Virus record (IMG/VR): IMGVR_UViG_3300027804_000039
Span: 64,001-128,000 of that record
Direction: 5' to 3' (one strand)
From: a virus
Length of the DNA stretch: 64,000 nucleotides
In this document: one piece after another, positions 1 to 64,000 of the stretch
Numbering within the stretch: the stretch's first letter is position 1
How the letters are laid out: each line of letters opens with the position of its first letter
Position numbers and translations under genes: made by a program
Notes under the pieces: generated by a model
Seen by the model: the letters and a program-made list of their open reading frames with translations, nothing else
Database searches by the model: none
Told to the model about the DNA's origin: nothing

Positions 1-8392: not shown

Positions 8393-9907
8393 TTAAGCTT
8401 CAGGTTCGTCTGTAGTAGGAGGCACGTAAGGTGTGTATAACCGTTGTGCTTGAGGTACTTGTCTTGCGTATTGTACCTGTAGTTGAGGTATTTGTTGTTC
8501 TAACTCGGCAATAATAGTGTTAGTGTCTACGCCTTGTAACCTCATTTCTGTGGCAATGATTGCCATTTTTTGAATAACACGTTTGTCTCTTACACCACGT
8601 AAATTAGCAAAACGTTCTGCCCAACCTAGCATTTGCTGTTTAAACTCAGCAACCTTTTCTGGTTTCTTAGGGGCTGTTTTACCAAGTTTAGAAAGTTCAG
8701 GTTTGGCTGTTGCTAAACCGTAATCTTTTGGAACGACTTGAATTTGTGGGTAAACTGTTCGTTTAGCATCTTTACCACTCAAGTAAGTAGTGTCAGAATT
8801 AAGTCGCAGACCCTTGTCTCCTAAATCTTCTGCACTATCGTAGTAAATTGTAGTTTTGTTAGGAATACTAATAAACAATACACCGTCGTCATGCTTTGCA
8901 GCCATGTAATAATTAAAATTAGCTCTTGCCCAAAATTGCATAGCTGAACTTGCATCAAGTTTTTCAATTGACGATATAATCCCGTTAACATTTTTCATTA
9001 ACTTAGTTTTATAATCAGGACGAGGATTTTTAAATTTTTTACCAAAGATAATTTTAACGCTATTCCTAATCAATCCCATAAACATGGTAGCATCTTTAGG
9101 ATTGAGATTTGAAAGCAATTTGATTGCTTCGTTAATGTTAACGCCGCTATCTCCTACTTTGGTACCCTTAGATCTAGCAAAATCGTTTAGTGCTTTTGAT
9201 GCCGCCTCATATCCTTCACCTGGAATAACTTCTTGATCCCCAAAACGAGCAGAACTTACTTTACCCTTAACAACTGTTTTCTTTCCAGTTTCTGGGTTTA
9301 TTTTAATCTTATCTTTACCTACGTCAGATGTTTTTACTTCTACAGCTAAAACTTTTCCATTGTAGTTTACTACTAAGTCGCCTTTACCACTTTCTGGTTT
9401 GCCAATTCTTTTACTAAGGACGCTAAGTCCAAATTCACCTTTGCCGTGCCCTAGTGCAGAAATAATCATTAATTCGTCTACTAGTTCTTGAATAATAGGG
9501 TTACTGTTGTATCCGTTAAAAACTTCTGTCCAGCCTGCTAAATCGTTTCCAAGTAATGCGTCTAAATTAACTAGTTTGTCTGTTCTCCACAAATCAAATA
9601 GTTCTTTACGATCCTCTGGAGTAGCGTTGCCAAATGATAAAATTTGGTTGATATAACGAGCTAAGAGCATGTGAGCTTCTCTAACTATAGGATCCTGCAC
9701 ACTTTGTATATCTTTGTTAAGTAAGCCTGTGCGTCCACCTGCATTTACATCTCTAAGTAAATCTTCAATTTCACGTAGAGTTTTAACGGTGGCTTCATCT
9801 GCTGGTAATTCTTTAATTTTACCGGCAAGTTGCTTTTTTAAGTCAGTAATGGCTGCGGAAGCCATTTCAAAAATAGGGGAAAGGAATTTAATGTCATCAA
9901 ATCGCAT
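8393..9907 (-). CDS. Hypothetical protein with possible PD-(D/E)XK nuclease-like domain
   Basis: Start moved to ATG 9907 (MRFDDIKF), just after TAAATA at 9915-9920. Contains GKGE...GKGDLVV...VEVK. Confidence 0.45.
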   Translation of the reverse strand: MRFDDIKFLSPIFEMASAAITDLKKQLAGKIKELPADEATVKTLREIEDLLRDVNAGGRTGLLNKDIQSVQDPIVREAHMLLARYINQILSFGNATPEDRKELFDLWRTDKLVNLDALLGNDLAGWTEVFNGYNSNPIIQELVDELMIISALGHGKGEFGLSVLSKRIGKPESGKGDLVVNYNGKVLAVEVKTSDVGKDKIKINPETGKKTVVKGKVSSARFGDQEVIPGEGYEAASKALNDFARSKGTKVGDSGVNINEAIKLLSNLNPKDATMFMGLIRNSVKIIFGKKFKNPRPDYKTKLMKNVNGIISSIEKLDASSAMQFWARANFNYYMAAKHDDGVLFISIPNKTTIYYDSAEDLGDKGLRLNSDTTYLSGKDAKRTVYPQIQVVPKDYGLATAKPELSKLGKTAPKKPEKVAEFKQQMLGWAERFANLRGVRDKRVIQKMAIIATEMRLQGVDTNTIIAELEQQIPQLQVQYARQVPQAQRLYTPYVPPTTDEPEA

Positions 9908-9917
9908 AGTAAAATAT

Positions 9918-10604
9918 TTATGCGATTTCTGGAAACAAACATTCCTGTATGAAAACCCGTACATCTTCCTCATCTAGCCCTAAACTAGCCATTACACGCG
10001 GTGTATGCGGGTTTTGTTTTTGATTGATTGCGTAGTAATTTTGATGTTCTGTAGTATCGTTTGCTGTATTGTTTGTTTCTGCTACAGTACTAAGATAATG
10101 GGCTAGTGTATCTTTAGCCATTTGTATAATTTGTCCTAGTTCTTCGTCGCTTTGTACGTTACCAGCAGCTACCATGCTTGGGCTAAAAATGTTTGTTGCC
10201 CATTCAGGAAGCTGACGCTCTCTGCGCCATTCTAATCGTTTAACGTAGTCTGCAAACCAATCCATCATAGGATGATTTGGGTCTCCTGCTCGACTGTAAT
10301 CATGAAAACAGCCAGTCATTTTGTTTTTGCCTGCTACGACATCAAATCCATATATTGGTGCTGGGTTATGAGTGTGTGGGAAGATGCAACAATGCATCAT
10401 CCACAGGCCTTTTGTTTCTCTAGCATCTACGACGTCAACATGAGCACGACGATAAGAATCGGACCGCCAAACGCGATTAACCCACCCAGGCTGATTAAAA
10501 CGATCCATTCCAGGCTCAAATATTTCTGCGCCAGTTCTATTAAACGAGTCTTCCAAAAGGTGTTGAATATCAATTAACGTATCCCAAACTTTACTTTGTG
10601 ACAT
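9918..10604 (-). CDS. pcyX: Ferredoxin-dependent bilin reductase, PcyX/PcyA type
   Basis: RRAHVDVVD, LWMMHCCIFP, IYGFDVV, LPEWATNIFS, NQKQNPHT motifs; adjacent to heme oxygenase. Asp57/Met69/His71/Asp88 fits my recollection of PcyX, versus Glu/Ile at the first two positions in PcyA. Confidence 0.8.
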   Translation of the reverse strand: MSQSKVWDTLIDIQHLLEDSFNRTGAEIFEPGMDRFNQPGWVNRVWRSDSYRRAHVDVVDARETKGLWMMHCCIFPHTHNPAPIYGFDVVAGKNKMTGCFHDYSRAGDPNHPMMDWFADYVKRLEWRRERQLPEWATNIFSPSMVAAGNVQSDEELGQIIQMAKDTLAHYLSTVAETNNTANDTTEHQNYYAINQKQNPHTPRVMASLGLDEEDVRVFIQECLFPEIA

Positions 10605-11142
10605 CTACTGTACCCATCATATCTTGAAAAAATTCTGTTGCAAAACCAAAACATACTTTTGCTTCGTCTGCTAAATTGTCATCTAACTTTGAACGTAGGA
10701 TATTTTTAATTTGATCAGGATCGCCGTCGAACTTATAGTATTTTCCGTTACCTGGGATACGCTTGGCAATCATTTGCCCGCCTGACAAATCTCCAAAGTG
10801 TCTAACATACAAGTGTGCCAACAGTTTTTTAGGGTCGTCCTTGATTGTCATGATATGATCAATATAACGCTCTGTTGACGGCATTGTTGCAGGAAGGTTA
10901 TCTTGATTTACCCATAGCTCTTTAAAATCTTCTAGGATGCTAGGAGCTCGACGTATTGTAGGATAATCATTTAGTAGTCCGTGCATCATGGCACAGGCTT
11001 CTAACACATCATACATTTTGTGTTGGTTGAATAGGTAAGTAGCATAAATGAGTGGATCAATCTTACCTGAAAATAGAATCTTTACAAACGGCTGTGTTTC
11101 AGCTGTTCTGTGTTGCTCGTGTGTTAAGTCTTTTAGACTCAT
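10591..11142 (-). CDS. hemO: Heme oxygenase (biliverdin-producing)
   Basis: N-terminal His (THEQHRTAE); HLYVRHFGDLSGGQ is the HO-1-type distal helix motif. Confidence 0.9.
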   Translation of the reverse strand: MSLKDLTHEQHRTAETQPFVKILFSGKIDPLIYATYLFNQHKMYDVLEACAMMHGLLNDYPTIRRAPSILEDFKELWVNQDNLPATMPSTERYIDHIMTIKDDPKKLLAHLYVRHFGDLSGGQMIAKRIPGNGKYYKFDGDPDQIKNILRSKLDDNLADEAKVCFGFATEFFQDMMGTVDVTK

Positions 11143-11441
11143 TCTTCCTCCAGTTTTATTTGTAGAGGAAAGCCGTTAGTACGTGCTTGGTGTGTTGCTT
11201 CTACAGCTTTTGCTTCTGCAATTTCAAAACTATAGATACCAGCAATCCCACTGCCTGTTTCATGAACTTGAAACATTATATCTTTGGCTGTATCGTGTGA
11301 ATGTTTAAAAATGTCTACTAGAATAGAAATAACAAATTCCATTGGTGTAGAATCGTCGTTTAAAAGAATAACCTTCCAATTCTTTGGTTCGGAAATCTTT
11401 ACTTTGATCTTTTCATCTAGTTGAATATCAGTACCTGGCAT
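11139..11441 (-). CDS. clpS: ATP-dependent Clp protease adaptor ClpS
   Basis: WKVILLNDDSTPMEFV...VHETGSGIAGIYSFEIAEAK...FPLQIKLEEE. Confidence 0.93.
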   Translation of the reverse strand: MPGTDIQLDEKIKVKISEPKNWKVILLNDDSTPMEFVISILVDIFKHSHDTAKDIMFQVHETGSGIAGIYSFEIAEAKAVEATHQARTNGFPLQIKLEEE

Positions 11442-11460
11442 TTCGTTCTCTTTTAAGTGT

Positions 11461-11478
11461 GGGGGAGTTTCCTCCCCC
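11461..11478 (-). terminator. Probable terminator hairpin after hsp20
   Basis: GGGGGAG-GAAA-CTCCCCC; weak U-tract. Confidence 0.5.
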
Positions 11479-11491
11479 CGGGTTTCAAAAC

Positions 11492-11917
11492 TTATTTAAT
11501 CTCGATTGAACGAGGTTTTAGAGCTTCTGGAACAATACGCTCGATATCAATCTTAAGCATACCGTCCTTAACTTCTGCGCCCCTAACTTCCATATACTCA
11601 GCAAGAGTAAATGTTTGTTCAAAGTCACGTGCGGCTAACCCTCTGTGCAAGTATTCAATTTCAGATTCAGCCTTGACCTTTTCACCTTTAACAGTTAATT
11701 GGTCTTGGTCAACTTCAACAGTAATTTCTGATTTATCAAAACCTGCTACTGCAACTTCGATACCATACTGGTTTTCACTGTACTTAACGATGTTGTATGG
11801 AGGATAGTTGTTTGTTCGTGTTTCAAAGAAACGATCATTGAAAATACGATCAAATCCTACAAGTGCTCTGTTTAGTTGCGCTAATGCGTTTGTGTCAATA
11901 GTTCTTAATTGTGTCAT
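11492..11917 (-). CDS. Small heat shock protein (Hsp20/IbpA-like)
   Basis: NYPPYNIVK...IEVAVAGF...YLHRGLAARDFEQTFTLAE...A.VKDGML.I; C-terminal IEIK (IxI motif). Confidence 0.95.
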   Translation of the reverse strand: MTQLRTIDTNALAQLNRALVGFDRIFNDRFFETRTNNYPPYNIVKYSENQYGIEVAVAGFDKSEITVEVDQDQLTVKGEKVKAESEIEYLHRGLAARDFEQTFTLAEYMEVRGAEVKDGMLKIDIERIVPEALKPRSIEIK

Positions 11918-11974
11918 TTTTATCTCCTTTAATTAAGCAAGATTATTGTAGGGCCCGACCATCGGCACCCTACG
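11915..11974 (-). ncRNA. ROSE-like RNA thermometer (5' UTR of hsp20)
   Basis: Two-hairpin UTR; the second hairpin UCUUGCUU...AAGGAGA pairs the SD with a bulged G (UUGCU motif). Confidence 0.7.
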
Positions 11975-11979
11975 TTTAT

Positions 11980-12008
11980 ATTATATTACTTCTTGTCTTC
12001 TGGATCAA
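11980..12008 (-). promoter_or_regulatory. sigma70-type promoter for hsp20
   Basis: TTGATC-17 nt-TATAAT; the predicted transcription start coincides with the start of the first UTR hairpin. Confidence 0.6.
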
Positions 12009-13887
12009 CTTCTTTGAACTCCGCATTTACGGTTTGTTCGCCCTCAGTTGGTTGGGCAGTTTCAGCAGACGCTTTGGCTTGCTTTTTAGCAAACACTGGG
12101 CTGGCTGCTTCAAACATATTTTGAACTGCTTTGTTGATTGATTCTACATCATCACCATTTCGTGCTTCTTCTACACCCTTAACAGAATCTTCAAACTTAG
12201 TTCTTTCTTCTTCTGTTAATTGATCTTTGAATTCTTCAAAGTCTTTCTTAAGGCTGTGTGTAGCACTCTCTGATTGGTTTTTAGCGTCGATAAGGTCACG
12301 TGCTTTCTTATCAGCTTCTGCATTTGCTTCAGCTTCTTTAATCATACGCTCGATGTCGTCTTTGCTTAAACCACTGTCTGATTTAATAGTGATTTTGTTT
12401 TCTTTACCTGTACCTTTGTCTTTGGCACTGATGTTCATAATACCGTTTGCATCAATATCAAACGTAACTTCAATTTGTGGCATACCGCGTGGAGCAGGAT
12501 TGATGCCATCTAGTTTAAACTCGCCAAGCATTTTATTATACTTGAATAGTTCACGCTCTCCTTGAGCTACTTTAATATCCACGGCAGGTTGATTGTCTTC
12601 TGCTGTTGAGAATGTCTGTGACTTCTTGGTTGGGATAGTTGTGTTCTTCTCAATTAACTTGGTGAAGATTCCACCCATTGTTTCAATTCCCAAGCTCAAC
12701 GGAGTAACGTCTAATAATAGAACGTCTGTCTTGTCGCCTGCTAGAACAGCACCTTGAATTGCGGCACCGGCGGCAACAGCTTCGTCTGGGTTGACGTCTT
12801 TACGTGGTGCTTTGCCAAACAATTTTTCAACTGCTTCTTGCACCTTAGGCATACGTGTTTGTCCACCAACAAGAATTACTTCTGTGATGTCTTTAGCATT
12901 TACGCCGGCGTCTTTGAGCGCAACCTTACATGGCTCAATTGAACGTTGAATTAAATCATCTACCAGTGCTTCAAACTTTGCACGGCTAATTGTAACGTTC
13001 AAGTGCTTAGGACCGCTAGCATCTGCTGTAATGTATGGTAGACTTACTGTTGTTGACTGTGTGCTAGATAATTCAATCTTTGCCTTTTCAGCTGCATCTT
13101 TAAGTCTTTGCAATGCCAACACATCAGTTTTGAGATCAGCACCTGACTCTTTCTTAAATTCATCAACAATGTAGTCCATGAGACGTTGGTCAAAGTCTTC
13201 ACCGCCCAAGAATGTGTCACCGTTTGTGCTCAAAACTTCAATTTGTTTATCGCCATCGATATTTGCGATTTCAATGATGCTGATATCGAATGTACCACCA
13301 CCAAGGTCGTAAACAGCAACTTTGCGATCTTTACTGTCAGCTTTATCAACACCATACGCAAGAGCTGCAGCAGTAGGCTCATTAATAATACGGAGTACTT
13401 CCAAGCCGGCGATTTTTCCAGCATCCTTAGTTGCCTGTCTTTGGCTGTCGTTAAAGTATGCAGGAACTGTGATAACAGCTTTTGTAACTTCTGTACCAAG
13501 ATAATCCTCCGCTGTCTTTTTCATTTTACGTAGAACTTCTGCACTAACTTGTGGTGGTGCTAGTTCTTTGTCTTGAGCACGAATCCATGCATCACCGTTC
13601 TTAGCTTCCATGATTTCGTAAGGCATCAAATCAATGTCTTTCTGAACTTCTTTTTCAGAAAACTTACGACCAATCAAACGCTTGGCTGCATAAATTGTAC
13701 TTTTAGGGTTTGTTACTGCCTGTCGTTTTGCAGTTGCTCCTACAAGAACTTCATCTTGTGTGTAAGCAACGATTGACGGAGTAGTACGGGCGCCTTCAGA
13801 GTTTTCAATAACTTTAGCTACACCGTTTTCTAGAATGGCTACGCAACTATTTGTCGTGCCAAGGTCAATACCAATAATTTTGCTCAT
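11986..13887 (-). CDS. dnaK: Molecular chaperone DnaK (Hsp70)
   Basis: [49 protein letters not shown]; start at ATG 13887 after AAGGAGA. Confidence 0.98.
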
Positions 13888-13938
13888 TTTTATCTCCTTA
13901 TATCTAAGCAAGAATTTAATAGAACCCGAAGCGTTCTA
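13885..13938 (-). ncRNA. ROSE-like RNA thermometer (5' UTR of dnaK)
   Basis: Hairpin UAGAAC-GCUUCGG-GUUCUA, then UCUUGCUUA-GAUA-UAAGGAGA sequestering the SD with a bulged G. Confidence 0.7.
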
Positions 13939-13944
13939 CACTTT

Positions 13945-13952
13945 TATTTATA
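13945..13952 (-). promoter_or_regulatory. T4 late promoter consensus TATAAATA driving dnaK
   Basis: Exact TATAAATA 7 nt upstream of the UTR hairpin. Confidence 0.7.
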
Positions 13953-14529
13953 CCAGATTATTCTGATTCTTTACTTTTTCAATTAAAATTTCAAAATAAC
14001 TCAAATATAAATCATATGCTTTAATGCTAGTAAGCGGCTGTTCAAATTCTTGTAATTTTTTAAATGTTACTTTAGGTAAGTTCCAGTCACTGCCTCTAGA
14101 ATACATAAAATTATAAGCTTCGACTGCCTGTTGATGTTTATCAGCAATTTTAACAATAGTGTGTTCTTCGTCAGTAGGAGGATCTATTCCTAATGCTTCA
14201 TATATAGTTAGCATCAGCTTGTCCTCTAGTTTGCTAATCACGGCATGTATTTCAGGAATGTGCTTTACTGGACTAGGCAAATCGTTTATGTATGCTTCTG
14301 CTGCATCGTGTAATAGGCCGTGTAGCTGTATCCTTTCGCCGTGAGGAGCAAGTTCCTTCATTACTTGAATACAATGCTGTGCCACAGAGTAAGGAATGTA
14401 CGGTATGCTGTGGCCGCTAAAGCGAGGCATCCTACTGAGGCTCCAAGCAATGTCGCTAATTTCAATAGTGCTTGGATCTGGATCTGTTACGTTAATTTTT
14501 CTACCTGAAACTGTTTCAAGGGTCTTCAT
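13948..14529 (-). CDS. HD-domain phosphohydrolase (YfbR/DatZ-like deoxynucleotidase)
   Basis: DIAWSLS..PRFSGH, YSVAQHC, GLLHDAAEAYI.D, IADK. Confidence 0.8.
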   Translation of the reverse strand: MKTLETVSGRKINVTDPDPSTIEISDIAWSLSRMPRFSGHSIPYIPYSVAQHCIQVMKELAPHGERIQLHGLLHDAAEAYINDLPSPVKHIPEIHAVISKLEDKLMLTIYEALGIDPPTDEEHTIVKIADKHQQAVEAYNFMYSRGSDWNLPKVTFKKLQEFEQPLTSIKAYDLYLSYFEILIEKVKNQNNLV

Positions 14530-14531
14530 TA

Positions 14532-15119
14532 TTATCTATCATTCCTAAATGGGGTGATGTAACTGCCGTCACTTGTTGTAGAGCTACGTAATGTATTGTA
14601 AACATTTTGAATCCCCACTGCTTGGTTCCAAGCATCTTCTAACGCATGATGTTTTGTAACGGGAGGGCGGTGAGGATTGATGCCTAAATCAAATGCTGTG
14701 CGTACATCACGAACTTGCCAGAAACTCCAAGGGATGGCTTTGCCTACTCTTTTGAATGCAGTTTCGCAAATTGGTACGTCAAATGCAGCACCGTTGCTCC
14801 ACACACGTTTGGCGCCCCAACAAAATTTATAAAGTTGGTCCATAGCATCTTTAATGTGAAGTCTGTCGGCGCCTTCACTAAATGCTTCGTCTTGGACTGC
14901 TTGGTCTTGTTGCCCCCACCACGCAATAGTGTCATCGTTAACAACTAATCCAATTTCATCGCAGCTATCTAAATTGACACGGACATAAAAACTGTCCATT
15001 GCGGGTTCTTCGACATCTTTACCAAAAGGATCAAATTTTACTGCTCCAATGGTAAGAATGGCGGCATCAGTTGATGTCGCCAATGTTTCTAAGTCAATCA
15101 TTACATCTGTATTAGCCAT
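14532..15119 (-). CDS. DEDDh 3'-5' exonuclease (Rv2179c/DUF5051-like)
   Basis: MIDLETL, WSNGAAFD, RDVRT, HHALEDA. Confidence 0.85.
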   Translation of the reverse strand: MANTDVMIDLETLATSTDAAILTIGAVKFDPFGKDVEEPAMDSFYVRVNLDSCDEIGLVVNDDTIAWWGQQDQAVQDEAFSEGADRLHIKDAMDQLYKFCWGAKRVWSNGAAFDVPICETAFKRVGKAIPWSFWQVRDVRTAFDLGINPHRPPVTKHHALEDAWNQAVGIQNVYNTLRSSTTSDGSYITPFRNDR

Positions 15120-15146
15120 ATACTCTTTCTTTATTTGAGAGTATAC

Positions 15147-15175
15147 ATTTTAACACAAGATGTTAATAATGTCAA
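15147..15175 (-). promoter_or_regulatory. sigma70-type promoter
   Basis: TTGACA-17 nt-TAAAAT, TG-containing spacer end. Confidence 0.7.
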
Positions 15176-15405
15176 TACAATTTTGGTGGTAGACTTTCTT
15201 TTTCGAGTTTCTTTTTCCAACGAGCTTTGGCTGCTCCTTTGGCACGTTTACGAGCTGTTGTTGGCTTTTCATAAGACTCTTTTTTGCGGAGTGTGTCCAA
15301 CACACCCGAGTCTTCAACCTTACGCTTAAATCTGCGTAAGGCTTGGTTAATATTTTCATGATCCTTGACAGTTATGCCTGTTCCTTTAGATTTCTGATTC
15401 ATCAT
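15172..15405 (-). CDS. rpsU: 30S ribosomal protein S21 (bS21)
   Basis: ITVKDHENINQALRRFKRKVEDSGVL..LRKKESYEKPT..RKR. Start reassigned to MMNQK at 15405. Confidence 0.88.
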   Translation of the reverse strand: MMNQKSKGTGITVKDHENINQALRRFKRKVEDSGVLDTLRKKESYEKPTTARKRAKGAAKARWKKKLEKESLPPKLY

Positions 15406-15802
15406 CGTCTTCGTTGTCCTCTTCTTCTGTAAATTGATTAACAATACCTTCTAAATCCCAAATCCTATTTTTACTAATAAGATTGTATGGAGTAGTTTCG
15501 TCTAATGTTATATAGTGTGCGTTTGGTTGTGCCAATAAAAAAGTTACAAAGTTTTTTGTAACAGGGTCACAGTTGTCCACGTCTATAACAACTACATCGA
15601 CTTGCTGGGCTACACTAAGCATCCATGCAATATCTGTTTCGTTTTCATCAAAAATAAAAACATTCAAATCGTCAATGCTTCTACTTAAAATAGTTTGAAA
15701 TTGTTGTTTAACACTATTAGAAGGCTTAACTAGCAGATAACTTAAATTCAAATTAAAAAGTTTATCTGGCGGAGTTATTAGAGTTATTTTTCCTAAGTTC
15801 AT
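15386..15802 (-). CDS. Hypothetical protein
   Basis: 138 aa ORF in operon orientation with acidic C-terminus. Confidence 0.6.
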   Translation of the reverse strand: MNLGKITLITPPDKLFNLNLSYLLVKPSNSVKQQFQTILSRSIDDLNVFIFDENETDIAWMLSVAQQVDVVVIDVDNCDPVTKNFVTFLLAQPNAHYITLDETTPYNLISKNRIWDLEGIVNQFTEEEDNEDDDESEI

Positions 15803-16097
15803 ATATTCTACTTACAAATTCTCTTAGTCGTTCCTGACTATAATTGGCAAACTTTGGGCCTTTTGTTTTAGTTTCTTCTACGAAATCGTACAACGCCGGG
15901 TCTGTAAATTTGTCTATGATTAAATCTTTAAAATTATCCTGTCCGTAGATTCTGTACATTTCGTCTTTTGGTTTAATGCTAGAACGGTTTATTCTTGCCC
16001 AAAGTGTTTCTTCTGACTGTTCACCGTTCTGTACATACCCTTCTACGATCTGTTCTTTATTTCTATCTGTCCCTGCGTGTTCTTGGTCATGTATGTC
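15762..16097 (-). other. Open -1 frame extension of the 16043-17179 gene, reachable via the A9G slippery site at 16097-16106
   Basis: After TCA AAA AAA AA(A/G) the -1 frame reads DIHDQEHAGTDRNKEQIVEGYVQNGEQSEETLWARI...MYRIYG...NSAR* (111 aa). A stop lies about 45 nt upstream in that frame, and the first ATG (15959) has no SD. Confidence 0.6.
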
Positions 16098-17179
16098 TTT
16101 TTTTTTGAATCTTCTTCTGGAGGTAAGTCGACGGGCAACTCTTTTACTTTAGATTCTTCTTCCACTGCCTTTTCTGCTTCGGCAATCATTTGATTCCATT
16201 GCTCAACAGATACACCTTCGATTGATGATTGTTCTTCTACTCTACTTTGAATCCTGGCTTCGGCTTCTTTTAAAAAGTCTTTTTCCAGTTCAACTGTGGG
16301 TTGAGCAATCACCGGTTCAATTCGTTTTTCTTCTTCTTTTACAATAAAGGGCCACGGTGTTTGAAGTGATGGCTTTTCAGAAACTTCTTGTTGTGTTTCC
16401 TCAACAGGCTCGAGACGATTTTGTCTATGCCATTGGAACGTCATTTGAGCGGCTAGGAGCATTATAACCGCTAATGGATCGAATACAATAACAATTAAGA
16501 TAATGACCCAAGTAACTGCCTTCTCGAGCATGTTTACATCTTCGCCTTGTTCTCCATAGATAAACTTGGCAATATACTTTAATGGACCGACCTCTGCTTC
16601 CACCTTACGTACTTCAGCGGCGATGGGTGCCCGTTCCTCACTAAGTTTGGCAATAGTTTTCTGTTCGGCTGTGATCTCAGAAAGTAATCTAGTGCGTTCT
16701 TTGGCCTGCCCTCTACGGAGCGCAACTGCCTTGTCCGCACCTTTTTCGTCTTGACTTCGACCCATAACTTGGTCCACAGCCTCATCCATTTGTTTGAGTG
16801 CTTTGCGATTAGCATCGATATTTTCCTTTGCTGTTTTAATCTTTTCATCATAGACAGCAATCTTACTTTGAACATCACCGCTAACTAAGTTTTGGTCGTT
16901 GTGTGCTTTTGATAGAAAGCCGAAGATACCCATCGACGTGATTATCATTAATACTACAACTGCTGAACTCATGTAGTATTTCATGAAACGTGGAGCACGT
17001 TCCCAGTTGGCTTTTAGCCACGATGCACATACTAGTTTAGCAACCTCTAGTGTTGTTCCCATTACAATAATAGGAATTACAGCCGCAGAGAAAATAGCGG
17101 CCAAACCTACTACGGAGTAGTAGATTGCGACCGCCGAAATTGTTAAACCAGTTAGTAGTAGTAACCAGGCTAGTATCAT
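16043..17179 (-). CDS. Membrane protein with N-terminal TM helices, coiled coil and second TM region
   Basis: Hydrophobic N-terminus, coiled coil, LIVIVFDPLAVIMLL segment, acidic tail. Confidence 0.7.
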   Translation of the reverse strand: MILAWLLLLTGLTISAVAIYYSVVGLAAIFSAAVIPIIVMGTTLEVAKLVCASWLKANWERAPRFMKYYMSSAVVVLMIITSMGIFGFLSKAHNDQNLVSGDVQSKIAVYDEKIKTAKENIDANRKALKQMDEAVDQVMGRSQDEKGADKAVALRRGQAKERTRLLSEITAEQKTIAKLSEERAPIAAEVRKVEAEVGPLKYIAKFIYGEQGEDVNMLEKAVTWVIILIVIVFDPLAVIMLLAAQMTFQWHRQNRLEPVEETQQEVSEKPSLQTPWPFIVKEEEKRIEPVIAQPTVELEKDFLKEAEARIQSRVEEQSSIEGVSVEQWNQMIAEAEKAVEEESKVKELPVDLPPEEDSKKKTYMTKNTQGQIEIKNRS

Positions 17180-17189
17180 CGATTGCCTA

Positions 17190-17798
17190 TTATTCTGCGT
17201 CGCCCGAAGAGTCAGCTGTTGTTAATTCGGTTCCATCAATCTGGGTAACTGCTACAGTACCAAGTGTTTGGCTAGCTGTTGCACCAGTATGGGTCGCAGT
17301 AATTGACAACATGTTGTCTGTACCTGTTGCACCGTTATATACACGGGCGTTGGCTGTTGTCGATAAACGAATTGCTTTTGCAATTTCGTTTTTGATGTAA
17401 AGCGCCTTAGATGTAATGCTACCGCTGGCAATATCAGTTCCTGTTGCAGGAATAAATGCATCGCGGTCATACTTAACTGTAAACGCTAAAGTTGTTGCCT
17501 GTGCATCACCGTTAGATTCGTCACTGTCTACTTCGATGTCTAAGACTTGGCAGTCTGCTAGACCGGATAGTTGATTTACAATGTTACGGAAACGCATATT
17601 TCCTCTTGCACGAGCTTTACCTTTAGCAAGGGTAGTTGGCAGATTTGCAGTTGAAAAACTGTCAGAACTGTTTGGTGTTACTCCACCGTTGTCGTCGCTG
17701 TCAGTTGTTGGGTAATAGGTTGTGTTTGTCATTGTTAACACAACTCTGTAAAAACCAGGTGCTAATTGGTTTGAGTCTTGTTGAAATCCAGATGGCAT
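17190..17798 (-). CDS. Hypothetical late (probably virion) protein
   Basis: T/A/S/D-rich ORF; TAAATA at 17821-17826 and GGAG SD upstream. Confidence 0.6.
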   Translation of the reverse strand: MPSGFQQDSNQLAPGFYRVVLTMTNTTYYPTTDSDDNGGVTPNSSDSFSTANLPTTLAKGKARARGNMRFRNIVNQLSGLADCQVLDIEVDSDESNGDAQATTLAFTVKYDRDAFIPATGTDIASGSITSKALYIKNEIAKAIRLSTTANARVYNGATGTDNMLSITATHTGATASQTLGTVAVTQIDGTELTTADSSGDAE

Positions 17799-17834
17799 GT
17801 TATGCTCCTAAGTTATCTAATATTTATCGTTATT

Positions 17835-18182
17835 TTACTTGAAAACTATCAATGCCAGCAAGGCTGCTTGGATAAAAAACCCAAGCCCAATAGTAACAAT
17901 ATTCAACAAGTCCTTTTGGATTGTTGCTTTGATAAAGAACAAAAACAAGCCCAACCAGCTAAAAAGCACCATATCTACGGGTGGCATCTTTTCAGTTAAG
18001 CCTGTTAGAATAGCAACCATAGTTGGAATGGTTGCCATATGTAGCAGAACCACAGCAATCCAACCTGCGGTTTCTGCTGAAATATGAGGTGCATGTTCTT
18101 TAATGTTTTTAACCCACAAGTCTAAATTAAATAGATCTTGAAAGAATTTTTTAACTGAAACTCTGATTGTTTCTGTATTCAT
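17835..18182 (-). CDS. Small membrane protein
   Basis: Three hydrophobic segments; AGAGGA SD. Confidence 0.6.
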   Translation of the reverse strand: MNTETIRVSVKKFFQDLFNLDLWVKNIKEHAPHISAETAGWIAVVLLHMATIPTMVAILTGLTEKMPPVDMVLFSWLGLFLFFIKATIQKDLLNIVTIGLGFFIQAALLALIVFK

Positions 18183-18192
18183 TTATGTCCTC

Positions 18193-18723
18193 TTATTTGT
18201 AAAAAATGTGACGGCCAATTTTGGCTACTTTTTCTCTTTTCCAACCCGGGTTTATGTAGTCTCCATGAAAGTACATAGCATCCTTAACAGACTGTAGTCT
18301 GAAGCCTTCTAACAATACTTTTTTGGCTACTTCCATAGATTCGTAATAAACGGGTCCATTCATAGGCTTCTTTAAAGAAGCACTATCGCAATACCAGCTA
18401 AACTGGCAAAGAACTTTTTCATATACAATGTTCTTTTGATATACAACCTTGCAGATGTCACTAGGGAATTGTCCGCTTTCTGCACGATTGATTGTAACTT
18501 GTGCAACTGCTACTTTGCCTTCAAAAGGCTCGTAGCCTGCTTCGTGATAAATGTTACGAGCAAGACAGTCTAATTGTTTCTGTCTCATATCTGCTGTAAC
18601 CGGGCTTATGGCCATTCTTGCGGTCTTTAGTGTTTCCAACTTATACGTTACCGCTTTATAACCACCTACTGCTACTAACATTAGTGCTAGAGCAAAAAAT
18701 ACAAATTTAATGATGCGTATCAT
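18193..18723 (-). CDS. Cell wall hydrolase, SleB/Hydrolase_2 family
   Basis: CLARNIYHEAGYEP.EGKVAVAQVTINR, VVYQ, QFSW, IGRHIFY; N-terminal TM helix. Confidence 0.9.
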   Translation of the reverse strand: MIRIIKFVFFALALMLVAVGGYKAVTYKLETLKTARMAISPVTADMRQKQLDCLARNIYHEAGYEPFEGKVAVAQVTINRAESGQFPSDICKVVYQKNIVYEKVLCQFSWYCDSASLKKPMNGPVYYESMEVAKKVLLEGFRLQSVKDAMYFHGDYINPGWKREKVAKIGRHIFYK

Positions 18724-18889
18724 TGTTTTCTCCTTTACGCTGGATGAGTCCTCGCTAGGGACACTTTTAATAAATGGCTTCGATACATCTCCTCATGCGT
18801 TAAAAGCCTACTGCTCGTTGTACCCCAACCTTTGAGGTACAATATATAGTTATGCCTGATCATCTCCAATAAAAACATAAGTTTTTAGG

Positions 18890-19288
18890 TTATCTACGCA
18901 TTTTACTAATATCCACTGCTTCTTCGTCGCTAAAAACGGGCACAGCATTACTTTTATGCATGGTTGCAATGCCTTTTACCTTAGTTCCTGTATAGACTTT
19001 TGGTGCAGGAACAGTGCATGGACCACCAGTAAACGGTAAACTTGGATGTTTAACATCTGTGCCATATCGGGTATATGGCTTGTTATCTGGCTTCCAAACA
19101 TCGGCAGTTAGAGCACGTTTACGCTTTTTCTCTTCTGCTTCGATGCCCCATTTCTTTTGTAGCTCTTTCCAAGATTCGTCCAATTCTCTAGCCTTTCTAG
19201 CATGTTCTGCTGAAGCAAATTTCTTTTTACCTTTTTGCTTGCCTGTAGTACTAAGCCACGGGCCTTCTAAATGCATACTCAAAATCAT
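18890..19288 (-). CDS. Conserved hypothetical phage protein
   Basis: YTGTKVKGIATMHKSNAVPVFS motif, which I recall from T4-like phages. Confidence 0.65.
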   Translation of the reverse strand: MILSMHLEGPWLSTTGKQKGKKKFASAEHARKARELDESWKELQKKWGIEAEEKKRKRALTADVWKPDNKPYTRYGTDVKHPSLPFTGGPCTVPAPKVYTGTKVKGIATMHKSNAVPVFSDEEAVDISKMRR

Positions 19289-19313
19289 TCTCCAAAAATA
19301 ATACTATTCCGTT

Positions 19314-19342
19314 ATTATATAGGAGATTTTGGTTTATGTCAA
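19314..19342 (-). promoter_or_regulatory. Perfect sigma70 consensus promoter
   Basis: TTGACA-17 nt-TATAAT. Confidence 0.85.
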
Positions 19343-19347
19343 ATGTT

Positions 19348-19674
19348 TTAGACTCGAAAACTTTCGCCGCAGCCACAGCGATCCTTTTCGTTTGGATTTT
19401 GGAATTCAAATCCTTCGTTGAGTCCGTTTCGAACCCAATCAATGCACAGGCCTTTAATGTAAACTAATGACTTTTGATCAACCAAAACAACAAAGTCGTC
19501 CTGTGCATAATTAGTAACACCCATTTCTGCCTCGTAGGTGTCTACATATTCAAGTGTATAGGCAAGGCCGCTACAGCCTGTAGTTTTGACACCAACTCGA
19601 ATGCCAACACCCTTACCTCTGTTTTTTAAAAGTTGTTTAATTTTCTGTCGAGCTGTGTCGGTTACGGTAATCAT
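19348..19674 (-). CDS. iscA: Fe-S cluster assembly protein IscA (HesB family)
   Basis: GIRVGVKTTGCSGLAY, FQNPNEKDRCGCGESF; start at MITVT 19674. Confidence 0.93.
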   Translation of the reverse strand: MITVTDTARQKIKQLLKNRGKGVGIRVGVKTTGCSGLAYTLEYVDTYEAEMGVTNYAQDDFVVLVDQKSLVYIKGLCIDWVRNGLNEGFEFQNPNEKDRCGCGESFRV

Positions 19675-20032
19675 TGACTGCGGCCTTGATTGCATCTTCT
19701 GCTAGGATACTACAATGTATTTTAACTGGCGGTAATGCTAATTCTTCTGCGATGGCTGAGTTTTTGATTGTTCCGGCTTCGTCAAGTGTTTTGCCTTTAA
19801 GCCATTCTGTAACGAGGCTCGAGCTTGCAATAGCCGATCCGCAGCCATACGTTTTAAATTTCGCATCTGTAATAATACCTGTATCATCGTCCACCTTTAT
19901 TTGTAATTTCATCACATCACCACAAGCTGGTGCGCCTACCATACCAGTTCCAACAGTTGGATCATTTTTATCAAAACTTCCCACGTTGCGGGGATTTTCG
20001 TAATGATCTATAACTTGATTACTATATGCCAT
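19637..20032 (-). CDS. iscU: Fe-S cluster scaffold IscU
   Basis: MAYSNQVIDHYENPRNVG, GAPACGDVM, KTYGCGSAIASSS, LPPVKIHCSILAEDAI. Confidence 0.97.
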   Translation of the reverse strand: MAYSNQVIDHYENPRNVGSFDKNDPTVGTGMVGAPACGDVMKLQIKVDDDTGIITDAKFKTYGCGSAIASSSLVTEWLKGKTLDEAGTIKNSAIAEELALPPVKIHCSILAEDAIKAAVNDYRNRHSSTEN

Positions 20033-20033
20033 T

Positions 20034-20723
20034 TTATTCTCCCGTTTTGGTATTTATTTGTTGACAATAATTGGTTAAAAAATGCTCATTGTGCCAAGCA
20101 TCGGACATGGGACTATTTGCATAATCGCTAAAACACGGAGTCCCTAATGTATAATGTATTAAATTGGCATCTGCATTGTCGCCGTACTCGTCTGCTAACC
20201 AGTTCCATTCAATAGGCAGTTCTCCAATCTTATCATCTGTGAGCCAGCCAAATTGATGCAGTTGTTGCCCTGTTGATGCAGATACTGTTTTAGGTGTTAG
20301 TGCCGTGTTTGACGGATGACCGCAATTCCACAGTATAACACTAGACCAATTCTTACGTGGGTAATCTTCGTTTTTAGATCCTAGATATTTTGTGGATGCT
20401 TTAGTTTTGTAATCGTGTTTGACAACCATAACTGCTTTTGATTCGTCACAGAAACTTAACAAAGAACTTATATCGTTTCTTACAACCATATCACCGTCTA
20501 TATAAATTGCCCACCCTCGATAGTTCATTAAACTAGGAACTAGGAACCTTGTATAAACAAATTGATTGCTACCATCAGTGTGTATTTCGTTATACTGTTT
20601 GAGTGTGTTTAATGCAAGAGGGGTTATGCTTACTGGCAATAAGGAATGTCTAATAATACTATTAGAACATACGTGAAACGCAACAGGTTCCTTAGTATCG
20701 TATCCTATAAAAACTGGAATCAT
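20034..20723 (-). CDS. Glycosyltransferase (GT-A fold, GT8-like)
   Basis: FIGYD..E, FVYTRFLVP, YIDGDM (DxD), YPRKNWSSVILWNC, EWNWL, HYTLGTP. Confidence 0.8.
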   Translation of the reverse strand: MIPVFIGYDTKEPVAFHVCSNSIIRHSLLPVSITPLALNTLKQYNEIHTDGSNQFVYTRFLVPSLMNYRGWAIYIDGDMVVRNDISSLLSFCDESKAVMVVKHDYKTKASTKYLGSKNEDYPRKNWSSVILWNCGHPSNTALTPKTVSASTGQQLHQFGWLTDDKIGELPIEWNWLADEYGDNADANLIHYTLGTPCFSDYANSPMSDAWHNEHFLTNYCQQINTKTGE

Positions 20724-21529
20724 TTGTGTCGGACCTTTAGAGTATTTGATTCAAATGAACGCCCAATGATTGATAAAATCAAACACCTACAAATATCATC
20801 TGTAAATTCTTTTTGATTATTGCATACTATCTCTATTTCAATATTGCCGTTAGTTGATGCCCATGGGCGCAACACTTCAATATCGGCGTTTGCCTTGATA
20901 GTAAAATTAGAGCTAGACAATCTTTGTCTAATAAAACTATTCCATTGAATAACATTTGATTTGACTGAGTGCTTGTCTAGATTAATATGAGGAATAATAG
21001 AACCGTGATCTGCTACTAATTCTATTTCCAAGTCATCAGACGGAGTTAGTTTAAAAACTTCCATTGATTCTAGAAAATCAAATTGGACTCCGCCTGTATT
21101 AAAATATAAGCATCTCACATCGTCATCTTTCTGAAAAAGTTTTATTATGTGATTGCGTATTGATCCAGGATGTATTACATTTGACTGTATTCTTGGATTA
21201 TAATGAACTGATAGCGGGTGACTAAATCCGCTGTTCAAGTATGTATCTGCTAACCAACATATTTTAGGGAATAACCTTTTGTTAAAGTTCTCAACGGTAT
21301 CTGGGTCTTGATAGTGCTTGTTCTTTATGTAATCTGTTATAGATTCAAGAAGTAATTCAGAACTTTTTAATAAAAGGTTTTCTTTTTTAATATTCCCAAT
21401 ATATAGATTTTCAGTTTTTCGTTTATAGTTATAAAAAAACTCTATCCTTTGTTCAGTGCCGTATACTGGTATAGTTTCAAGATGAAACGGTTCCGACGGG
21501 TTTAACTTGTAAGGATAGGAATTTTCCAT
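20720..21529 (-). CDS. Hypothetical protein
   Basis: 269 aa ORF coupled to its neighbours; AT-rich. Confidence 0.6.
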   Translation of the reverse strand: MENSYPYKLNPSEPFHLETIPVYGTEQRIEFFYNYKRKTENLYIGNIKKENLLLKSSELLLESITDYIKNKHYQDPDTVENFNKRLFPKICWLADTYLNSGFSHPLSVHYNPRIQSNVIHPGSIRNHIIKLFQKDDDVRCLYFNTGGVQFDFLESMEVFKLTPSDDLEIELVADHGSIIPHINLDKHSVKSNVIQWNSFIRQRLSSSNFTIKANADIEVLRPWASTNGNIEIEIVCNNQKEFTDDICRCLILSIIGRSFESNTLKVRHK

Positions 21530-21532
21530 TCA

Positions 21533-21727
21533 TTATTTTGTTTCTTTACGAGCGTTTTTAACTGCCGTTACGTCGTTACGAACTTCTTTACAAAGTTTAG
21601 CTAGTTCTTGTAAATGCTTGCGAACACGGGTTCCAGCTGCACCAACTTCTTTGTCATAAAACTTTTCGAAATCGCCTTCCATTGCTTCTACGATTGCTGT
21701 GAATTCTGAATGTCTATTTTGTGCCAT
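21533..21727 (-). CDS. Histone H1-like protein Hc1 family
   Basis: DFEKFYDKEVGAAGTRVRKHLQELAKLCKEVR matches the Hc1 pattern (F.K.N.AAG.R.RK.L.EL). Confidence 0.65.
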   Translation of the reverse strand: MAQNRHSEFTAIVEAMEGDFEKFYDKEVGAAGTRVRKHLQELAKLCKEVRNDVTAVKNARKETK

Positions 21728-21811
21728 TTTGATCTCCTTTAAATGGTGAGTGTGTCACTCTGCTTGTAATTTAGCAGGCTGTAATACTTAGTGTCAATTT
21801 TTTTGGTGGGA

Positions 21812-22066
21812 TTATTTTCCGGCGAAAACGTTTGTACTGCCGTTGTCAATTACGCCGCCGTCACTCATACCGTCACTTTCTCTGCCAATTCCCTTGTCTT
21901 CAACAAATACAGTAGTGGAGGGAGCGACTACTGTTCGTCCTCGGGAATTAGCAGAAGTGGCAAATACAGTTTTAGAATCGTTTGTGATTACTGAGTTCGC
22001 ACCAGAGGAGAAAATGGATCTACTTCCGGTATCTTTTCCAACTCGGGCTACGCTGTCTTTACTCAT
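21812..22066 (-). CDS. PAAR-like spike tip protein (T4 gp5.4-like)
   Basis: VARVGKD...TVFVEDKGIGRESD...GGVIDNGSTNVFAG. Confidence 0.6.
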   Translation of the reverse strand: MSKDSVARVGKDTGSRSIFSSGANSVITNDSKTVFATSANSRGRTVVAPSTTVFVEDKGIGRESDGMSDGGVIDNGSTNVFAGK

Positions 22067-22785
22067 TATGGTTGTTTAGTATTTGGAAGTTGAGCTTCGG
22101 GCACACCAAGTAAACTGGTTCTTACCTGTGCTTTTTTCTCTGCTATAGCACCCTTAACTTCTTCTGCTACTCCAAATAACTTATTCCATCCCTTCTTAAC
22201 GGAATCCCATAATCCTGCTGCACCCGAACCAACCCATGCTTTTTGTATCAACCATTTAGATTGTTCTATGGCATACCCTTGGGCCGCCGCAATTCCATAA
22301 TTTGTAGCAGATACAACTTGGCTTTGTAAGTTTAAGTTAGCAACATCAGTAACTGTTGATGTTACCATGTTTTGTAAATCACCAGTCGTAACCACGGTAG
22401 GTGGTAAATTTGCTCTTTCTAATGCAGCATTTGTTGTTTTCTGATTGAAACTGTTATTTTTAACTTGATCAATGTAAGCAAGTTGAGCAGTAGTTGTCTG
22501 AAGTTGTATAGCGGAGCCCATTGAATTAACTGCCTGTATCAGTACTTGAAGATTGGCATTTATTTCCTTTGTCTGTGCGACTAAGTCTACCATTTGTGAA
22601 GACATATCATTTAGAGATGATGCACATACATATAGTGTTGAGACCGGTGTTCCTGGTGTTTTTAACCCCATCGGGGACAGGTTGTTTGTAAGTATCGTTG
22701 TTAATGCATTAATTGCCGCTACTTCAACAGCGTCAGTAATTGTAACATTTCCACCGGTACTAAACGTTGCAGTGACTAGTGCCAT
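22066..22785 (-). CDS. Hypothetical late protein
   Basis: TAAATA at 22805-22810 and AGGAG SD; A/T/Q-rich helical protein. Confidence 0.6.
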   Translation of the reverse strand: MALVTATFSTGGNVTITDAVEVAAINALTTILTNNLSPMGLKTPGTPVSTLYVCASSLNDMSSQMVDLVAQTKEINANLQVLIQAVNSMGSAIQLQTTTAQLAYIDQVKNNSFNQKTTNAALERANLPPTVVTTGDLQNMVTSTVTDVANLNLQSQVVSATNYGIAAAQGYAIEQSKWLIQKAWVGSGAAGLWDSVKKGWNKLFGVAEEVKGAIAEKKAQVRTSLLGVPEAQLPNTKQP

Positions 22786-22807
22786 AATTTTCTCCTATGT
22801 GGAGTAT

Positions 22808-23098
22808 TTATGCTAGTTTTATACCCGAGGTTGACTCAATGAATTGATCGGCAAACTGCTTGTCTGTTGCTTCTGCTACGGTTACTGTAGTTTTAAGAAG
22901 TTTAACTTCTTTATCTGGATGTACTGTAAACAAGTAAGGCATCAATCCCGGTCCCTTTGCACCCATACCAATAACCATTGGTTTGCTTAGTTTGTAGTAT
23001 GTTGCTGTTTCTTCTGTGAGTTTAGCAACGATTTCTTCTCCGCTTGTAAGTTTTAGTGTAATTACTTCACCTACTGTTACGCCTTTATCAATTAACAT
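22808..23098 (-). CDS. Conserved hypothetical phage protein
   Basis: GEVITLKLTSGEEIVAKL; AAGGA SD. Confidence 0.6.
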   Translation of the reverse strand: MLIDKGVTVGEVITLKLTSGEEIVAKLTEETATYYKLSKPMVIGMGAKGPGLMPYLFTVHPDKEVKLLKTTVTVAEATDKQFADQFIESTSGIKLA

Positions 23099-23107
23099 AT
23101 TAGTCCT

Positions 23108-23344
23108 TTATAATGTTGTCCAAAATTCTTCTGGTTGGCCTGCAAGTCCTTGAAACCCGCCTGGTAATAGTACGCCGTCTTTAAAAATCTGCGGGACTGA
23201 ACGTAATCCTTGATCTACTAAAAATTCTCGTTCTCCGGGATTTTCTTCAATATTTACGGCTATATAAACTTTGCCTTTGCTTTCTAACAGAGACTTAGCT
23301 CTATCGCAAAACGGGCAGTTATTTTTTGTATAAACTTTAATCAT
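23108..23344 (-). CDS. Glutaredoxin (NrdH/GrxC-like)
   Basis: CPFC active site, SVPQIF; next to nrdB. Confidence 0.92.
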   Translation of the reverse strand: MIKVYTKNNCPFCDRAKSLLESKGKVYIAVNIEENPGEREFLVDQGLRSVPQIFKDGVLLPGGFQGLAGQPEEFWTTL

Positions 23345-23364
23345 ATTTGTTTCCTAAAACTTAA

Positions 23365-24465
23365 TTATAATTCCGGTAATGCTTCGTAGTCAATAGCATC
23401 CGACATGACACCAATCACATAATTAGTGCTTTCGCTTTCTTGCAATGCTGTTTGCTTTTTGCTAGTATCTGAATGTTTGTTGAACCAAGGAATTGGAGTT
23501 GTTTTGGACGCTGGGTTCCAATACTTAATACCAATGTCCTTTAAAGCGCCAACTGCTGTATAATCAACAAAGTCCTTAAGAATGTTTGCGTTAAGACCAA
23601 TAACTGGTCCTTTCATAAACAAGTAGTCGGCCCAGGCCTTTTCTTCGGCAATGACATCTCTGTATATCTGCAGAACTTCTTCTTGGCATTCCTGTGCTGC
23701 TCGAGCAAAACGTGGATCTTCTTTAACTACTTGATTAATCAAGAAAGCTGTCCAACCTTTGTGTAGCAGTTCGTCTTGTAGAATTAAACTGATAATGTTG
23801 CCGTTACCAATAAAGATTTTGTTCTCAACCATTGCTAGACTTGTAGCAAAACTAACCATAAAGCGGAATGCTTCTAACGCATACGATGCGTGTAGTGCTA
23901 GATAGATTGCCTTGATATGATATTCTTCTTCAACATGTAATCCAGACTCTACATTACAGTTGGCGACGTGTAGCTTATCGTAATACTTGCCAACACTACT
24001 GGCCATATTAACAATCTCTTGTGTGTCGTGAATAGTGTTAAACACTTCCTTGGGTACGTTGTAGATGTTACGAATAATATGACTGTAACTGCGACTATGA
24101 ATGTTTGTTTCAAAGAATGTCCAGTTGTAGACTAGTGCCTCTAACTCTGGCAAACTTATGACCGGAGTAAAGATTTGACTTGGGCCGCGACCTTGCAAAC
24201 TGTCAAGAGCAGTTTGCCTAAGCAGGTTACTAGTGAAGATATGTTTAACTGCATCCGATGCATCCTTAAAGTCTTGTGCATCTTTTGTCAGACTAATCTC
24301 TTCTGGCACCCAAAAGAAACCACGTGCTGTTTTTTCAAAGTCTGCAATTTTATTATATTTGACTTCTTCAAATCGTTGTATAGTCACTGGTCCGGCAGGA
24401 TCCAAAAACATTTTACGATTTGTATAGTCCGTCTTTGTCTGTAGGTTATATTGTTGTTTGCTCAT
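23365..24465 (-). CDS. nrdB: Ribonucleotide reductase class Ia beta subunit
   Basis: FFWVPEEI, LDSLQGRGP, ETNIHSRSY (radical Tyr), LEAFRF, DELLH. Confidence 0.96.
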   Translation of the reverse strand: MSKQQYNLQTKTDYTNRKMFLDPAGPVTIQRFEEVKYNKIADFEKTARGFFWVPEEISLTKDAQDFKDASDAVKHIFTSNLLRQTALDSLQGRGPSQIFTPVISLPELEALVYNWTFFETNIHSRSYSHIIRNIYNVPKEVFNTIHDTQEIVNMASSVGKYYDKLHVANCNVESGLHVEEEYHIKAIYLALHASYALEAFRFMVSFATSLAMVENKIFIGNGNIISLILQDELLHKGWTAFLINQVVKEDPRFARAAQECQEEVLQIYRDVIAEEKAWADYLFMKGPVIGLNANILKDFVDYTAVGALKDIGIKYWNPASKTTPIPWFNKHSDTSKKQTALQESESTNYVIGVMSDAIDYEALPEL

Positions 24466-24635
24466 TTCGTTTCTAGTTCAATTCTTCCGTCTATAATTTT
24501 AATGCCTGTTACTCTTTTACCATCAACATAAACAGGTGTGTCATTCCAATCTTTCTTAACAGATCCGGCATTTGGCTTATGGGCTATCTGTTGCCATGCT
24601 TTGAATAATTCTTGTTGTAAATCGTATGCATCCAT
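24462..24635 (-). CDS. Small hypothetical protein (57 aa) between nrdA and nrdB
   Basis: MDAYDLQQELFKAWQQ...IELETK*; TAATG overlap with nrdA and ATGA overlap with nrdB. Confidence 0.7.
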   Translation of the reverse strand: MDAYDLQQELFKAWQQIAHKPNAGSVKKDWNDTPVYVDGKRVTGIKIIDGRIELETK

Positions 24636-26983
24636 TATAACTTACATGCCTCGCAATCTTCTTCTAACATTTCAACTTCTACATGATGTCCGTTCATACC
24701 AGCAGTATGATGTCCATTGACTTCTGTTGCTACTTCGACTGCTTTACTACCTGCCTTGTTAATTAGGCTGTAGTAAAAAGTTTTTAATCCCCACATCTGC
24801 GCCTGCATTAAGTTCTTAGCGATTAACGTTGTTGGAACCTTACGCTCTGAAAAGTGTGCTGGGTTGTAGAATGTGTTTGTACTAATACTTTGATCTACAT
24901 AGGCCGCTAGTACCGCCGCAGTCTTTAAGTAACCGTCACAGTCTTTTTGTTCCCACATCAACTGATACTTGTTCTTTAGTTTATGATAGTCTGGAACAAC
25001 TTGTGTGAATGATCCTGCCTTGGACTCTTTGGTACTGATAAGACTCATAGGCATTTCTATTCCATTAGTACTATTAATAACAACACTACTAGACTCAACT
25101 GGAGCAATAGCCATAAGAGTAGCATTTCGTACACCATGTTCTTTCATCTCCTTACGTAGTGGTTCCCAATCTAGTTCTGGTGTAAAGTCTGCCAATTCAT
25201 TGACACCTTTGGCACGTAGTTCCCAAGGGAATATGCCTTTGCCATATCGGGTATGTGAGCTATGCTGACAAGCACCTCGTTCTTTGGCAAGCTCAACAGT
25301 TGCTTCTGTTAAGTAGTAGGCCTGATGTTCCATCCAGCTCTTAACTTCTGCTAATGCATCTTTCTCACCGTACTTGAGGCTACGTTTGGCGTGCCAGTAG
25401 GCTAAGTTAGTAACACCAATACCTAATGGTTGTATTTCATCGTTGCTTAACTTAGACTGAATGCTTAAGAAGTCTTGGTAGTCCAGTATGTTGCATAGAC
25501 TACGCTGAAGGATGCGGCAAGCTCTACGCATATCCTCAGGATTTCTAAATGCTCCCCAGTTAATGGAGCCCAAAGTACAAAGAGCAATGCGGCCAGCATC
25601 GTCATCGAGACGCTTAAATGGCTTAGTAGGTAATAGAATTTCACAGCAAAGGTTACTCTGATAAATTGTATGATACTCAGGATCAAATGGTCCTTGGTTC
25701 ATTACATTGTCGATGAACACAAGATAGATACGTCCTGTGTCTGTACGTTCTTTTAGTATTCCACTCTTGAATACTTCTTCTGCTGACATTGTTTTCTTAC
25801 GTAGGCCGGCTTGCTTCTCATACTTAACATAAAGCTGTTCAAAACGTTCTGTGTTGCTGTAGAAGGCTTCATATAAGTCAGGCACTTCATTAGGATCAAA
25901 AAACGTAATGTTTTCTTTATTTTTGAAACGACGCCAAAAGAACGCTGATAGTACAACTCCGTAGTCCATGTGTCTAACGCGAGTTTCTTCAGTTCCTTGA
26001 TTATTTTTGAGAACGATAAGATCATCAAACTGATGATGCCAAATAGGATAAAAGACTGTAGCACTTGCGTTACGTATTCCACCTTGACTGCAACTCCTTA
26101 AGTCACCAAACCATTTCTTTAAGAAAGGAATCATGCCAGTGTGCATGATTTCACCACCACGGATAGGACTACCCAACGGACGTAGACGACCAATTTCTAA
26201 ACCAATGCCTGCACGTTTGCTGGCATACTTGGCCATCATCTCTCCAGAAGCAAATATGCTATCCAGATCGTCGTCACTGCGGATAAGCACACAACTAGAA
26301 AACTGTTTAGTTGGAGTGCCAAGACCAGCCAACACAGGTGTAGCAAGAGTAAACAAACCATCGGATGCCGCATTATAATATTCTTTAATGTAACGCATCC
26401 TTGCAGTGTTTGGCTCTTCCTTATGGAACACAGTTGCTGCCGCCACCATGTATCTAATTTGTGGAGTTTCATAAATTTCCTTTGTCGCACGATTGCGTAC
26501 CAAATACTTCTCTATTAACTGCTCAATAGCGGCATAACTGTACATCTCGTCCTTAGAATGATCTAGCATATCATTCATGCGATTCCAATCGTCTTCACTG
26601 TACCAGTTTAACAGTTCTGGAGTATAAAGTCCAACTGCAATATTCTTTTTAACTATCTCATATAAATGCAAAGGAGTATAGTCGCCGTAGACATCCTTAC
26701 GCAACATACTCAAGCGTTGCTTGCCTGCTACATATTGATAATTGGTGTGTCCAACATCTGGATTATGTTCCACATCGATTAAGTCAACTATCGCTCTTAA
26801 TGTTATTTCGTCAATCTCTTGTGTTGTAATGCCGTCATAAAAGTGTGGCTGACTTTTGATTTCAATCATACTCTGACTTACATCAGCGATTCCACTACAA
26901 ACTTTTGCTACCTGAGCTTGCCACTTTTCTACCGCTAGTGACTCGCGTTTTCCTGATCTTTTTATTACTGTAATTGTGTTCAT
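24635..26983 (-). CDS. nrdA: Ribonucleotide reductase class Ia alpha subunit
   Basis: ATP cone, FSSCVL, QSNLCCEI, ALCTL, APVESSS, C-terminal CEACKL. Confidence 0.97.
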   Translation of the reverse strand: MNTITVIKRSGKRESLAVEKWQAQVAKVCSGIADVSQSMIEIKSQPHFYDGITTQEIDEITLRAIVDLIDVEHNPDVGHTNYQYVAGKQRLSMLRKDVYGDYTPLHLYEIVKKNIAVGLYTPELLNWYSEDDWNRMNDMLDHSKDEMYSYAAIEQLIEKYLVRNRATKEIYETPQIRYMVAAATVFHKEEPNTARMRYIKEYYNAASDGLFTLATPVLAGLGTPTKQFSSCVLIRSDDDLDSIFASGEMMAKYASKRAGIGLEIGRLRPLGSPIRGGEIMHTGMIPFLKKWFGDLRSCSQGGIRNASATVFYPIWHHQFDDLIVLKNNQGTEETRVRHMDYGVVLSAFFWRRFKNKENITFFDPNEVPDLYEAFYSNTERFEQLYVKYEKQAGLRKKTMSAEEVFKSGILKERTDTGRIYLVFIDNVMNQGPFDPEYHTIYQSNLCCEILLPTKPFKRLDDDAGRIALCTLGSINWGAFRNPEDMRRACRILQRSLCNILDYQDFLSIQSKLSNDEIQPLGIGVTNLAYWHAKRSLKYGEKDALAEVKSWMEHQAYYLTEATVELAKERGACQHSSHTRYGKGIFPWELRAKGVNELADFTPELDWEPLRKEMKEHGVRNATLMAIAPVESSSVVINSTNGIEMPMSLISTKESKAGSFTQVVPDYHKLKNKYQLMWEQKDCDGYLKTAAVLAAYVDQSISTNTFYNPAHFSERKVPTTLIAKNLMQAQMWGLKTFYYSLINKAGSKAVEVATEVNGHHTAGMNGHHVEVEMLEEDCEACKL

Positions 26984-27153
26984 GTCCTATCGCTCGTATT
27001 GTTGAAATGGTATCATTCTTTTTATTTTAGAGAGTATTTAGTGATCAATTGAAAAACAAAAATGCCTTATGATAACCAACGTTTAACTGTTGATTTTCTA
27101 AGGCTTTTGGAAATTTTTTATTATTTACGTACCTTATCACAATAGCGTATTAA

Positions 27154-27182
27154 ATAATATACGTATTTTTTATTTAGGTCAA
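27154..27182 (-). promoter_or_regulatory. sigma70-type promoter upstream of nrdA
   Basis: TTGACC-17 nt-TATTAT; a late box TAAATA is also present at 27035-27040. Confidence 0.65.
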
Positions 27183-27207
27183 GTGGCTTTGGCGCAACAT
27201 GACCCAA

Positions 27208-29412
27208 TTAGTGAATTGCGGTATAAGAATAAGAAATTGAACTTAGTGATTCGCCGTCTAGTGGATGCTTATATCTTAAGGCAATCGAAGAGGGTACATC
27301 GCTCAATCCATTAATTTCGTCGCCACTCTGATTTAGAATCACAGCAGAGAATTCCAATTTAAGTGCATCTGTTTCGGACAGTCCAGTAACACTATACTCA
27401 TCGGACAATTGGACTACACTAGTGTGAAGCGATGCGCTTTGATCGATGTCGGCAACTAATGAGATTGTTCCGTTTCTAGTGAAACTGTTTGAATCACTTT
27501 TGTATTGGTAATCAATCTTATAACTAACAGACTTACTTGGGCCACCGTTTGCATTCGAAGATACTGGTAAGACAGATAATAAAGTCCAACCAGATGCAAA
27601 ACCAATAGTTAACTGTTTACTAGCATATGATTTATAAGTTACCGATCCTGCCATTTCTGGAACATAGGGAATCATTGTGAGAGAACCAACTGTTGATGCT
27701 CTAATTTTTGGATCATATGTTCCTAACATTGTAATACCAGCAGATGTTGTTAACTGTCTGTATGTTGGAGTTGGATTTACTGAGTCCAAATATGTATTGG
27801 CAATTTTAAAATGCGTACTGTCTACTACTTCTTGAATGTAGTAAGTTGTTCCTGATACTACTCCGCCATACGTACCATTGAATGTAATTGGAGCTCCAAC
27901 TAGTAGTGCTCCAGTTAGTCCGTTAGTTTCAAATGCGTCTGATACTGAACTAGAACTGATCACTTCTATAGTAGTGCTTTCTCCAGGATTAAACACGCCA
28001 TCGATGGTCAAAGTGTTCATTGTATCAAATGGTGCAATGAATGGTGTAACTACGGTAATATTAGTTTCGCCATCGTAGTCTTCTTTTAATGTTCCTTGAA
28101 CGTGAGAAACGTTTTGTCTTATTAAGGAACCTTTAGAAGCAGTTATTGGATAATCAAGTTCTAAGTTTACAGTATATAACTGGCTTACTAAAAACTCTTC
28201 TCTGTCAGATTGGTTATTTTCACTAGAGTTGCCAACTGAGTTGTAAAATACTTGTGGGTATTCTGGAAAATATACACCAGCACCATCGTTACCAACATTC
28301 TCAAGAGTAGAATTAGACACGGCGTTACCTGAACCTCTAATAATTAATACTGCTTGTCTTTTAATATCTTGAAAGTCGCATGTATCGAATAGTGTTTGTC
28401 TTGGACCGTATTGCTCGCCCACTGTTGAACCATCGGCTCCTTCGCCTAGCACAACACCTTGTCGTAAATCTTGAAATTTACAATTTCTAAAAGAGTTTTT
28501 TTGTATGTCTTGTTTTGACCATACACCGTAACTAAAGCCAGAAACTAAAACTCTGTTAAAACGATTGTCGTTACAAGTCACTAAGGATGAAACAGCAGAG
28601 AGACTAATACCTTTGCTGTTTTCGCTATAAGTGCCATTCCAGCTACCTTTGATAATTAAATCTTCAAACAAACTATTTCTTACAGCATCAAGTTGTAGGC
28701 AAGTTTGATTTGATGTTGCTGTGTTAATTGTTAAGTTCTTTATTGTAATAAAACGAGGCTGTGTGTTGTACAATGTACTGGTCAATGTACTTGGATTTCC
28801 AATTACAGAATTGTCGTTTACAAATTGTATAGCTGTTCCTGAACCAGAGTATGAAATGATAGTCTTATTTGATCCCGCACCAATAATGGTTGCATAACTC
28901 GGAATATAAAGAGTTCCTGTAATCTTATAAATTCCTGGACCTAATTCTAAGACTACTCTAGTCTTGACACCGTCTGATGTGTCTGAGGATGACTTAGTAG
29001 CAGAGTTTAAAAATAACTGATCAATAGCTCTTTGTAGTGCTTGGGTATCGTCTGCTGTTCCGTTGGCAATAGTTCCAAAGTCAGTAGCAGTAACTCTGTC
29101 GTCTAGACGTTCTTGTGTACTGCGAGAAACTGGATCGTTAACAGTCGGGCCGGTTTGAATGTCAGGGTCGTTGGATTTGTAAATGTGTTGAATTAGGTTC
29201 AACAAATTTCCCTGAACAGTTAAGTCTCGTTCAGTAAGAATCTTTGTATTTCCAACAGCAGGACTTCCTTCAGATACAGAACCGTTACCTATGTATAGTT
29301 CTTGTGTATCTAAACTCCACGCTAATTCGCCACTGGCTAATTGCGGGAGCCCTGTTCCTGATAATGATCTACCTCTGCGTATTTGAATACGGCTGATTTG
29401 CACAACTGCCAT
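27208..29412 (-). CDS. Virion tail/tailspike-like protein with pectate-lyase-like beta-helix
   Basis: N-terminal QIRRG...LPQLASGELAWSLDTQELYIGNG; VTATDFG..ANGTADDTQALQRAID marks the beta-helix start; late box at 29434-29439. Confidence 0.65.
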   Translation of the reverse strand: MAVVQISRIQIRRGRSLSGTGLPQLASGELAWSLDTQELYIGNGSVSEGSPAVGNTKILTERDLTVQGNLLNLIQHIYKSNDPDIQTGPTVNDPVSRSTQERLDDRVTATDFGTIANGTADDTQALQRAIDQLFLNSATKSSSDTSDGVKTRVVLELGPGIYKITGTLYIPSYATIIGAGSNKTIISYSGSGTAIQFVNDNSVIGNPSTLTSTLYNTQPRFITIKNLTINTATSNQTCLQLDAVRNSLFEDLIIKGSWNGTYSENSKGISLSAVSSLVTCNDNRFNRVLVSGFSYGVWSKQDIQKNSFRNCKFQDLRQGVVLGEGADGSTVGEQYGPRQTLFDTCDFQDIKRQAVLIIRGSGNAVSNSTLENVGNDGAGVYFPEYPQVFYNSVGNSSENNQSDREEFLVSQLYTVNLELDYPITASKGSLIRQNVSHVQGTLKEDYDGETNITVVTPFIAPFDTMNTLTIDGVFNPGESTTIEVISSSSVSDAFETNGLTGALLVGAPITFNGTYGGVVSGTTYYIQEVVDSTHFKIANTYLDSVNPTPTYRQLTTSAGITMLGTYDPKIRASTVGSLTMIPYVPEMAGSVTYKSYASKQLTIGFASGWTLLSVLPVSSNANGGPSKSVSYKIDYQYKSDSNSFTRNGTISLVADIDQSASLHTSVVQLSDEYSVTGLSETDALKLEFSAVILNQSGDEINGLSDVPSSIALRYKHPLDGESLSSISYSYTAIH

Positions 29413-29439
29413 AATAATATCCTCTATATAGGATATTTA

Positions 29440-30159
29440 TCAGTTGTTGCGGTAGTATTGCTCCACCCTGTCCCACCAGCGTTTTTCCCAGTAATCAAAG
29501 TCCTTTGTTTCAAGTATGAACTCTTGATATTTGGGTTCTTCTGTCATTATTAACTGCTCGTTTAGCTTAGGACTGACGCACATTAACACAACACCTTTGC
29601 GTATGTTTGTACCGTGTACTTCATTGTGTGCTAGAGCATAGGCAGTTAGTTGTAAGTAATAATCCTCAATCCACTCTTGCTTTTTAGGTTTATTAGTTTG
29701 TTTATAGTCTAATATACTTTCATCGTTTAGATGTAAACCGCATCCATCAGTAGTTCCTGCATATAGACCTGGAAAATACAAAGGAACTTCTACTCCCCAA
29801 ACTTCGTTAACATTTTTAAGTCCTTCGCTAATGATATGTTTAGCCATAGCGTGACTTTGTTTACTGTAAGGATTAGTTCCAGGATCGTTTAGTACGCCAT
29901 TAGTTATATAATCTTCTAAGAACTTATGCATACGTGTACCACGACCAGCAGCTTCTGTTACAATTTCCTGTGCTTTAACTTCGCCCACACGTTTTTTCCA
30001 ATTCTGTAATGCTTGGATCTTTTCTATAGGTTTAGTTTTGTCTAGGATTGTTGTAACAGATGGAACTTTAGATCCGTCTGGAGTAGCATATAAACGTTTG
30101 CCTTCAACGCTTTCTCTGCTAATAGGGGTGTAATTGAATTTGTTAGTTAAGAGACTCAT
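29440..30159 (-). CDS. PD-(D/E)XK exonuclease (Cas4/RecB-like phage family)
   Basis: PSVTTIL, RGTRMHKFLE, YAGTTD, ILDYKQT, LQLTAYALA. Confidence 0.85.
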   Translation of the reverse strand: MSLLTNKFNYTPISRESVEGKRLYATPDGSKVPSVTTILDKTKPIEKIQALQNWKKRVGEVKAQEIVTEAAGRGTRMHKFLEDYITNGVLNDPGTNPYSKQSHAMAKHIISEGLKNVNEVWGVEVPLYFPGLYAGTTDGCGLHLNDESILDYKQTNKPKKQEWIEDYYLQLTAYALAHNEVHGTNIRKGVVLMCVSPKLNEQLIMTEEPKYQEFILETKDFDYWEKRWWDRVEQYYRNN

Positions 30160-30165
30160 GGTGCA

Positions 30166-30194
30166 AGTATATAGTCACTTGCACCATTTGTCAA
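30166..30194 (-). promoter_or_regulatory. sigma70 promoter overlapped by an 11-bp inverted repeat; leaderless transcript
   Basis: TTGACA-17 nt-TATACT-6 nt-ATG; arms ATGGTGCAAGT (30158-30168) and ACTTGCACCAT (30177-30187). Confidence 0.75.
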
Positions 30195-30198
30195 TACA

Positions 30199-30525
30199 TT
30201 ATTTGCCCAGTTTGGTTGCACGTTTAGCCATTTGGCTAACAACGCCAGAGTCTTCTTCTCCGCCTACTTCTGGTTTTTGTTTTGCGTCTTGAGTTTTTAC
30301 AGTTACACCTGCACCGTCAAACTTTACAACAAGATTGTGTAAAACTTGTTGTTCTGGAGGTAGACCTTCTTCCTCTTCCCAACGCTGTGCAAATGCTTCA
30401 TAAGAAATTGGGATGCCCATATTTTGTAGGGCACCCCAAGTCATTGGTGCTTTTGTTTGTTGATTGTTGCCTGCGCTTTGAGCCGTGAATAATGTTCTTA
30501 CTAACGGATCAATAGTTTCAATTAC
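30199..30525 (-). other. Open -1 frame extension of the 30522-31523 gene, reachable via the A9G slippery site at 30525-30534
   Basis: TCA AAA AAA AAG TAA in frame 0; the -1 frame reads VIETIDPLVRTLFTAQSAGNNQQTKAPMTWGALQNMG...KLGK* (108 aa). The internal ATG at 30444 lacks an SD. Confidence 0.65.
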
Positions 30526-31523
30526 TTTTTTTTTGATGCTAACAACATGCCTAGTCTACGACTATACTCAATGCTTTCTCTTTTTTCTCTGCCTACTTCT
30601 GGTGCTGGAGGTGTCATTTCTTCTCCGCCTGGCATGCCGCCTGGTGCTGGAGGAGCTTCTGCTCCAAGTTCATCACCTAATCCTGCTGCTGCTTGATCCA
30701 TTGGACCTGCTGGAGCTCCCATAGTTGATACTTCACCGCCTGATACAATTGAAAGTGCGTTTGATAGGCCTTGACGGCTAGTTTCTAGTGCTGTGTAAAT
30801 TGCTTCTAATGCTGGCTTTACTGCCTCTTGATATGATTGGGCTACATCACTGCCCTGTGTTTCTCTTATAGAGTCTAATAATTCTAATAGCTGTTCAGCT
30901 TTCATTGCCGCTACGTCTTCTAGCCAACCAGTAATACGGTCGACCATATCTTTAGTAGCCATGATAGTTTCGGCTTTGCTTTCTTCGCCTTCCAAAAGCA
31001 TCCAACTTGCTCGGCTTTCATTAATATCGTAACGAATCTTTAGTTCTGCCTTTAGTTCTTCTTTGTCAGCTTCGCCTAACTGAATTCTTTTTAGAGCACT
31101 CTCGATCCAGCTTTCAGGAACAGATTCGCTCATTGCACGTTTACGGATAGTTGCCCAGTATACGTTCTCGCCTTTTTCTTTGCCGTATTGTTTTTTCATA
31201 GACGCCTTCATATCTGACTTGTCTGTTTTCTTCTTAATATCTTTTTCTTTGCTTTTTTCAGCTGGTGTCATTTCGCGTTCTAGAATCTCTTGATTAATGC
31301 AATCTAGCATTAAACGTGTTTTTTGATACTGTGGGCTTTCAAGCACAGAATCAAATGCTTCTGAAAGCTCCATTTGACTTAGTCTAGTGCGAAGCTTGTT
31401 ACGTGCATCTTCAAGTTGCACGTCTGAAAACTGTTCGAAGTTAATGGTATAGCCAAACTTCTTAGCTAGGTTTTCATTTAGTACCTTTGAGGTAATTGGT
31501 TTTTGAAATTCTCTAATTTGCAT
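30522..31523 (-). CDS. Late head-associated protein (possible prohead core/scaffold)
   Basis: TATAAATA at 31550-31557; MQIREF N-terminus; acidic helical body, P/G/A-rich linker, ends SKKK. Confidence 0.55.
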   Translation of the reverse strand: MQIREFQKPITSKVLNENLAKKFGYTINFEQFSDVQLEDARNKLRTRLSQMELSEAFDSVLESPQYQKTRLMLDCINQEILEREMTPAEKSKEKDIKKKTDKSDMKASMKKQYGKEKGENVYWATIRKRAMSESVPESWIESALKRIQLGEADKEELKAELKIRYDINESRASWMLLEGEESKAETIMATKDMVDRITGWLEDVAAMKAEQLLELLDSIRETQGSDVAQSYQEAVKPALEAIYTALETSRQGLSNALSIVSGGEVSTMGAPAGPMDQAAAGLGDELGAEAPPAPGGMPGGEEMTPPAPEVGREKRESIEYSRRLGMLLASKKK

Positions 31524-31552
31524 GATTCTGTCCTAGAAATCTTATTACGTAT

Positions 31553-32008
31553 TTATACGAAACTCCATTTAAACATCCTGGAAATTTCATCCTGGTAGTA
31601 CTGTTTTCGTAAGTTACTCTCTTCTAATCTATTTAACAAAATTAGAAAACGCTCTAATTCTTTTGCAGTCTTGATGTTGTTCTGGAACACTATACTATCT
31701 GTGTAGTTAGCCCAGTAAAGTGTGTCTAAGCGTTTGATTTCTTGAAACTTTTCCAAGTTAACTTGATAGTACGCCTTGGCCGCTAGCAGAGCACATGTTT
31801 TTAAGTAGAATTCTTCTACATACATTTTGTTTCTACGATTGAGTATTGCCCAGTTGCCCTTAGTTGTCTTTTTTACAATGTAATCTTTGTAAGCTATACT
31901 ACCATCGGCCAACACAGTAAGCTGCAGGGTTTTGCCAAATTCTGAAGTAAGATCTTTGGCCAGCTCTTTTATTCTAATAGTGGGCGTTTTACGAGTTGAT
32001 TTTTTCAT
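31553..32008 (-). CDS. Hypothetical protein
   Basis: 151 aa ORF in operon. Confidence 0.6.
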   Translation of the reverse strand: MKKSTRKTPTIRIKELAKDLTSEFGKTLQLTVLADGSIAYKDYIVKKTTKGNWAILNRRNKMYVEEFYLKTCALLAAKAYYQVNLEKFQEIKRLDTLYWANYTDSIVFQNNIKTAKELERFLILLNRLEESNLRKQYYQDEISRMFKWSFV

Positions 32009-32249
32009 TGGCTACTACCTTAGGATCGTTGTGTCCTATCTTAGTTACCAAACTTTTACGAATCATACCCTCGATTGTGAATTGATCGTGTTCACCCAAC
32101 GAGCTGAGTTTAACTGGAGTTTTTAATCTTTTAAGCAACTTTGCTTCTTCGTTGGTTGTGTAGATTTGAAAGCTGCTGATCATCTCGGCCATGTTATCGC
32201 GAGATTTGCCAACTGGGCTAGAATATCCTAATAGTTCGTGTATTTTCAT
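31989..32249 (-). CDS. Hypothetical protein (MKIHELL N-terminus)
   Basis: ATGA coupling to the upstream gene. Confidence 0.6.
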   Translation of the reverse strand: MKIHELLGYSSPVGKSRDNMAEMISSFQIYTTNEEAKLLKRLKTPVKLSSLGEHDQFTIEGMIRKSLVTKIGHNDPKVVANEKINS

Positions 32250-32806
32250 AGCCCGCTTAACTTTCGAATATCCGCCAAGGACTCTGCTACTTTAACATCC
32301 ATGCCTGGAATTATCTTTGGCATTTGCATTTGTAGTGTGTTGCCCGTACCTGGTGTTAACTGTGTTGCAGTTACAGTTTTTACTCCCGTTGGCGTTGCAA
32401 TATCTACTGAACCATCGGGTTTGACCTGCGAAACTTTGCCTACCATTTGTCCTGGCATTTCTTCTTGTACTGATTTTCCAGAATATTTTTGAACTAACAT
32501 TTTATATTGTTGCATTACTGCAGCGTTGTGCTTTTGTGCGTCTGGCAAAATACCGCGAACTAGCGATAGTTTCTTTGCTTGAAGCTCTGCTGCAAACTGT
32601 GGATTAGATTGTTTCAATGCATTTACTTGTGCCATTATCGCCGCATCTTCTGGAGCTTCGTTAATTTTAACAGGCTTCAACTTAGCATCGTTCTTGTCAG
32701 GACCGTATAATGGAACTGGGCCTTGAGCTTTGGTAGTAGCTTTCTTATTATAGATGTGAGCTCTAACACCTTTCTTGTGTTCGCTTACGATTTGTTTAAC
32801 TTTCAT
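32246..32806 (-). CDS. Hypothetical protein (MKVKQIVSE N-terminus)
   Basis: Start at ATG 32806 after GGAG; ends SLADIRKLSGL. Confidence 0.6.
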   Translation of the reverse strand: MKVKQIVSEHKKGVRAHIYNKKATTKAQGPVPLYGPDKNDAKLKPVKINEAPEDAAIMAQVNALKQSNPQFAAELQAKKLSLVRGILPDAQKHNAAVMQQYKMLVQKYSGKSVQEEMPGQMVGKVSQVKPDGSVDIATPTGVKTVTATQLTPGTGNTLQMQMPKIIPGMDVKVAESLADIRKLSGL

Positions 32807-33497
32807 TATGTTCTCCAATGCTAAGACTAGCACTTTCTAATTTATCTATATATTTACGCAATTTATCAATTTGGCCGCGGGCTCTTAGCAACTTAAATGC
32901 TAGGTTTTCTACGCTGTGTTCGCCGCCTGCTTCTAGTCCAGCTTGACGTAATTTTCTAAGGCCAGCCATGGCTGATTTAGCAGTATCTAATTCGTCAGAC
33001 TTAAGAGCTTGATTGATCTTTGCTGAATAGTTTCGTGCTTTGCTTTTAACTTCTTGAGCTGTTGCTTTAGGTGCGCCTGGTTTGGGTTCGCTGATCCATT
33101 GGTCGTTTAGTATACTGTATATGCCTGATGAGTGATGTTTTTGTCGTGCATCCTGTACATATAATTCTACATCAATATCTTTGATTGTAATATTGTATCT
33201 AGAGTTATATACATTCTTTTTAGCATCGTACAGTTCAGCTTTTTCTGGAGTGTCAACTACAGCTACTAAGTGTAAGTCTAAGTCACTGCTGTCACTGTAG
33301 CCAAAGCTGGCGTTTGATCCGCTGATGGTTATATCCTTTAGGTTAAGTCTTTCAACGTTTAAATATTCAGCAAAGTGTTTGGCAATAATCAACAGTTGTC
33401 GTCTTACTTCAGGAATAAGACGATCATCCGCCCATAGCTTAGGGTTAAGCTGGTCGTTGTGCGTGATTGGATCTGGGGATAGCTCTTGAACTTTCAT
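32796..33497 (-). CDS. Pol-beta superfamily nucleotidyltransferase
   Basis: ITISGSNA...YSDSSDLDLH (GS...DxD), DVELYVQD third acidic residue; TAAATA at 33502-33507. Confidence 0.75.
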   Translation of the reverse strand: MKVQELSPDPITHNDQLNPKLWADDRLIPEVRRQLLIIAKHFAEYLNVERLNLKDITISGSNASFGYSDSSDLDLHLVAVVDTPEKAELYDAKKNVYNSRYNITIKDIDVELYVQDARQKHHSSGIYSILNDQWISEPKPGAPKATAQEVKSKARNYSAKINQALKSDELDTAKSAMAGLRKLRQAGLEAGGEHSVENLAFKLLRARGQIDKLRKYIDKLESASLSIGEHNES

Positions 33498-33513
33498 TCT
33501 GTATTTAACAGAA

Positions 33514-33915
33514 TTAGAGTCCTAAGAACTTAAGAATGTGTGGAAAGTTTACTGCGTTTAGCCAACCAGTGCCAGCTGCAAAAGCAAGAGCAACCATAGC
33601 GTACATAGTCCACTTGTTTTTAACTTTTTCTAGTTCGTTAATTTTACTAGCAAGAGCGTTGTGTTGCTCTGTTTGTTCAAGGTTTAGCTTATCGGCGTGT
33701 GCATAAAACTGAGTTCTGCTCGATCTATACTCATCTAGCATACTATCTAGTTTTAGATCTAGTTGATCTCTAGTACGATCTAAACAGTCGTGCATGTCTT
33801 TAACATCAGTTTTAAGATCGACTAACTTGTCGTTAATATTTTCAACTTTTGTTTCTAGTACGCTTACACGTTCAGGTAGCGTAGCCAGTTGTGCAACTGC
33901 TTCTTTTGTGGCCAT
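33514..33915 (-). CDS. Coiled-coil protein with C-terminal TM helix (XhlA/holin-like architecture)
   Basis: Heptad coiled coil then KWTMYAMVALAFAAGTGW. Confidence 0.5.
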   Translation of the reverse strand: MATKEAVAQLATLPERVSVLETKVENINDKLVDLKTDVKDMHDCLDRTRDQLDLKLDSMLDEYRSSRTQFYAHADKLNLEQTEQHNALASKINELEKVKNKWTMYAMVALAFAAGTGWLNAVNFPHILKFLGL

Positions 33916-34006
33916 CGTCGGCGGTTCCTTTAATTAATGTGTCCAAATACGGTATTTGGTGTATGATTAATTTGCCTGAATTGATGTGCCTTTACAGATA
34001 TATTTA

Positions 34007-34408
34007 TTATTTTTTTACAAAGATTATGTTTCGAGCAACACCGTCTGTAACAAATACGTTGTAGTTTTGTTCCATGCATTCATCTAAGCCGCTAATATAT
34101 GGAATTCCTTCAAAGTCTTCTATCATTAGGCCAATAGGATTGTTATCTTTTTCAAATAAAAATTCTCGTTCGGTATTAAAATCAAAGCGCCAAACACGGA
34201 CGATTTCATCTGTATTAAATCCTACTAGACTTCCTCGCATCTCACTAACTACTGGTTTTTCTGTAAAGCTAACATTAGCTCTAATACCCAGTGTTTGCAG
34301 TATAGTTTGAAAGTTTTGTTCTTTCCAACGTAAGTGTTCTTTGCCTGGCTCAGTACGGTACTGACCGGTGTTGGTAATGTCAACTGTGGTATAGAGTTTA
34401 TATTGCAT
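34007..34408 (-). CDS. Hypothetical late protein
   Basis: TAAATA at 34414-34419, 5 nt before the ATG. Confidence 0.6.
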   Translation of the reverse strand: MQYKLYTTVDITNTGQYRTEPGKEHLRWKEQNFQTILQTLGIRANVSFTEKPVVSEMRGSLVGFNTDEIVRVWRFDFNTEREFLFEKDNNPIGLMIEDFEGIPYISGLDECMEQNYNVFVTDGVARNIIFVKK

Positions 34409-34426
34409 GGCTATATTTAACAGCCA

Positions 34427-34453
34427 TAAAAAAAGGCCTAGTTAAACTAGGCC
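34427..34453 (-). terminator. Rho-independent terminator
   Basis: GGCCTAGT-TTA-ACTAGGCC followed by a T run. Confidence 0.85.
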
Positions 34454-34478
34454 CTTCCTTCCCATCCCTAGGAATTAA

Positions 34479-34880
34479 TTAAGCACGAGCTGCTACGAAA
34501 CCTGCTGGCTTAGTAACTGTTGCTGCTGTACCGCCATTACCTGCTGCGATTGCTGTTTCTAGAACACCGTAACCACCGTTACCTGCTGCACCGCCAGTTG
34601 TACCTTGAGCGGCTGTGTCGCCGTCCCATTGTGTATCTGTTGCGATGATTGCGTGGAAGTAATCAGTTGAGTCATCAATTGGTGTGAAAACTGCGTATAC
34701 TTCGGCTGTTTGTTGTAAAGCACGAACTGACTTGCTGAACAAGCTGTTTGCGTCTGCGTAGCTGACATAAACACCGTCGATAGCTACTTTGATAACTTCT
34801 AAGTGACGTGTGCCAAATTGGCTTGATGGAGCAGCTTTTAAATAATTGGCTGCTACTGTTTCTCCGACTAATGATGGCAT
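34479..34880 (-). CDS. Small A/G/T-rich late protein, probably virion; paralogue of 44917-45366
   Basis: Own late box (34938-34943), AGGAG SD and terminator. Confidence 0.6.
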   Translation of the reverse strand: MPSLVGETVAANYLKAAPSSQFGTRHLEVIKVAIDGVYVSYADANSLFSKSVRALQQTAEVYAVFTPIDDSTDYFHAIIATDTQWDGDTAAQGTTGGAAGNGGYGVLETAIAAGNGGTAATVTKPAGFVAARA

Positions 34881-34965
34881 AATAATTCTCCTCTAATATG
34901 CGTTTCATAACTCACTACTCTGTGAGCTTTGTATATGTATTTAGTTCGGTTAGAAAAAAATGGGC

Positions 34966-35751
34966 TTATACGCCTATTTTCTTATAGATGTTTTTGAACC
35001 AGTCTAGACTGTTTTCTTGTACTGGCGCACGGCCTTTTTCAACCCAGTTCTTGTCTTGTTGTACATGGGCCAATAATGCTTGAGCTTGATCTGATGGCAG
35101 GCTCTTCATAATAGCTTCAACGCTTCCTAAGTTTTCACCGGTTGCTTTAGGACCCAATAACACCTTCGCTATGTCGTCCCAGTCATCCGCAACTAACTCG
35201 CCTTTTTTGTTTTCAGGAGTACGGGCATACAATCCTTCCCATGCACTATAAACATAACCTTTTTGTTTTGCTAGACTAGCAATCATAAGTTGTTTGCTTA
35301 CGCCTTTGTATGGGCTACCGCGTGGGATTCTATGTTGGTGGTAACGCTGAACTTTACCTACTTTACGAATACACTCTAAGTCTACTTGGTGTGCATTAGG
35401 ACCATATGGTAAACGAACAAATACATTTACTCCTGCTTGGCTTGTTTGCAACCCTAACTGCTGTATAGCATCTGACAATGCTCTGCGAGCTGCTTTTTCA
35501 ACAGTATCTTTTTTATCTGCTGGATTTGGTTCTACATTGAGCTTCTGTATAATATCGTCTAAATCGACCATGTTGTCTAAATCACTGGCCATCTCTTCTG
35601 GGTCACGATCTGGATCGCTAGTTGAACCTACAGGCACACATTCTAAACCTAGCTTGGCTAGGTATTTGTTCATTTTATCTCTAAGCTCGTCCGCATACTT
35701 CTTTTGAAAAGGAACGGTATCTGGGAATATCTTACTGCCCTTTTCAGCCAT
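34966..35751 (-). CDS. Hypothetical protein with possible Pol-beta-type nucleotidyltransferase motif
   Basis: VPVGSTS...ASDLDNMVD, later HQVDL; start MAEKG at 35751. Confidence 0.5.
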   Translation of the reverse strand: MAEKGSKIFPDTVPFQKKYADELRDKMNKYLAKLGLECVPVGSTSDPDRDPEEMASDLDNMVDLDDIIQKLNVEPNPADKKDTVEKAARRALSDAIQQLGLQTSQAGVNVFVRLPYGPNAHQVDLECIRKVGKVQRYHQHRIPRGSPYKGVSKQLMIASLAKQKGYVYSAWEGLYARTPENKKGELVADDWDDIAKVLLGPKATGENLGSVEAIMKSLPSDQAQALLAHVQQDKNWVEKGRAPVQENSLDWFKNIYKKIGV

Positions 35752-36001
35752 TGTCTTTACCTTCTTGAATACGCTTGATGCCGCGTTTGAATTTTGTAGC
35801 ATCTCCTGCTTTGATACTGTTGATAAAGCGACGCTCTAGCTCTGCGGCTGTTTCTATATCGTAGTTTTCTTTAATCAAAGTCAGTAAATTGATCGCACTT
35901 TGAATCAAGTTCGACCCCCTGCTTTCTATAACTAAATCGGTATCTCTGCTGATACCTAAGTCCGAAAGTTCTTGTAATATTGATCTAGTACTCTTACGCA
36001 T
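35744..36001 (-). CDS. Hypothetical protein
   Basis: MRKSTRSILQEL...; TAAATA at 36021-36026. Confidence 0.65.
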   Translation of the reverse strand: MRKSTRSILQELSDLGISRDTDLVIESRGSNLIQSAINLLTLIKENYDIETAAELERRFINSIKAGDATKFKRGIKRIQEGKDNG

Positions 36002-36075
36002 AATTGTTATTTTCCACATGTATTTATGGCATATTACAATATTGTTTTAATAAAATCAAGTCCTAGCTTGGTCGG

Positions 36076-36083
36076 TATAAATA
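36076..36083 (+). promoter_or_regulatory. TATAAATA late box driving the plus-strand island
   Basis: Exact T4 late consensus, divergent from the box at 36021. Confidence 0.6.
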
Positions 36084-36131
36084 CTCAGTAGAAACCATGA
36101 GTTGCTACACACACTTACAGAGGAAAGTAAA

Positions 36132-36314
36132 ATGCAAACCCTATCAAGGAACATGCTAGCCATTTTAGAGCGACTAGCAGAGATGTTCCCATCAAGCTCT
36201 TATCAAACTCGCTTAGACGAATATCTACGCACCAAAGGCATTACCGATGCCGCACAGTTAGAAAGCTATATCCAGCAGTTCAACTACAATTCTCACAAGG
36301 AAAATTTAATATGA
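36132..36314 (+). CDS. Small hypothetical protein (DUF3563-like)
   Basis: AGAGGA SD; YQTRLDEYL...DAAQLESYIQQF. Confidence 0.55.
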   Translation: MQTLSRNMLAILERLAEMFPSSSYQTRLDEYLRTKGITDAAQLESYIQQFNYNSHKENLI

Positions 36315-36433
36315 AATCATTTATCACTAGTTTTTTCTCTTTTTTTGAAGGCATTGGAAAAGCCAAAGCCGCAGCAACATTCGCTCGCATGGGCAGACAT
36401 GACTTAGCTAAAGAAATAATGCTTAGAGATTAA
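36311..36433 (+). CDS. Small hypothetical protein (40 aa)
   Basis: MKSFITSFFSFFEGIGKAKAAATFARMGRHDLAKEIMLRD; AAGGA SD. Confidence 0.6.
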   Translation: MKSFITSFFSFFEGIGKAKAAATFARMGRHDLAKEIMLRD

Positions 36434-36518
36434 TTGGCAACATTAAACCATGTTAACTCTTGATTTTTATCCTTTAGGGATATATAATAACACATACACT
36501 AACACACAAGGAGAAGTT

Positions 36519-36740
36519 ATGTTTTCACCACACTTTTATATCGACTCATTCCAGTCAACTAAGAAGATCATTACTGATCAGATTTTTAAAGATCCTGCTT
36601 TAAACAAAGCAGCACACGCATATATTGATGCACAAACACAATTTGCCAAAATGGCAGTTAATAACACCATTGATATGGCTAAGTATTCCGTAGATTCAGT
36701 ATCCAAAGTATTGTTTCCGCAGAAGGAAGGTACCGCCTAA
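36519..36740 (+). CDS. Phasin-like small helical protein
   Basis: AAGGAG SD; IDSFQSTKK...AYIDAQTQFAKMAV amphipathic helices. Confidence 0.45.
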   Translation: MFSPHFYIDSFQSTKKIITDQIFKDPALNKAAHAYIDAQTQFAKMAVNNTIDMAKYSVDSVSKVLFPQKEGTA

Positions 36741-36773
36741 GGTACAAGACATACACACACAAAGGAGAATATT

Positions 36774-37043
36774 ATGTCACAATTTGAAACACCAAAACTA
36801 CCAGAAGTTAAATTTAATAAAAACGGCTACGAAATCCGTGCAGACATTCTAGCACTTGCCAAGGATCATGTTAACAACGAATTCCAAGTTAAGTTTGCAG
36901 GTTGGCAACTATCTGCCGCTAAAGACGAAAAGACTGGACAACTTGTTAGCACAGTATCAATGCCTGAATATCCAGGAATGGACAAGGTATTGGAAGCTGC
37001 TGAAAAAATGTACTCATTTGTTAATGCCGGCGCTAAGAAGTAA
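36774..37043 (+). CDS. Conserved hypothetical phage protein
   Basis: AAGGAG SD; NKNGYEIRADILALAKD...VLEAAEKMYSFV. Confidence 0.65.
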   Translation: MSQFETPKLPEVKFNKNGYEIRADILALAKDHVNNEFQVKFAGWQLSAAKDEKTGQLVSTVSMPEYPGMDKVLEAAEKMYSFVNAGAKK

Positions 37044-37110
37044 TATTGATATTAATACCTAAAAGGTTTATTATCGCCCATTGGGCATGAGTAGATTGAT
37101 ACTATAAAAA

Positions 37111-37140
37111 TAAGAAAAGCACCTTAGGGTGCTTTTTCTT
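37111..37140. terminator. Bidirectional terminator between convergent genes
   Basis: AAAAGCACC-TTAG-GGTGCTTTT with A/T tracts on both sides. Confidence 0.8.
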
Positions 37141-37545
37141 TTATGTGATTGACTGTTTGTCAAACAAGTCAGGATGCTTTTTGCCCCAGTTACGCATAAT
37201 GACAGCCGCTTCAGCATTGGCTTCATTTTCTTGTGGACTACCTGTTGCACCTGGATCGTCACCGTCCAGTTCGTGATTTAGATCTTGTTTGTAATGGACA
37301 AGTTCATGTGCCAATGTACGGCACACATCCATAATATGGCGATTGACTACTGTGATATTAATGTGCTCACTACCATATCCGCCAAAGCTGTGATGTTCTA
37401 CACTACGACTTGTGTCAAACTTAAAATCAAACTTAGGGAGGCTGTCTAGCTCTAAATGCTCTGCGGCAAACTTAATGAAGTCAAGTAGAACTGTGTAAGT
37501 GTCCTTACGTGTCATTCCTTCAGTTAGTATTTCTTTGACTTTCAT
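37141..37545 (-). CDS. HExxH zinc metallopeptidase-like protein
   Basis: RTLAHELVHYKQ ... ENEANAEA. Confidence 0.7.
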   Translation of the reverse strand: MKVKEILTEGMTRKDTYTVLLDFIKFAAEHLELDSLPKFDFKFDTSRSVEHHSFGGYGSEHINITVVNRHIMDVCRTLAHELVHYKQDLNHELDGDDPGATGSPQENEANAEAAVIMRNWGKKHPDLFDKQSIT

Positions 37546-38186
37546 TTCTTCTTTTTACCTTGACAATGAGCACGTTGACTAAACCCTTTTGGATTACTAC
37601 AGTTAATGCTGTTCTTATATTTCTTGCTCCATGCTTCAGTTAATTCTTGCGGAGCAAAACCAATGTAACTGTCACCGTTCTCGTCTCCGGCCTGCACAAC
37701 AAATGCACCGCCTTCTTCTGATTCTAACTCGCCAATTTCCCAACCCATACGGGCTAAGATTTTTTCAACTTGCTCTTGTACACGTTCATTACCAGTGTAC
37801 CACATACGGGCATACTTACGTAGACTATCTTCTTCGCTGTCTCCGCCGTCGCTAGGAGCAAACTCACTAATGTTTTTATCAATGCCTCTACTAGCAACTC
37901 CGCCTTTCTTACGTTTTGCGGCTAGTTCACTGATGCCGTGACGAATCTGTTCTAAGTTTTGCTCAAGGCCCATGAACAACCCACCCTTGGCATCACGACA
38001 AATACTTTGCCATACTGCCAAATCGTTTGATTCTGCACGTTCCGCTAGATCTTTTAACTGAGCACGAGCCTGCATAATGCGTCCTTTAAGACTCATTGGG
38101 TTGGCTTTAGCATGTCCGTAGATCATAGGATCATTAGGGTCGCCGGTGGGTTCTAAAGGAGTTTCTAACAGTTGATGCATTTTCAT
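37542..38186 (-). CDS. Modular hypothetical protein with basic Cys-containing C-terminal module
   Basis: Ends EAWSKKYKNSINCSNPKGFSQRAHCQGKKKK. Confidence 0.6.
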   Translation of the reverse strand: MKMHQLLETPLEPTGDPNDPMIYGHAKANPMSLKGRIMQARAQLKDLAERAESNDLAVWQSICRDAKGGLFMGLEQNLEQIRHGISELAAKRKKGGVASRGIDKNISEFAPSDGGDSEEDSLRKYARMWYTGNERVQEQVEKILARMGWEIGELESEEGGAFVVQAGDENGDSYIGFAPQELTEAWSKKYKNSINCSNPKGFSQRAHCQGKKKK

Positions 38187-38201
38187 AATAATACTTATCT
38201 T

Positions 38202-40046
38202 TTAATAAATCTCACGCCATTGTATAGCACAGGCTACATCTGCGGTTAACTGATTGCCGGCAAATATAGTGCTGACAATAACTACAAACACTTCACTGCT
38301 GGTACTGTCGATATTTTGGCTGATAATATTTTTCTTTGCCGCAGTAAGCGGACCTGTGGCCACTGGACTTAGACTGTTTTGGCTTGAACCGCTGGGTACA
38401 TATCCAGAAGCAAATCTATCAACATCAGCCGCAGTAAATCCTGTGGCATTGACGCAGTACTCAACTCCGCTGTTATCGTTGGCGCTAGTCCATACTAGTC
38501 CGCCAGGTGCTGTGGTACTTAGGCTAGCCACACTAGGCAGTTTAACAACTTCATAGACAATGGGTTCCGTTTTGGCAAACAAGCCAAGACTCAATGGACG
38601 CACACTTAATCTGTTAGGATAGCTTTGGAAAGTGTTTTTCAATCTAATAGCAATCAAAGGAAATCGTGTCTGTCCTGGAGTGGGAGTAGCACGGTTTGTA
38701 CTGTAGACACTCCAATCAATGCCCGACTCTACATATCCGCCTTCGCTCATCACTGAAGAACAGATCTGATCAAATGCTCCGCCGGGTGTTGTACCAGTAT
38801 TGCGTATTTCACAGCGTACAGGCAAGTTAGGATTGCTCATATAAACTGTGGGTAAGACATTGCTGTGATAGTATTCGTGTGCTGTTATCAATGCTCCGTT
38901 GTGAACGAATCCACAACGAACACGGCCCACGCCTAACCATTGAAAATCTATCCAGGCTAGATGTGTTTTGGTAATGTCTAATTTAAAACCACTTGGGCCT
39001 GTACCATCGCAAGGGTCTACGTTCCATTCACTCTGCGGCACACGGCGCTTGTATGTATAAGCCAACCCATTGACAGTTGTGTTGAATGTTGCTTCGCTGG
39101 GGCTACCGCCTACATAAGTTCTTATGACCCAGTTTAGTGTTTGTGTACTAGTGCTTACCGTTGTACCATCTGCTGTGTCACTGCCTACTTGTTCAAAGTA
39201 GATACCATCTCTATCATCAAAGTATCCTGTGCGTTTGGTAACATTGCGATGTGGAGCACGAAAGTTTACTGAACTATAGATCAGTTGACTCTTACCTGGT
39301 TGGTAGTGATGATAAAACTTAGTCTGATGTATGGCATAACTGCCTGTGTTAGAAGAAGTAGCCAACACGGCTGCGGCTTGATCCAAATTAAATGTCACTG
39401 TACCACCATTAGCAGTGCTGTCAAGAAAGTTTGGATCTATAGCGTAGATGTGCTTGTAGTCGCCAAGTGTAAACAGTTCGCTAACACGTTGACGACCAAA
39501 TGCGTCTGGGTTCATTTCAGCAACAGATACATCACCGGATATTGTAGCATTAATATTACCAGTTACTGTCCAAGGATTAGTGCCTTGATTAACTGTGATT
39601 GTTTCTAACGCGGTTAATGTTGTAGTACCTAATTCTACTGTGCCCGTTGTGTTAACAAATATACGATTAGTGTCGCTGTTGGCATTAGTGTCTTTGCTGA
39701 TGGCAAGATAGTCGTTGCTTATCTGTGCGAGCACACCATCCGCAATGTTACCACGCATACGGTCCCAAGTGCTTCCATTGAACACCATGTTGTGGTTTTC
39801 CGTAGGTAACACTACTGTTGGAGATGCTTCACCATCATTGACTGTTGAATCAAAGAACAGATCGTTAGTACCGTCCCACAGTTTAACTCTTTCTACAATG
39901 ACATCACCCTCGAGGCTGATACCGTCAACGTGTACACGCACCTGCGGTTGACCTGCGTTATTATACTGCATCGAATTGTGCAAGTCTAAAAGATTAGGCT
40001 CGTTAGGATGCTGGTAGTTGGTTGAATTAGGTTGTTGAACGCCCAT
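38202..40046 (-). CDS. Large beta-rich virion structural protein (tail/baseplate-associated candidate)
   Basis: T/S/N-rich; HQTKFYHHYQPGKSQ, WLGVGRVRCGF segments. Confidence 0.55.
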   Translation of the reverse strand: MGVQQPNSTNYQHPNEPNLLDLHNSMQYNNAGQPQVRVHVDGISLEGDVIVERVKLWDGTNDLFFDSTVNDGEASPTVVLPTENHNMVFNGSTWDRMRGNIADGVLAQISNDYLAISKDTNANSDTNRIFVNTTGTVELGTTTLTALETITVNQGTNPWTVTGNINATISGDVSVAEMNPDAFGRQRVSELFTLGDYKHIYAIDPNFLDSTANGGTVTFNLDQAAAVLATSSNTGSYAIHQTKFYHHYQPGKSQLIYSSVNFRAPHRNVTKRTGYFDDRDGIYFEQVGSDTADGTTVSTSTQTLNWVIRTYVGGSPSEATFNTTVNGLAYTYKRRVPQSEWNVDPCDGTGPSGFKLDITKTHLAWIDFQWLGVGRVRCGFVHNGALITAHEYYHSNVLPTVYMSNPNLPVRCEIRNTGTTPGGAFDQICSSVMSEGGYVESGIDWSVYSTNRATPTPGQTRFPLIAIRLKNTFQSYPNRLSVRPLSLGLFAKTEPIVYEVVKLPSVASLSTTAPGGLVWTSANDNSGVEYCVNATGFTAADVDRFASGYVPSGSSQNSLSPVATGPLTAAKKNIISQNIDSTSSEVFVVIVSTIFAGNQLTADVACAIQWREIY

Positions 40047-40048
40047 TG

Positions 40049-40729
40049 TTAGAACCCGCCAGTGGCAGTATTGTAATATAGTTTGCCGGCCCAGCTGGCA
40101 TTGCCACCACTGCCACTGTTCCAGTTCAATGCCATTTGCCCAACTCCAGGGTTGTTACCATATATTACACGCATTGGATAGTAAGTATCAGCTATTACTG
40201 TTTTAGTAAAACTGAACGAAGCGCCAACAGTAGCTAGGTCTGCTTTGCCGTCTGCGTTAGCCCAAGTGTATCCAGTTAATGCTGTTGGACCAATCCAAAC
40301 AGCACAACTGTCATCAATACCCGAAGTGTAAATAGTCCAAGTGCCTGTAGTGTTTGGCTTAAAATAGCCTGTCCACATATAACTTGTTTGTGATGTTCCT
40401 GCAAAGGCAAACCCGTTAGTGGCCGTGCCTGCTGTTGCTGTTTTTCCATCAAACCAAGTAGGATCTATTGCCCAATAACCTGTATAAGTTCTGCGATATA
40501 ATCCTGCGCCGTCTACTGTTGGTGCAACTGTCCACGGACGACCAACAACTAGTCCCCCTACGTTTGGATTATCAATAATGCCGTTGTCGTCATACTGTGT
40601 AGGCAACTGTGTAATATCGTAGTAGACCCTAGTCTCACCATCAGCAAATCTATCTTGTTGAGCTAACGCTAGTTTAGCTTTTTGTCTTAATTCTTTTGTT
40701 GCAAGAGTACTAATTCCATTTGCTGACAT
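40049..40729 (-). CDS. PA14/GLEYA-like carbohydrate-binding domain protein
   Basis: MWTGYFKP..TGTWTIYTSGIDDS.AVWIG...YYPMRVIYGN. Confidence 0.7.
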   Translation of the reverse strand: MSANGISTLATKELRQKAKLALAQQDRFADGETRVYYDITQLPTQYDDNGIIDNPNVGGLVVGRPWTVAPTVDGAGLYRRTYTGYWAIDPTWFDGKTATAGTATNGFAFAGTSQTSYMWTGYFKPNTTGTWTIYTSGIDDSCAVWIGPTALTGYTWANADGKADLATVGASFSFTKTVIADTYYPMRVIYGNNPGVGQMALNWNSGSGGNASWAGKLYYNTATGGF

Positions 40730-40730
40730 A

Positions 40731-41093
40731 TTACTCTCCTATCTGGTGTTGATGACCAGGATACATACTTGGGTGTTGTACACGAATGTCTGCTGGATGT
40801 TTAGGTGCTTGCATTCCGCCGCCTGCATCACAGGTTACACTATCAATACTGGCATATTTTTCTTTTGGTGTGTTGCCGTAAGGTTCAACACCATCATTGT
40901 CTGCTAGGTCCACAATCTGTTTAAATCTGCGGATATCGTCTCCTGCGTGAGTTAACGGACTAGCATCTTCTGGTTCGTCTATTGTTGCTGTAGGATGCGC
41001 TACAATAACTGTAGTCACTTGCTCTGGTTCTGGCGGACGTTCTTGTTGGTCCACCATGTTAATAAAACTGCGTATGATATCCTGAATTCTCAT
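40731..41093 (-). CDS. Hypothetical late protein (MRIQDII N-terminus)
   Basis: Late box at 41113-41118 and AGGA SD. Confidence 0.6.
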
Positions 41094-41112
41094 GATTTTT
41101 TCCTGTATCCAG

Positions 41113-41128
41113 TATTTAGTGTTAAATA
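41113..41128. promoter_or_regulatory. Back-to-back TAAATA late boxes
   Basis: gTATTTAgtgtTAAATAc: minus box 41113-41118, plus box 41123-41128. Confidence 0.6.
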
Positions 41129-41135
41129 CGTCACT

Positions 41136-42338
41136 ATGATAAACAAAGAACCTTTTGAAAAACTAATTTCAGATCTTAAAGAATCGGGCAAATATCGTGT
41201 GTTTAATGATATTGTGCGCGAAAACGGCAAATTCCCACAGGCTATTTGGTACGGTCCCTACAATATTAAGAACATTGTAAACTGGTGTAGTAACGATTAC
41301 TTGGGCATGGGCCAGCATAAAGTTGTGCTAGATGCCATGCACACCGCATTGGACCACACAGGCAGTGGATCTGGTGGTACACGTAATATTGGCGGAACCA
41401 GTCACTATCATGTGGCACTAGAACATGAACTCGCTCTGTTACACAAAAAAGAAAAAGCAATACTATTTTCAAGTGCCTATGTAGCTAACGAATGGACACT
41501 GATTGCCTTAGCTAAGATTATTCCTAATATTGAATACATCAGCGATGAGAACAATCACAACAGTATCATTGTTGGTATTAGTCATAGCAAAGCACCCAAA
41601 GTTGTCTTTAAACACAACGACTTAGAAGATCTAGAACAAAAACTTAAAATTAGTTTTGCCAAAGGCAATACACCATGTGTTGTATTTGAAAGTGTGTACA
41701 GTATGGATGGCGATGTTGGACACATTAAAGAAATTGCTAAGTTAGCAGAGAAGTATAAAGCCATAACTTACATTGATGAAGTGCATGCCGTAGGACTTTA
41801 CGGTGAGACAGGTGCAGGTAAAGTTGAAGAACTTAGAGCAGAGAGTAAGATTGATATTATTAACGGTACACTAGGTAAAGCCTATGGAGTACAGGGCGGC
41901 TATATTGCCTGCGATAAAATTGTAGGCGATGCTATTCGTAGTGTTGCCGCTGGATTTATCTTTACAACATCAATGAGTCCAGTTACCTGTGCAGGTGCAT
42001 TAGCAGCCATCAAATGGTTAAAGGCTCATCCAGAAGTACGCGAAAAGCATCAGGAACGTGCTCGTAAGTTAAAGCACAGATTAAAGGCAGCAGGTATTCC
42101 TGTGATGGATTGCAGTACCAGTCACATTGTTCCTGTGCTAGTAGGCGATGCTAAGAAAGCCAAAGCTATGAGTGATTACTTGCTTAATGAACATGGAATC
42201 TATGTTCAGGCTATCAACTATCCTACAGTAGATGTAGGAACGGAGCGGTTGCGATTTGCACCTACTCCGTTTCACGATGATGGAATGATAGAGGATCTAG
42301 TAAATGCTCTTAAACAAGCATTTGAGCAATTTGAGTAA
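41136..42338 (+). CDS. hemA: 5-aminolevulinate synthase (PLP-dependent, C4/Shemin pathway)
   Basis: [86 protein letters not shown]; start at ATG 41136 (400 aa). Confidence 0.92.
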
Positions 42339-42546
42339 CACCAAATACCAGCATTGAACGAGCTTCGGCGTTAGTTGCTTCTTCGTTTAACTTATCTGTA
42401 TTAACTAAATCTTCCAATAATGCACGAGCTTCGTCTGCACTAATCTCGCCATTGCGGTTTGCTTCAGCAATTTGTAGTGCCATTTGAGCACGAGTCTCTG
42501 CCCAAGGTAAACCACATCCTGCTAACTGAAATAAACTATCTGACAT
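42310..42546 (-). CDS. Hypothetical protein
   Basis: GGGAG SD; overlaps the end of the ALAS gene convergently. Confidence 0.6.
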
Positions 42547-42930
42547 TTAGAATCTCCCTTGTACTGTATGAGCAATCATATCAGCCTGTTGAATTAATAT
42601 CTTCTTTTTGATTTCACAGTATGTAGGACTTACTGGTCCTTTGGCTGTGCGATCTACCATTTCTTTTACAGAGTCTTGCATTTTACCCACTGGCACAATT
42701 ACATCGCGTGTTGGTTTGCTTTTTGCATATATGTCAAACCATTCAATCTTTTGTGATAGGTCTTTTGACTGTTGTGCAATGTCGCCTTTACAATCAAAGT
42801 TACGAGTTGTTTGTTGTATTGATGTTATTGACTGGCTTTGGTTTGCATCCCAGCGAACTGGAATCCAATCTTTGATTGTGCTACAACCAGTTAAACTAAA
42901 AACTGCAAGAATTACTAATAGTTTCTTCAT
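42547..42930 (-). CDS. Lipoprotein
   Basis: MKKLLVILAVFSLTGC lipobox. Confidence 0.75.
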   Translation of the reverse strand: MKKLLVILAVFSLTGCSTIKDWIPVRWDANQSQSITSIQQTTRNFDCKGDIAQQSKDLSQKIEWFDIYAKSKPTRDVIVPVGKMQDSVKEMVDRTAKGPVSPTYCEIKKKILIQQADMIAHTVQGRF

Positions 42931-44165
42931 TTCTTTTTTGCCCTCCCGGCTTTCATGTTAGCTAACCAATGTGCTAATTGTCCTTTGCGGCCGCCTTGCT
43001 TGGCAGTCTTGCGTAAACTGCTTACGCTGGCTTTGGTATTGATACCGTGACGTTTAGCATCTCCTTTGTCTTGTGGATTACGGCCATCTGCAAAGTTTTC
43101 TTTTAGATGTAAAAATGTATCAGCAAACTCTTTACACATATCTCTTATGGAACTATTTTCAGTTTCCATAATATTAAAATCTCTGTGTTCTTCTTCTTGT
43201 GTTGGATCCATATAACCTGCATAAACTTTCTTAACACCATGCTGGTTAATTAGTTCTGTACAGTCTTCACCATAACGTTCGTCCATGTGTTCGCTACATG
43301 GACTGCAAGTGGTAATAATAATACTGCCTGCTGGAATGTCTCCGTACTGTTCTACATATCTGTCAATGGCTACACGTTCTGCGTGTCTACGTTTGCCGTT
43401 GGGTGCTGGAAGATTAATACCTTGTACAAGATTGTTGTCGTTATCCAATACTGCGGCTGCTACCATTCCATATTTGTCAGCATCTTTCTTTTGCCCTTTT
43501 ATTACTAAATCTGCAAGTTCAGAAAGAATGTTGTCTAACTTTTCATAATTATGTATTTCGTAGTCGTCTTGGTTTTCAATAACTTGTGTACTGCCGGTTG
43601 GTCCAACATATAAAGCACGGAAATCAACTTGTGGGTATTCTTTTTTAAGATCTTTAAAGACTTTTAAGTTGCTCATTGAATCATCGTACAAACGAACATG
43701 CCCGTACTGTCTTGTGTTTAAGTATTTGCGAACCCATACAGCTTTTTTATAAGCAGGAGCTTCGTTGCCTGGCAAGTTACCAGCACGATGTACATGGACA
43801 CGACTCATGTCAATGCCTAGGTCTTGGAATGTTTGCAGAAACGTTTCTTTGTCATCAAAGTCTGCACGAGCAGTAAGCATGATAACTTTAGCATTACCCG
43901 CATGACTTAGTATGGTTTTTAGTTTTCGTATCATTGGAGCAATTGGTTTGCTTTCTTGACGAAACTTTTCAGCATTTCTAAATTCACCAAAGTCAAATTC
44001 TTCGCCAGGAGCAAGTTTATAGTTATTAAACTCTTGATTAGTTAGTGTTCTAACTACTTGTCCATTTTGCACAACTTTAATTTTTGCAGTCGTATGCAAC
44101 AACGTATCATCTATATCAAAGATGATTAAGTCTCTGTTACCAGGTGTAAATTCATTTGCTCTCAT
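42927..44165 (-). CDS. HAD phosphatase - zinc deaminase fusion with basic tail
   Basis: FDIDDTLL (HAD motif I), LTAR, LYDDS; then HAERVAID...TCSPCSE...DC (CDA-fold deaminase); start MRANEF at 44165. Confidence 0.7.
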   Translation of the reverse strand: MRANEFTPGNRDLIIFDIDDTLLHTTAKIKVVQNGQVVRTLTNQEFNNYKLAPGEEFDFGEFRNAEKFRQESKPIAPMIRKLKTILSHAGNAKVIMLTARADFDDKETFLQTFQDLGIDMSRVHVHRAGNLPGNEAPAYKKAVWVRKYLNTRQYGHVRLYDDSMSNLKVFKDLKKEYPQVDFRALYVGPTGSTQVIENQDDYEIHNYEKLDNILSELADLVIKGQKKDADKYGMVAAAVLDNDNNLVQGINLPAPNGKRRHAERVAIDRYVEQYGDIPAGSIIITTCSPCSEHMDERYGEDCTELINQHGVKKVYAGYMDPTQEEEHRDFNIMETENSSIRDMCKEFADTFLHLKENFADGRNPQDKGDAKRHGINTKASVSSLRKTAKQGGRKGQLAHWLANMKAGRAKKK

Positions 44166-44331
44166 TTGGTGTCTCTGGTGGGCAACAGAATCTAGGATCG
44201 CACCAATCGCTATAGTCTTGGCCAGCATAGCCGCCATAAGCAAGACTCATGCTGATACTGTACATAACAAGTCCTGCTACAAAATTTTTAGTGAGGGCTG
44301 TAAGGGTTTCTTGGACGGTCATAGCCATCAT
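44152..44331 (-). CDS. Small peptide with hydrophobic leader and Cys/Pro-rich tail
   Basis: GGAGG SD; MMAMTVQETLTALTKNFVAGLVMYSISMSLAYGGYAGQDYSDWCDPRFCCPPETPNESK. Confidence 0.45.
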   Translation of the reverse strand: MMAMTVQETLTALTKNFVAGLVMYSISMSLAYGGYAGQDYSDWCDPRFCCPPETPNESK

Positions 44332-44365
44332 CCTCCGGGTAAACTGGATAATCGTTTGGGTTCAT
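44288..44365 (-). CDS. Possible 25-aa peptide
   Basis: MNPNDYPVYPEDDGYDRPRNPYSPH*; TAATG coupling to the nuclease stop codon. Confidence 0.35.
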   Translation of the reverse strand: MNPNDYPVYPEDDGYDRPRNPYSPH

Positions 44366-44811
44366 TACTGGCACCAGCTTTGTTTTGCATCGCCGTAATA
44401 TTCGCGAGCAAAGCCGTTGGCAATTAGTGCTGCACGTAAACTCTGTCCGTTAACTAAAATGTCCCCAAGAACACGACCACCAAACTTGTCCCATCCGTAG
44501 AGTGTAGCTTGAAATTTACCGCCACTGGCTGCGGCTTGGGCGATTGCATTTTTAGTAAAAGCAGATGCGGCTTCTCCTCGTTGTGCTTCGCTAGGGCATT
44601 GTGCTCTGTGCCCTTTTTCTGGTGTGTCAACTCCGTAGACTCTAACAGCAAGTTCTGGCTTAAGAGGTGGTGGTAAAAAGGGAGCGGCGATAACAACTGT
44701 ATCGCCATCGCTCACTCTTAGTATTTGTGCGTCATATGTAACGCCTTTGGGTGCTTTTTGTGCTAATGCTAGTGTTGGAACTAGCAATAAAAGTGTTAGA
44801 AACTTTTTCAT
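44365..44811 (-). CDS. Secreted thermonuclease (SNase family)
   Basis: Signal peptide; VSDGDT, VRVYGVDTPE, DKFGGRVLG, LIANGFAREY; late box at 44837-44842. Confidence 0.88.
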   Translation of the reverse strand: MKKFLTLLLLVPTLALAQKAPKGVTYDAQILRVSDGDTVVIAAPFLPPPLKPELAVRVYGVDTPEKGHRAQCPSEAQRGEAASAFTKNAIAQAAASGGKFQATLYGWDKFGGRVLGDILVNGQSLRAALIANGFAREYYGDAKQSWCQ

Positions 44812-44866
44812 TATGAAATCCTATATTAACAGCTAATATTTATCGTTGTGTTTGAATATCATTTGA

Positions 44867-44894
44867 TAAAAAAGCCCACTGTAAAAGTGGGCTT
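44867..44894 (-). terminator. Rho-independent terminator
   Basis: AAGCCCACT-TTTAC-AGTGGGCTT followed by a T run. Confidence 0.8.
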
Positions 44895-44916
44895 GGTATC
44901 GGATTAATAACTGCTA

Positions 44917-45366
44917 TTAACCGTCTGTGTCGCTGTCGCCGATCTGACCAATCAACAAGAGTATTTCTGCACCGCCTAGGGCAGTACGTACTGCATCTCG
45001 TAGTATAGTAATAGTACTGCCTTCGTTGAGGAAAGTAGTACCCGCATCGTAAGGGATACTTGAATCTCTACACATTATAGTTAAACGATTGCTGTCACTG
45101 GTACAGCCTACTTCATAGACTTCGCAGTACTGTTGCACTGCCTGTACTGCTAGGAATACATCGCTGTTCTGTGACTGGAAGTCACTGGTAATGCTGTAGT
45201 TGTCTGCGTTAGTGCTGTCGTTAGGTGCCCATGCAGTATTACCGCTAGGTAATGTTTCCCCGTTGGTATTTAAAATTATGGGCGTAATTTTGGGTGTTCC
45301 TAGTTCACTACTAGGAATAACTCTCCTAGTGTTTTGACCTAGGTCTGAATTGTATAAATCTGGCAT
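44917..45366 (-). CDS. Small late protein; paralogue of 34479-34880
   Basis: Late box 45396-45401, AGGAG SD, own terminator. Confidence 0.6.
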   Translation of the reverse strand: MPDLYNSDLGQNTRRVIPSSELGTPKITPIILNTNGETLPSGNTAWAPNDSTNADNYSITSDFQSQNSDVFLAVQAVQQYCEVYEVGCTSDSNRLTIMCRDSSIPYDAGTTFLNEGSTITILRDAVRTALGGAEILLLIGQIGDSDTDG

Positions 45367-45409
45367 AATACTCTCCTATATGCATATTTGTAAAGTATTT
45401 AGCCGTATT

Positions 45410-45844
45410 TTAAATATAATTGTTGAACCAGCCTATCTTACGACCTTCTTCAATGCGTCGATCATGTTCGGCAACAGAGGAAGGATAACGCCAAGCCCAA
45501 ATGGCAACAAGGGCCATAAAAATACCAGTATATACCAATCCACGGGTAGGAACTCCTGTAAAATACATTATCAAAAGACTGGTACTCATCATGGCCAACA
45601 TGAAGTATTTCATCTTTTGTGGGAATACTCGCTTCTCGCCCCAATTGGTAAGAAACGGGCCAAATAGTTTATGATTGTACAGCCAGGCATGCATACGGGG
45701 ACTGCCTTTGGCAAAGCAATATGCTGCAAATACCACAAAGGGACTATAGGGTATGCCGGGTGTTACCACACCGACATACGCTAGACCTAGGCTACAAAAG
45801 CCTAGGATTTTCCAAAACCACTGTTTTAAATATATTGTAACCAT
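45410..45844 (-). CDS. ybaN: YbaN/DUF454 family inner membrane protein
   Basis: GVVTPGIPYSPF..FAAYCFAKGSPRMHAWL..HKLFGPFL.NW. Confidence 0.8.
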   Translation of the reverse strand: MVTIYLKQWFWKILGFCSLGLAYVGVVTPGIPYSPFVVFAAYCFAKGSPRMHAWLYNHKLFGPFLTNWGEKRVFPQKMKYFMLAMMSTSLLIMYFTGVPTRGLVYTGIFMALVAIWAWRYPSSVAEHDRRIEEGRKIGWFNNYI

Positions 45845-46338
45845 TCATCGAACCTCACGTTGAAGCCTTGCTTCTTACGCTTATTTACAAGTTCGAAGTA
45901 CTCTGGCTTGTAAGGTTTGATTTTAGGTTTGTGGGTATGGGTCTTATCAGCTTTATCAGCATTACATGGACCGCAGGCCGTTACACAGTTTTCCCAAACA
46001 GTCTTACCACCTTTTGAGATTGGATGTACGTGGTCCAGAGTAGAATCTTTACGCTCTACTTCGATACCACAGTACTGGCATGCGCCGCCATCTCGTAGGT
46101 ATACATTACCGCGGCTAAAACGAACGGCATGTTTTGGTTTCATATAATCTCTTAGCATGATAACGCTAGGAACTTGGGTTTCCCAACGGGCAGATCTCAC
46201 GATCCAATTCTCATGCCAAGACAGTACATTGGCCTTATCTAAGACCATGTAACGGATTGCTTCCTGCCAATTGATAGTGCTCAAAGGCAAGTAGCTAACT
46301 GGTTGTCCATCAGCGTTCAAGACTAGAGTGTCTGACAT
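45826..46338 (-). CDS. HNH endonuclease (McrA-like)
   Basis: LVLNA, VYLRDGGACQYCG, TLDHVHPISKGG.TVWENCVTACGPCN..K. Confidence 0.9.
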   Translation of the reverse strand: MSDTLVLNADGQPVSYLPLSTINWQEAIRYMVLDKANVLSWHENWIVRSARWETQVPSVIMLRDYMKPKHAVRFSRGNVYLRDGGACQYCGIEVERKDSTLDHVHPISKGGKTVWENCVTACGPCNADKADKTHTHKPKIKPYKPEYFELVNKRKKQGFNVRFDEWLQYI

Positions 46339-46417
46339 GTTATTTCCTTTTCAGATGTGTTACAGACCCATCCTAAGAGCTTAATTATAAGCTCATATTG
46401 TACTTATGTCAACTGGT

Positions 46418-46966
46418 TTAAGCGAATAGATTTTGGGCAAATTCTAGTCCAGAACGATCAAGGGCTTTGCACCATTGATCCTTTTCGTCCGAACCAAAAA
46501 CCATTTCTTCGTCTGCACTGGCAATGCACCAACTGTGTTGTTCATTCCAGGGCGGAGTTCCTTTGATTTCTGCTGCTAATTGTCCGGGTGCCCAACCGGA
46601 TAATCCTAAAAACATTCTCCACTGCTCAGGAGCATCTCCCATGGCCAATCTTGGAAGAATATCGTCTGCGGAACTTAAACAAAACGTGTCGTCTATTTGT
46701 AAAGTGTTTTTACTAATCCAATCGTTTGTGTGTAATAAGCACAAACTCTTAGTGTTGACAGGTCCGCCTACATAAACAAAACCTGGTACATCAATAGCGA
46801 AGCCTAGTTGGTCTGCAAACTCAACTACGCTTAGATTACTTCTTCTGTTCAGTACTAGACCAACACTACCTTTATTATGATGTTCAGTTATCATGATAAC
46901 TGCTTTGTGCCAGAAGTTTCCCTTTAATGCAGGGGGTGCAATTAAAATGTTGCCGGTTAAGTTCAT
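46418..46966 (-). CDS. YqgE/AlgH family protein
   Basis: ILIAPP, GSVGLVLNR, YVGGPV, LGLSGWAPGQL..EI...SW; start MNLTG at 46966 right after TAAATA. Confidence 0.85.
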   Translation of the reverse strand: MNLTGNILIAPPALKGNFWHKAVIMITEHHNKGSVGLVLNRRSNLSVVEFADQLGFAIDVPGFVYVGGPVNTKSLCLLHTNDWISKNTLQIDDTFCLSSADDILPRLAMGDAPEQWRMFLGLSGWAPGQLAAEIKGTPPWNEQHSWCIASADEEMVFGSDEKDQWCKALDRSGLEFAQNLFA

Positions 46967-46979
46967 GAAATATTTATTT

Positions 46980-47666
46980 TTACTTGCTATAGAGGTGAGC
47001 TTCTTTGGCACGTTGTCTTGCTTTGTTCTCTGCATCTCTTGGACGTTCAAAATGTTTACAGAACCAGTAAGTTGCTTCTTCTGGTGAATTAAATTTCATA
47101 GCTGCGAATGCAGGACCTTTTCCTATTGAAGACGATAGTGCAAAGTCTATCTGTCCCTTCCAGTTGGTTTGCCACTTGCCTGGCCCACCACAAGCTTCTA
47201 CCATTGAACTAAAAAATCCTTTGCCGCTAAAGGTTGCATCATGAAACATAAACAACCCGCCACTAGGACCTTGACTGGCATCACTGTGTACCCAACGCCC
47301 TGGTTGCCAACCACTTTCCCATTTGCAGTTTACTACCATAGCAACAGCATGATTAAAACTTAATTTGCTTGCGATGTAAGAACGCATCTCTCGCCAATCA
47401 ATCTTATCTTTAGAGCTAGGACCGTATTGTTTCATTTGTGCAGGTGTTGCTCCAACAGGTGTATATCCGTTTGAAACAGTTGACGATGACTTGTTTATCG
47501 TAGCATCACCTGGTTTGTTTGTTGGCTTGTTTGTTGGCTCACTGTTTGTTTTATCGTCTGATGTTGGAAGTTTTGGAAGGCCAAGCGATGCCAGGCCGCC
47601 TTTGTCAGTACCAATCAACATTTTTACGAATGTATCAAAGTTTTCGTTAAACTCGTTAAATCTCAT
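46980..47666 (-). CDS. Phage tail lysozyme-like (Phage_lysozyme2) protein
   Basis: AVAMVVNCKWESG, GGLFMFH, QIDFAL, EATYWFCKHFERP. Confidence 0.65.
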   Translation of the reverse strand: MRFNEFNENFDTFVKMLIGTDKGGLASLGLPKLPTSDDKTNSEPTNKPTNKPGDATINKSSSTVSNGYTPVGATPAQMKQYGPSSKDKIDWREMRSYIASKLSFNHAVAMVVNCKWESGWQPGRWVHSDASQGPSGGLFMFHDATFSGKGFFSSMVEACGGPGKWQTNWKGQIDFALSSSIGKGPAFAAMKFNSPEEATYWFCKHFERPRDAENKARQRAKEAHLYSK

Positions 47667-47669
47667 AAT

Positions 47670-48218
47670 TTATCCAACATTTTTCATAGGGTCAACGGGT
47701 TTACCCGCAATATACTTTGACCAGTGTAAGTGTGGACCTGTGCTGTATCCTGTGTTGCCACTTAGACCAACTACTTGTCCTTTCTTAACTTTTTCTCCAG
47801 GCTTTACTTTAACTTGACTTAGGTGCATTAACTTGTGTTGAGCGTTGCTAGAATTGATAGCAACCATGATGCCTGCATCACCACCCCAACCTGCTTGCCA
47901 CACAACTCCATCGTCTGGAGCAACGACAGGAGTCCCGATAGGAACAGCAAAGTCTGTACCGTAATGCATGCCACTAGCTCTTCTACCAAAGCCACTGCTT
48001 ATAGGACCTTTAACTGGTAATCCACTTTTTATATCTGTTCTAATTTGCGGTGTAGTTTTACTGTCAGGATTAAACGGATTATTATCAAACTCAGTAGACT
48101 GAGGTTGTGTTGGTTTATCTACAGGTGCAAACGCACCAAAGCCAACTTTTCCATTTCCAATCAAGGCCTGAACAAAGCTGTCGTAATTTTCTGCAATTGA
48201 AAATTCTTTAAAGCGCAT
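47670..48218 (-). CDS. M23 family peptidase
   Basis: ISSGFG.R, HYGTDF (HxxxD), GNTGYSTGPHLH. Confidence 0.9.
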   Translation of the reverse strand: MRFKEFSIAENYDSFVQALIGNGKVGFGAFAPVDKPTQPQSTEFDNNPFNPDSKTTPQIRTDIKSGLPVKGPISSGFGRRASGMHYGTDFAVPIGTPVVAPDDGVVWQAGWGGDAGIMVAINSSNAQHKLMHLSQVKVKPGEKVKKGQVVGLSGNTGYSTGPHLHWSKYIAGKPVDPMKNVG

Positions 48219-49060
48219 TATTGTCCCTTGCGTGTTCCGTAGTCTGGAAGTGGACCACCGTACTTACGTCCCTTAATACGCTTGCCGCCAACTTTAATTC
48301 GAACCTTTCTCTCACCCGCTGTAATCAAATGACTCTTCTCACCGTCACGAGCACGTAGTCCCTGGCTCTTACACGATGCCAAGTTACTTGCTCCTAAATC
48401 CTCGTCTGGTGTTGAACTTTTGCAAAGTTGTCGACTGGCCTTTTCTAAAACTGTTTCCATTTCGGCAATATCCATCATCTTGCCTTTGTGCTTTGTATCG
48501 CCTTGCTTGGCAGCTTTCTTTTTATCTTTGTGTGCGCCTGCACCTGTATTGATAGCATTCTTAGCTACAAAGTTACGTGGCTTAGGTGCTTCTTGTTTTT
48601 GTGTTTTGCTTTCTTCTACACTTTCATTTGGCACACAGTTACGCACGGTCTTACCATTCTTGCCCTTCTTAGTGCCGGCAGCATGATATCCAGACCAGCA
48701 CTTGGTAAAACCGTTACTGTCCTTCTGGCCTTTCTTGATTTCGTCTAACTGCTGTTCTAACTGTTGAATATCCTCTTCACAGTTCCAACGGCGTAGTGCT
48801 TTTGCTTTAGGAGTTGGGCGGCCTTTTTCGTCCTTCATAGGGCCTTTATTGCCTGACATACGAGCACAGAAGCTCTTGCGGCGTTTGGCGGCTTTACTAC
48901 CTTTCTTCAGCTTACTTGGTTTAGTAGTAACCGCTGTTTGTAGTTTACTGCCAGGGTTTTCGCGACGGTATGCATTTACAGCTTTTTGGCTTAGTCCGTC
49001 TGTTTTATCTTTTTTGTTGACCTTGTTCCAGTCTTCGTTTAGGATATCTTTTGCTCTCAT
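48218..49060 (-). CDS. Lys/Arg-rich modular late protein
   Basis: Several short basic, Cys-containing modules; late box 49082-49087. Confidence 0.65.
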   Translation of the reverse strand: MRAKDILNEDWNKVNKKDKTDGLSQKAVNAYRRENPGSKLQTAVTTKPSKLKKGSKAAKRRKSFCARMSGNKGPMKDEKGRPTPKAKALRRWNCEEDIQQLEQQLDEIKKGQKDSNGFTKCWSGYHAAGTKKGKNGKTVRNCVPNESVEESKTQKQEAPKPRNFVAKNAINTGAGAHKDKKKAAKQGDTKHKGKMMDIAEMETVLEKASRQLCKSSTPDEDLGASNLASCKSQGLRARDGEKSHLITAGERKVRIKVGGKRIKGRKYGGPLPDYGTRKGQ

Positions 49061-49093
49061 AGTACTGCCCAGTTAATACTATATTTATTAGTA

Positions 49094-49912
49094 TTACTGA
49101 GCAAGGTACTCAAATACATTGAGCCATTTACGTTTGCCTATGGTAGCTTTTAAATTAGTCAAATCTGCTTTAGTTTTGTGTCTAAAGCGGTTTTTCTCTT
49201 CGTCTGGGACGGGTACGAACTCAATAGGTACACCTTCTTGTTCTGCTATCTCTTCAGCAATATCTAAGAAGCTGTGGGCAAGGCCGCTACCAACATTCCA
49301 TATTCCAGACCCATTAACTTGTTTAATGAAGTCAATGTGTAGACGGCAAATATCACCAGCGTAAGTCCAATCACGGTAAACATGTTCTGCGTTCTCCCAT
49401 ACGGTTATCTTACCTTCTTTGCGAGCTTGTGTGCGCCACTTGTGTATAGCATTTGCTCTACGTCCTCTGAGATGCATCCAGCGTCCGTAGGCGTTAAAAT
49501 AACGGAACCCTTGCACCATTATAGTAAATTTTTGTTGAAACACCCAACGATCAAATAGATACTTGCTCCAAGCATAAGGAGTCTGTGGATGACAAGCAGC
49601 ATGTTCACTAAAGTTGTTGGTGTCTCCGTAGACTGAGCTTGAACTTGCGTATTGTAAATGTGTTCCATGATGATTGCACTCGTTGAACAACCACTGACTA
49701 AACTCGTAGTTCTGTTTCATAACTAGATCTACATCTGTTTCAGTCATGTCAGCAATAGCACCTAGGTGTATTACCCATTGGTACTTAGAAACGTCTGGCA
49801 AGTCGTTAGGATCGTATTCCCATCCTTCGACTTGCCATCCTTCCTCTTGGTTAAGCCACGTAGTCATGTTCCTGCCCAGGAACCCTTCGTGACCAGTTAC
49901 TAGGACTTTCAT
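49094..49912 (-). CDS. NAD-dependent epimerase, ADP-L-glycero-D-manno-heptose 6-epimerase (HldD/RfaD)-like
   Basis: VTGHEGFLG, HLGAI, YASSSSVYG, YAWSK, FRYFNAYG, RDWTY, NVGSG. Confidence 0.8.
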   Translation of the reverse strand: MKVLVTGHEGFLGRNMTTWLNQEEGWQVEGWEYDPNDLPDVSKYQWVIHLGAIADMTETDVDLVMKQNYEFSQWLFNECNHHGTHLQYASSSSVYGDTNNFSEHAACHPQTPYAWSKYLFDRWVFQQKFTIMVQGFRYFNAYGRWMHLRGRRANAIHKWRTQARKEGKITVWENAEHVYRDWTYAGDICRLHIDFIKQVNGSGIWNVGSGLAHSFLDIAEEIAEQEGVPIEFVPVPDEEKNRFRHKTKADLTNLKATIGKRKWLNVFEYLAQ

Positions 49913-49920
49913 GTAACTAT

Positions 49921-50340
49921 TTACTTCCGATAGTCCTCATTAATGATAGTTTTCTTAGCATGACAAACAAAGCACAAACTGCGGACGTTTTCTTTAGAAT
50001 CGTCTCCACCGTCTGCTTGCCTGTGTTGGTGATCTCCATGCATAAGAACCCGGGCTACTCTGCGTTTCACCATTTCGTCTTCAATATCTGCTAGACGAGG
50101 ATCTTCTAACGCATTGTAACCGCACTCGTCACATACCCAGTTCCTATGGAATGTATGCGGACGATCAATTCGACCCATGCCTCCATATTCACGTTGCATG
50201 ATTTGGTGCTCTCTACATAGCACATCGCTACCAGGACCCTCAAATTGACTGACGGGCTCTCCGCAGACTTTACAGACTTTGCCTAAGTCGCGTTTCATTT
50301 GAGCAGGATTTTTAACTACATCGAATTTATAGTCTCTCAT
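49921..50340 (-). CDS. Zinc-binding HNH endonuclease
   Basis: CxxC pairs; GDHQH..ADGGDDSKENVRSLCFVCHAKKT. Confidence 0.75.
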   Translation of the reverse strand: MRDYKFDVVKNPAQMKRDLGKVCKVCGEPVSQFEGPGSDVLCREHQIMQREYGGMGRIDRPHTFHRNWVCDECGYNALEDPRLADIEDEMVKRRVARVLMHGDHQHRQADGGDDSKENVRSLCFVCHAKKTIINEDYRK

Positions 50341-50343
50341 AGT

Positions 50344-51501
50344 TTACTCCAAATCCGAAGCCATTGGTCTATAAGGGCTATTGCTATCTGATGTAGGAAC
50401 AGCTTTAGTCATACTCTTCTTGAGTTGTGCAACCATGTAAGGGAAACCATGCACTGGCTCTTTCTTAAACTTGCCTGGATAGACAGAACTAGAAAAGTTG
50501 TTATGCCAGTTATGATATGCTCGACTTGCTTTAATCCAGAATGTGCCGTTAGGATCAAACTCGCATTTCCAATGCTTATTAATTGTGTTATACAATTCTT
50601 TCACATAAGCATCGTCGATTTGAACATTGCACAGACGAGCACGTTCAAAGAAGTGTGCCATCATCACAAGTTCTTTTTCCTCTACAGGACGTTGTAGTTG
50701 TGTTGCCAACATCAGATACTTTGACAACCACTTAACGCTTTCTGGCATGAGCTTGTTAATTTCATTCAAACGACTAATTGCACCTGGTTCTTCATGGTCG
50801 TTGAACTTTTTAGCAGTGACGAACAAGCCGTATTGTTCTATGTAGCGTTGCTTTTCTTCTGTGGCAATCCATGCAGGATTCTTTGCGCCATCGATGCGTA
50901 CACCAAAAATCATTTGTTGCCACAAGTCAATGGCCTCGAGCATCTTTTTGCCTTCTTTACTGTTAAGACTAATAAAGTTAGCTCGCATTTCGGCTTTAAG
51001 GTTACTATGGTATAGGTTTACCGGAACGTAAATCTTATCAAAGTCTTCTTCAAATAATTGGGTAGCAATGAGCCAAAGTAATACTATAGTATGCTGCCCG
51101 TCCCAAGCTAGATATTCTTCTTTTTGGGCGTCTGGACGATACACTTGAATTGGCACAACCATAGTGCTGGCAAATTGATTAAGAAGTTTTAGTACCCAAA
51201 AAATATCCAATTGACGTTGCATTGTACCGTCAATCTTAATACAACTCATAATGACCATTTTGGCTTCTGCCAAATTCAAGTCTTTCCAAGTTTTATAATG
51301 GGGATTGCGTCGACGGAATTCTGCTTTTGCTTGTTCAAGCAAATTGTCGACAATTTCTTTGTTATACGCTGACAGGTCTTTGTATGTTTCGTCCCATCGT
51401 TGTTTGATAGAACGAACATGACTCTTAGTGCTAGAGTATTGTGCGTTTTTAATTGCGGCGGCAGTCTTCACAGCCGTATTGAGGGTTTGTAAATTCATCA
51501 T
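50344..51501 (-). CDS. Hypothetical protein with ParB/Srx-like motif
   Basis: IDGTMQR...YLAWDGQHT; AAGGA SD. Confidence 0.5.
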   Translation of the reverse strand: MMNLQTLNTAVKTAAAIKNAQYSSTKSHVRSIKQRWDETYKDLSAYNKEIVDNLLEQAKAEFRRRNPHYKTWKDLNLAEAKMVIMSCIKIDGTMQRQLDIFWVLKLLNQFASTMVVPIQVYRPDAQKEEYLAWDGQHTIVLLWLIATQLFEEDFDKIYVPVNLYHSNLKAEMRANFISLNSKEGKKMLEAIDLWQQMIFGVRIDGAKNPAWIATEEKQRYIEQYGLFVTAKKFNDHEEPGAISRLNEINKLMPESVKWLSKYLMLATQLQRPVEEKELVMMAHFFERARLCNVQIDDAYVKELYNTINKHWKCEFDPNGTFWIKASRAYHNWHNNFSSSVYPGKFKKEPVHGFPYMVAQLKKSMTKAVPTSDSNSPYRPMASDLE

Positions 51502-51564
51502 TATATGTCCTTTCTAAACGGTTTGATGATTAATCCGTTCGACGCATTGTCGTCCGGTATGCTA

Positions 51565-51593
51565 ATTGTATTGCCGAAGCAATCGAGTGTCAA
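51565..51593 (-). promoter_or_regulatory. sigma70-type promoter
   Basis: TTGACA-17 nt-TACAAT. Confidence 0.75.
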
Positions 51594-52738
51594 GTCTTTT
51601 TAAAGATATAGATGCCTTCAAACTTTTCGACTTTGTCCATTTTGCCGTTACCTACGCCGGGGCGTGTGTTCAGCATCATTTGTACTGTTTCTTTGTATTC
51701 AAATCCGCACTTCTTAGACAGCTCTAGCCAACGTTCTACAATTTGGAACTGTGTTTTGTTTACACGATAGTCGGCTATGTTTACAGCATATAATCCGTCT
51801 TGTGCTAGGCCTTTGTGTAACATTTTAAGTGTTGGCTCTACATATAATTCAAACCACGCATCTACATTGTCACACTTATTCATACATTGTGTAGGTTCGT
51901 CACAATATGTTTCTAAGTTAAAGTAAGGAGGGCTACTAAATGCAGCATCATATGCACCTGCTTCAGGATCAAAGTCTTCTGATACAGTATGGTGCATTTC
52001 ATACGTTGTACCAATAGTATCGTTAATTAAATCGCCTAGAGCAACTAACCCGTTATATGTTTTGGTATTTGGATCTATACCTGTGTAGTGATATCGCATG
52101 TTGCTAGTCATAGCACCAATCATGCGGCCACCATATCCACTACTAAAGTCTAGCACACGGCCCCACATGGTAGGACAAATATATTCCCAAATGGCTTTGG
52201 CATTTAATGGTTTGAAGTTTTGTATTGTGCCACCATTGGTCAATTCCAATGCACGGCGTATATTTTGTGGAATAACTGCTTTGTCGCCTTCATCCCTGTG
52301 CTGGTAACAAATCTTAATAGCACGTTTGAGCTTTGAGTCGTTATGGAAACGACTGTCCAAACTTACATTTCTTGCACCTAGTGTATAGGCTTCCTGCATA
52401 TTAGGAAACCAAAAGCGGCAGAAACTTAATCCGCCTGTAGCACCTACACTGATGCGTCCGTTCCTAACTTCTGTGTGTTGTTGATTGACTGTGCGAATCT
52501 CTTGTTCGCATCCTTGTTCATTAAAATAGAATATTGGAAGTATGTCTTTTGCTCTATAGATATCAAATACTTCTTGTTCTAATTGTTTGCGGCCTAGTTC
52601 GTCTCTAGATAGCCATTCTTGTTTTGAACAGCTAATAAGTTTATCCATAACATCTTCGTATCCAGTTGAAGATGCGTCAGTTGAATTGAAGTTCCAACTG
52701 TTTGAAAGGTAGTTATGGTAACTCTTCCAACTAGTCAT
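51590..52738 (-). CDS. DNA amino-methyltransferase (N4-C/N6-A)
   Basis: RVLDFSSGYGGR (SAM motif I), FSSPPYFNLE (motif IV). Confidence 0.85.
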   Translation of the reverse strand: MTSWKSYHNYLSNSWNFNSTDASSTGYEDVMDKLISCSKQEWLSRDELGRKQLEQEVFDIYRAKDILPIFYFNEQGCEQEIRTVNQQHTEVRNGRISVGATGGLSFCRFWFPNMQEAYTLGARNVSLDSRFHNDSKLKRAIKICYQHRDEGDKAVIPQNIRRALELTNGGTIQNFKPLNAKAIWEYICPTMWGRVLDFSSGYGGRMIGAMTSNMRYHYTGIDPNTKTYNGLVALGDLINDTIGTTYEMHHTVSEDFDPEAGAYDAAFSSPPYFNLETYCDEPTQCMNKCDNVDAWFELYVEPTLKMLHKGLAQDGLYAVNIADYRVNKTQFQIVERWLELSKKCGFEYKETVQMMLNTRPGVGNGKMDKVEKFEGIYIFKKT

Positions 52739-52920
52739 TATCTAGATTCTGGTAGTTGTCTAAATCTAGATAAGAAGGCTTCTTGTCTACAAGAGTGCTC
52801 TTGTAATGTACGTGTGTTGATGTATTCTACCCAAGGATCGTTTTCGTCATTCTTATTGAAAATAGCCTTGATTTTAAAAACAGTGCCTTCATTTCCGCTG
52901 TACAAATCATTTAATTTCAT
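52738..52920 (-). CDS. Small hypothetical protein
   Basis: Coupled to neighbours; CRQEAFLSRF. Confidence 0.55.
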   Translation of the reverse strand: MKLNDLYSGNEGTVFKIKAIFNKNDENDPWVEYINTRTLQEHSCRQEAFLSRFRQLPESR

Positions 52921-53207
52921 TATAACATCCTAATCAAACCAATAGTGTCAATGGTTGTCAACAAGAGGTAGTTAGCCAGCATGCCAAACGATTTCCTAGT
53001 ATAAGCAGCCCAGCCGTACATGGCACAGCCAGCAATCCAAATAGGATAGAGTACCAAAAGTGGTGGATTGGGTACCGTAGCGGCCATAGTGATGCTACAA
53101 CCGATGCTGATAGCCCAAGCAAGCAGCTCAACAACAAAACGAAAAGGACTACTGCGCCAGTCATCTTTTATCCAATCTAATGTGGGTTTAAAAATTGTAT
53201 CGATCAT
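52920..53207 (-). CDS. Small membrane protein
   Basis: Three hydrophobic segments. Confidence 0.65.
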   Translation of the reverse strand: MIDTIFKPTLDWIKDDWRSSPFRFVVELLAWAISIGCSITMAATVPNPPLLVLYPIWIAGCAMYGWAAYTRKSFGMLANYLLLTTIDTIGLIRML

Positions 53208-53218
53208 AGTGTAGTTAT

Positions 53219-53247
53219 TAAAAAAGCCCCAACCTGTGGGGCTTTTT
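53219..53247. terminator. Rho-independent terminator
   Basis: AAAAAGCCCC-7 nt-GGGGCTTTTT. Confidence 0.8.
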
Positions 53248-53275
53248 GACTTTGGGATAGGCCTACCCTCTTCAA

Positions 53276-53548
53276 TTAAAGAGTGATACCCATTGCCTTT
53301 GCTTTGTAGCCTAATGCTACGATTTCACGTGAAGGCTTACCCATAACATACTCAGTTACTGTAACACCGTTACCTGCTGTGCGGCTGTTGGTGTAAACTG
53401 CATAACCGTTTGAACGGATGCGGCTTGCTTCAGCAGCTAGGTTCTTTACACCGAAACGCTTTGCGGCTTGTGCGGCAGTTAGCTTTTCGCCATTGTAAAG
53501 TGCGGTAAAAACTTTGTATGTCTTAGTCTCTGGGTTAAAATATTTCAT
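53276..53548 (-). CDS. Helix-turn-helix protein (conserved in T4-like phages)
   Basis: LTAAQAAKRFGVKNLAAEASRIRSNGYAVY; AGAGGA SD. Confidence 0.6.
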   Translation of the reverse strand: MKYFNPETKTYKVFTALYNGEKLTAAQAAKRFGVKNLAAEASRIRSNGYAVYTNSRTAGNGVTVTEYVMGKPSREIVALGYKAKAMGITL

Positions 53549-53617
53549 TTTATTATTTCCTCTTTTAGTTTATGCTGAAATCTATCAGCTAAAAATAGTA
53601 TATAATAACTAGGAATA

Positions 53618-53977
53618 TTAAACAAGTTCTTTGGCAGGATCGCCGTGAGGAATTAAGCCAAAAAACTTCTTACCAGGAAATCGTTTTTGGGCTTGTTCCA
53701 ATAACTCTGGGAGGGATTTGCCTTGTGCAACAAATTGGTCTGTGTCTTTGATGAACGCATAAAGTTCGTCACCGTGTCTTTCAATTTGAAGTTCGGTACC
53801 GTTTTTCTGTTCGTCAATTTCTGATTCTTCTTTTTTATTAATATTCTTAATTTCTTGCAGAAGTTTAATAAAATGGTCTGGGTCGTTGCCTAGTCTGGAT
53901 AGGATAGTAACACCACGTGAAATCCAACCAGCCCAAAAGCCCAGTGCAATGATAACCAAAGTAGTCAAAAGTTCCAT
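53618..53977 (-). CDS. Hypothetical protein with N-terminal TM helix
   Basis: AAGGAG SD; FVAQGKS..EL...RFP. Confidence 0.6.
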   Translation of the reverse strand: MELLTTLVIIALGFWAGWISRGVTILSRLGNDPDHFIKLLQEIKNINKKEESEIDEQKNGTELQIERHGDELYAFIKDTDQFVAQGKSLPELLEQAQKRFPGKKFFGLIPHGDPAKELV

Positions 53978-54002
53978 AAGGATTCTCCTTGTGTACGTTA
54001 GA

Positions 54003-54332
54003 TTATTTAATCAATTCCAAGTTCAAAATCTTTGCTACTCTAGCACCCACATCTTCTCCGCTAGGAATAACATACGTTTGGCTATCGTGTCTGTCTGTAC
54101 GAGTGTCATATCTGCGTACATTAAGAATTCGTCCGCCTACTGCTGTAGACAACTCAAAAGTAATACGATCCTCGCCCTCGGCGCGGCCCTTTTCGATTGC
54201 CATTGCTGTTCCCACTTGTAATCCCCTATGTGCTTTCGTTTTGTTAATGTAAATGTCTTCTTCGTATTTTTGGCTATTGTCCCACATATTACGAACTTTG
54301 CCGTATAGCCAACGATCAAACCACTTCATCAT
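54003..54332 (-). CDS. Hypothetical protein
   Basis: AGGAGA SD; AVGGRIL.V..YD. Confidence 0.6.
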   Translation of the reverse strand: MMKWFDRWLYGKVRNMWDNSQKYEEDIYINKTKAHRGLQVGTAMAIEKGRAEGEDRITFELSTAVGGRILNVRRYDTRTDRHDSQTYVIPSGEDVGARVAKILNLELIK

Positions 54333-54522
54333 CGGGCTCTCCTACAGGCTTTTCAATTCCAATTTTGCCTCGGCCCATGGCAATGTTAGCAAGGATTTGT
54401 GTCTTGCCTTCAATCCATTGTTGTTCAGTTAGTGAATGTAAACCGATACACTTACCTGTTGGACTGCGGCCACATCCGCATTTACCAAATTCCTCTGTAT
54501 TCTCAGTTGCTCTTACTTGCAT
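54316..54522 (-). CDS. CDGSH-like iron-sulfur/zinc finger small protein
   Basis: CGCGRSPTGKCIGLH (C-x-C-x2-S-x4-C-x-G-x-H); GGAGG SD. Confidence 0.55.
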   Translation of the reverse strand: MQVRATENTEEFGKCGCGRSPTGKCIGLHSLTEQQWIEGKTQILANIAMGRGKIGIEKPVGEPDDEVV

Positions 54523-54781
54523 TATCTGCCTCCTTAATAGTGTTGAACAAATTTGCTTTTTGTTCTTTAAACTTCTTCCAACTTGCCCTAATTGAATCTA
54601 TAAGAAACCATTTGGTCATATAAAGAAACGGAACCATAATTGTAAAGATAAAAATATATCTCGAAACTTCATCTGTCCTTGCGGCGGTGAAGCCCATTAA
54701 GAAAAAGTTCACAATAAAAATCTTTTGCCAAAACTCTAGTTTTGAATACTGCCATTTAACAAACAACCAAACGTCTTTCAT
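54503..54781 (-). CDS. Small membrane protein
   Basis: Two TM segments. Confidence 0.55.
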   Translation of the reverse strand: MKDVWLFVKWQYSKLEFWQKIFIVNFFLMGFTAARTDEVSRYIFIFTIMVPFLYMTKWFLIDSIRASWKKFKEQKANLFNTIKEADNASKSN

Positions 54782-55245
54782 TTATGTTCCTTTGTAAGTT
54801 CACAGATCATAAGAAACTTTTCAAAGCTCTTACGAACTGTAGGGTTAGACAACAATTTATCTGCTTCTTCCATCATGGCTTTTACACCTGCTTCAGCAGC
54901 TTCCCTGTATGAGCAGTATTCTAGTGCATAGACTTCCTTGCCCATGGCCTTGCTAAAGTTTTCCCAAGCCAATCGCTGTTCGTCTGTTAGCTGTTTACGG
55001 TCACGCTCTGGAACACGAAGCTTACTGGTTTCCATGATGTGTTTACTAATCGCATCTTCAGCGACATGTCCTGCGGCTATAAGAGCCGCATAGTTCGGAT
55101 CAATATTGAACTTACGGCTTGAAACCCCAGGTCGTACAATAACCAAATGAGCACCACCAGGGAAGCTATCCAAATACTCGTTATCATATTCCGCGATAGG
55201 AACATAACGGCGTCCTTTTTTCTCGTAGAAGATTTTTTTAGTCAT
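54778..55245 (-). CDS. Hypothetical protein
   Basis: FYEKKGRRYVPI..YD..YLD; ATGA coupling. Confidence 0.6.
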   Translation of the reverse strand: MTKKIFYEKKGRRYVPIAEYDNEYLDSFPGGAHLVIVRPGVSSRKFNIDPNYAALIAAGHVAEDAISKHIMETSKLRVPERDRKQLTDEQRLAWENFSKAMGKEVYALEYCSYREAAEAGVKAMMEEADKLLSNPTVRKSFEKFLMICELTKEHK

Positions 55246-55275
55246 AGCGTATTATAACATCGTAATGAAAGAACG

Positions 55276-55650
55276 TCAACCAGTGTACCAACCTCTCAAT
55301 ACATATTCTGTCCATCTTTTGGGCGTTATATGTGCTGTAATCATAACTTGGTAACCATACGAAATTGGATCGGCATTGATATGATATTGGGGATCGCGTC
55401 CATTTGCCATTACCCATTTTCCATGATCTGTTTGTTGCCATTCGTAAATTGGGTGGGCCATGTATATCTCTGGATCTTCTACATCGCCCAAAACAAATTT
55501 GTGGACAACCCTACGTTCGTACACATGATCATCATATACTTGGTACTTCTGGGTTTTCTTTTCAGAGTCCATTCCTACCTGTTTACTGACCTGTTTACGC
55601 AACTCTTCATTTAAATTAGGCCAACCTTTGCCCATGTTCGCTATCGCCAT
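55276..55650 (-). CDS. Hypothetical protein (divergent member of the 55-60 kb paralogue family)
   Basis: DVEDPEIY..PIYEWQQT..GKWVM; C-terminal TEYVLRGW. Confidence 0.55.
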   Translation of the reverse strand: MAIANMGKGWPNLNEELRKQVSKQVGMDSEKKTQKYQVYDDHVYERRVVHKFVLGDVEDPEIYMAHPIYEWQQTDHGKWVMANGRDPQYHINADPISYGYQVMITAHITPKRWTEYVLRGWYTG

Positions 55651-56137
55651 TAAAGATTTCCTCTAGCCAGGGTTTACATTTTTCCCAGCTTCTATATTCG
55701 TGTGCTAGTCCGCCAGCACTACGCCATTCGCTACAGTTACTATGTCTATCATCAATTAGGATGTCGCCGGGTTGGCAATGTCTCCACTTGTCATGACTAA
55801 ACGGGCCTATGAATACTGGAATGCCTGGAAAATATTGATTAGCCCACCAAACTTTATCATTTGCCGCATATGGCATTGAATAGTCGTGTGGGAGTGCTGT
55901 AAGGAAGAACAACTCTTCAGCTTTACTTTCTGCAACTAATTCTCGACAGTAGTGTACTAGTTCCATTGCGCCGGGCTTTAAAGGTAGATTCAAATAAAAC
56001 CTGCTCCAGTTCTTTATCTTATTCCATTCGTCTTGCGGAATTCGTTCGCCGTACTGGTCCCAACGTCTCTTTAAAAAGACTTGTGCTGCTTCGTGCCAAT
56101 CAGCAACAACGTCATCCATGTCTAAATATATCTTCAT
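55616..56137 (-). CDS. 5'(3')-deoxyribonucleotidase (NT5C, HAD)
   Basis: IYLDMDDVVADW, FLTA, K..W, ILIDDR..N..W..AGG. Confidence 0.85.
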   Translation of the reverse strand: MKIYLDMDDVVADWHEAAQVFLKRRWDQYGERIPQDEWNKIKNWSRFYLNLPLKPGAMELVHYCRELVAESKAEELFFLTALPHDYSMPYAANDKVWWANQYFPGIPVFIGPFSHDKWRHCQPGDILIDDRHSNCSEWRSAGGLAHEYRSWEKCKPWLEEIFNGDSEHGQRLA

Positions 56138-56400
56138 TTTGTTTCCGTTATCAAATCAAATGCCGTAGCATATTGCACTTCTGGTTCCATATGAAACCCT
56201 GTGCCCCACACTAACCATACCTTGCGTTTATATAATTTTTTCCACCAGACCATCTTTCCAGTTATGGTTTTAACTGGTAACCATGCAAAAGTTTCCATCC
56301 AAGGATAACAATCGCATCCATCAGTAATGATTTGTGTAACTTCCATTGGTTTCCATTCGTATCCCGGTGGCGCAGGTATTTTAAAATCTCTCATTGCCAA
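56134..56400 (-). CDS. Hypothetical protein
   Basis: W..TFAWLPVKT..G..VW. Confidence 0.55.
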   Translation of the reverse strand: MAMRDFKIPAPPGYEWKPMEVTQIITDGCDCYPWMETFAWLPVKTITGKMVWWKKLYKRKVWLVWGTGFHMEPEVQYATAFDLITETK

Positions 56401-56660
56401 TACTTAATTTGAAATAACATAAACTTCTTAGGATCCTTCACAGTATATTCAGCAGTATAGTTTCCTGTACCATCTAATGCCATAGCAAATCCATATTTTT
56501 GTTCTGCCCAAAAATGTACAGTAGGCCTAGCAGTTAAGTCGTACACACCTTTATGTTCATTTAAATATTCCTGACGCATTCTGCGAATAGCATCAAAGTA
56601 TCTATCACGTTCTGCTTTGTCCTGCATGTGCCACGCCTTATTTTCGTATAACATTCCCAT
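56391..56660 (-). CDS. Small paralogue-family protein
   Basis: C-terminal DPKKFMLFQIKYW. Confidence 0.6.
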   Translation of the reverse strand: MGMLYENKAWHMQDKAERDRYFDAIRRMRQEYLNEHKGVYDLTARPTVHFWAEQKYGFAMALDGTGNYTAEYTVKDPKKFMLFQIKYWQ

Positions 56661-56896
56661 TAAGCATCACTCCACCTTAAAGTAAACATCATGGCATCTT
56701 TAGATGATTTGAAATAGTAAACATTTTCGGTATCTGTCCAACCGTACCGCCACCTGTATTTTTTACTGCGGCCGCCTGGACCAAAATGTTTAGTACACCA
56801 GTCTCGTAGTTCGCAATGTTCGTCATCTATCCTTGCAGGACTAAATCTGACCACGTGCTTATATTTGCTTTTACGTTCTTGAGTAATCATGACCAT
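56660..56896 (-). CDS. Small paralogue-family protein
   Basis: ELRDWC..HFG; C-terminal YFKSSKDAMMFTLRWS. Confidence 0.65.
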   Translation of the reverse strand: MVMITQERKSKYKHVVRFSPARIDDEHCELRDWCTKHFGPGGRSKKYRWRYGWTDTENVYYFKSSKDAMMFTLRWSDA

Positions 56897-57126
56897 TTTA
56901 ATACAAACATGTTATGATATTTTTCGTCGTCCCACCGCAAGTACCAGCCTTGTGTACTAGTTTTAATTAGTTTACCGTGAGGCTTGAGCTCATAATTAGC
57001 GACTGTGATAGTTTTCCAATCATGTTCAATAGCCCGGTCCCGACAGGCAGACCAAAAATTATCAAAATATTTAGGCCAAGGTGCTTGCCATTGTCCAGGT
57101 AGTTCAACACGAAACTTATCAGACAT
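56887..57126 (-). CDS. Small paralogue-family protein
   Basis: C-terminal WDDEKYHNMFVLKWS; start probably MSDKF at 57126. Confidence 0.6.
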   Translation of the reverse strand: MSDKFRVELPGQWQAPWPKYFDNFWSACRDRAIEHDWKTITVANYELKPHGKLIKTSTQGWYLRWDDEKYHNMFVLKWS

Positions 57127-57344
57127 TAAGACCACCTCATTACAAACCACATGGCTTTCTTTTCGTCGTTAAAGTTTAAAGTTGTATCTCCTGTATGAGA
57201 TATAACATCATATTCCTGTTCAAGCCAATCATAAATGTTGTCAATGTTCTTTTCCCATTTTACATTATCGTAAAAATGGTCAACTAACTTATCCCAATAA
57301 GGCTTCTTATCGACTATCAAGAGCGCCACCTGATAATAAACCAA
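57126..57344 (-). CDS. Small paralogue-family protein
   Basis: C-terminal FNDEKKAMWFVMRWS. Confidence 0.6.
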   Translation of the reverse strand: MVYYQVALLIVDKKPYWDKLVDHFYDNVKWEKNIDNIYDWLEQEYDVISHTGDTTLNFNDEKKAMWFVMRWS

Positions 57345-57730
57345 TCACGATCCTTTTCTTCACGGAACCAAAACTTACGATTGTTGGCATACCAGCGTTG
57401 TAAGGGCTCCGGTGTTAGGTTTTTCGTTTCATTCCAAATGTTTCCTGTGCTACCAAACACGTCATAACACCACGCTTCCATTTCTAACCAGTGACCGCCT
57501 ACGGGCTCAACACAATAATATCTAGCACCATAAACAGTTCCTTCAGATAGTACTAGATCCTCTATAGGCTGTCTGTTCAAATCGTCCATCAATCTTTTTA
57601 TAGCCGCATTAGTCCAATGGCTCTTACCAGCGTTGCGTCCGGTTATCTGCACAATGCCGCGGCCTTTGTATTTCGTAATAGTATCTAAGGCACGTTGTTG
57701 CCACGGTTCTAATTCTGCTGATTCACTCAT
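57317..57730 (-). CDS. Paralogue-family protein with N-terminal extension
   Basis: MSESAE...; C-terminal FWFREEKDRDWFIIRWRS. Confidence 0.6.
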   Translation of the reverse strand: MSESAELEPWQQRALDTITKYKGRGIVQITGRNAGKSHWTNAAIKRLMDDLNRQPIEDLVLSEGTVYGARYYCVEPVGGHWLEMEAWCYDVFGSTGNIWNETKNLTPEPLQRWYANNRKFWFREEKDRDWFIIRWRS

Positions 57731-58020
57731 CCTAACCACCTTAATTTAAACCACATGGCATCATCATCATTTTCAAATAAAAAATCATTTCTGCTTCTTT
57801 GATAGCCGCCTTTGGTATTTTTATCAACCCAAGTGTGTATTTCTTTTAATGTGTCCATAGTCACAGGCCATGGTAACATCACACGACTCCATCCAATCTC
57901 TTGCAACATTCCCCACAGCACTTCCCTGTCTATTTCCTGCATGAGCATTTTTGATTGCTCTTCTTGGATACGTTCGACTAAGTCGCCTGATCGGTCAGTT
58001 AATAATTTCTTTTTGAGCAT
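57727..58020 (-). CDS. Small paralogue-family protein
   Basis: C-terminal FLFENDDDAMWFKLRWLG. Confidence 0.65.
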   Translation of the reverse strand: MLKKKLLTDRSGDLVERIQEEQSKMLMQEIDREVLWGMLQEIGWSRVMLPWPVTMDTLKEIHTWVDKNTKGGYQRSRNDFLFENDDDAMWFKLRWLG

Positions 58021-58021
58021 G

Positions 58022-58303
58022 TTAAGGTTTAATGTTTAGTTTACCAAAAAGAGTTTTAACTTCATCGCTAAAGTCTTCTTCCAGCTTTAATTCTTCCTTC
58101 TTAGGAATGCTGTCACTCCAACGAAGAATAAACCATTCGCGATGTGCTTCCTTTTTAAAACTCCATAGTCGTTCAGTCATGCTCATACCAACACCTTCGG
58201 CTTGTGCCCAAGCAATCATTTCTTCGTTTAGCTCAGGAGGAAGCTCACCTTTATCAAAAGCGATCCCCGGCAAGCGAAATGGTCCTACTTCACAATTTTC
58301 CAT
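58022..58303 (-). CDS. Small paralogue-family protein
   Basis: WSFKKEAHREWFILRWS. Confidence 0.6.
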   Translation of the reverse strand: MENCEVGPFRLPGIAFDKGELPPELNEEMIAWAQAEGVGMSMTERLWSFKKEAHREWFILRWSDSIPKKEELKLEEDFSDEVKTLFGKLNIKP

Positions 58304-58577
58304 CGTGTCCTCCTATTACTTCACTAAACTTCATCAAAAACATTGTACGCTTGTTCTGGCTAAAAAAATCTAAATGTATTTCAAATCTATAAAAGCCAGC
58401 TGTGTATTCGTCGCCTTTGATTTCCTCTTCACCTATCCATCGTTTGTGTTCACGCACAGTGAATCCTAACACCTTTTTCATTTTATCTCTAATCATGAAT
58501 ACAGTCTTAGGATGCTCCTCCTGTAATTGTTTGCGTATTCGCTTCCACTGATCAACGGTCAGTATTACGGGTCGCAT
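58290..58577 (-). CDS. Small paralogue-family protein
   Basis: LDFFSQNKRTMFLMKFS. Confidence 0.6.
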   Translation of the reverse strand: MRPVILTVDQWKRIRKQLQEEHPKTVFMIRDKMKKVLGFTVREHKRWIGEEEIKGDEYTAGFYRFEIHLDFFSQNKRTMFLMKFSEVIGGHDGKL

Positions 58578-58974
58578 TGGCTAACTCTTTGTATCCGGCC
58601 CAGCTAGGATGGATTGCATCCTTTTGTAGCCTGTTGGTTGAAATGATTGTGTCACCGCGACTGTTGGCAATAATTTTTACAACATCGTTGACATCAGGTT
58701 TGCAAAACTTATCATTGCAAGGAGGCAAGATCCAGTAGACATGTTGTGCTGTTACGTTGGCTCGCATACGAGACAGCTCTTTGAATGTGTGTACACCTTT
58801 ATGGTCGTTTGTGCCAAGACTGATAATGACAGCAGGCGCGGCTAATACTTTGTTGTCGTACTTTTTATTCCACTGCCAAGTATTTAGGCCGCCTGTGCTG
58901 TAACTCACACATTCAGGACGTTGTTGTGCTACTCCTACGGCAATACTATCGCCTAAGATTAAACATTCTAACAT
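58552..58974 (-). CDS. SGNH/GDSL hydrolase
   Basis: ILGDSIA (block I), SLGTND (block III), DAIHP (block V). Confidence 0.85.
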   Translation of the reverse strand: MLECLILGDSIAVGVAQQRPECVSYSTGGLNTWQWNKKYDNKVLAAPAVIISLGTNDHKGVHTFKELSRMRANVTAQHVYWILPPCNDKFCKPDVNDVVKIIANSRGDTIISTNRLQKDAIHPSWAGYKELANATRNTDR

Positions 58975-59276
58975 TAATGTTCTCCTAATTCTTCACTGTA
59001 TTTGTAATAACGGCCTGCTTCGTAATTCCAATGACGGTTGTCATATAGATTAAAATGTAGACAATATCCAAGAAAGCCTAGATCAATGTCCAAGCCTGCA
59101 TGACTTTGCCTAATGGTCCAACTAAAGTTAAAAGACAAAAATGAGCTGTCTCGATACACTTCTAGTTCAGCGTATTTGTTTGTGTAAACATACCACATCT
59201 TGTTCCACAAGTTCTTAAACTGTTGGCTGTAAGGGTTGCGAATATTAAAACTAAAACTAATCATACAACACTCCAA
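58974..59276 (-). CDS. Hypothetical protein
   Basis: Aromatic-rich; DNRHW. Confidence 0.55.
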   Translation of the reverse strand: MECCMISFSFNIRNPYSQQFKNLWNKMWYVYTNKYAELEVYRDSSFLSFNFSWTIRQSHAGLDIDLGFLGYCLHFNLYDNRHWNYEAGRYYKYSEELGEH

Positions 59277-59629
59277 ACAATAAACAGATAAGTTAGGTTA
59301 TGGGCCAACTGATCAGCGCCTAGCCATTGCCAAAACTTTGGATTCTCTACAGTATAATTGTTTTGTTTATTGATATTAATCTTAGCCCAGTCAATGTGAT
59401 AATGTACGACAAAGTCAATAGCACCCAACAATAGGCTCATTTCAAGGTTTAAATTTGTTACAATAAACAAAATTAAAAAGGTTGCAACACCGTGTTTAAG
59501 ACTGTGCTTGACTCCACGCCAGTCTAGGTATGTGCCTTTCCAAGCCACTTCTTCATTGCTTTGATTGACAAAGTCAACATACCAATGCTTGATGAACAAC
59601 AGGGCAAGTATGATAAATGCAAAGTCCAT
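59261..59629 (-). CDS. DUF3307-like membrane protein
   Basis: KHWYVDF..Q, HSLKHG, HYHIDWAK, GADQLAH. Confidence 0.75.
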   Translation of the reverse strand: MDFAFIILALLFIKHWYVDFVNQSNEEVAWKGTYLDWRGVKHSLKHGVATFLILFIVTNLNLEMSLLLGAIDFVVHYHIDWAKININKQNNYTVENPKFWQWLGADQLAHNLTYLFIVWSVV

Positions 59630-59808
59630 TATTTGTTTCCTTTTTGGTGCAGGTATTCTCGTTTGAGCCAGTATTTGTATTTTCTAAAGTATTCTGCAAG
59701 ATCTGATTCTGGAATAGGCATGTGCAAGTCCGAGTATTCGTCCTTGTGTTGCATCCATATTTCCTGCAACCAATTTCTAAAGCCAGTTACTTTGTAAGAC
59801 TTTCCCAT
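59629..59808 (-). CDS. Small hypothetical protein
   Basis: MGKSY...FRNWLQEIW; AAGGA SD before ATG 59808. Confidence 0.55.
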   Translation of the reverse strand: MGKSYKVTGFRNWLQEIWMQHKDEYSDLHMPIPESDLAEYFRKYKYWLKREYLHQKGNK

Positions 59809-60023
59809 GTCAGTTCCTTTCCTTGAACATGTGCTACACATTTTACATATCCCGATGCTACGGCTGTGTTGACAGCATCTCTAAGGTAGCCGGGGCATTC
59901 TGGCAAGATATGAATCATTGCTCGCGGATACAATATCAGTCCGTCACTGAGCATGAAGTTGGGCTCGTCTTGACGGATTGTTCGAATATCGTGTTTAGAT
60001 TGAAAATCTGAAACTGTAAACAT
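59787..60023 (-). CDS. Small hypothetical protein
   Basis: AAGGT SD; overlaps the next gene. Confidence 0.55.
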   Translation of the reverse strand: MFTVSDFQSKHDIRTIRQDEPNFMLSDGLILYPRAMIHILPECPGYLRDAVNTAVASGYVKCVAHVQGKELTWESLTK

Positions 60024-60062
60024 GAACTACCTTACCATATAGTATTAGATAGTCACATTATA

Positions 60063-60410
60063 TTAGTTTCTGTTATCTTTGTCAACTGACTCGAGTATGA
60101 TGTCGGCCCAGCGCAGGCCAAATAGTGTGCAATGTTTTGGACTTCGGATATTTACAGTCCACCATTTATCGTATTTTCCGCCTTCGTGTACAAACCAATC
60201 GCGGTATTTTTCGCCCATATATTCAGAGCACCATTGGTAAAGTTGTTCACGAACAGCATGATCTTTTCGAACGCGATAGTAGGAAAAGTTACTAAGGTAT
60301 TCGTGAACTATGCGAGCAAAGTCTGGATCAACTTCACCAGGTAACTTTACCGTACCTTCATTATGGGCTGGCTTGTACTTGTCCAGATTCTGCATCGTCG
60401 TTTTCCACAA
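60063..60410 (-). CDS. Paralogue-family protein
   Basis: LYQWCSEYMG; VNIRSPKHCTLFGLRWA. Confidence 0.6.
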   Translation of the reverse strand: MWKTTMQNLDKYKPAHNEGTVKLPGEVDPDFARIVHEYLSNFSYYRVRKDHAVREQLYQWCSEYMGEKYRDWFVHEGGKYDKWWTVNIRSPKHCTLFGLRWADIILESVDKDNRN

Positions 60411-60753
60411 ACTTCTCTAAGATATCAAAGTTTGCTTCTGCTCGCTGTATTGCTTCCCAGGCCTTTTGTAGTGCTGGGTTGTTCTTGATAAGTCGTTCGC
60501 GTTTGAATTGACGCTCGCGTTCTTGTCTAGCCCAATCCAACAATGACTCGGCTTCAAAGTTAAGTCCTACGCTGGCATAACCCATTTGTAACTGTTGCCA
60601 GTTGTTGCCGTCAAACACTTCCATATTTTGATTGCTGGTGTTAAAACGCAAGTTGCCCACACCCTGAGCACCTGAATAGTTATTCACATAGTTTGAGACA
60701 CTGCCACCTTGCACCTGCATATATTTGCCTTGTGGGTTGATACCTTTAATCAT
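60361..60753 (-). CDS. Conserved hypothetical phage protein
   Basis: GNLRFN...MEVFDGNNW; LLDWAR; NPAL..AWE. Confidence 0.6.
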   Translation of the reverse strand: MIKGINPQGKYMQVQGGSVSNYVNNYSGAQGVGNLRFNTSNQNMEVFDGNNWQQLQMGYASVGLNFEAESLLDWARQERERQFKRERLIKNNPALQKAWEAIQRAEANFDILEKFVENDDAESGQVQASP

Positions 60754-60842
60754 TGTCGCTCCTAAAGCATTTTACCATTAGGGCTACAAATAGGGCTATT
60801 AAAAACAGTCCGCCCAAGACTACATCTAGTTCTATATCCATA

Positions 60843-61202
60843 TTATCTCCTGGCCAGCTCTAACAGCATTTGGTATTTGCGCCATGCCGTTTCTACTGCT
60901 GGGTTATTTTTGCGTACAACTTCATCTTGTACCTGTTGATTGACTACACTGGTTGCATAGTCGTGATGACGCGACATTTCGGTATAATACCTATCACGTT
61001 CTACTAACTCTTGGAATCTATGTTTGGGTATGTACATCTCTACATAGGGCTCACGTTCCACAAATGAGTGGTATTCGTGATAGTCTATGGCAGAGTGGTG
61101 GTAGTCACGAACACTCATAGGTTTATAGCGGGCATATTGTCTGCGTTCACTCAGGCCCGCTTGTGCTTCGTATTTTTTAAGAAAATTATCTACATCAACC
61201 AT
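60843..61202 (-). CDS. Hypothetical protein
   Basis: NPAVETAWRKYQMLLEL C-terminus, similar to the motif in 60361-60753. Confidence 0.6.
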   Translation of the reverse strand: MVDVDNFLKKYEAQAGLSERRQYARYKPMSVRDYHHSAIDYHEYHSFVEREPYVEMYIPKHRFQELVERDRYYTEMSRHHDYATSVVNQQVQDEVVRKNNPAVETAWRKYQMLLELARR

Positions 61203-61443
61203 TCTTTAACATAAACCACGTCATATCAGTTGCTTCAAGCCTTACAACATCCTCTGGGTATTTGTTGTAATCTGATCTGGCTTTGGGCAAGCTCAAGACT
61301 TTGACCATTTTAGGGTTCAGCTTGGTAATCTTGCCCACGTAGAGTGCATTGCTCTGTGGAAAGGCCACAAAGTCGCCTATGGCTATCGTTCTGCCCAGCT
61401 TGTCCTTGTGCTCGGGTATTTCCTTGGTCACTTGCCACTCCAT
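61195..61443 (-). CDS. Small KOW/SH3-like hypothetical protein
   Basis: DKLGRTIAIGDFVAF...GKITKL..KMVKV. Confidence 0.55.
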   Translation of the reverse strand: MEWQVTKEIPEHKDKLGRTIAIGDFVAFPQSNALYVGKITKLNPKMVKVLSLPKARSDYNKYPEDVVRLEATDMTWFMLKNG

Positions 61444-61895
61444 TCAACTAGTGTAACAGAACCTCCGCAACGTTCAACCTTATTGGCAAACTGCTCAATC
61501 ATGGGTAGGATACGTTCGGGGTCGCCGCCAGCCAAGCCCATGCCAATCAAGGGTAGGCCAATGCGCCACTTACCAACACGCAGGGCAATCTTATCCAGGA
61601 CCCGTTGGAATGCTGTGTACTCAAACACGTCATCCTTAGGGCCTGTGGATGTTCTGAACTGTGTGTAGCAGTTGAGGATAACCAAGCGTCCATGCATGCC
61701 TACAGTATAGGTACCCAGCTTGCCAGGGTCACCCCTTACTGTTTCGTCGTCGGCCAGCTTGGCGTCGGGAAACTGTTCGGCTATTTGTAGTGCAACGCCC
61801 GCACCCATAATGCCAAAGCAATTACAGCCGTGCATGATAATATCAAATTCATTCTCCTTGCCCATCTTCAGCAAGTCACCTTTAACTGTTTTCAT
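61428..61895 (-). CDS. Macro domain protein (ADP-ribose binding/hydrolase)
   Basis: VKGDLL, HGCNCFGIMGAGVA, LPLIGMGLAGG. Confidence 0.9.
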   Translation of the reverse strand: MKTVKGDLLKMGKENEFDIIMHGCNCFGIMGAGVALQIAEQFPDAKLADDETVRGDPGKLGTYTVGMHGRLVILNCYTQFRTSTGPKDDVFEYTAFQRVLDKIALRVGKWRIGLPLIGMGLAGGDPERILPMIEQFANKVERCGGSVTLVEWSGK

Positions 61896-62131
61896 TCAGA
61901 TTCTCCAATTGTGAATAGTGTTTGGTCATACAGTTCCAACAAATCAATGTCAGACAATCCAGCAACTTCCTGTTGGGAAAGCTGGAACCTAGCTAGAAGT
62001 TCATCCTCGTCAAAGGCAAATAGAATCAGCTCGGTCATCATTTCACGCAAGGTCATACATGATTCTCCATTTAGTGGCAGTAAATTTATACATTCCAAAA
62101 CGCTTGCCGCTGGGAAATCTTTTACCATCAA
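61892..62131 (-). CDS. Small hypothetical protein (start uncertain)
   Basis: Acidic; ATGA coupling to the macro domain gene. Confidence 0.45.
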   Translation of the reverse strand: MMVKDFPAASVLECINLLPLNGESCMTLREMMTELILFAFDEDELLARFQLSQQEVAGLSDIDLLELYDQTLFTIGESE

Positions 62132-62155
62132 ACAAATAATACAATAATTTAGGTT

Positions 62156-62347
62156 TCATTCTTCAACTCCAAAATGTTCTCTAATTTCCTCGTAAATGTC
62201 CAATGCCTCGTGATCAGCAGCAACATTAGCACATTCCCGAACAATCAACTCAGCATACTTTTCCATAAACCTAGTTTGTCCTGCCCAACTAGGATCAGAT
62301 TCCAATTTACTTGCTTGGTCCCACAAATCTTTATATCGCTGGTTCAT
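62156..62347 (-). CDS. Small hypothetical protein
   Basis: FMEKYAELIVRECANVA...IREHFGVEE, a common phage small-ORF pattern. Confidence 0.6.
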   Translation of the reverse strand: MNQRYKDLWDQASKLESDPSWAGQTRFMEKYAELIVRECANVAADHEALDIYEEIREHFGVEE

Positions 62348-62706
62348 ACCTGCTCCACATGCTTACATTTACCACGGAATGTATAGCCTGGGCAAGTACA
62401 GGACCGGTCCCGGGTGTTAACCAAGTAAACAACTCCCTCTTTGGACCCCGCTACTTCAACGACATCAGACTCCCGGGGTTCGATTAAATTCATAAACAGC
62501 CCACCCAGACTTTCTTCAAAAGGCCTAGCATCTACCCGCTGAAACTTGCGTCCACTACGCGAAATGCTGATAGGAGCCCGAAACCAAAAAGGATCCCGAG
62601 TGCCGTGGCGAATATAAGCCAGCATACGATCACCTTCCAAGTAATAAGTGTGATTACAACCCTTGACATCTGCCCATTGAGTTGTTTCAAGATATGCTTC
62701 AGCCAT
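62344..62706 (-). CDS. SWIM zinc finger protein
   Basis: CTCPGYTFRGKCKHV; start MAEAY at 62706 after CAGGAG. Confidence 0.75.
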   Translation of the reverse strand: MAEAYLETTQWADVKGCNHTYYLEGDRMLAYIRHGTRDPFWFRAPISISRSGRKFQRVDARPFEESLGGLFMNLIEPRESDVVEVAGSKEGVVYLVNTRDRSCTCPGYTFRGKCKHVEQV

Positions 62707-62732
62707 AGCGACTCCTGTCAGCGAATGTGTGT

Positions 62733-62761
62733 ATTGTAACACAGACAACAGGGTTAGTCAA
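62733..62761 (-). promoter_or_regulatory. sigma70-type promoter heading the early gene block
   Basis: TTGACT-17 nt-TACAAT, TG-containing spacer end. Confidence 0.7.
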
Positions 62762-62776
62762 CGCCGCTTGGGCTAG

Positions 62777-63688
62777 TTATTTGATTGGTTGTACTTGATT
62801 GCTTAATTGGACTGAGGCTATAGTTTGCAACCATGCATCTTGCCCACCCTGAGCCCAAACTTGCTCTGGACCAAAGAATGTAGTATCAACAATGGCCAGG
62901 CCGGCACCATCTTGTGTTTTGAAAGCTACCTTTTGGGCAGCACCAGCAAAATGCCAGGACTGTGACCCACGTGATAAAGCTACGCTGGAACACAGTACAT
63001 TACCTAGGCGGTTATTTTTAGTAAACGAGTCTGCACCGCGAACTGAATAGCCCACAGATTTAAAATACCTAGCCCAATCATTACCACCAACAGCACTGGC
63101 CAATTGGGTAATGTCGTCCCATTTTTCGCCCTGTCCACCTTCTGGACGATACCAAAGTGTAATGGTTGCGCCTCGGTATTCCCAACTATTGGCCAGTCGC
63201 ATGTCACGTCCTAGTCCTTGTTGTATGCGATCAATTTCCGTGGTTGAACCGCCTCTAGACAAGCCTGGATCTGCTTGAACAGGCACTACATCAATCTTTT
63301 TATAAGTGCCGCGCTTCATACCATGCTGATCTGTGTTATAGCGATCAAACCACCCAGGCTGTAGCATAGGGCTGTCTTTGGTCAATTGATAGCCTGTTTC
63401 CTTTCTGAACACCATGCCCTTATACACATACAGGTCGTTGGGATTGCCTGGATGTGGAGTTGCTCCAGGAGGCATTTCACCGGGCGGCATTCTATTGCTT
63501 TTGGTCATAGAATAGTCGCCAGGACCGGGGGTATACTGGTCAATGCCCGGAATACGTCCTGTTGGAGTGTCTTGACTCATAAGTGCTTCGGATAAACTGA
63601 CTGCACGAACACAATCATAACCGGGCTGTACTAGCCCTGCTTCTAAATAAGTTAATTGATCAATAAGTTGTCTTAGGTTCTGTTCCAT
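62777..63688 (-). CDS. Hypothetical late protein
   Basis: TAAATA at 63709-63714, AGGA SD, start MEQNLRQ at 63688. Confidence 0.6.
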   Translation of the reverse strand: MEQNLRQLIDQLTYLEAGLVQPGYDCVRAVSLSEALMSQDTPTGRIPGIDQYTPGPGDYSMTKSNRMPPGEMPPGATPHPGNPNDLYVYKGMVFRKETGYQLTKDSPMLQPGWFDRYNTDQHGMKRGTYKKIDVVPVQADPGLSRGGSTTEIDRIQQGLGRDMRLANSWEYRGATITLWYRPEGGQGEKWDDITQLASAVGGNDWARYFKSVGYSVRGADSFTKNNRLGNVLCSSVALSRGSQSWHFAGAAQKVAFKTQDGAGLAIVDTTFFGPEQVWAQGGQDAWLQTIASVQLSNQVQPIK

Positions 63689-63891
63689 GGTGCATCCTAG
63701 CAATTAGGTATTTATCGCGAAGCGCTGGCGCGGTAGATATCCTAGCCGCAAAGCGGTGCGCGAAAATTTTTGATGCGCCTCAGTAGTCCAGTCCCAGTTC
63801 ATTTCATTCACCGGTTGGCCATTCGTTTAGTCCAGAGACAGCGGCCCCGGACTAAACTCTGGGTGATAAATATACAAAAGAGGATACCGCC

Positions 63892-64000
63892 GTGAAACAA
63901 ATACCCGAATACATTGTAAAAGCGCACAGCAGAAAGTTAAACATGACCCAGCGTGAACTTAATCTTATGAGTGCTCACCCTCGATCAGCAGCTGACGCAC
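63892..64000 (+). CDS. Partial hypothetical protein (runs off the right edge)
   Basis: TAAATA 63867-63872, AGAGGA SD, GTG start: MKQIPEYIVKAHSRKLNMTQREL... Confidence 0.5.
   Translation, partial: MKQIPEYIVKAHSRKLNMTQRELNLMSAHPRSAADA

Follow-up and report, generated by a model that had tools for sequence, protein, structure and literature searches.

The region investigated in this study resides on a DNA stretch of 64,000 nucleotides, in the following termed the window, which is part of a 191-kb record of a large ('giant') phage from lake water. It contains two chaperone genes, both encoded on the minus strand. The hsp20 gene (11492..11917) codes for a small heat-shock protein of the IbpA type with 141 residues (Pfam HSP20, E = 2.4e-18), which scores 128 bits against the NCBIfam IbpA model NF008013, under the cut-off of 212 bits, and which shows 46% identity to IbpA of Salmonella. 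Its nearest cellular relatives found are IbpA-type proteins of Burkholderiales, with identities of 43-50%. Equivalents of the IbpA residues Y34 and R93 are retained in the protein and in every aligned phage and Burkholderiales sequence, and the positions corresponding to R97 and K98 are occupied by Q-T, the former position being K or R in some relatives. Genes for hsp20 are very common among cyanophage genomes, and metagenomes contain thousands of hsp20 relatives. The neighbouring dnaK gene (11986..13887, ATG at 13887) encodes an Hsp70 protein of 633 residues with 861 bits to Pfam HSP70, 984 bits to the NCBIfam DnaK equivalog, which is over the cut-off, and 67-71% identity to DnaK of Burkholderiales. 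A blastn comparison of the region with a phage collection detected similarity of 65-70% in the dnaK coding sequence only and no close phage.

Both genes are preceded by a leader of about 55 nt on the minus strand, in which a stable bulged-G hairpin at the 5' end is followed by a hairpin containing the Shine-Dalgarno sequence (SD). This shared two-hairpin architecture had been proposed in the original prediction and we confirm it. In the hsp20 leader, the G+C-rich hairpin 1 (11948..11973; GUAGGGU-G-CCGA/UCGG-G-CCCUAC) harbours a conserved core composed of a U-G pair, a bulged G and a C-G pair (UGCC...GGG). In its hairpin 2 (11923..11942), the anti-SD strand UCUUGCUU (11942-11935, bulged G at 11938) is connected by the loop AAUUA to the SD strand AAGGAGA (11929-11923), with the AUG following at 11917. 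The dnaK leader contains the same bulged-G core in its hairpin 1 (13919..13939; GUAGAAC-G-C(UUCG)G-GUUCUAU, bulged G at 13932), which related loci conserve, with covarying pairs, on their dnaK genes, and its hairpin 2 (13893..13913) consists of UCUUGCUUA (13913-13905, bulged G at 13909), the loop GAUA and UAAGGAGA (13900-13893). The assignment of this architecture as ROSE-like is borne out by the U(U/C)GCU motif, which lies opposite the SD and leaves one G bulged, and by the full-length alignment of the Rfam model ROSE_3 to both leaders. The elements are located in the 5' UTR of heat-shock genes, with dnaK not being a classical small heat-shock protein target, and the placement of the SD in the second of two hairpins is found in the minimum-energy fold of the hsp20 leader. 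Related dnaK leaders carry two or, in some cases, three hairpins, and the number described for ROSE elements ranges from two to four (PMC11182007).

The hairpins are located downstream of distinct candidate promoters. For hsp20, a sigma70-type promoter TTGATC-17-TATAAT (11980..12008, minus strand; 10/12 matches) places the -35 element (12008-12003) inside the last dnaK codons and, after a spacer of 17 nt, the -10 element (11985-11980) directly behind the dnaK stop codon. A promoter of the form TTGAN-16..18-TAnnnT is kept in 47 of 59 distinct related hsp20 upstream regions, and transcription probably starts near G11973. Upstream of dnaK, the T4-late-type box TATAAATA (13945..13952, minus strand) overlaps the stop codon of an HD-domain gene and would, from its sequence, act as promoter with a start near G13939. 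Each of the 55 distinct dnaK upstream regions from related loci contains the motif ATAAATA, and on the coding strand of the 191-kb record it mostly precedes start codons or tRNA genes by about 5-50 nt, in many cases with no more than 4-5 nt separating it from an ATG. This distribution contradicts an interpretation of ATAAATAA as a chance A+T-rich word, which we also reject because it occurs once in the window compared to 6.9 expected occurrences. The positions of both promoters agree with the earlier proposal that transcription starts fall at the first hairpin, and in the phage, the sigma32 promoters of its bacterial counterparts have given way to a predicted promoter of the sigma70 type on hsp20 and of the T4-late type on dnaK. 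The 5' hairpins were also considered as intrinsic terminators. We rejected this assignment, since the tails that follow them (AAUAAUCUU and UAAAUUCUU) contain no T-run and no minus-strand terminator was called at either hairpin.

The resemblance between the two leaders is specific. The motif TCTTGCTT-N2-12-AGGAG is found twice in the window against an expectation of 0.02, and the whole 191-kb record contains no further site. A model built from hsp20 leaders alone (R1) identifies exactly two sites in this record, the hsp20 leader with 86 bits and the dnaK leader with 45.5 bits (E = 2.5e-7), and a relationship of the two leaders to each other is thus supported. Applied to 55 related phage loci, the same model yields 103 matches, each of which is a leader of either hsp20 or dnaK. 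A search of the whole window with Rfam at gathering thresholds gave no match, whereas a permissive search with ROSE_3 (RF02523) aligned all 69 model positions to both leaders with 31.6 bits for hsp20 and 23.9 bits for dnaK (E-values of 5e-4 and 0.04, respectively, when 2.3 kb were searched). The Rfam comparison that had been suggested as a check thus holds with respect to the full-length alignment, but both scores are lower than the gathering cut-off of 43 bits, and the ibpA leader of P. aeruginosa, used as positive control, reaches 69.2 bits.

The conservation of the leaders was analysed in a set of 97 distinct related sequences. Since a MAFFT alignment of mixed leaders displayed the SD strand in shifting registers, no model was built from it. 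In hairpin 1, 8 of 10 pairs have changed on both sides and 96.5% of the cells are paired. The corresponding value for the SD hairpin is 98.5%, and both hairpins together reach 97.4%, compared to 51-62% if the partners are slid against each other. The anti-SD sequence CU(U/C)GCU is nearly invariant within otherwise variable non-coding sequence, and its sole change, from UUGCU to UCGCU, corresponds to the alternative in the ROSE consensus and turns a U-G into a C-G pair. Nearly all of the 97 leaders retain both the bulged G and the U-G pair. Expected covariation is thus strong in hairpin 1 but not observed in the SD helix, where compensatory changes are absent among these leaders as a consequence of its near invariance, and a consensus calculated with RNAalifold recovers hairpin 1 but not hairpin 2. 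The pairing of the SD helix therefore rests on conserved complementarity and homology.

The predicted folding properties differ between the two leaders. Between 5 and 50 °C, the minimum-energy fold calculated with ViennaRNA for the hsp20 leader consists of exactly the two hairpins with the bulged G, whereas hairpin 2 of dnaK, in the context of the full leader, belongs to the most stable fold at temperatures up to 15 °C only. At temperatures of at least 20 °C, its anti-SD strand is predicted to switch to the AUG and codons 2-3 (AUGAGCAA). The sequestration of the SD by folding, as originally predicted for both genes, is thus favoured by the calculation for hsp20 but appears less secure than assumed for dnaK. 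In isolation, hairpin 2 shows calculated stabilities of -5.9 kcal/mol at 20 °C and -2.9 kcal/mol at 37 °C for hsp20, and of -6.6 and -3.7 kcal/mol at the respective temperatures for dnaK, and deletion of the bulged G is predicted to stabilize hairpin 2 by about 4 kcal/mol. The predicted accessibility of the SD in the hsp20 leader increases from 0.14 at 25 °C to 0.27 at 42 °C, compared to 0.06 and 0.24 in the P. aeruginosa ibpA leader, which serves as validated positive control, and the temperature curve calculated for the phage leader resembles that of its bacterial counterpart. Among 38 genes ranked by predicted SD occlusion at 15 °C, hsp20 takes the 3rd and dnaK the 20th position; the ranking thus does not single out dnaK and, with partly paired SDs predicted for many other genes, such occlusion would not be very unusual here. 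If 18-30 nt of coding sequence are included, the ROSE hairpin is dominant in only about 18% of the related hsp20 leaders. A helix that competes with it, between AGUUCUU and AAGAACU in codons 5-7, is calculated to be more favourable by 0-4.4 kcal/mol at 20 °C.

Collectively, we consider it fairly probable that the phage carries, on both genes, copies of the short ROSE-like leader with two hairpins that precedes ibpA genes of proteobacteria, for which we propose a control of translation by temperature. Their sequence, architecture, homology and conservation and their restriction to hsp20 and dnaK are observed, and we infer the transcription starts, the occlusion of the SD in the cell and any response to temperature. 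In the proposed mechanism, transcription would begin at hairpin 1, or one to two bases before it, and this hairpin would form a stable, non-melting cap at the 5' end, which probably protects the mRNA and aids the folding of the weak hairpin 2. In the latter, the pairing of the U(U/C)GCU-containing UCUUGCUU with AAGGAGA around the bulged G would reduce binding of the 30S subunit when cool. As a short, A+U-rich and interrupted helix, hairpin 2 would open progressively upon warming, leading to the synthesis of more Hsp20 and DnaK. The phage would have retained this translational control while exchanging the sigma32 promoter for an early sigma70-type promoter in case of hsp20 and for the T4-late-type TATAAATA in case of dnaK, and its lineage would have placed the leader on dnaK as well. 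It appears reasonable that the phage might sense temperature directly and without sigma32, as originally suggested.

Heat shock is rarely met by lake phages within one infection, and temperature may for that reason not be the relevant signal. The leader could instead mainly act as an operator for the phage IbpA-like Hsp20, with the free protein binding the structured leader and blocking translation of the hsp20 and dnaK mRNAs until unfolded or aggregating proteins, such as late virion proteins, titrate it and both mRNAs are freed. The signal would then be the folding load, and both modes of regulation could coexist. The occurrence of one leader on two chaperone genes would suit such a common trans-acting regulator, and the bulged-G core of hairpin 1 (YGC...GG), which is invariant from Pseudomonas to phages, exceeds the need of a mere stabilizing stem. 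IbpA of E. coli, Cedecea and Vibrio represses its own translation upon binding to ROSE-type 5' UTRs, a process for which R93 is essential and an aromatic residue is required at Y34 (PMC10474464), and both residues have conserved equivalents in the phage Hsp20s and their Burkholderiales homologues. However, the cationic pair R97/K98, which is required in E. coli IbpA, is replaced by Q-T in the protein of the window, and we regard this explanation as a serious, though less probable, alternative. With similarly limited confidence, we envisage that the ibpA leader has become the operator of a self-contained chaperone regulon that would be read by both temperature and the phage Hsp20, so that chaperone synthesis might track the virion folding load independently of sigma32 and across early and late gene classes.

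The conservation of helix-weakening features bears on an alternative in which the leader is a constitutive expression module devoid of sensing, which came along with ibpA and was then reused on dnaK. In this case, hairpin 1 would stabilize the 5' end of the mRNA, as proposed for the 5'-terminal stem-loop of the Pseudomonas ibpA message (PMC3669281), and hairpin 2 would provide a fixed damping. The predicted SD accessibility shifts only gradually with temperature and partly paired SDs in many other genes of the window would fit as well, but a fixed attenuator needs neither the bulged G nor the U-G pair that are kept in nearly all 97 leaders, and the identically designed homologue of Pseudomonas has been proven to act as a thermometer (PMC3669281), which leaves this possibility quite improbable. 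The alternative helices predicted in most relatives suggest a different scenario, where the anti-SD would alternate between the SD in an off-state and the first codons, namely AAGAACU in hsp20 and AUGAGCAA in dnaK, with the balance being shifted by translation or temperature. Such a two-state switch would be consistent with an apparent compensatory change, in which A to U in the leader accompanies ACU to ACA in a Thr codon (L025, L039, L042 and L044), and with codon 2 of dnaK, where almost every leader of the UUGCU type is combined with AGC and five of the UCGCU type with AGU, UCU or UCA. However, the partner sequences encode conserved residues, the alternative helix of hsp20 is weak both in the window and in the relatives nearest to it, the supposed covariation is broken in L058-L060, L046, L062 and L080, and UCGCU coexists with AGC in L030 and L036, making it very doubtful that a switch of this kind operates. 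Finally, each hairpin 1 closely follows the stop codon of the preceding gene, a location that might be taken as a sign of terminators of these genes, or the resemblance might have arisen by chance. Either idea is effectively refuted by the excess of the motif (2 sites against 0.02 expected), by the detection of the dnaK leader with a model trained on hsp20 (E = 2.5e-7), by the conserved promoters upstream of the hairpins and by the presence of the leader in both bacteria and cultured phages.

If the leaders act in the same way as their bacterial homologues, large aquatic phages would regulate their own chaperones post-transcriptionally and without the heat-shock sigma factor of the host. Our proposal would extend ROSE-like elements to viruses and to an Hsp70 gene, and it would provide a clear case of a regulatory RNA that was captured with its gene, kept through a swap of the promoter and then copied onto a second gene. 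It would also offer a testable regulatory logic for the common hsp20 of cyanophages.

The leader is found on hsp20 in the cultured phages Melnitz (48.9 bits), P-SSM4 (32.1), S-SKS1 (31.0) and Phosso (29.5). Cyanophages in culture as well as phages that infect OM43 and rhizobia are thus among the relatives with the leader on this gene, the hosts being Synechococcus WH7803 for S-SKS1, Prochlorococcus NATL2A for P-SSM4, OM43 for Melnitz and Sinorhizobium meliloti for Phosso. Known RNA thermometers of phages comprise those of lambda cIII, of SPbeta blyA (fourU) and of a sigma70 gene in gut Caudoviricetes (fourU) (PMC11182007, PMC10586365). They share with the leaders described here the location in phage 5' UTRs, whose structure is proposed or shown to control translation by temperature, but they belong to other structural classes, either alternative-structure switches or fourU elements, and act on non-chaperone genes. 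No example of a ROSE-like element in a phage was found in the searchable literature. Moraphages, predicted phages of Bacteroidota, encode both DnaK and Hsp20, and the paper describing them does not mention a thermometer (PMC12619734); they are probably of little help here.

Among bacteria, IbpA-type genes of Burkholderiales (Orrella sp., Ca. Protistobacter heckmanni and four other genomes), which are not annotated as ROSE in Rfam, combine in 6/6 cases a sigma32-like promoter with the bulged-G hairpin 1 seen in the phage and with U(U/C)GCU opposite the SD. Their leaders share the two-hairpin layout, the pairing of U(U/C)GCUU with (A)AGGA(G) and variants of hairpin 1 (GGGCGCC...GGGCCC, GGUGCUC...GAGGCC), whereas their promoters (CTTGAAA-N13-15-CC..AT) differ from those of the phage. 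CTYGCT is not found within 60 nt of the start in any of 29 Burkholderiales dnaK upstream regions, in line with the original remark that a ROSE-like element on dnaK is unusual; the bacterial leader was found on ibpA only, while the phage lineage carries it on dnaK too. A phage-derived model (R2) found no match in 151 Burkholderiales genomes and missed even a known leader, and it is thus uninformative on distribution. Matches to a loose pattern CTYGCT-N2-12-AGGAG in two bacterial genomes were no commoner than in a reversed control.

The closest parallel with proven function is provided by the Pseudomonas ibpA leader, a short two-hairpin ROSE-like thermometer (Rfam ROSE_3; Krajewski et al., 2013, PMC3669281), where mutations that stabilize hairpin 2, including deletions of single nucleotides, abolish induction (PMC3669281). 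The two systems resemble each other in a 5' UTR of about 55-62 nt with a G+C-rich hairpin I at its very 5' end, in the U-G, bulged-G and C-G core of this hairpin (AUGCCGA.../...UCGGGU), in a hairpin II formed by U(U/C)GCU and the SD with one G bulged out, in an AUG that remains unpaired, and in the IbpA-type small heat-shock protein encoded downstream, with the alignment spanning the full model. In contrast, hairpin II of the phage is more A+U-rich and devoid of the flanking G-C pairs described in Pseudomonas, the promoters are of the sigma70 and T4-late type instead of sigma32, one copy resides on dnaK, and the element is viral with a putative thermometer function. A further parallel is found in the IbpA of gamma-proteobacteria, which represses itself through the ROSE-type 5' UTR that precedes its gene (Cheng, Miwa and Taguchi, 2023, PMC10474464; PMC10410725). 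Here too, an IbpA-type protein is located behind a ROSE-type leader, and the equivalents of R93 and the aromatic Y34 are conserved, whereas those of R97/K98 in E. coli IbpA are non-cationic in the phage protein. The second gene equipped with the leader is dnaK in the phage, whereas the further targets of IbpA in E. coli are ibpB and rpoH.

The two leaders preceding hsp20 and dnaK are phage relatives of the short ROSE-like leader of ibpA; this element has come under the control of phage promoters, with a further copy placed on dnaK. Read from the sequence, both contain a stable 5' hairpin (hairpin 1) and an anti-SD strand facing the SD (hairpin 2), so that the common architecture proposed in the original prediction is borne out. 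In case of hsp20 (11492-11917, minus strand), which encodes an IbpA-type small heat-shock protein, the promoter TTGATC-17-TATAAT (12008-11980, with 10 of 12 consensus matches) is followed after six bases by hairpin 1 (11973-11948), a spacer, the anti-SD strand UCUUGCUU (11942-11935), the loop AAUUA, the SD strand AAGGAGA (11929-11923) and the AUG at 11917. The leader of dnaK (11986-13887, minus strand), whose product is a DnaK equivalog scoring 984 bits, comprises an upstream box TATAAATA (13952-13945), hairpin 1 with its closing loop C(UUCG)G (13939-13919), the anti-SD strand UCUUGCUUA (13913-13905), the hairpin 2 loop GAUA, the SD strand UAAGGAGA (13900-13893) and the AUG at 13887. Hairpin 2 can in both leaders form the succession U-A, C-G, U-A, U-G, bulged G, C-G, U-A, U-A. 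The pattern TCTTGCTT-N2-12-AGGAG is found twice in the window against an expectation of 0.02, and no further site beyond the two leaders is present in the 191-kb record.

Transcription of hsp20 would start at G11973, located 7 nt after the -10 box, and that of dnaK at the equivalent position, in either case the first base of hairpin 1, in agreement with the proposed start at the first hairpin. On the coding strand of the 191-kb record, the motif ATAAATA mostly precedes a gene start or a tRNA gene by about 5-50 nt, with minus-strand sites in the window at 1228, 9921, 17827, 20057, 22811, 29440, 31556, 34007, 36027, 44843, 46977, 49088 and 63715. This placement points to a T4-late-type (TATAAATA) promoter box with a start 5-6 nt downstream and, since the motif is often located just 4-5 nt ahead of an ATG without SD, many late genes look leaderless. 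The sequence ATAAATAA occurs once in the window, with 6.9 occurrences expected.

All genes in the chaperone part of the window are encoded on the minus strand. Between 10591 and 15119, the chaperone genes are clustered with genes for heme oxygenase (10591-11142), ClpS (11139-11441) and an HD phosphohydrolase (13948-14529), all assigned like hsp20 and dnaK by Pfam and NCBIfam, and with a Rv2179c-like 3'-5' exoribonuclease. In Sinorhizobium phage Phosso (L091), ClpS follows two genes after the small heat-shock protein, and both observations together hint at a conserved phage proteostasis module. Among the genes of the window, PHROGs recognized those for ribonucleotide reductase and for a virion structural protein. 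The window spans bases 64001-128000 of an IMG/VR virus record, whose length of 191 kb at a completeness of about 50% (CheckV) marks the virus as a jumbo phage.

The same leaders recur in related phages. Relatives of Hsp20 number at least 171 in IMG/VR, mainly from freshwater metagenomes, and thousands in a large protein collection, and in nearly all of the 80 loci fetched, dnaK is located directly upstream of hsp20 with leaders kept on both genes. A covariance model (R1) trained on 56 hsp20 leaders and no dnaK leaders detects exactly two sites in the 191-kb record, at hsp20 (86 bits) and dnaK (45.5 bits, E = 2.5e-7), and its 103 matches in 55 non-redundant related loci (431 kb) all coincide with starts of either gene. 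In one 6009-base record (L058, IMGVR_UViG_3300023206_000028), matches of identical score on opposite strands, at 1935-2009 (+) and 4001-4075 (-), suggest an inverted duplication, which is probably an assembly artefact. Eight dnaK leaders (L021, L024, L031, L043, L069-L071, L075) contain an extra middle hairpin of the GGGCAUGGUGCCC type, with ACUCGCUU replacing UCUUGCUU in most, and these three-hairpin leaders stay within the published range for ROSE elements, which comprise two to four hairpins (PMC11182007). Homologues of Hsp20 were found by tblastn in 506 phage records, the majority from cyanophages. Among cultured phages, R1 detects the leader upstream of hsp20 with 48.9 bits in Methylophilales phage Melnitz, where a TATAAATA box precedes the leader, 32.1 bits in Prochlorococcus phage P-SSM4, 31.0 bits in Synechococcus phage S-SKS1 and 29.5 bits in Phosso, and in Pelagibacter phage Mosig a match of 27.6 bits is confined to hairpin 2.

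Among 97 distinct leader sequences, 97.4% of the cells of the whole structure are paired, compared to 51-62% upon sliding the partners by one to three columns. In hairpin 1 (96.5% paired), both partners vary in 8 of the 10 pairs, and it is the only element recovered by RNAalifold from the same alignment, which did not return hairpin 2. The latter is 98.5% paired and nearly invariant, its sole variation being the conversion of U-G to C-G (UUGCU to UCGCU), the alternative within the ROSE consensus U(U/C)GCU. Its support thus comes from conserved complementarity in variable non-coding sequence and from homology rather than from covariation.

The relationship to ROSE elements is reflected in a permissive search (2.3 kb) with the Rfam model ROSE_3 (RF02523), where all 69 model positions aligned to both leaders, and the match extends to the atypical hairpin 1 core (A-U, U-G, bulged G, C-G, C-G). 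The assignment as ROSE-like is sustained by this full-length alignment, although not at the gathering threshold: the scores of 31.6 bits (E = 5e-4) for hsp20 and 23.9 bits (E = 0.04) for dnaK are below the cut-off of 43 bits, which places both outside the curated family by the Rfam criterion, and a search of the whole window at gathering thresholds gave no Rfam match. As controls, the ibpA leader of P. aeruginosa, contained in an unverified 'phage' record, scored 69.2 bits with ROSE_3 and that of Salmonella 94.9 bits with ROSE_2.

A comparison of the phage Hsp20 alignment with one genome per prokaryote species retrieved IbpA-type genes, at 47-50% identity, from two members of the Burkholderiales, Orrella sp. 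and Candidatus Protistobacter heckmanni, and an additional search of 31 Burkholderiales genomes yielded five such genes, the Protistobacter gene again among them. All six carry a sigma32-like promoter (CTTGAAA, 13-15 nt, CC..AT.T), a bulged-G hairpin 1 belonging to the two sequence variants found in phages and U(U/C)GCUU opposite (A)AGGA(G). The leaders of these betaproteobacterial genes (L086, L087 and L139-L142) are of the two-hairpin ROSE-like kind, and since their ROSE_3 scores do not reach the cut-off (24.3 bits in case of L087), genome records probably lack an annotation for them. No CTYGCT was found within 60 nt of the start in any of 29 Burkholderiales dnaK upstream regions (0 of 28 without L123, from the unpublished genome G028), which, within this one order, upholds the view of a ROSE element on dnaK as unusual. 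A sigma32-type consensus matches exactly in seven of these regions, with a CTTGAA-type -35-like element in most others. The replacement of the sigma32 promoter in the phages is likewise supported: a sigma70-type TTGAN-16..18-TAnnnT is present in 47 of 59 distinct phage hsp20 upstream regions and ATAAATA, the T4-late-type box, is found in all 55 distinct dnaK upstream regions. In the simplest history, the phage would have acquired ibpA together with its leader, subsequently lost the sigma32 promoter and later placed the leader on dnaK within the phage lineage.

In predicted folding, the hsp20 leader of the window keeps the ROSE fold as its minimum-energy structure at all temperatures between 5 and 50 °C. 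In the dnaK leader, however, a switch of partner is predicted from 20 °C upwards, with the anti-SD strand then pairing with AUGAGCAA, which covers the start codon and codons 2-3 (UUGCUUA with UGAGCAA, 13880-13911, minus strand). The calculated SD accessibility of the hsp20 leader is 0.04 at 5 °C and reaches 0.30 at 42 °C, with values of 0.14 at 25 °C and 0.27 at 42 °C in the calculation that gave 0.06 and 0.24 for the validated P. aeruginosa leader. Isolated hairpin 2 is assigned -5.9 kcal/mol at 20 °C and -2.9 at 37 °C in hsp20, and -6.6 and -3.7 in dnaK, and deletion of the bulged G would stabilize it by about 4 kcal/mol. At 15 °C, predicted SD occlusion ranks hsp20 third and dnaK 20th among 38 window genes with recognizable SD. 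In most related hsp20 leaders (L005, L009, L015, L024, L029 and most others, about -28 to +20 around the ATG), AGUUCUU, located just 5' of and extending into the anti-SD strand, competes by pairing with AAGAACU (Arg-Thr, codons 5-7). This helix, weak in the window (11890-11945), is 0-4.4 kcal/mol better than the SD hairpin at 20 °C in these relatives, leaving the ROSE hairpin dominant in only about 18% of the related hsp20 leaders. Sequence variation lends the alternative helices weak support that is in part contradictory. Almost every UUGCU-type dnaK leader is followed by AGC as codon 2, and five leaders of the UCGCU type by AGU, UCU or UCA, with L030 and L036 as counter-examples. One apparent compensatory change in the AGUUCUU helix (leader A replaced by U together with ACU by ACA; L025, L039, L042, L044) is broken in several relatives. 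Since nearest-neighbour models take no account of the non-canonical contacts known from ROSE hairpins and mis-folded the validated Salmonella leader, these calculations neither prove nor refute a thermometer.

We regard the homology of the phage leaders and their cis-regulatory status as highly probable, and their putative action as thermometers as the best-supported mechanism, which we favour with moderate confidence. A less likely main mode of action, compatible with a thermometer, would be feedback by an IbpA-type protein on the common leader, as in E. coli, Cedecea and Vibrio, where IbpA represses translation by binding to its own ROSE-type 5' UTR, requiring R93, an aromatic residue at position 34 (Y34) and cationic residues at R97/K98 (PMC10474464). 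With hsp20 and dnaK preceded by the same leader, a single regulator could plausibly serve both genes, the constancy of the bulged-G core hints at a role of hairpin 1 beyond stabilization, and the equivalents of R93 and Y34 are kept in all phage and Burkholderiales proteins aligned with Salmonella IbpA. In contrast, the positions corresponding to R97/K98 are Q and T in the Hsp20 of the window.

Thermometer action, as favoured reading, can be viewed in light of known systems. The phage leaders resemble the Pseudomonas ibpA elements of ROSE_3 in every architectural feature, although with scores below its cut-off, and they share the type of hairpin 1 and a U(U/C)GCU facing the SD with the Burkholderiales ibpA leaders, which in contrast reside behind sigma32-like promoters. 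ABC-transporter genes have since been added to the known carriers of ROSE-like elements, in a description that mentions neither phages nor dnaK, and a literature search, conducted mostly outside subscription journals, returned nothing relevant on phage or cyanophage hsp20 with a thermometer. RNA thermometers of phages are described in the literature searched for lambda cIII, SPbeta blyA and a gut-phage sigma70 gene, the latter two being of the fourU type.

What the first reader, a model, noticed from the sequence alone, without database searches (positions are those of the whole stretch)
15762..17179. Candidate programmed -1 frameshift extending a membrane protein (site 1)
Frame 0 reads ...GAT TCA AAA AAA AAG ACA... 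(A9G at 16097-16106, containing the dnaX-type heptamer A_AAA_AAG) and stops 17 codons later. The -1 frame is open for 111 codons from the site, has a TAA about 45 nt upstream, and its first ATG (15959) has no SD. Predicted products are 378 aa and about 472 aa. The same 12-nt context occurs at 30525, which argues against chance.
Basis: partly seen in the sequence, partly recalled or inferred. Interest (0 to 1): 0.75.

Follow-up and report, generated by a model that had tools for sequence, protein, structure and literature searches.

The report
Conserved A9 recoding site, phage membrane gene
A large uncultured lake phage makes a short and a long version of one membrane protein by slipping one base at a run of nine A's, and dozens of related phages keep the same site, so this is programmed recoding in a gene family where I found none on record.

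Summary
On the minus strand, a 378-aa membrane-protein ORF (16043-17179) carries TCA AAA AAA AAG at 16097-16108. It stops 17 codons later, and the -1 frame stays open for 111 codons to 15762.

It is not an assembly error or a separate gene. In 49 of 58 distinct relatives found with the N-terminal domain alone:
- the A-run is kept (46 A9, 3 A8);
- the 17-residue frame-0 tail is conserved;
- the -1 frame has no stop in the overlap and no consistent start codon;
- the -1 frame always carries a Y.QN.EQ...W motif, usually followed by a helical domain ending RIYELRKNN.

Other relatives encode the same C-terminal domain fused in frame with no A-run. Four have the reverse phase, with the long form in frame 0 and the tail in +1.

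No conserved RNA stimulator was found, and the phage encodes tRNA-Lys(CUU). The 191-kb record has only two homopolymers of 9 or more, and both are such sites.

I put programmed recoding at about 0.9. For the mechanism I lean to RNA-polymerase slippage (about 55%) over dnaX-type ribosomal frameshifting (about 33%). The protein's function is unknown.

The scan has noted look-alike A9 sites in phage membrane genes of other genomes (e1-5820386, e1-5363319).

The parts
16043..17179 (-). Frame-0 ORF, 378 aa plus TAG stop. This is the short isoform: an N-terminal hydrophobic helix spanning about residues 2-57 (I read it as two TM segments), a third about 66-90, an antiparallel coiled-coil hairpin about 95-210, a last TM helix about 221-248, then an acidic linker and a 17-residue tail.
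   Evidence: Identical or 99% identical 378-aa proteins occur on 16 contigs. The AF2 model of a natural long-form relative shows helices 2-57, 59-141, 145-208 and 215-246, with pLDDT above 90 in the hairpin.
16097..16108 (-). The slip site TCA AAA AAA AAG. It is an A9 run (16098-16106) followed by G (16097), and it contains the in-phase heptamers A_AAA_AAA and A_AAA_AAG.
   Evidence: It is conserved in 34 of 34 and 49 of 58 distinct relatives. The Ser codon before KKK is TCA in 41 of 44 loci, against 21% TCA elsewhere in these genes.
16046..16096 (-). The dual-coding overlap of 17 codons. Frame 0 gives the conserved short-form tail (TYMTKD..G.IQIKNRS type). The -1 frame gives the junction linker of the long form.
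   Evidence: The tail is conserved in homologues of 57-77% identity. Variability peaks at frame-0 third positions. There are no -1 frame stops in 834 overlap codons, against 0.090 per codon upstream.
15762..16097 (-). The -1 frame extension: 111 codons plus stop (15762-15764). It is read only after a -1 change of frame at the A-run and gives the 472-aa long isoform.
   Evidence: It is conserved over its whole length in 58 IMG/VR loci and aligned in A2.
15999..16037 (-). The Y.QN.EQ...W motif (extension residues 21-33), which is the first conserved element of the -1 frame.
   Evidence: It is present in the -1 extension of all 49 A-run loci, whatever follows it. It lies in frame 0 in L062, L099, L122, L133 and L153.
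15765..15977 (-). The C-terminal helical domain of the long isoform (extension residues 41-111), ending in the invariant RIYELRKNN motif at 15783-15809.
   Evidence: Invariant columns are listed. The AF2 model has 4 helices, with pLDDT 70-80 in this part. The domain is fused in frame to the membrane protein in L049 and L054-L057. It always sits at the C-terminus in 60 representative clusters.
15959..15961 (-). The first ATG of the -1 frame. It is not a conserved start.
   Evidence: The first start codon lies at +60 to +273 in relatives or is absent. This Met aligns with Leu in most relatives.
30525..30536 (-). A second copy of the same 12-nt site, at the end of a 333-aa structural-type protein gene. 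TAA follows it directly, and a 108-codon -1 ORF runs 30199-30525.
   Evidence: It is conserved in L063-L072 and L076.

Best explanation
One gene gives two membrane-protein isoforms through programmed slippage at a conserved run of nine A's. Standard decoding gives the 378-aa short form, which ends in a conserved 17-residue tail. A one-base change of register at the run gives a 472-aa long form. The long form replaces that tail with a linker, a Y.QN.EQ...W motif and a four-helix domain ending RIYELRKNN.

I think the slip is made mainly by RNA polymerase. It would add one extra A to part of the transcripts on the T9 template, as in Thermus thermophilus dnaX and Citrobacter tssM1. Ribosomal -1 slippage on A_AAA_AAG may contribute.

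Shown: the site, both reading frames and their conservation, and the in-frame fusions. Inferred: that both proteins are made, their ratio, and which machine slips.

By the positive-inside rule the alternative C-termini lie in the cytoplasm, so the isoforms most likely differ in which cytoplasmic partner they bind. What the protein does is not known.
For: Evidence that recoding is real:
- The A-run is kept in 34 of 34 distinct loci found with the -1 peptide. It is also kept in 49 of 58 distinct loci found with the N-terminal domain alone, and every one of those carries a -1 extension with the motif.
- Lys codons elsewhere in these genes are 65% AAA. Other KK pairs are mostly AAG-first (17 of 22).
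- The frame-0 tail and its stop position are conserved.
- Codon-position variability switches from the frame-0 pattern to the -1 pattern at the frame-0 stop.
- The -1 frame has no stop in 834 overlap codons, against 0.090 per codon upstream.
- There is no conserved start codon.
- The domain is fused in frame with no A-run in L049 and L054-L057. It is always C-terminal in 60 clusters.

Evidence favouring RNA polymerase:
- Run length 9 is selected beyond what the heptamer needs. TCA precedes KKK in 41 of 44 loci, against a 21% background.
- No conserved RNA structure lies downstream or upstream. The window's own downstream 107 nt fold no better than shuffles (z = +0.48).
- Heptamers without stimulators give only about 0.1-0.5% frameshifting in E. 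coli (PMC4066793).
- The phage encodes both tRNA-Lys(UUU) and tRNA-Lys(CUU). The review PMC5009743 links the two-tRNA situation to Thermus using polymerase slippage on a run of 9, and it reports runs of 9 A/T as efficient slippage sites in vivo.
- Nine other in-phase A_AAA_AAG heptamers are tolerated in the genome's ORFs, yet the only two runs of 9 or more are these recoding sites.
- Four diverged relatives (L160-L163) keep A9 but have the long form in frame 0 and an intact tail in the +1 frame. A -1 ribosomal shift cannot reach that frame, but transcripts with one fewer or two more A's can.
Against: - There is no RNA or protein data, so nothing shows directly that either slip occurs or at what rate.
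- A_AAA_AAG in phase, with G kept in 48 of 49 loci, is the classic bacterial -1 heptamer. A9G offers two overlapping heptamers.
- The G could also be explained by the conserved Asp codon of the -1 frame, so this does not discriminate.
- Three of 49 loci have only A8, which is below the usual threshold for efficient polymerase slippage.
- The host and its tRNA-Lys set are unknown.
- RNAalifold can miss pseudoknots or stimulators that act through protein or the nascent peptide.
- The reverse-phase tails rest on four sequences.
Confidence: 0.55

Rival explanations
1. The same two isoforms are made, but chiefly by dnaX/IS3-type -1 ribosomal frameshifting. tRNA-Lys in the P and A sites slips back one base on A_AAA_AAG (or A_AAA_AAA) on a homogeneous A9 mRNA.
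For: - The in-phase heptamer is conserved in all A-run loci, with G at the last position in 48 of 49.
- A_AAA_AAG is among the most efficient E. coli motifs (PMC4066793, PMC5009743).
- In-phase A_AAA_AAR heptamers are 2- to 2.8-fold depleted in the genome's ORFs.
- At site 2 a stop codon follows the heptamer directly.
Against: - No conserved downstream stem-loop or upstream element was found. Without stimulators the motif gives well under 1% in E. coli (PMC4066793).
- The phage supplies tRNA-Lys(CUU), which should hold AAG firmly (reasoning in PMC5009743).
- The ninth A is selected although the heptamer does not need it.
- Reverse-phase relatives need access to the +1 frame.
Confidence: 0.33
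2. The switch is at the DNA level. The A-run is a replication-slippage hotspot, the phage population is a mix of A9 and A10 genomes, and each virion makes one isoform (phase variation).
For: Four assemblies of relatives carry A10, so that the long form is one ORF while the tail stays intact in the other frame: L142, L113, L159 and L164.
Against: - A9 or A8 in the split configuration is the consensus in more than 80 distinct assemblies. It is also the consensus on 16 contigs of near-identical sequence.
- A10 cases are few and could be homopolymer miscalls.
- Stable reverse-phase lineages differ by indels outside the run.
- A one-way drift would let one frame decay, yet both are conserved.
Confidence: 0.06
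3. The -1 ORF is a separate small gene that starts at ATG 15959 or at a non-canonical codon. The A-run is only a Lys-Lys-Lys coding accident.
For: An ATG exists at 15959, and gene callers often call short pieces of this ORF (ragged 40-137-aa entries). At site 2, distant relatives do have a free-standing homologue with its own ATG.
Against: - The 46 codons before the ATG are conserved as protein, including an invariant motif.
- Several relatives have no ATG, GTG or TTG anywhere in the ORF.
- The Met is not conserved.
- The domain is fused in frame in relatives.
- The A-run is conserved at synonymous sites.
Confidence: 0.03
4. It is an assembly or sequencing error, or a pseudogene. The true run is A10 and the gene is a single 472-aa ORF.
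For: Homopolymers are error-prone, and a few assemblies of relatives show A10.
Against: - The 17-codon frame-0 tail after the run is conserved in sequence, length and stop position across relatives down to about 57% identity, with a frame-0 codon-position signature.
- The same split occurs in dozens of independent metagenomes.
Confidence: 0.02

Closest known systems
Thermus thermophilus dnaX (tau/gamma by transcriptional slippage on a run of nine A/T; PMC5009743)
   Same: It has a run of exactly nine in the coding region and needs no RNA stimulator. The organism has two tRNA-Lys species. One gene gives two products that share an N-terminus.
   Different: There, both shifted frames stop at once and give the shorter product. 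Here the shifted frame carries a conserved 111-codon extension, and the unshifted frame also ends in a conserved peptide. The gene here is a phage membrane protein, not a replicase subunit. Slippage here is inferred, not shown.
Citrobacter rodentium and Yersinia pseudotuberculosis tssM (A11 run, transcriptional frameshifting; PMC4256274)
   Same: It is an inner-membrane protein gene interrupted just after a poly-A run. Slippage restores a C-terminal domain, and both length variants and their ratio are needed for function.
   Different: tssM is a bacterial T6SS gene with a run of 11, and the full-length form is the canonical one in most species. Here the split form is the norm across a phage clade, and the short form has its own conserved tail.
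E. coli dnaX and IS3/IS911-type -1 programmed ribosomal frameshifting on A_AAA_AAG (PMC4066793, PMC5009743)
   Same: It has the same heptamer in the same phase and a conserved site, and the -1 frame gives an alternative C-terminus.
   Different: Those sites rely on a downstream stem-loop or pseudoknot, often with an upstream SD-like element, and on a sole tRNA-Lys(UUU). None of these was found here.
Phage tail assembly chaperone G/GT -1 frameshift (Xu et al. 2004, as cited in PMC10885494 and PMC5009743)
   Same: It is a conserved phage recoding event that sets a ratio of a short and a C-terminally extended protein.
   Different: It is a different gene class (a cytoplasmic chaperone), uses varied slippery heptamers and is ribosomal. 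The present family is a membrane protein with no link to tail genes.

Membership tests
dnaX/IS3-type -1 programmed ribosomal frameshift cassette | In-phase X_XXY_YYZ slippery heptamer conserved among homologues | tested here: met
   A_AAA_AAG (once A_AAA_AAA) is in phase in 34 of 34 and 49 of 49 A-run loci.
dnaX/IS3-type -1 programmed ribosomal frameshift cassette | Conserved -1 ORF without its own initiation signal, giving a trans-frame fusion | tested here: met
   In-frame fusions occur in relatives.
dnaX/IS3-type -1 programmed ribosomal frameshift cassette | Downstream stimulatory stem-loop or pseudoknot a few nucleotides after the heptamer | tested here: not met
   RNAalifold on 26 loci predicted 0 pairs. 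The window's 107 nt give z = +0.48 against shuffles. Pseudoknots are not covered by these tools.
dnaX/IS3-type -1 programmed ribosomal frameshift cassette | Upstream SD-like stimulator about 10 nt before the site | tested here: inconclusive
   The upstream alignment shows only a purine-rich GAAGA-type stretch directly next to the run. This stretch is forced by the Glu/Asp codons. There is no conserved GGAG-type element.
dnaX/IS3-type -1 programmed ribosomal frameshift cassette | AAG decoded by a sole tRNA-Lys(UUU) that pairs weakly | tested here: not met
   The phage record encodes both tRNA-Lys(ttt) and tRNA-Lys(ctt). The host set is unknown.
Programmed transcriptional slippage sites (Thermus dnaX A9, tssM A11) | Homopolymeric A/T run of about 9 or more inside the coding region | tested here: met
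   The window has A9. Of 49 relatives, 46 have A9 and 3 have A8.
Programmed transcriptional slippage sites (Thermus dnaX A9, tssM A11) | Run length maintained by selection at synonymous positions, and long runs avoided elsewhere | tested here: met
   TCA precedes KKK in 41 of 44 loci, against a 21% background. Only two runs of 9 or more occur in 191 kb, against about 12 expected.
Programmed transcriptional slippage sites (Thermus dnaX A9, tssM A11) | Use independent of the direction of the frame change (several transcript lengths are made) | tested here: met
   The reverse-phase relatives L160-L163 keep A9, with the long form in frame 0 and an intact tail in +1. This rests on four sequences only.
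Programmed transcriptional slippage sites (Thermus dnaX A9, tssM A11) | Heterogeneous A-run length in mRNA but not in DNA | not testable with these tools
Pfam Tetraspanin (PF00335) / DUF4407 (PF14362) | Score at or above the family's gathering cut-off | tested here: not met
   Tetraspanin scores 22.1 bits against a cut-off of 32.1. DUF4407 scores 16.5 against 31.3. The resemblance is in topology only (four TM helices with a large loop between the third and fourth).
Rz-like i-spanin (phrog_312) | Significant profile match and an adjacent or embedded o-spanin lipoprotein gene | tested here: not met
   The match has E = 0.014 over residues 64-195 only. I did not look for an o-spanin partner.

The most novel reading that the evidence does not exclude
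This phage clade uses the fixed 12-nt cassette TCA AAA AAA AAG as a general isoform switch, read by slippage of the RNA polymerase, in at least two unrelated genes (this membrane protein and a structural-type protein). In the membrane protein the switch chooses between two mutually exclusive cytoplasmic C-terminal signals: the 17-residue tail, or the Y.QN.EQ...W motif plus a helical domain. Lineages have flipped which form is the default while keeping both. The ratio could then be set or changed during infection by whatever alters polymerase fidelity or tRNA-Lys supply, for example the phage's own tRNA-Lys pair.
Probability: 0.3. Interest if true: 0.75.

Novelty: new member of a known kind. 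Interest (0 to 1): 0.6.

Why it matters
Conserved recoding in tailed phages is known mainly for tail assembly chaperones. Here a very common membrane-protein family of large freshwater and marine phages carries a recoding site.

Routine gene callers split this gene into a truncated gene plus a spurious small ORF, so its long isoform is missing from protein databases. The exceptions are rare A10 assemblies and in-frame relatives.

The family also offers a natural experiment. It has canonical, reverse-phase and fused arrangements, and three kinds of extension. These could be used to ask why a fixed ratio of two C-termini is needed, and to separate polymerase slippage from ribosomal slippage in a phage that brings its own tRNA-Lys pair.

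Practically, annotators of jumbo-phage genomes should join these ORFs.

Tried and rejected
Function searches that found nothing usable:
- Pfam, PHROGs and NCBIfam gave no hit above threshold for either part.
- tblastn of the extension against isolate phages found no match. The N-terminal domain hits only hypothetical proteins of Pelagibacter phage Mosig and several jumbo phages.
- PDB profile searches with A4 and A2 found nothing.
- Foldseek against the PDB found nothing below E = 0.1, both with the extension model (pLDDT 64) and with a full long-form model (pLDDT 66). The hits were generic coiled coils.
- The ESM Atlas returned only unnamed viral clusters.

Structure and signal searches that found nothing:
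- RNAalifold downstream and upstream of the site predicted no pairs.
- The single-sequence fold was no better than shuffles.
- The promoter and terminator scan showed nothing notable.

Ideas dropped:
- A lysis role from synteny. A SleB-like hydrolase and a small TM protein lie upstream here, and glycosidases flank the Mosig homologue. In XacN1, however, the homologue sits among replication genes, so I left this as a weak idea.
- A shift at the frame-0 stop instead of at the A-run. I considered this because L133, L153 and L062 have the tail and the motif in one frame. I rejected it because there is no slippery sequence at the stop, the -1 frame is kept open from the run onward, and A10 assemblies read straight through from KKK.

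Technical failures and limits:
- A mixed alignment of N-terminal parts and extensions (A5) misaligned and was not used.
- The tree of N-terminal domains puts the fused forms in one clade, but the rooting on the very long Mosig branch is unsafe. I draw no order of events from it.
- Literature searches for this recoding in jumbo or T4-like phages found nothing.
Full report
**What is there.**

The window is bases 64001-128000 of a 191,095-bp IMG/VR virus record. It has about 40% G+C and most of its genes lie on the minus strand. It carries ribonucleotide reductase, structural genes and about 38 tRNAs. I read it as part of a large T4-like phage from a metagenome.

On the minus strand, the ORF 16043-17179 encodes a 378-aa protein. 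Seventeen codons before its TAG stop it reads GAT TCA AAA AAA AAG ACA, which appears as C at 16097 and T9 at 16098-16106 on the + strand.

The -1 frame has a TAA at 16149-16151. It then runs open for 128 codons to the stop at 15762-15764. Its first ATG/GTG/TTG is the ATG at 15959. A -1 change of frame at the run gives a 472-aa product.

**More than chance.**

- The 12-mer occurs twice in the window, against 0.07 expected from shuffles.
- These two sites are the only homopolymers of 9 or more in the whole record. A first-order model expects about 12.
- In the phage's ORFs, in-phase A_AAA_AAG and A_AAA_AAA are 2- to 2.8-fold depleted. Nine other A_AAA_AAG heptamers are nevertheless tolerated.

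**The frame-0 end is real.**

- Six clusters of 99-100% identical proteins, all 378 aa, come from 16 contigs.
- In homologues of 57-77% identity, the 17 residues after KKK are conserved (TYMTKD..G.IQIKNRS type). The stop sits at the same offset.
- So A9, not A10, is the functional length, and the short form has a selected C-terminus.

**The -1 frame is coding and is entered at the run.**

A scan of IMG/VR with the 111-aa -1 peptide found 58 loci, 34 of them distinct, at 40-77% identity. Most matches start at residue 1 of the peptide. In all 34 distinct loci:
- the site is [TCA/TCT/CCA/GCA] AAA AAA AAG (once AAA);
- the -1 frame opens 6-57 nt before the junction;
- the first start codon lies anywhere from +60 to +273 or is absent.

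In the TCT variants a TAA closes the -1 frame two codons before the junction. The run is then the only way in.

The alignment shows an invariant Y.QN.EQ...W motif directly after the frame-0 stop and an invariant RIYELRKNN near the end.

Nucleotide variability peaks at frame-0 third positions inside the overlap. It switches to -1-frame third positions from the frame-0 stop onward, including the 29 codons before ATG 15959.

The -1 frame has 0 stops in 834 overlap codons, against 0.090 per codon upstream.

**An unbiased sample.**

Seeding with the N-terminal 260 aa gave 592 relatives, of which the best 80 were kept. Of 58 distinct complete loci:

| Count | Arrangement |
|---|---|
| 49 | A-run (46 A9, 3 A8), the tail in frame 0, and a -1 extension that always carries the motif |
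| 2 | A10 in the assembly |
| 5 | The motif in frame, with no A-run at that position |
| 2 | No motif |

The 49 -1 extensions divide as follows: 36 continue into the RIYELRKNN domain, 8 stop after about 40 aa, 4 continue into a different domain, and 1 runs off its contig.

The Ser codon before KKK is TCA in 41 of 44 loci, although TCA is only 21% of Ser codons elsewhere in these genes. The ninth A is therefore selected.

**In-frame relatives.**

- In L049 and L054-L057 the same membrane protein continues in one frame into the same C-terminal domain, with no A-run, no tail and no motif.
- A profile search of 1.84 billion representatives found the domain in 60 clusters. It is always at the very C-terminus, either of long proteins of 357-551 aa or of ragged short pieces that look like gene-caller fragments.
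- Of the 15 longer representatives I inspected, 12 carry the family's conserved motifs. Of the other three, P0125 matches P0126 closely and looks like an N-terminally truncated copy, and P0139 and P0179 show other N-terminal sequence.
- Six long forms were examined at the DNA level: P0124, found earlier by the 'longer' search, and five of these representatives. Two are A10 assemblies with the tail intact in the other frame (L159, L164). Four are a true reverse-phase arrangement: A9 is kept, the long form is in frame 0, and an intact tail with its stop lies in the +1 frame (L160-L163).
- In L062, L133 and L153 the tail-like peptide and the motif lie in one frame with no run.

**Mechanism.**

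Both polymerase slippage (one extra A) and -1 ribosomal slippage give the same long protein. Several results favour the polymerase:
- There is no conserved structure downstream or upstream, and the window's own sequence does not fold better than shuffles.
- Heptamers without stimulators give only tenths of a percent frameshifting in E. coli (PMC4066793).
- The phage encodes tRNA-Lys(CUU) as well as tRNA-Lys(UUU). The review PMC5009743 ties this two-tRNA situation to Thermus using polymerase slippage on a run of nine, and it reports nine A/T as efficient slippage sites in vivo.
- Run length 9 is selected.
- The reverse-phase lineages need a frame that a -1 ribosomal shift cannot reach.

For the ribosome stand the textbook in-phase heptamer, its conserved G, and the stop codon right after the heptamer at site 2.

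I put the split at about 55:33. Small shares go to DNA-level phase variation (four A10 assemblies), a separate gene, and error.

**The protein.**

The AF2 model of a natural long form shows a long N-terminal helix (residues 2-57) and a helix 59-141 that runs from the membrane into a coiled coil. A return arm follows at 145-208 (pLDDT above 90 in the hairpin), then a last membrane helix at 215-246. After that come a largely disordered acidic linker and a small helical C-terminal domain.

I read the hydrophobic stretches as four TM segments. The basic residues flanking them suggest that the coiled coil faces the periplasm and the alternative C-termini face the cytoplasm. This topology is an inference.

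No family, solved structure or named cluster matches. Synteny is stable in close relatives: SleB-like hydrolase, a 115-aa TM protein, a roughly 200-aa protein, this gene, an acidic protein of about 140 aa, then bS21. It is not stable in XacN1. Function stays open.

**Comparison and novelty.**

The closest known systems are Thermus dnaX (A9), Citrobacter/Yersinia tssM (A11; a membrane protein where both variants are needed, PMC4256274), E. coli dnaX/IS3 (A_AAA_AAG) and phage G/GT.

This is a new gene family for a known kind of recoding. Unusual extras are two sites with the same 12-mer in one genome, interchangeable extensions, and both phase arrangements.

I found no paper on it. Earlier notes of this scan describe look-alike sites in other genomes. 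I did not verify that they are the same family.

Noticed in passing
window 30199-31523 (minus): Site 2. A 333-aa structural-type protein ends ...SKKK on the same TCA AAA AAA AAG, with TAA directly after it. A 108-codon -1 ORF without a start follows. The run and the ORF are conserved in L063-L072 and L076. In L074 and L075 there is no run, and the homologous ORF is a free-standing gene with its own ATG overlapping the upstream stop. At this site the downstream part can therefore exist as a separate protein.
   Followed up: partly
whole record G000 (window coordinates 16098-16106 and 30526-34): The only two homopolymer runs of 9 or more in 191 kb are the two recoding sites. A first-order model expects about 12, so long A/T runs seem to be purged elsewhere.
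   Followed up: yes
G000:C1:42741-59952 (outside the window, upstream of it): There is an array of about 38 tRNA genes that includes both tRNA-Lys isoacceptors. It also holds a tRNA with a CUA anticodon (58841-58916, called 'Pyl' by ARAGORN, so a possible amber suppressor) and a permuted tmRNA. TAG is the rarest stop in long ORFs (14 of 205). The frame-0 stop of this gene is TAG; relatives use TAA or TAG.
   Followed up: partly
L142, L113, L159, L164: Four assemblies of relatives have A10 instead of A9. The long form is then a single ORF while the 17-residue tail stays intact in the other frame. This is either homopolymer miscalls or real length variants in the population.
   Followed up: partly
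L160, L161, L162, L163: A reverse-phase arrangement. A9 is kept, the long form is in frame 0 and the short tail is in the +1 frame. The difference from the canonical form is an indel just after the run, not in it.
   Followed up: partly
L062 (P0093), L133, L153: A tail-like peptide (Y-M/S-..-D-..-G-..-K) and the Y.QN.EQ...W motif occur one after the other in a single frame, with no A-run. If these are homologous to the two alternative ends, the long isoform of the recoding lineages lacks a peptide that these relatives keep. I have no explanation for this.
   Followed up: partly
window 15762-15802 (minus): The -1 extension ends 41 nt inside the next gene (ATG at 15802, 138 aa, acidic C-terminus). 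That gene is syntenic in all close relatives and has no clear SD. Ribosomes finishing the long form might therefore affect its translation.
   Followed up: no
window 15172-15444 (minus): A phage-encoded ribosomal protein bS21 homologue lies two genes downstream. It matches PF01165 in the syntenic genes of L159-L163.
   Followed up: no
L107, L119, L128, L140: The same A9 site and motif are followed by a different -1-frame C-terminal domain of about 110 aa (ending ...ILKKI or similar). The domain behind the switch is therefore exchangeable.
   Followed up: no

What the first reader, a model, noticed from the sequence alone, without database searches (positions are those of the whole stretch)
30199..31557. 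Candidate programmed -1 frameshift at the end of a late head-associated protein (site 2)
The gene ends GCA TCA AAA AAA AAG TAA (A9G at 30525-30534), the same TCAAAAAAAAAG context as site 1. The -1 frame continues for 108 codons (VIETIDPLVRTLF...MTWGALQNMG...KLGK), and its internal ATG lacks an SD. The stop immediately after the heptamer is a typical frameshift-promoting arrangement. Predicted products are 333 aa and about 441 aa at a fixed ratio, reminiscent of the tail-chaperone G/GT frameshift but here in a probable head or scaffold protein. These are the only two T9/A9 runs I noticed in the window.
Basis: partly seen in the sequence, partly recalled or inferred. Interest (0 to 1): 0.8.

Follow-up and report, generated by a model that had tools for sequence, protein, structure and literature searches.

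The report
Conserved A9 frame-slip, jumbo-phage late gene
A late gene of an uncultured giant lake phage makes a short (333 aa) and a long (441 aa) protein by slipping back one base on a run of nine A's, and over a hundred related phage sequences keep the same device, so it is real programmed recoding of a familiar kind in a protein family where I found none described.

Summary
Observation confirmed. The minus-strand gene 30522-31523 (333 aa) ends TCA AAA AAA AAG TAA, and the -1 frame runs on for 108 codons.

All 80 related IMG/VR loci (57 distinct) keep C-A9-(G/A/C)-TAA and an open -1 frame of 104-121 codons. That frame evolves as coding sequence and has no conserved start codon. A more distant set keeps A8-A10 runs in 44 of 65 loci, with the stop 0-6 codons away. 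Six loci have only the A_AAA_AAG heptamer. Others encode the same domain as a separate gene. One lineage has it in frame but still keeps A9, with stops in both other frames, as in Thermus dnaX.

These two runs are the only A/T runs of 9 or more in the 191-kb contig. The other is site 1, which this scan has already followed up.

The slip mechanism is unresolved:
- **RNA polymerase stuttering (about 50%):** run length of 9 or more is selected, the phage carries both tRNA-Lys genes, and the stop position is movable.
- **Ribosomal -1 frameshifting (about 40%):** the phase fits A_AAA_AAG, heptamer-only relatives exist, and a covarying 3' hairpin is present in most relatives but weak in this window.

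A head or scaffold role is unproven. This is a new member of a known kind.

The parts
30522..31523 (-). Zero-frame ORF, 333 aa (P0001). It is all-helical, with long helices at 151-260, a disordered Pro/Gly/Ala linker at 264-307 and a conserved basic C-terminal helix ending SKKK*.
   Evidence: The family has 4179 homologues, and 116 of the best 120 end in KKK.
30525..30535 (-). Slip site C-A9-G, read TC[A AAA AAA AAG]. It holds two in-phase heptamers, A_AAA_AAA and A_AAA_AAG.
   Evidence: Kept as A9G (43 loci), A10/A11 (10) or A9C (4) in 57 of 57 distinct loci. Lys codons inside the run are never AAG, whereas seven other conserved Lys columns use AAG in 17-50% of sequences.
30522..30524 (-). 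Zero-frame stop TAA, directly after the run.
   Evidence: It is TAA and adjacent in all 80 close loci. In P0053 and P0119 it is displaced by one codon. In the distant set it lies 0-6 codons away and is TAA, TAG or TGA.
30199..30525 (-). Extension in the -1 frame: 108 codons plus stop. It forms a compact alpha/beta domain (residues 5-80), a disordered linker and a C-terminal basic helix. The long product is 441 aa.
   Evidence: Codon-position entropy is 1.08/0.87/1.49 across 57 loci. No conserved start codon. AlphaFold model with pLDDT about 90 over residues 10-80. Homologous to free-standing ORFs in distant phages.
30479..30511 (-). Weak 3' hairpin, -8.5 kcal/mol, starting 13 nt after the heptamer. 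It is the local, degenerate form of a covarying 14-bp hairpin over the D-P-L-V...T-L-R codons in most relatives.
   Evidence: Covariation was counted on the codon-anchored alignment A6. Mean MFE dips just after the run.
31550..31557 (-). TATAAATA box (T4 late-promoter-like), 34 nt before the ATG, overlapping the stop of the upstream 151-aa gene. AGGA ribosome-binding site at 31531-31534.
   Evidence: Present at -33 to -38 in 50 of 53 related loci. Not enriched genome-wide, so it is a candidate only.
30166..30194 (-). Sigma-70-like promoter (TTGACA-17-TATACT, 11 of 12 matches) directly after the extension's stop. It serves the downstream exonuclease gene and marks the 3' limit of the recoded unit.
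   Evidence: TTGACA...TATAxT recurs at this position in most related loci.

Best explanation
**What is shown.** One late gene gives two proteins. Standard decoding stops at TAA and yields a 333-aa helical protein. A one-base backward shift on the C-A9-G tract moves decoding into the -1 frame and adds a 108-residue domain, giving 441 aa (...SKKK-VIETIDPLV...).

**What I infer.** I think the shift arises mainly during transcription. RNA polymerase stutters on the nine-T template tract and makes some mRNAs with ten A's, which ordinary translation reads straight through. mRNAs with A8 or A11 hit a +1-frame stop within two codons and give a near-copy of the short form, so only two functional classes arise. 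Ribosomal -1 slippage on A_AAA_AAG, with UAA next in the A site, probably adds to the long form. The site of slippage and the ratio of the two products are inferred, not shown.
For: **Recoding itself**
- The run, the frame relation and an open -1 ORF of 104-121 codons are kept in 80 of 80 close loci and in 44 of 65 distant loci.
- The extension evolves as coding sequence and folds confidently.
- No conserved in-frame start exists, and no start lies in the -1 frame upstream of the run.
- Distant clades encode the same domain as a separate ORF with an ATGA stop/start overlap.
- The database search with the extension found one fused form (P0080, an A10 contig); the profile search added two in-frame forms, P0154 and P0177.

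**Polymerase slippage as the main route**
- The length of 9 or more is selected beyond the heptamer. TCA precedes the run in 55 of 57 loci, against 18% TCA usage among Ser codons genome-wide. Lys codons in the run are 100% AAA, against 50-83% at other conserved Lys columns.
- The tenth base varies among G, A and C.
- Stop position and identity vary in relatives while A9 stays.
- Site 1 has the same dodecamer and no adjacent stop.
- Eleven other in-frame A_AAA_AAG heptamers sit in ORFs of this contig, but there is no other run of 9 or more.
- One lineage has the extension in frame yet keeps A9, with stops in both other frames within two codons. This is the Thermus dnaX layout.
- The phage encodes tRNA-Lys(UUU) and tRNA-Lys(CUU). 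The review PMC5009743 links two Lys tRNAs to the use of polymerase slippage in Thermus, and states that bacterial RNA polymerase slips efficiently on 9 A/T.
- The window's own subclade has largely lost the 3' hairpin but keeps A9G-TAA.
Against: - The run is in the A_AAA_AAG phase in nearly all loci, and G is the commonest tenth base (81 of 101 A8-or-longer runs over the two sets).
- Six distant loci carry only the A6G heptamer with a stop 0-1 codon away. Polymerase slippage should be poor there.
- A 14-bp hairpin 3' of the site covaries, and RNA made after the run cannot influence polymerase slippage on the run.
- No transcript or protein data exist.
- Which polymerase transcribes the gene is unknown. 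The contig is about 50% complete by CheckV, and the late-promoter assignment is only a conserved TATAAATA box.
Confidence: 0.5

Rival explanations
1. Same recoding and same two products, but the slip is chiefly ribosomal. It would be tandem -1 slippage of the Lys tRNAs on A_AAA_AAG (or A_AAA_AAA), helped by slow termination at the adjacent UAA ('shifty stop') and by a 3' hairpin. The extra A's would only add a second heptamer.
For: - The canonical bacterial heptamer is in the right phase in almost every locus.
- G is preferred at the tenth base.
- The stop is adjacent in all 80 close loci.
- Six relatives have a bare A6G heptamer plus a nearby stop.
- A hairpin downstream covaries: 75.8% of cells paired against 69.7% in shuffles, 39 double-change cells against 12 (0 of 500 shuffles reach either), and slid controls at 45% or less.
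- There is a local MFE minimum right after the run in both sets.
- Many distant loci have hairpins 0-8 nt after the site.
Against: - The hairpin starts 8-17 nt after the heptamer, and 22-25 nt where codons were inserted. That spacing is longer and less fixed than the usual 5-9 nt.
- The hairpin is weak or lost in the window's own subclade.
- Weaker hairpins also occur near the same codons in relatives with separate genes.
- There is no upstream SD-like stimulator.
- The phage has its own tRNA-Lys(CUU), which should hold AAG firmly.
- A9C and A10 variants, and displaced stops, are tolerated.
- Selection for 9 A's goes beyond what a heptamer needs.
Confidence: 0.4
2. DNA-level phase variation. 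Replication slippage would make A9 and A10 genomes, so the two proteins would come from different phage genomes rather than from one template.
For: One fused form, P0080, is a real A10 contig seen in two samples. P0177 has A11 in frame. Homopolymer tracts are classic contingency loci (general knowledge).
Against: All but two of the 101 A8-or-longer recoding loci examined, from many samples, carry the out-of-frame arrangement as the consensus. A mutational switch cannot supply both forms in a set ratio within one infected cell. The P0154 lineage fixes the in-frame state yet keeps A9.
Confidence: 0.03
3. No recoding. The downstream frame would be translated on its own (internal ATG at codon 28, or reinitiation after the stop), or it would be a decaying remnant or an assembly error.
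For: Gene callers list 74-85-aa ORFs starting from internal ATGs. Distant relatives do express the domain separately.
Against: - The first in-frame start ranges from codon 1 to codon 107 among loci and is never conserved.
- The most conserved segment (E..DPLV..L) and the first helix of the fold lie upstream of the window's ATG.
- Purifying selection acts over the whole frame.
- 80 independent assemblies agree.
Confidence: 0.04

Closest known systems
Thermus thermophilus dnaX (tau/gamma by transcriptional slippage on a run of nine A/T; review PMC5009743)
   Same: A run of nine A's in the coding strand, nearby stops in the alternative frames, two products sharing an N-terminus, and an organism with two Lys tRNAs. 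The P0154 lineage of this family has exactly the dnaX-Thermus layout, with the long form in frame and the short forms made by slippage.
   Different: In the window the short form is the zero-frame product and the long one needs the slip. The gene is a phage late gene of unknown function, not a replication clamp-loader. Slippage has not been demonstrated.
E. coli dnaX and IS3-family orfA-orfB -1 ribosomal frameshift cassettes (A_AAA_AAG)
   Same: The identical heptamer in the identical phase, a 3' stem-loop, and a fixed-ratio pair of products.
   Different: There is no 5' SD-like element. The hairpin spacer is mostly 8-17 nt instead of about 6. The run is extended to nine A's under selection. 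A stop codon sits directly after the heptamer.
Phage T7 gene 10A/10B and Listeria phage PSA cps/tsh (C-terminally extended virion proteins made by frameshifting; from my own knowledge)
   Same: A late phage gene makes a minor C-terminally extended isoform by a frameshift close to its stop codon.
   Different: Those are identified capsid or tail proteins with other slip sites. Here the protein is only weakly linked to virions (PHROG 14154), and the extension is a whole folded domain that is a separate gene in relatives.
Lambda G/GT tail assembly chaperone frameshift
   Same: A conserved -1 shift near the end of a small late gene gives a fusion at a set ratio, and it is widely conserved among phages.
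   Different: The gene does not lie between tail tube and tape measure genes. The slip site (G_GGA_AAG in lambda, from my own knowledge) and the protein family are unrelated.
Site 1 of the same contig
   Same: The same dodecamer TCAAAAAAAAAG in the same phase, with a -1 extension. These are the only two runs of 9 or more A/T in the contig.
   Different: It lies in a membrane-protein gene, and the zero-frame stop is 18 codons downstream rather than adjacent.

Membership tests
Programmed -1 ribosomal frameshift cassette (bacterial/phage type) | X_XXY_YYZ slippery heptamer in the zero-frame phase | tested here: met
   A_AAA_AAG (and A_AAA_AAA) is in phase. The phase is kept in nearly all loci.
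Programmed -1 ribosomal frameshift cassette (bacterial/phage type) | Overlapping -1 ORF that is conserved, coding and without its own start | tested here: met
Programmed -1 ribosomal frameshift cassette (bacterial/phage type) | 3' stimulatory RNA structure about 5-9 nt after the heptamer | tested here: inconclusive
   A covarying 14-bp hairpin is present in most relatives, but it starts 8-17 nt or more after the site and moves with codon insertions. In the window it is only -8.5 kcal/mol at 13 nt.
Programmed -1 ribosomal frameshift cassette (bacterial/phage type) | 5' Shine-Dalgarno-like stimulator (dnaX/IS type; optional) | tested here: not met
   Only an AGG 18 nt upstream, inside Leu-Gly codons, and it is not conserved. 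The region from -50 to -20 is the least structured part.
Programmed -1 ribosomal frameshift cassette (bacterial/phage type) | Transframe protein made from unedited mRNA | not testable with these tools
   This needs protein and RNA data.
Programmed transcriptional slippage (Thermus dnaX, Shigella spa13, IS elements) | Homopolymeric A/T run of about 9 or more, conserved in length | tested here: met
   A9-A11 in 57 of 57 close loci and A9-A10 in 43 of 50 recoding distant loci. Synonymous positions are fixed to A.
Programmed transcriptional slippage (Thermus dnaX, Shigella spa13, IS elements) | Alternative frames arranged so that all slip classes give defined products (nearby stops) | tested here: met
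   The +1 frame closes within 1-5 codons in all 57 loci. The in-frame lineage has stops in both other frames within 2 codons.
Programmed transcriptional slippage (Thermus dnaX, Shigella spa13, IS elements) | mRNA population heterogeneous in run length while the DNA is uniform | not testable with these tools
   No read-level RNA data. One A10 contig (P0080) is of unknown library type.
Phage head scaffolding protein | Encoded in the head module next to portal, protease or major capsid genes, or homologous to a known scaffold | tested here: not met
   The neighbours are an exonuclease, RNR and a beta-helix protein. There is no Pfam or PHROG scaffold hit; the only match is PHROG 14154 'virion structural protein' at E about 1e-9. 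The contig is only about half the genome.
Tail assembly chaperone G/GT | Position between tail tube and tape-measure genes; chaperone family domains | tested here: not met
   No such neighbours or domains.
Winged-helix domain (for the 108-aa extension) | Significant structural match to winged-helix folds | tested here: inconclusive
   The top hits are winged-helix domains but weak: Foldseek E of 0.85 or more, VIA Z of 4.2 or less.

The most novel reading that the evidence does not exclude
The A9G tract may be a dual-level recoding device, used by both RNA polymerase and the ribosome and tuned by a covarying 3' hairpin. It would have been maintained across a very large superfamily of uncultured jumbo phages: 1552 clusters at 50% identity match the upstream protein.

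The family has moved among four layouts for the same two modules:
- separate genes coupled by an ATGA overlap;
- a bare heptamer plus a stop;
- an A9 run with a movable stop;
- an in-frame fusion in which A9 makes the short form.

That would give a natural series for studying how ribosomal frameshifting and transcriptional slippage replace each other.
Probability: 0.3. Interest if true: 0.7.

Novelty: new member of a known kind. Interest (0 to 1): 0.55.

Why it matters
Databases annotate this locus as a 333-aa protein plus a truncated ORF of 74-85 aa. The real long product, and the fact that a whole domain is reachable only by slippage, are therefore missed in thousands of metagenomic phage sequences.

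The family is abundant. It is conserved deeply enough to show the same two modules under four different expression layouts. That makes it a useful comparative system for the old question of when a genome uses ribosomal frameshifting and when it uses polymerase slippage.

With site 1, the phage has two identical slip sites and no other long A/T run. This suggests the tract acts as a deliberately reserved signal. It does not reveal a new principle of decoding.

Tried and rejected
- **First structure test gave a wrong negative.** RNAalifold on a MAFFT alignment of the site ±100 nt gave essentially no consensus structure, and the window fold had z = -1.3. I first read this as 'no 3' structure'. 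A sliding-MFE profile, a per-locus hairpin search and a codon-anchored alignment showed that this was an alignment artefact.
- **Function searches led nowhere.**
  - Pfam found nothing for either part.
  - blastn and tblastn against cultured phages gave no match for the window's protein.
  - A distant relative hit only a hypothetical protein of Sinorhizobium phage Phosso.
  - The ESM Atlas gave only unnamed viral clusters and a sub-threshold DUF3008 lead.
  - Fold searches of the extension gave only weak winged-helix-like rows.
  - Cluster names were all 'hypothetical'.
- **Joint alignment failed.** An alignment of the fused form with N- and C-terminal fragments misaligned, so the two parts were folded separately.
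- **Profile search for loci failed.** The search for related loci with the extension profile found no conserved stretch to search with.
- **T4 capsid search was uninformative.** A Gp23 search in the contig found nothing, and the control genomes did not ring either.
- **TATAAATA is not enriched in the contig**. The late-promoter call rests only on positional conservation.
- **Run accession not found.** The SRA run that carries the A10 contig is not mentioned in the paper library.
- **Literature search.** Searches for frameshifting or slippage in jumbo phages found no description of this family.
Full report
**1. Observation**

The genes in this part of the window lie on the minus strand. ORF 30522..31523 (-) encodes 333 aa (P0001) and ends GCA TCA AAA AAA AAG TAA. 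The A9 run is at 30526-30534, G at 30525 and TAA at 30524-30522. The -1 frame continues from 30525 for 108 codons (VIETIDPLVRTLF...KLGK) to a stop at 30199-30201. A one-base backward slip would therefore give a protein of 333 + 108 = 441 aa.

The first in-frame ATG of the -1 frame is codon 28, and no ribosome-binding site precedes it. The window holds exactly two A9 runs. The whole contig is 191,095 bp, 40% GC, and about 50% of a genome by CheckV. It holds only these two runs of 9 or more A/T, both as TCA AAA AAA AAG in the same phase. Long runs are depleted overall, with 53 runs of 7, 5 of 8 and 2 of 9.

**2. Is it more than chance or artefact?**

The protein has 4179 database homologues, nearly all 325-340 aa long, from uncultured phage contigs of up to about 370 kb. 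Of the best 120, 116 end in KKK.

I fetched 80 IMG/VR loci at 57-91% amino-acid identity.
- All 80 carry C-A9-(G/A/C)-TAA, or A10/A11-TAA. This covers 57 distinct sequences plus three that my motif filter missed.
- In all of them the -1 frame stays open for 104-121 codons, and the +1 frame closes within 1-5 codons.
- Flanking synonymous sites are saturated, for example TTGTTAGCA against CTACTTAAC.

Within the run the picture is different. The Lys codons are AAA in 100% of sequences, whereas seven other conserved Lys columns of the same gene use AAG in 17-50%. The Ser codon before the run is TCA in 55 of 57 loci, against 18% genomic usage among Ser codons.

The -1 ORF shows the codon-position entropy pattern of a coding sequence, 1.08/0.87/1.49. 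No ATG, GTG or TTG lies in the -1 frame upstream of the slip site in any locus. The first downstream start ranges from codon 1 to codon 107. Independent assemblies from many samples agree, so a homopolymer sequencing error is excluded.

**3. The wider family**

A profile search found 1552 clusters at 50% identity. Many distant members still end in KKK or KK plus one residue. Others end ...LAG...LVGR or ...KLAK.

A second set of 65 distinct loci, 37-57% identical to a distant member, was examined.
- 44 have A8-A10 runs followed by a -1 ORF of 98-132 codons. In these the zero-frame stop is TAA, TAG or TGA and lies 0 to 6 codons after the run.
- 6 have only the A_AAA_AAG heptamer (A6G), with a stop 0-1 codon away.
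- About 15 have no run, and a separate downstream gene with its own ATG.

In more distant clades the gene ends in an ATGA stop/start overlap. The downstream ORF in L087, and the second downstream ORF in L088, are homologous to the window's extension (hhalign probability 98%, E = 3e-13 and 4e-14).

One lineage, the P0154 cluster, has seven members from several samples. It has the extension in frame (TCA AAA AAA AAG ATA AGT...) yet keeps A9G, with stops within two codons in both other frames. In that lineage slippage would make the short form, which is the layout of Thermus dnaX. P0080 (A10) and P0177 (A11) are single fused variants. In P0053 and P0119 the stop is displaced by one codon.

The same two modules are therefore expressed in four ways across the family. 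The extension is a real protein module, and in the window's clade it can be reached only by slipping.

**4. RNA context**

My first test suggested no conserved structure. That was wrong, because indels between the run and the DPLV codons had broken the alignment.

A sliding 50-nt MFE profile shows a sharp minimum just after the run. The values are -13.7 and -15.2 kcal/mol at +0 and +10, against -6 to -8 further downstream. A weaker dip appears in the distant set.

Per locus, 49 of 57 close relatives have a hairpin of -8 kcal/mol or stronger, with a mean of -14.1. Many are perfect stems of 12-15 bp formed by the codons for (x)D-P-L-V and T-L-R.

On a codon-anchored, gap-free alignment (A6) the 14-bp helix behaves as follows:
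- 75.8% of cells are paired, against 69.7 ± 0.7% in shuffles (0 of 500 shuffles reach the observed value);
- 39 cells have changes on both sides, against 12 ± 3 (0 of 500);
- slid controls reach at most 45% paired;
- 7 of 14 pairs show compensatory changes. Examples are Val to Ile (G to A) matched by Leu CUA to UUA, and Pro CCC to CCG or CCA matched by AGG to ACG or AUG.

The hairpin is therefore selected at the RNA level. Several facts complicate a role as a frameshift stimulator.
- Its 5' end lies mostly 8-17 nt after the heptamer, and 22-25 nt where four codons were inserted.
- In the window it is weak: 30511-30479, -8.5 kcal/mol, spacer 13 nt.
- It is largely lost in the window's subclade (L003, L004, L007, L009, L014, L028), which nevertheless keeps A9G-TAA.
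- Weaker hairpins occur near the same codons in relatives with separate genes.

There is no upstream hairpin and no conserved SD-like element.

**5. Mechanism**

Both candidate mechanisms give the identical protein, ...SKKK-VIETIDPLV....

*For RNA polymerase slippage:*
- Selection is for 9 or more A's, the length at which bacterial polymerase slips efficiently and roughly the RNA-DNA hybrid length (review PMC5009743).
- The tenth base can be G, A or C.
- The stop is movable in relatives.
- Site 1 has the same dodecamer and no adjacent stop.
- Eleven other in-frame A_AAA_AAG heptamers are tolerated in ORFs of this contig, while no other run of 9 or more exists.
- The in-frame lineage has the dnaX-Thermus layout.
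- The phage encodes both tRNA-Lys(UUU) and tRNA-Lys(CUU). The review gives the two-tRNA situation as the likely reason why Thermus uses polymerase slippage rather than ribosomal frameshifting.

*For ribosomal -1 frameshifting:*
- The phase always fits A_AAA_AAG, the most shift-prone heptamer in E. coli.
- G is preferred at the tenth base.
- The stop is adjacent in all close relatives.
- Heptamer-only relatives exist.
- The 3' hairpin covaries, and a structure made after the run cannot act on the polymerase while it is on the run.

I put polymerase slippage as the main source at about 50%, ribosomal slippage as the main source at about 40%, and consider a contribution from both likely. DNA-level phase variation and 'no recoding' together get well under 10%.

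**6. What the proteins are**

P0001 is predicted to be all-helical. It has long helices at 151-260, a disordered Pro/Gly/Ala linker at 264-307 and a conserved basic C-terminal helix (pLDDT 62). All 40 sampled members match PHROG 14154, 'virion structural protein', weakly (E about 1e-9) over residues 169-267. Pfam finds nothing.

The extension folds into a compact alpha/beta domain (residues 5-80, pLDDT about 90), followed by a disordered linker and a short basic helix. Fold searches give only weak winged-helix-like rows.

A TATAAATA box lies 34 nt before the ATG. It overlaps the upstream gene's stop and is kept at -33 to -38 in 50 of 53 loci, but the octamer is not enriched in the contig. A sigma-70-like promoter (11 of 12 matches) follows the extension's stop and serves the exonuclease gene.

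The synteny (a 150-aa ORF, this gene, a PD-(D/E)XK exonuclease, then an Mtd_N/pectate-lyase protein) is kept even in distant clades. A late, possibly virion-associated protein is plausible. A head or scaffold role is not shown.

**7. Comparison and novelty**

The closest known cases are Thermus dnaX (A9, transcriptional), E. coli dnaX and IS3 elements (A_AAA_AAG, ribosomal), and the C-terminally extended virion proteins of T7 and Listeria phage PSA. The T7 and PSA comparisons rest on my own knowledge.

I found no description of recoding in this protein family or in these jumbo phages. The scan had already followed up the sister site in the same contig (site 1, note e1-5809793), with a concordant conclusion.

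Verdict: real, deeply conserved programmed recoding, and a new member of a known kind. The distinctive interest lies in the family-wide series of alternative layouts and in the unresolved split between polymerase and ribosome.

Noticed in passing
G000:C1:47704-47857 (outside the window, 16 kb before its start): The phage tRNA array (38 genes, plus two more elsewhere on the contig) includes adjacent tRNA-Lys(UUU) and tRNA-Lys(CUU), and also tRNA-Arg(CCU), which reads the AGG codon used in the conserved hairpin arm.
   Followed up: partly
G000:C1:58841-58916 (outside the window): ARAGORN calls a tRNA with anticodon CUA (labelled 'Pyl'), that is, an amber-suppressor-like tRNA, in a genome where TAG is the rarest stop (17 of 227 ORFs).
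   Followed up: no
window 30160-30198 (-): Directly after the extension's stop lies a near-consensus sigma-70 promoter (TTGACA-17-TATACT). Its spacer and -10 region sit inside a perfect 9-bp inverted repeat (GGTGCAAGT...ACTTGCACC) that ends at the exonuclease ATG. The arrangement recurs in many related loci.
   Followed up: partly
L088:2838-3089 and protein P0234: In some distant clades a third, low-complexity module (…TKGTKTVIDK…) sits between the two genes, and in P0234 it is fused in frame to the upstream protein. Modules of this locus are shuffled between separate and fused states.
   Followed up: no
window 27208-29412 (-): A 734-aa protein with an Mtd_N tropism-determinant N-terminus and a pectate-lyase/beta-helix body, probably a fibre or depolymerase. 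It is syntenic with the recoded gene even in distant 380-kb phages (L087).
   Followed up: no
window 30199-30444 (-) and public databases: Gene callers and the ESM Atlas hold the extension only as an 81-aa ORF starting at the internal ATG. The first 27 conserved residues, including the first helix, are missing from public protein sets.
   Followed up: yes
L029, L036, L039, L049 (A10-TAA lineage): In the A10 lineage the downstream hairpin is extended by an outer stem (AUUGA...UCAAU) that starts only 2 nt after the run. Hairpin position therefore differs between run types.
   Followed up: no
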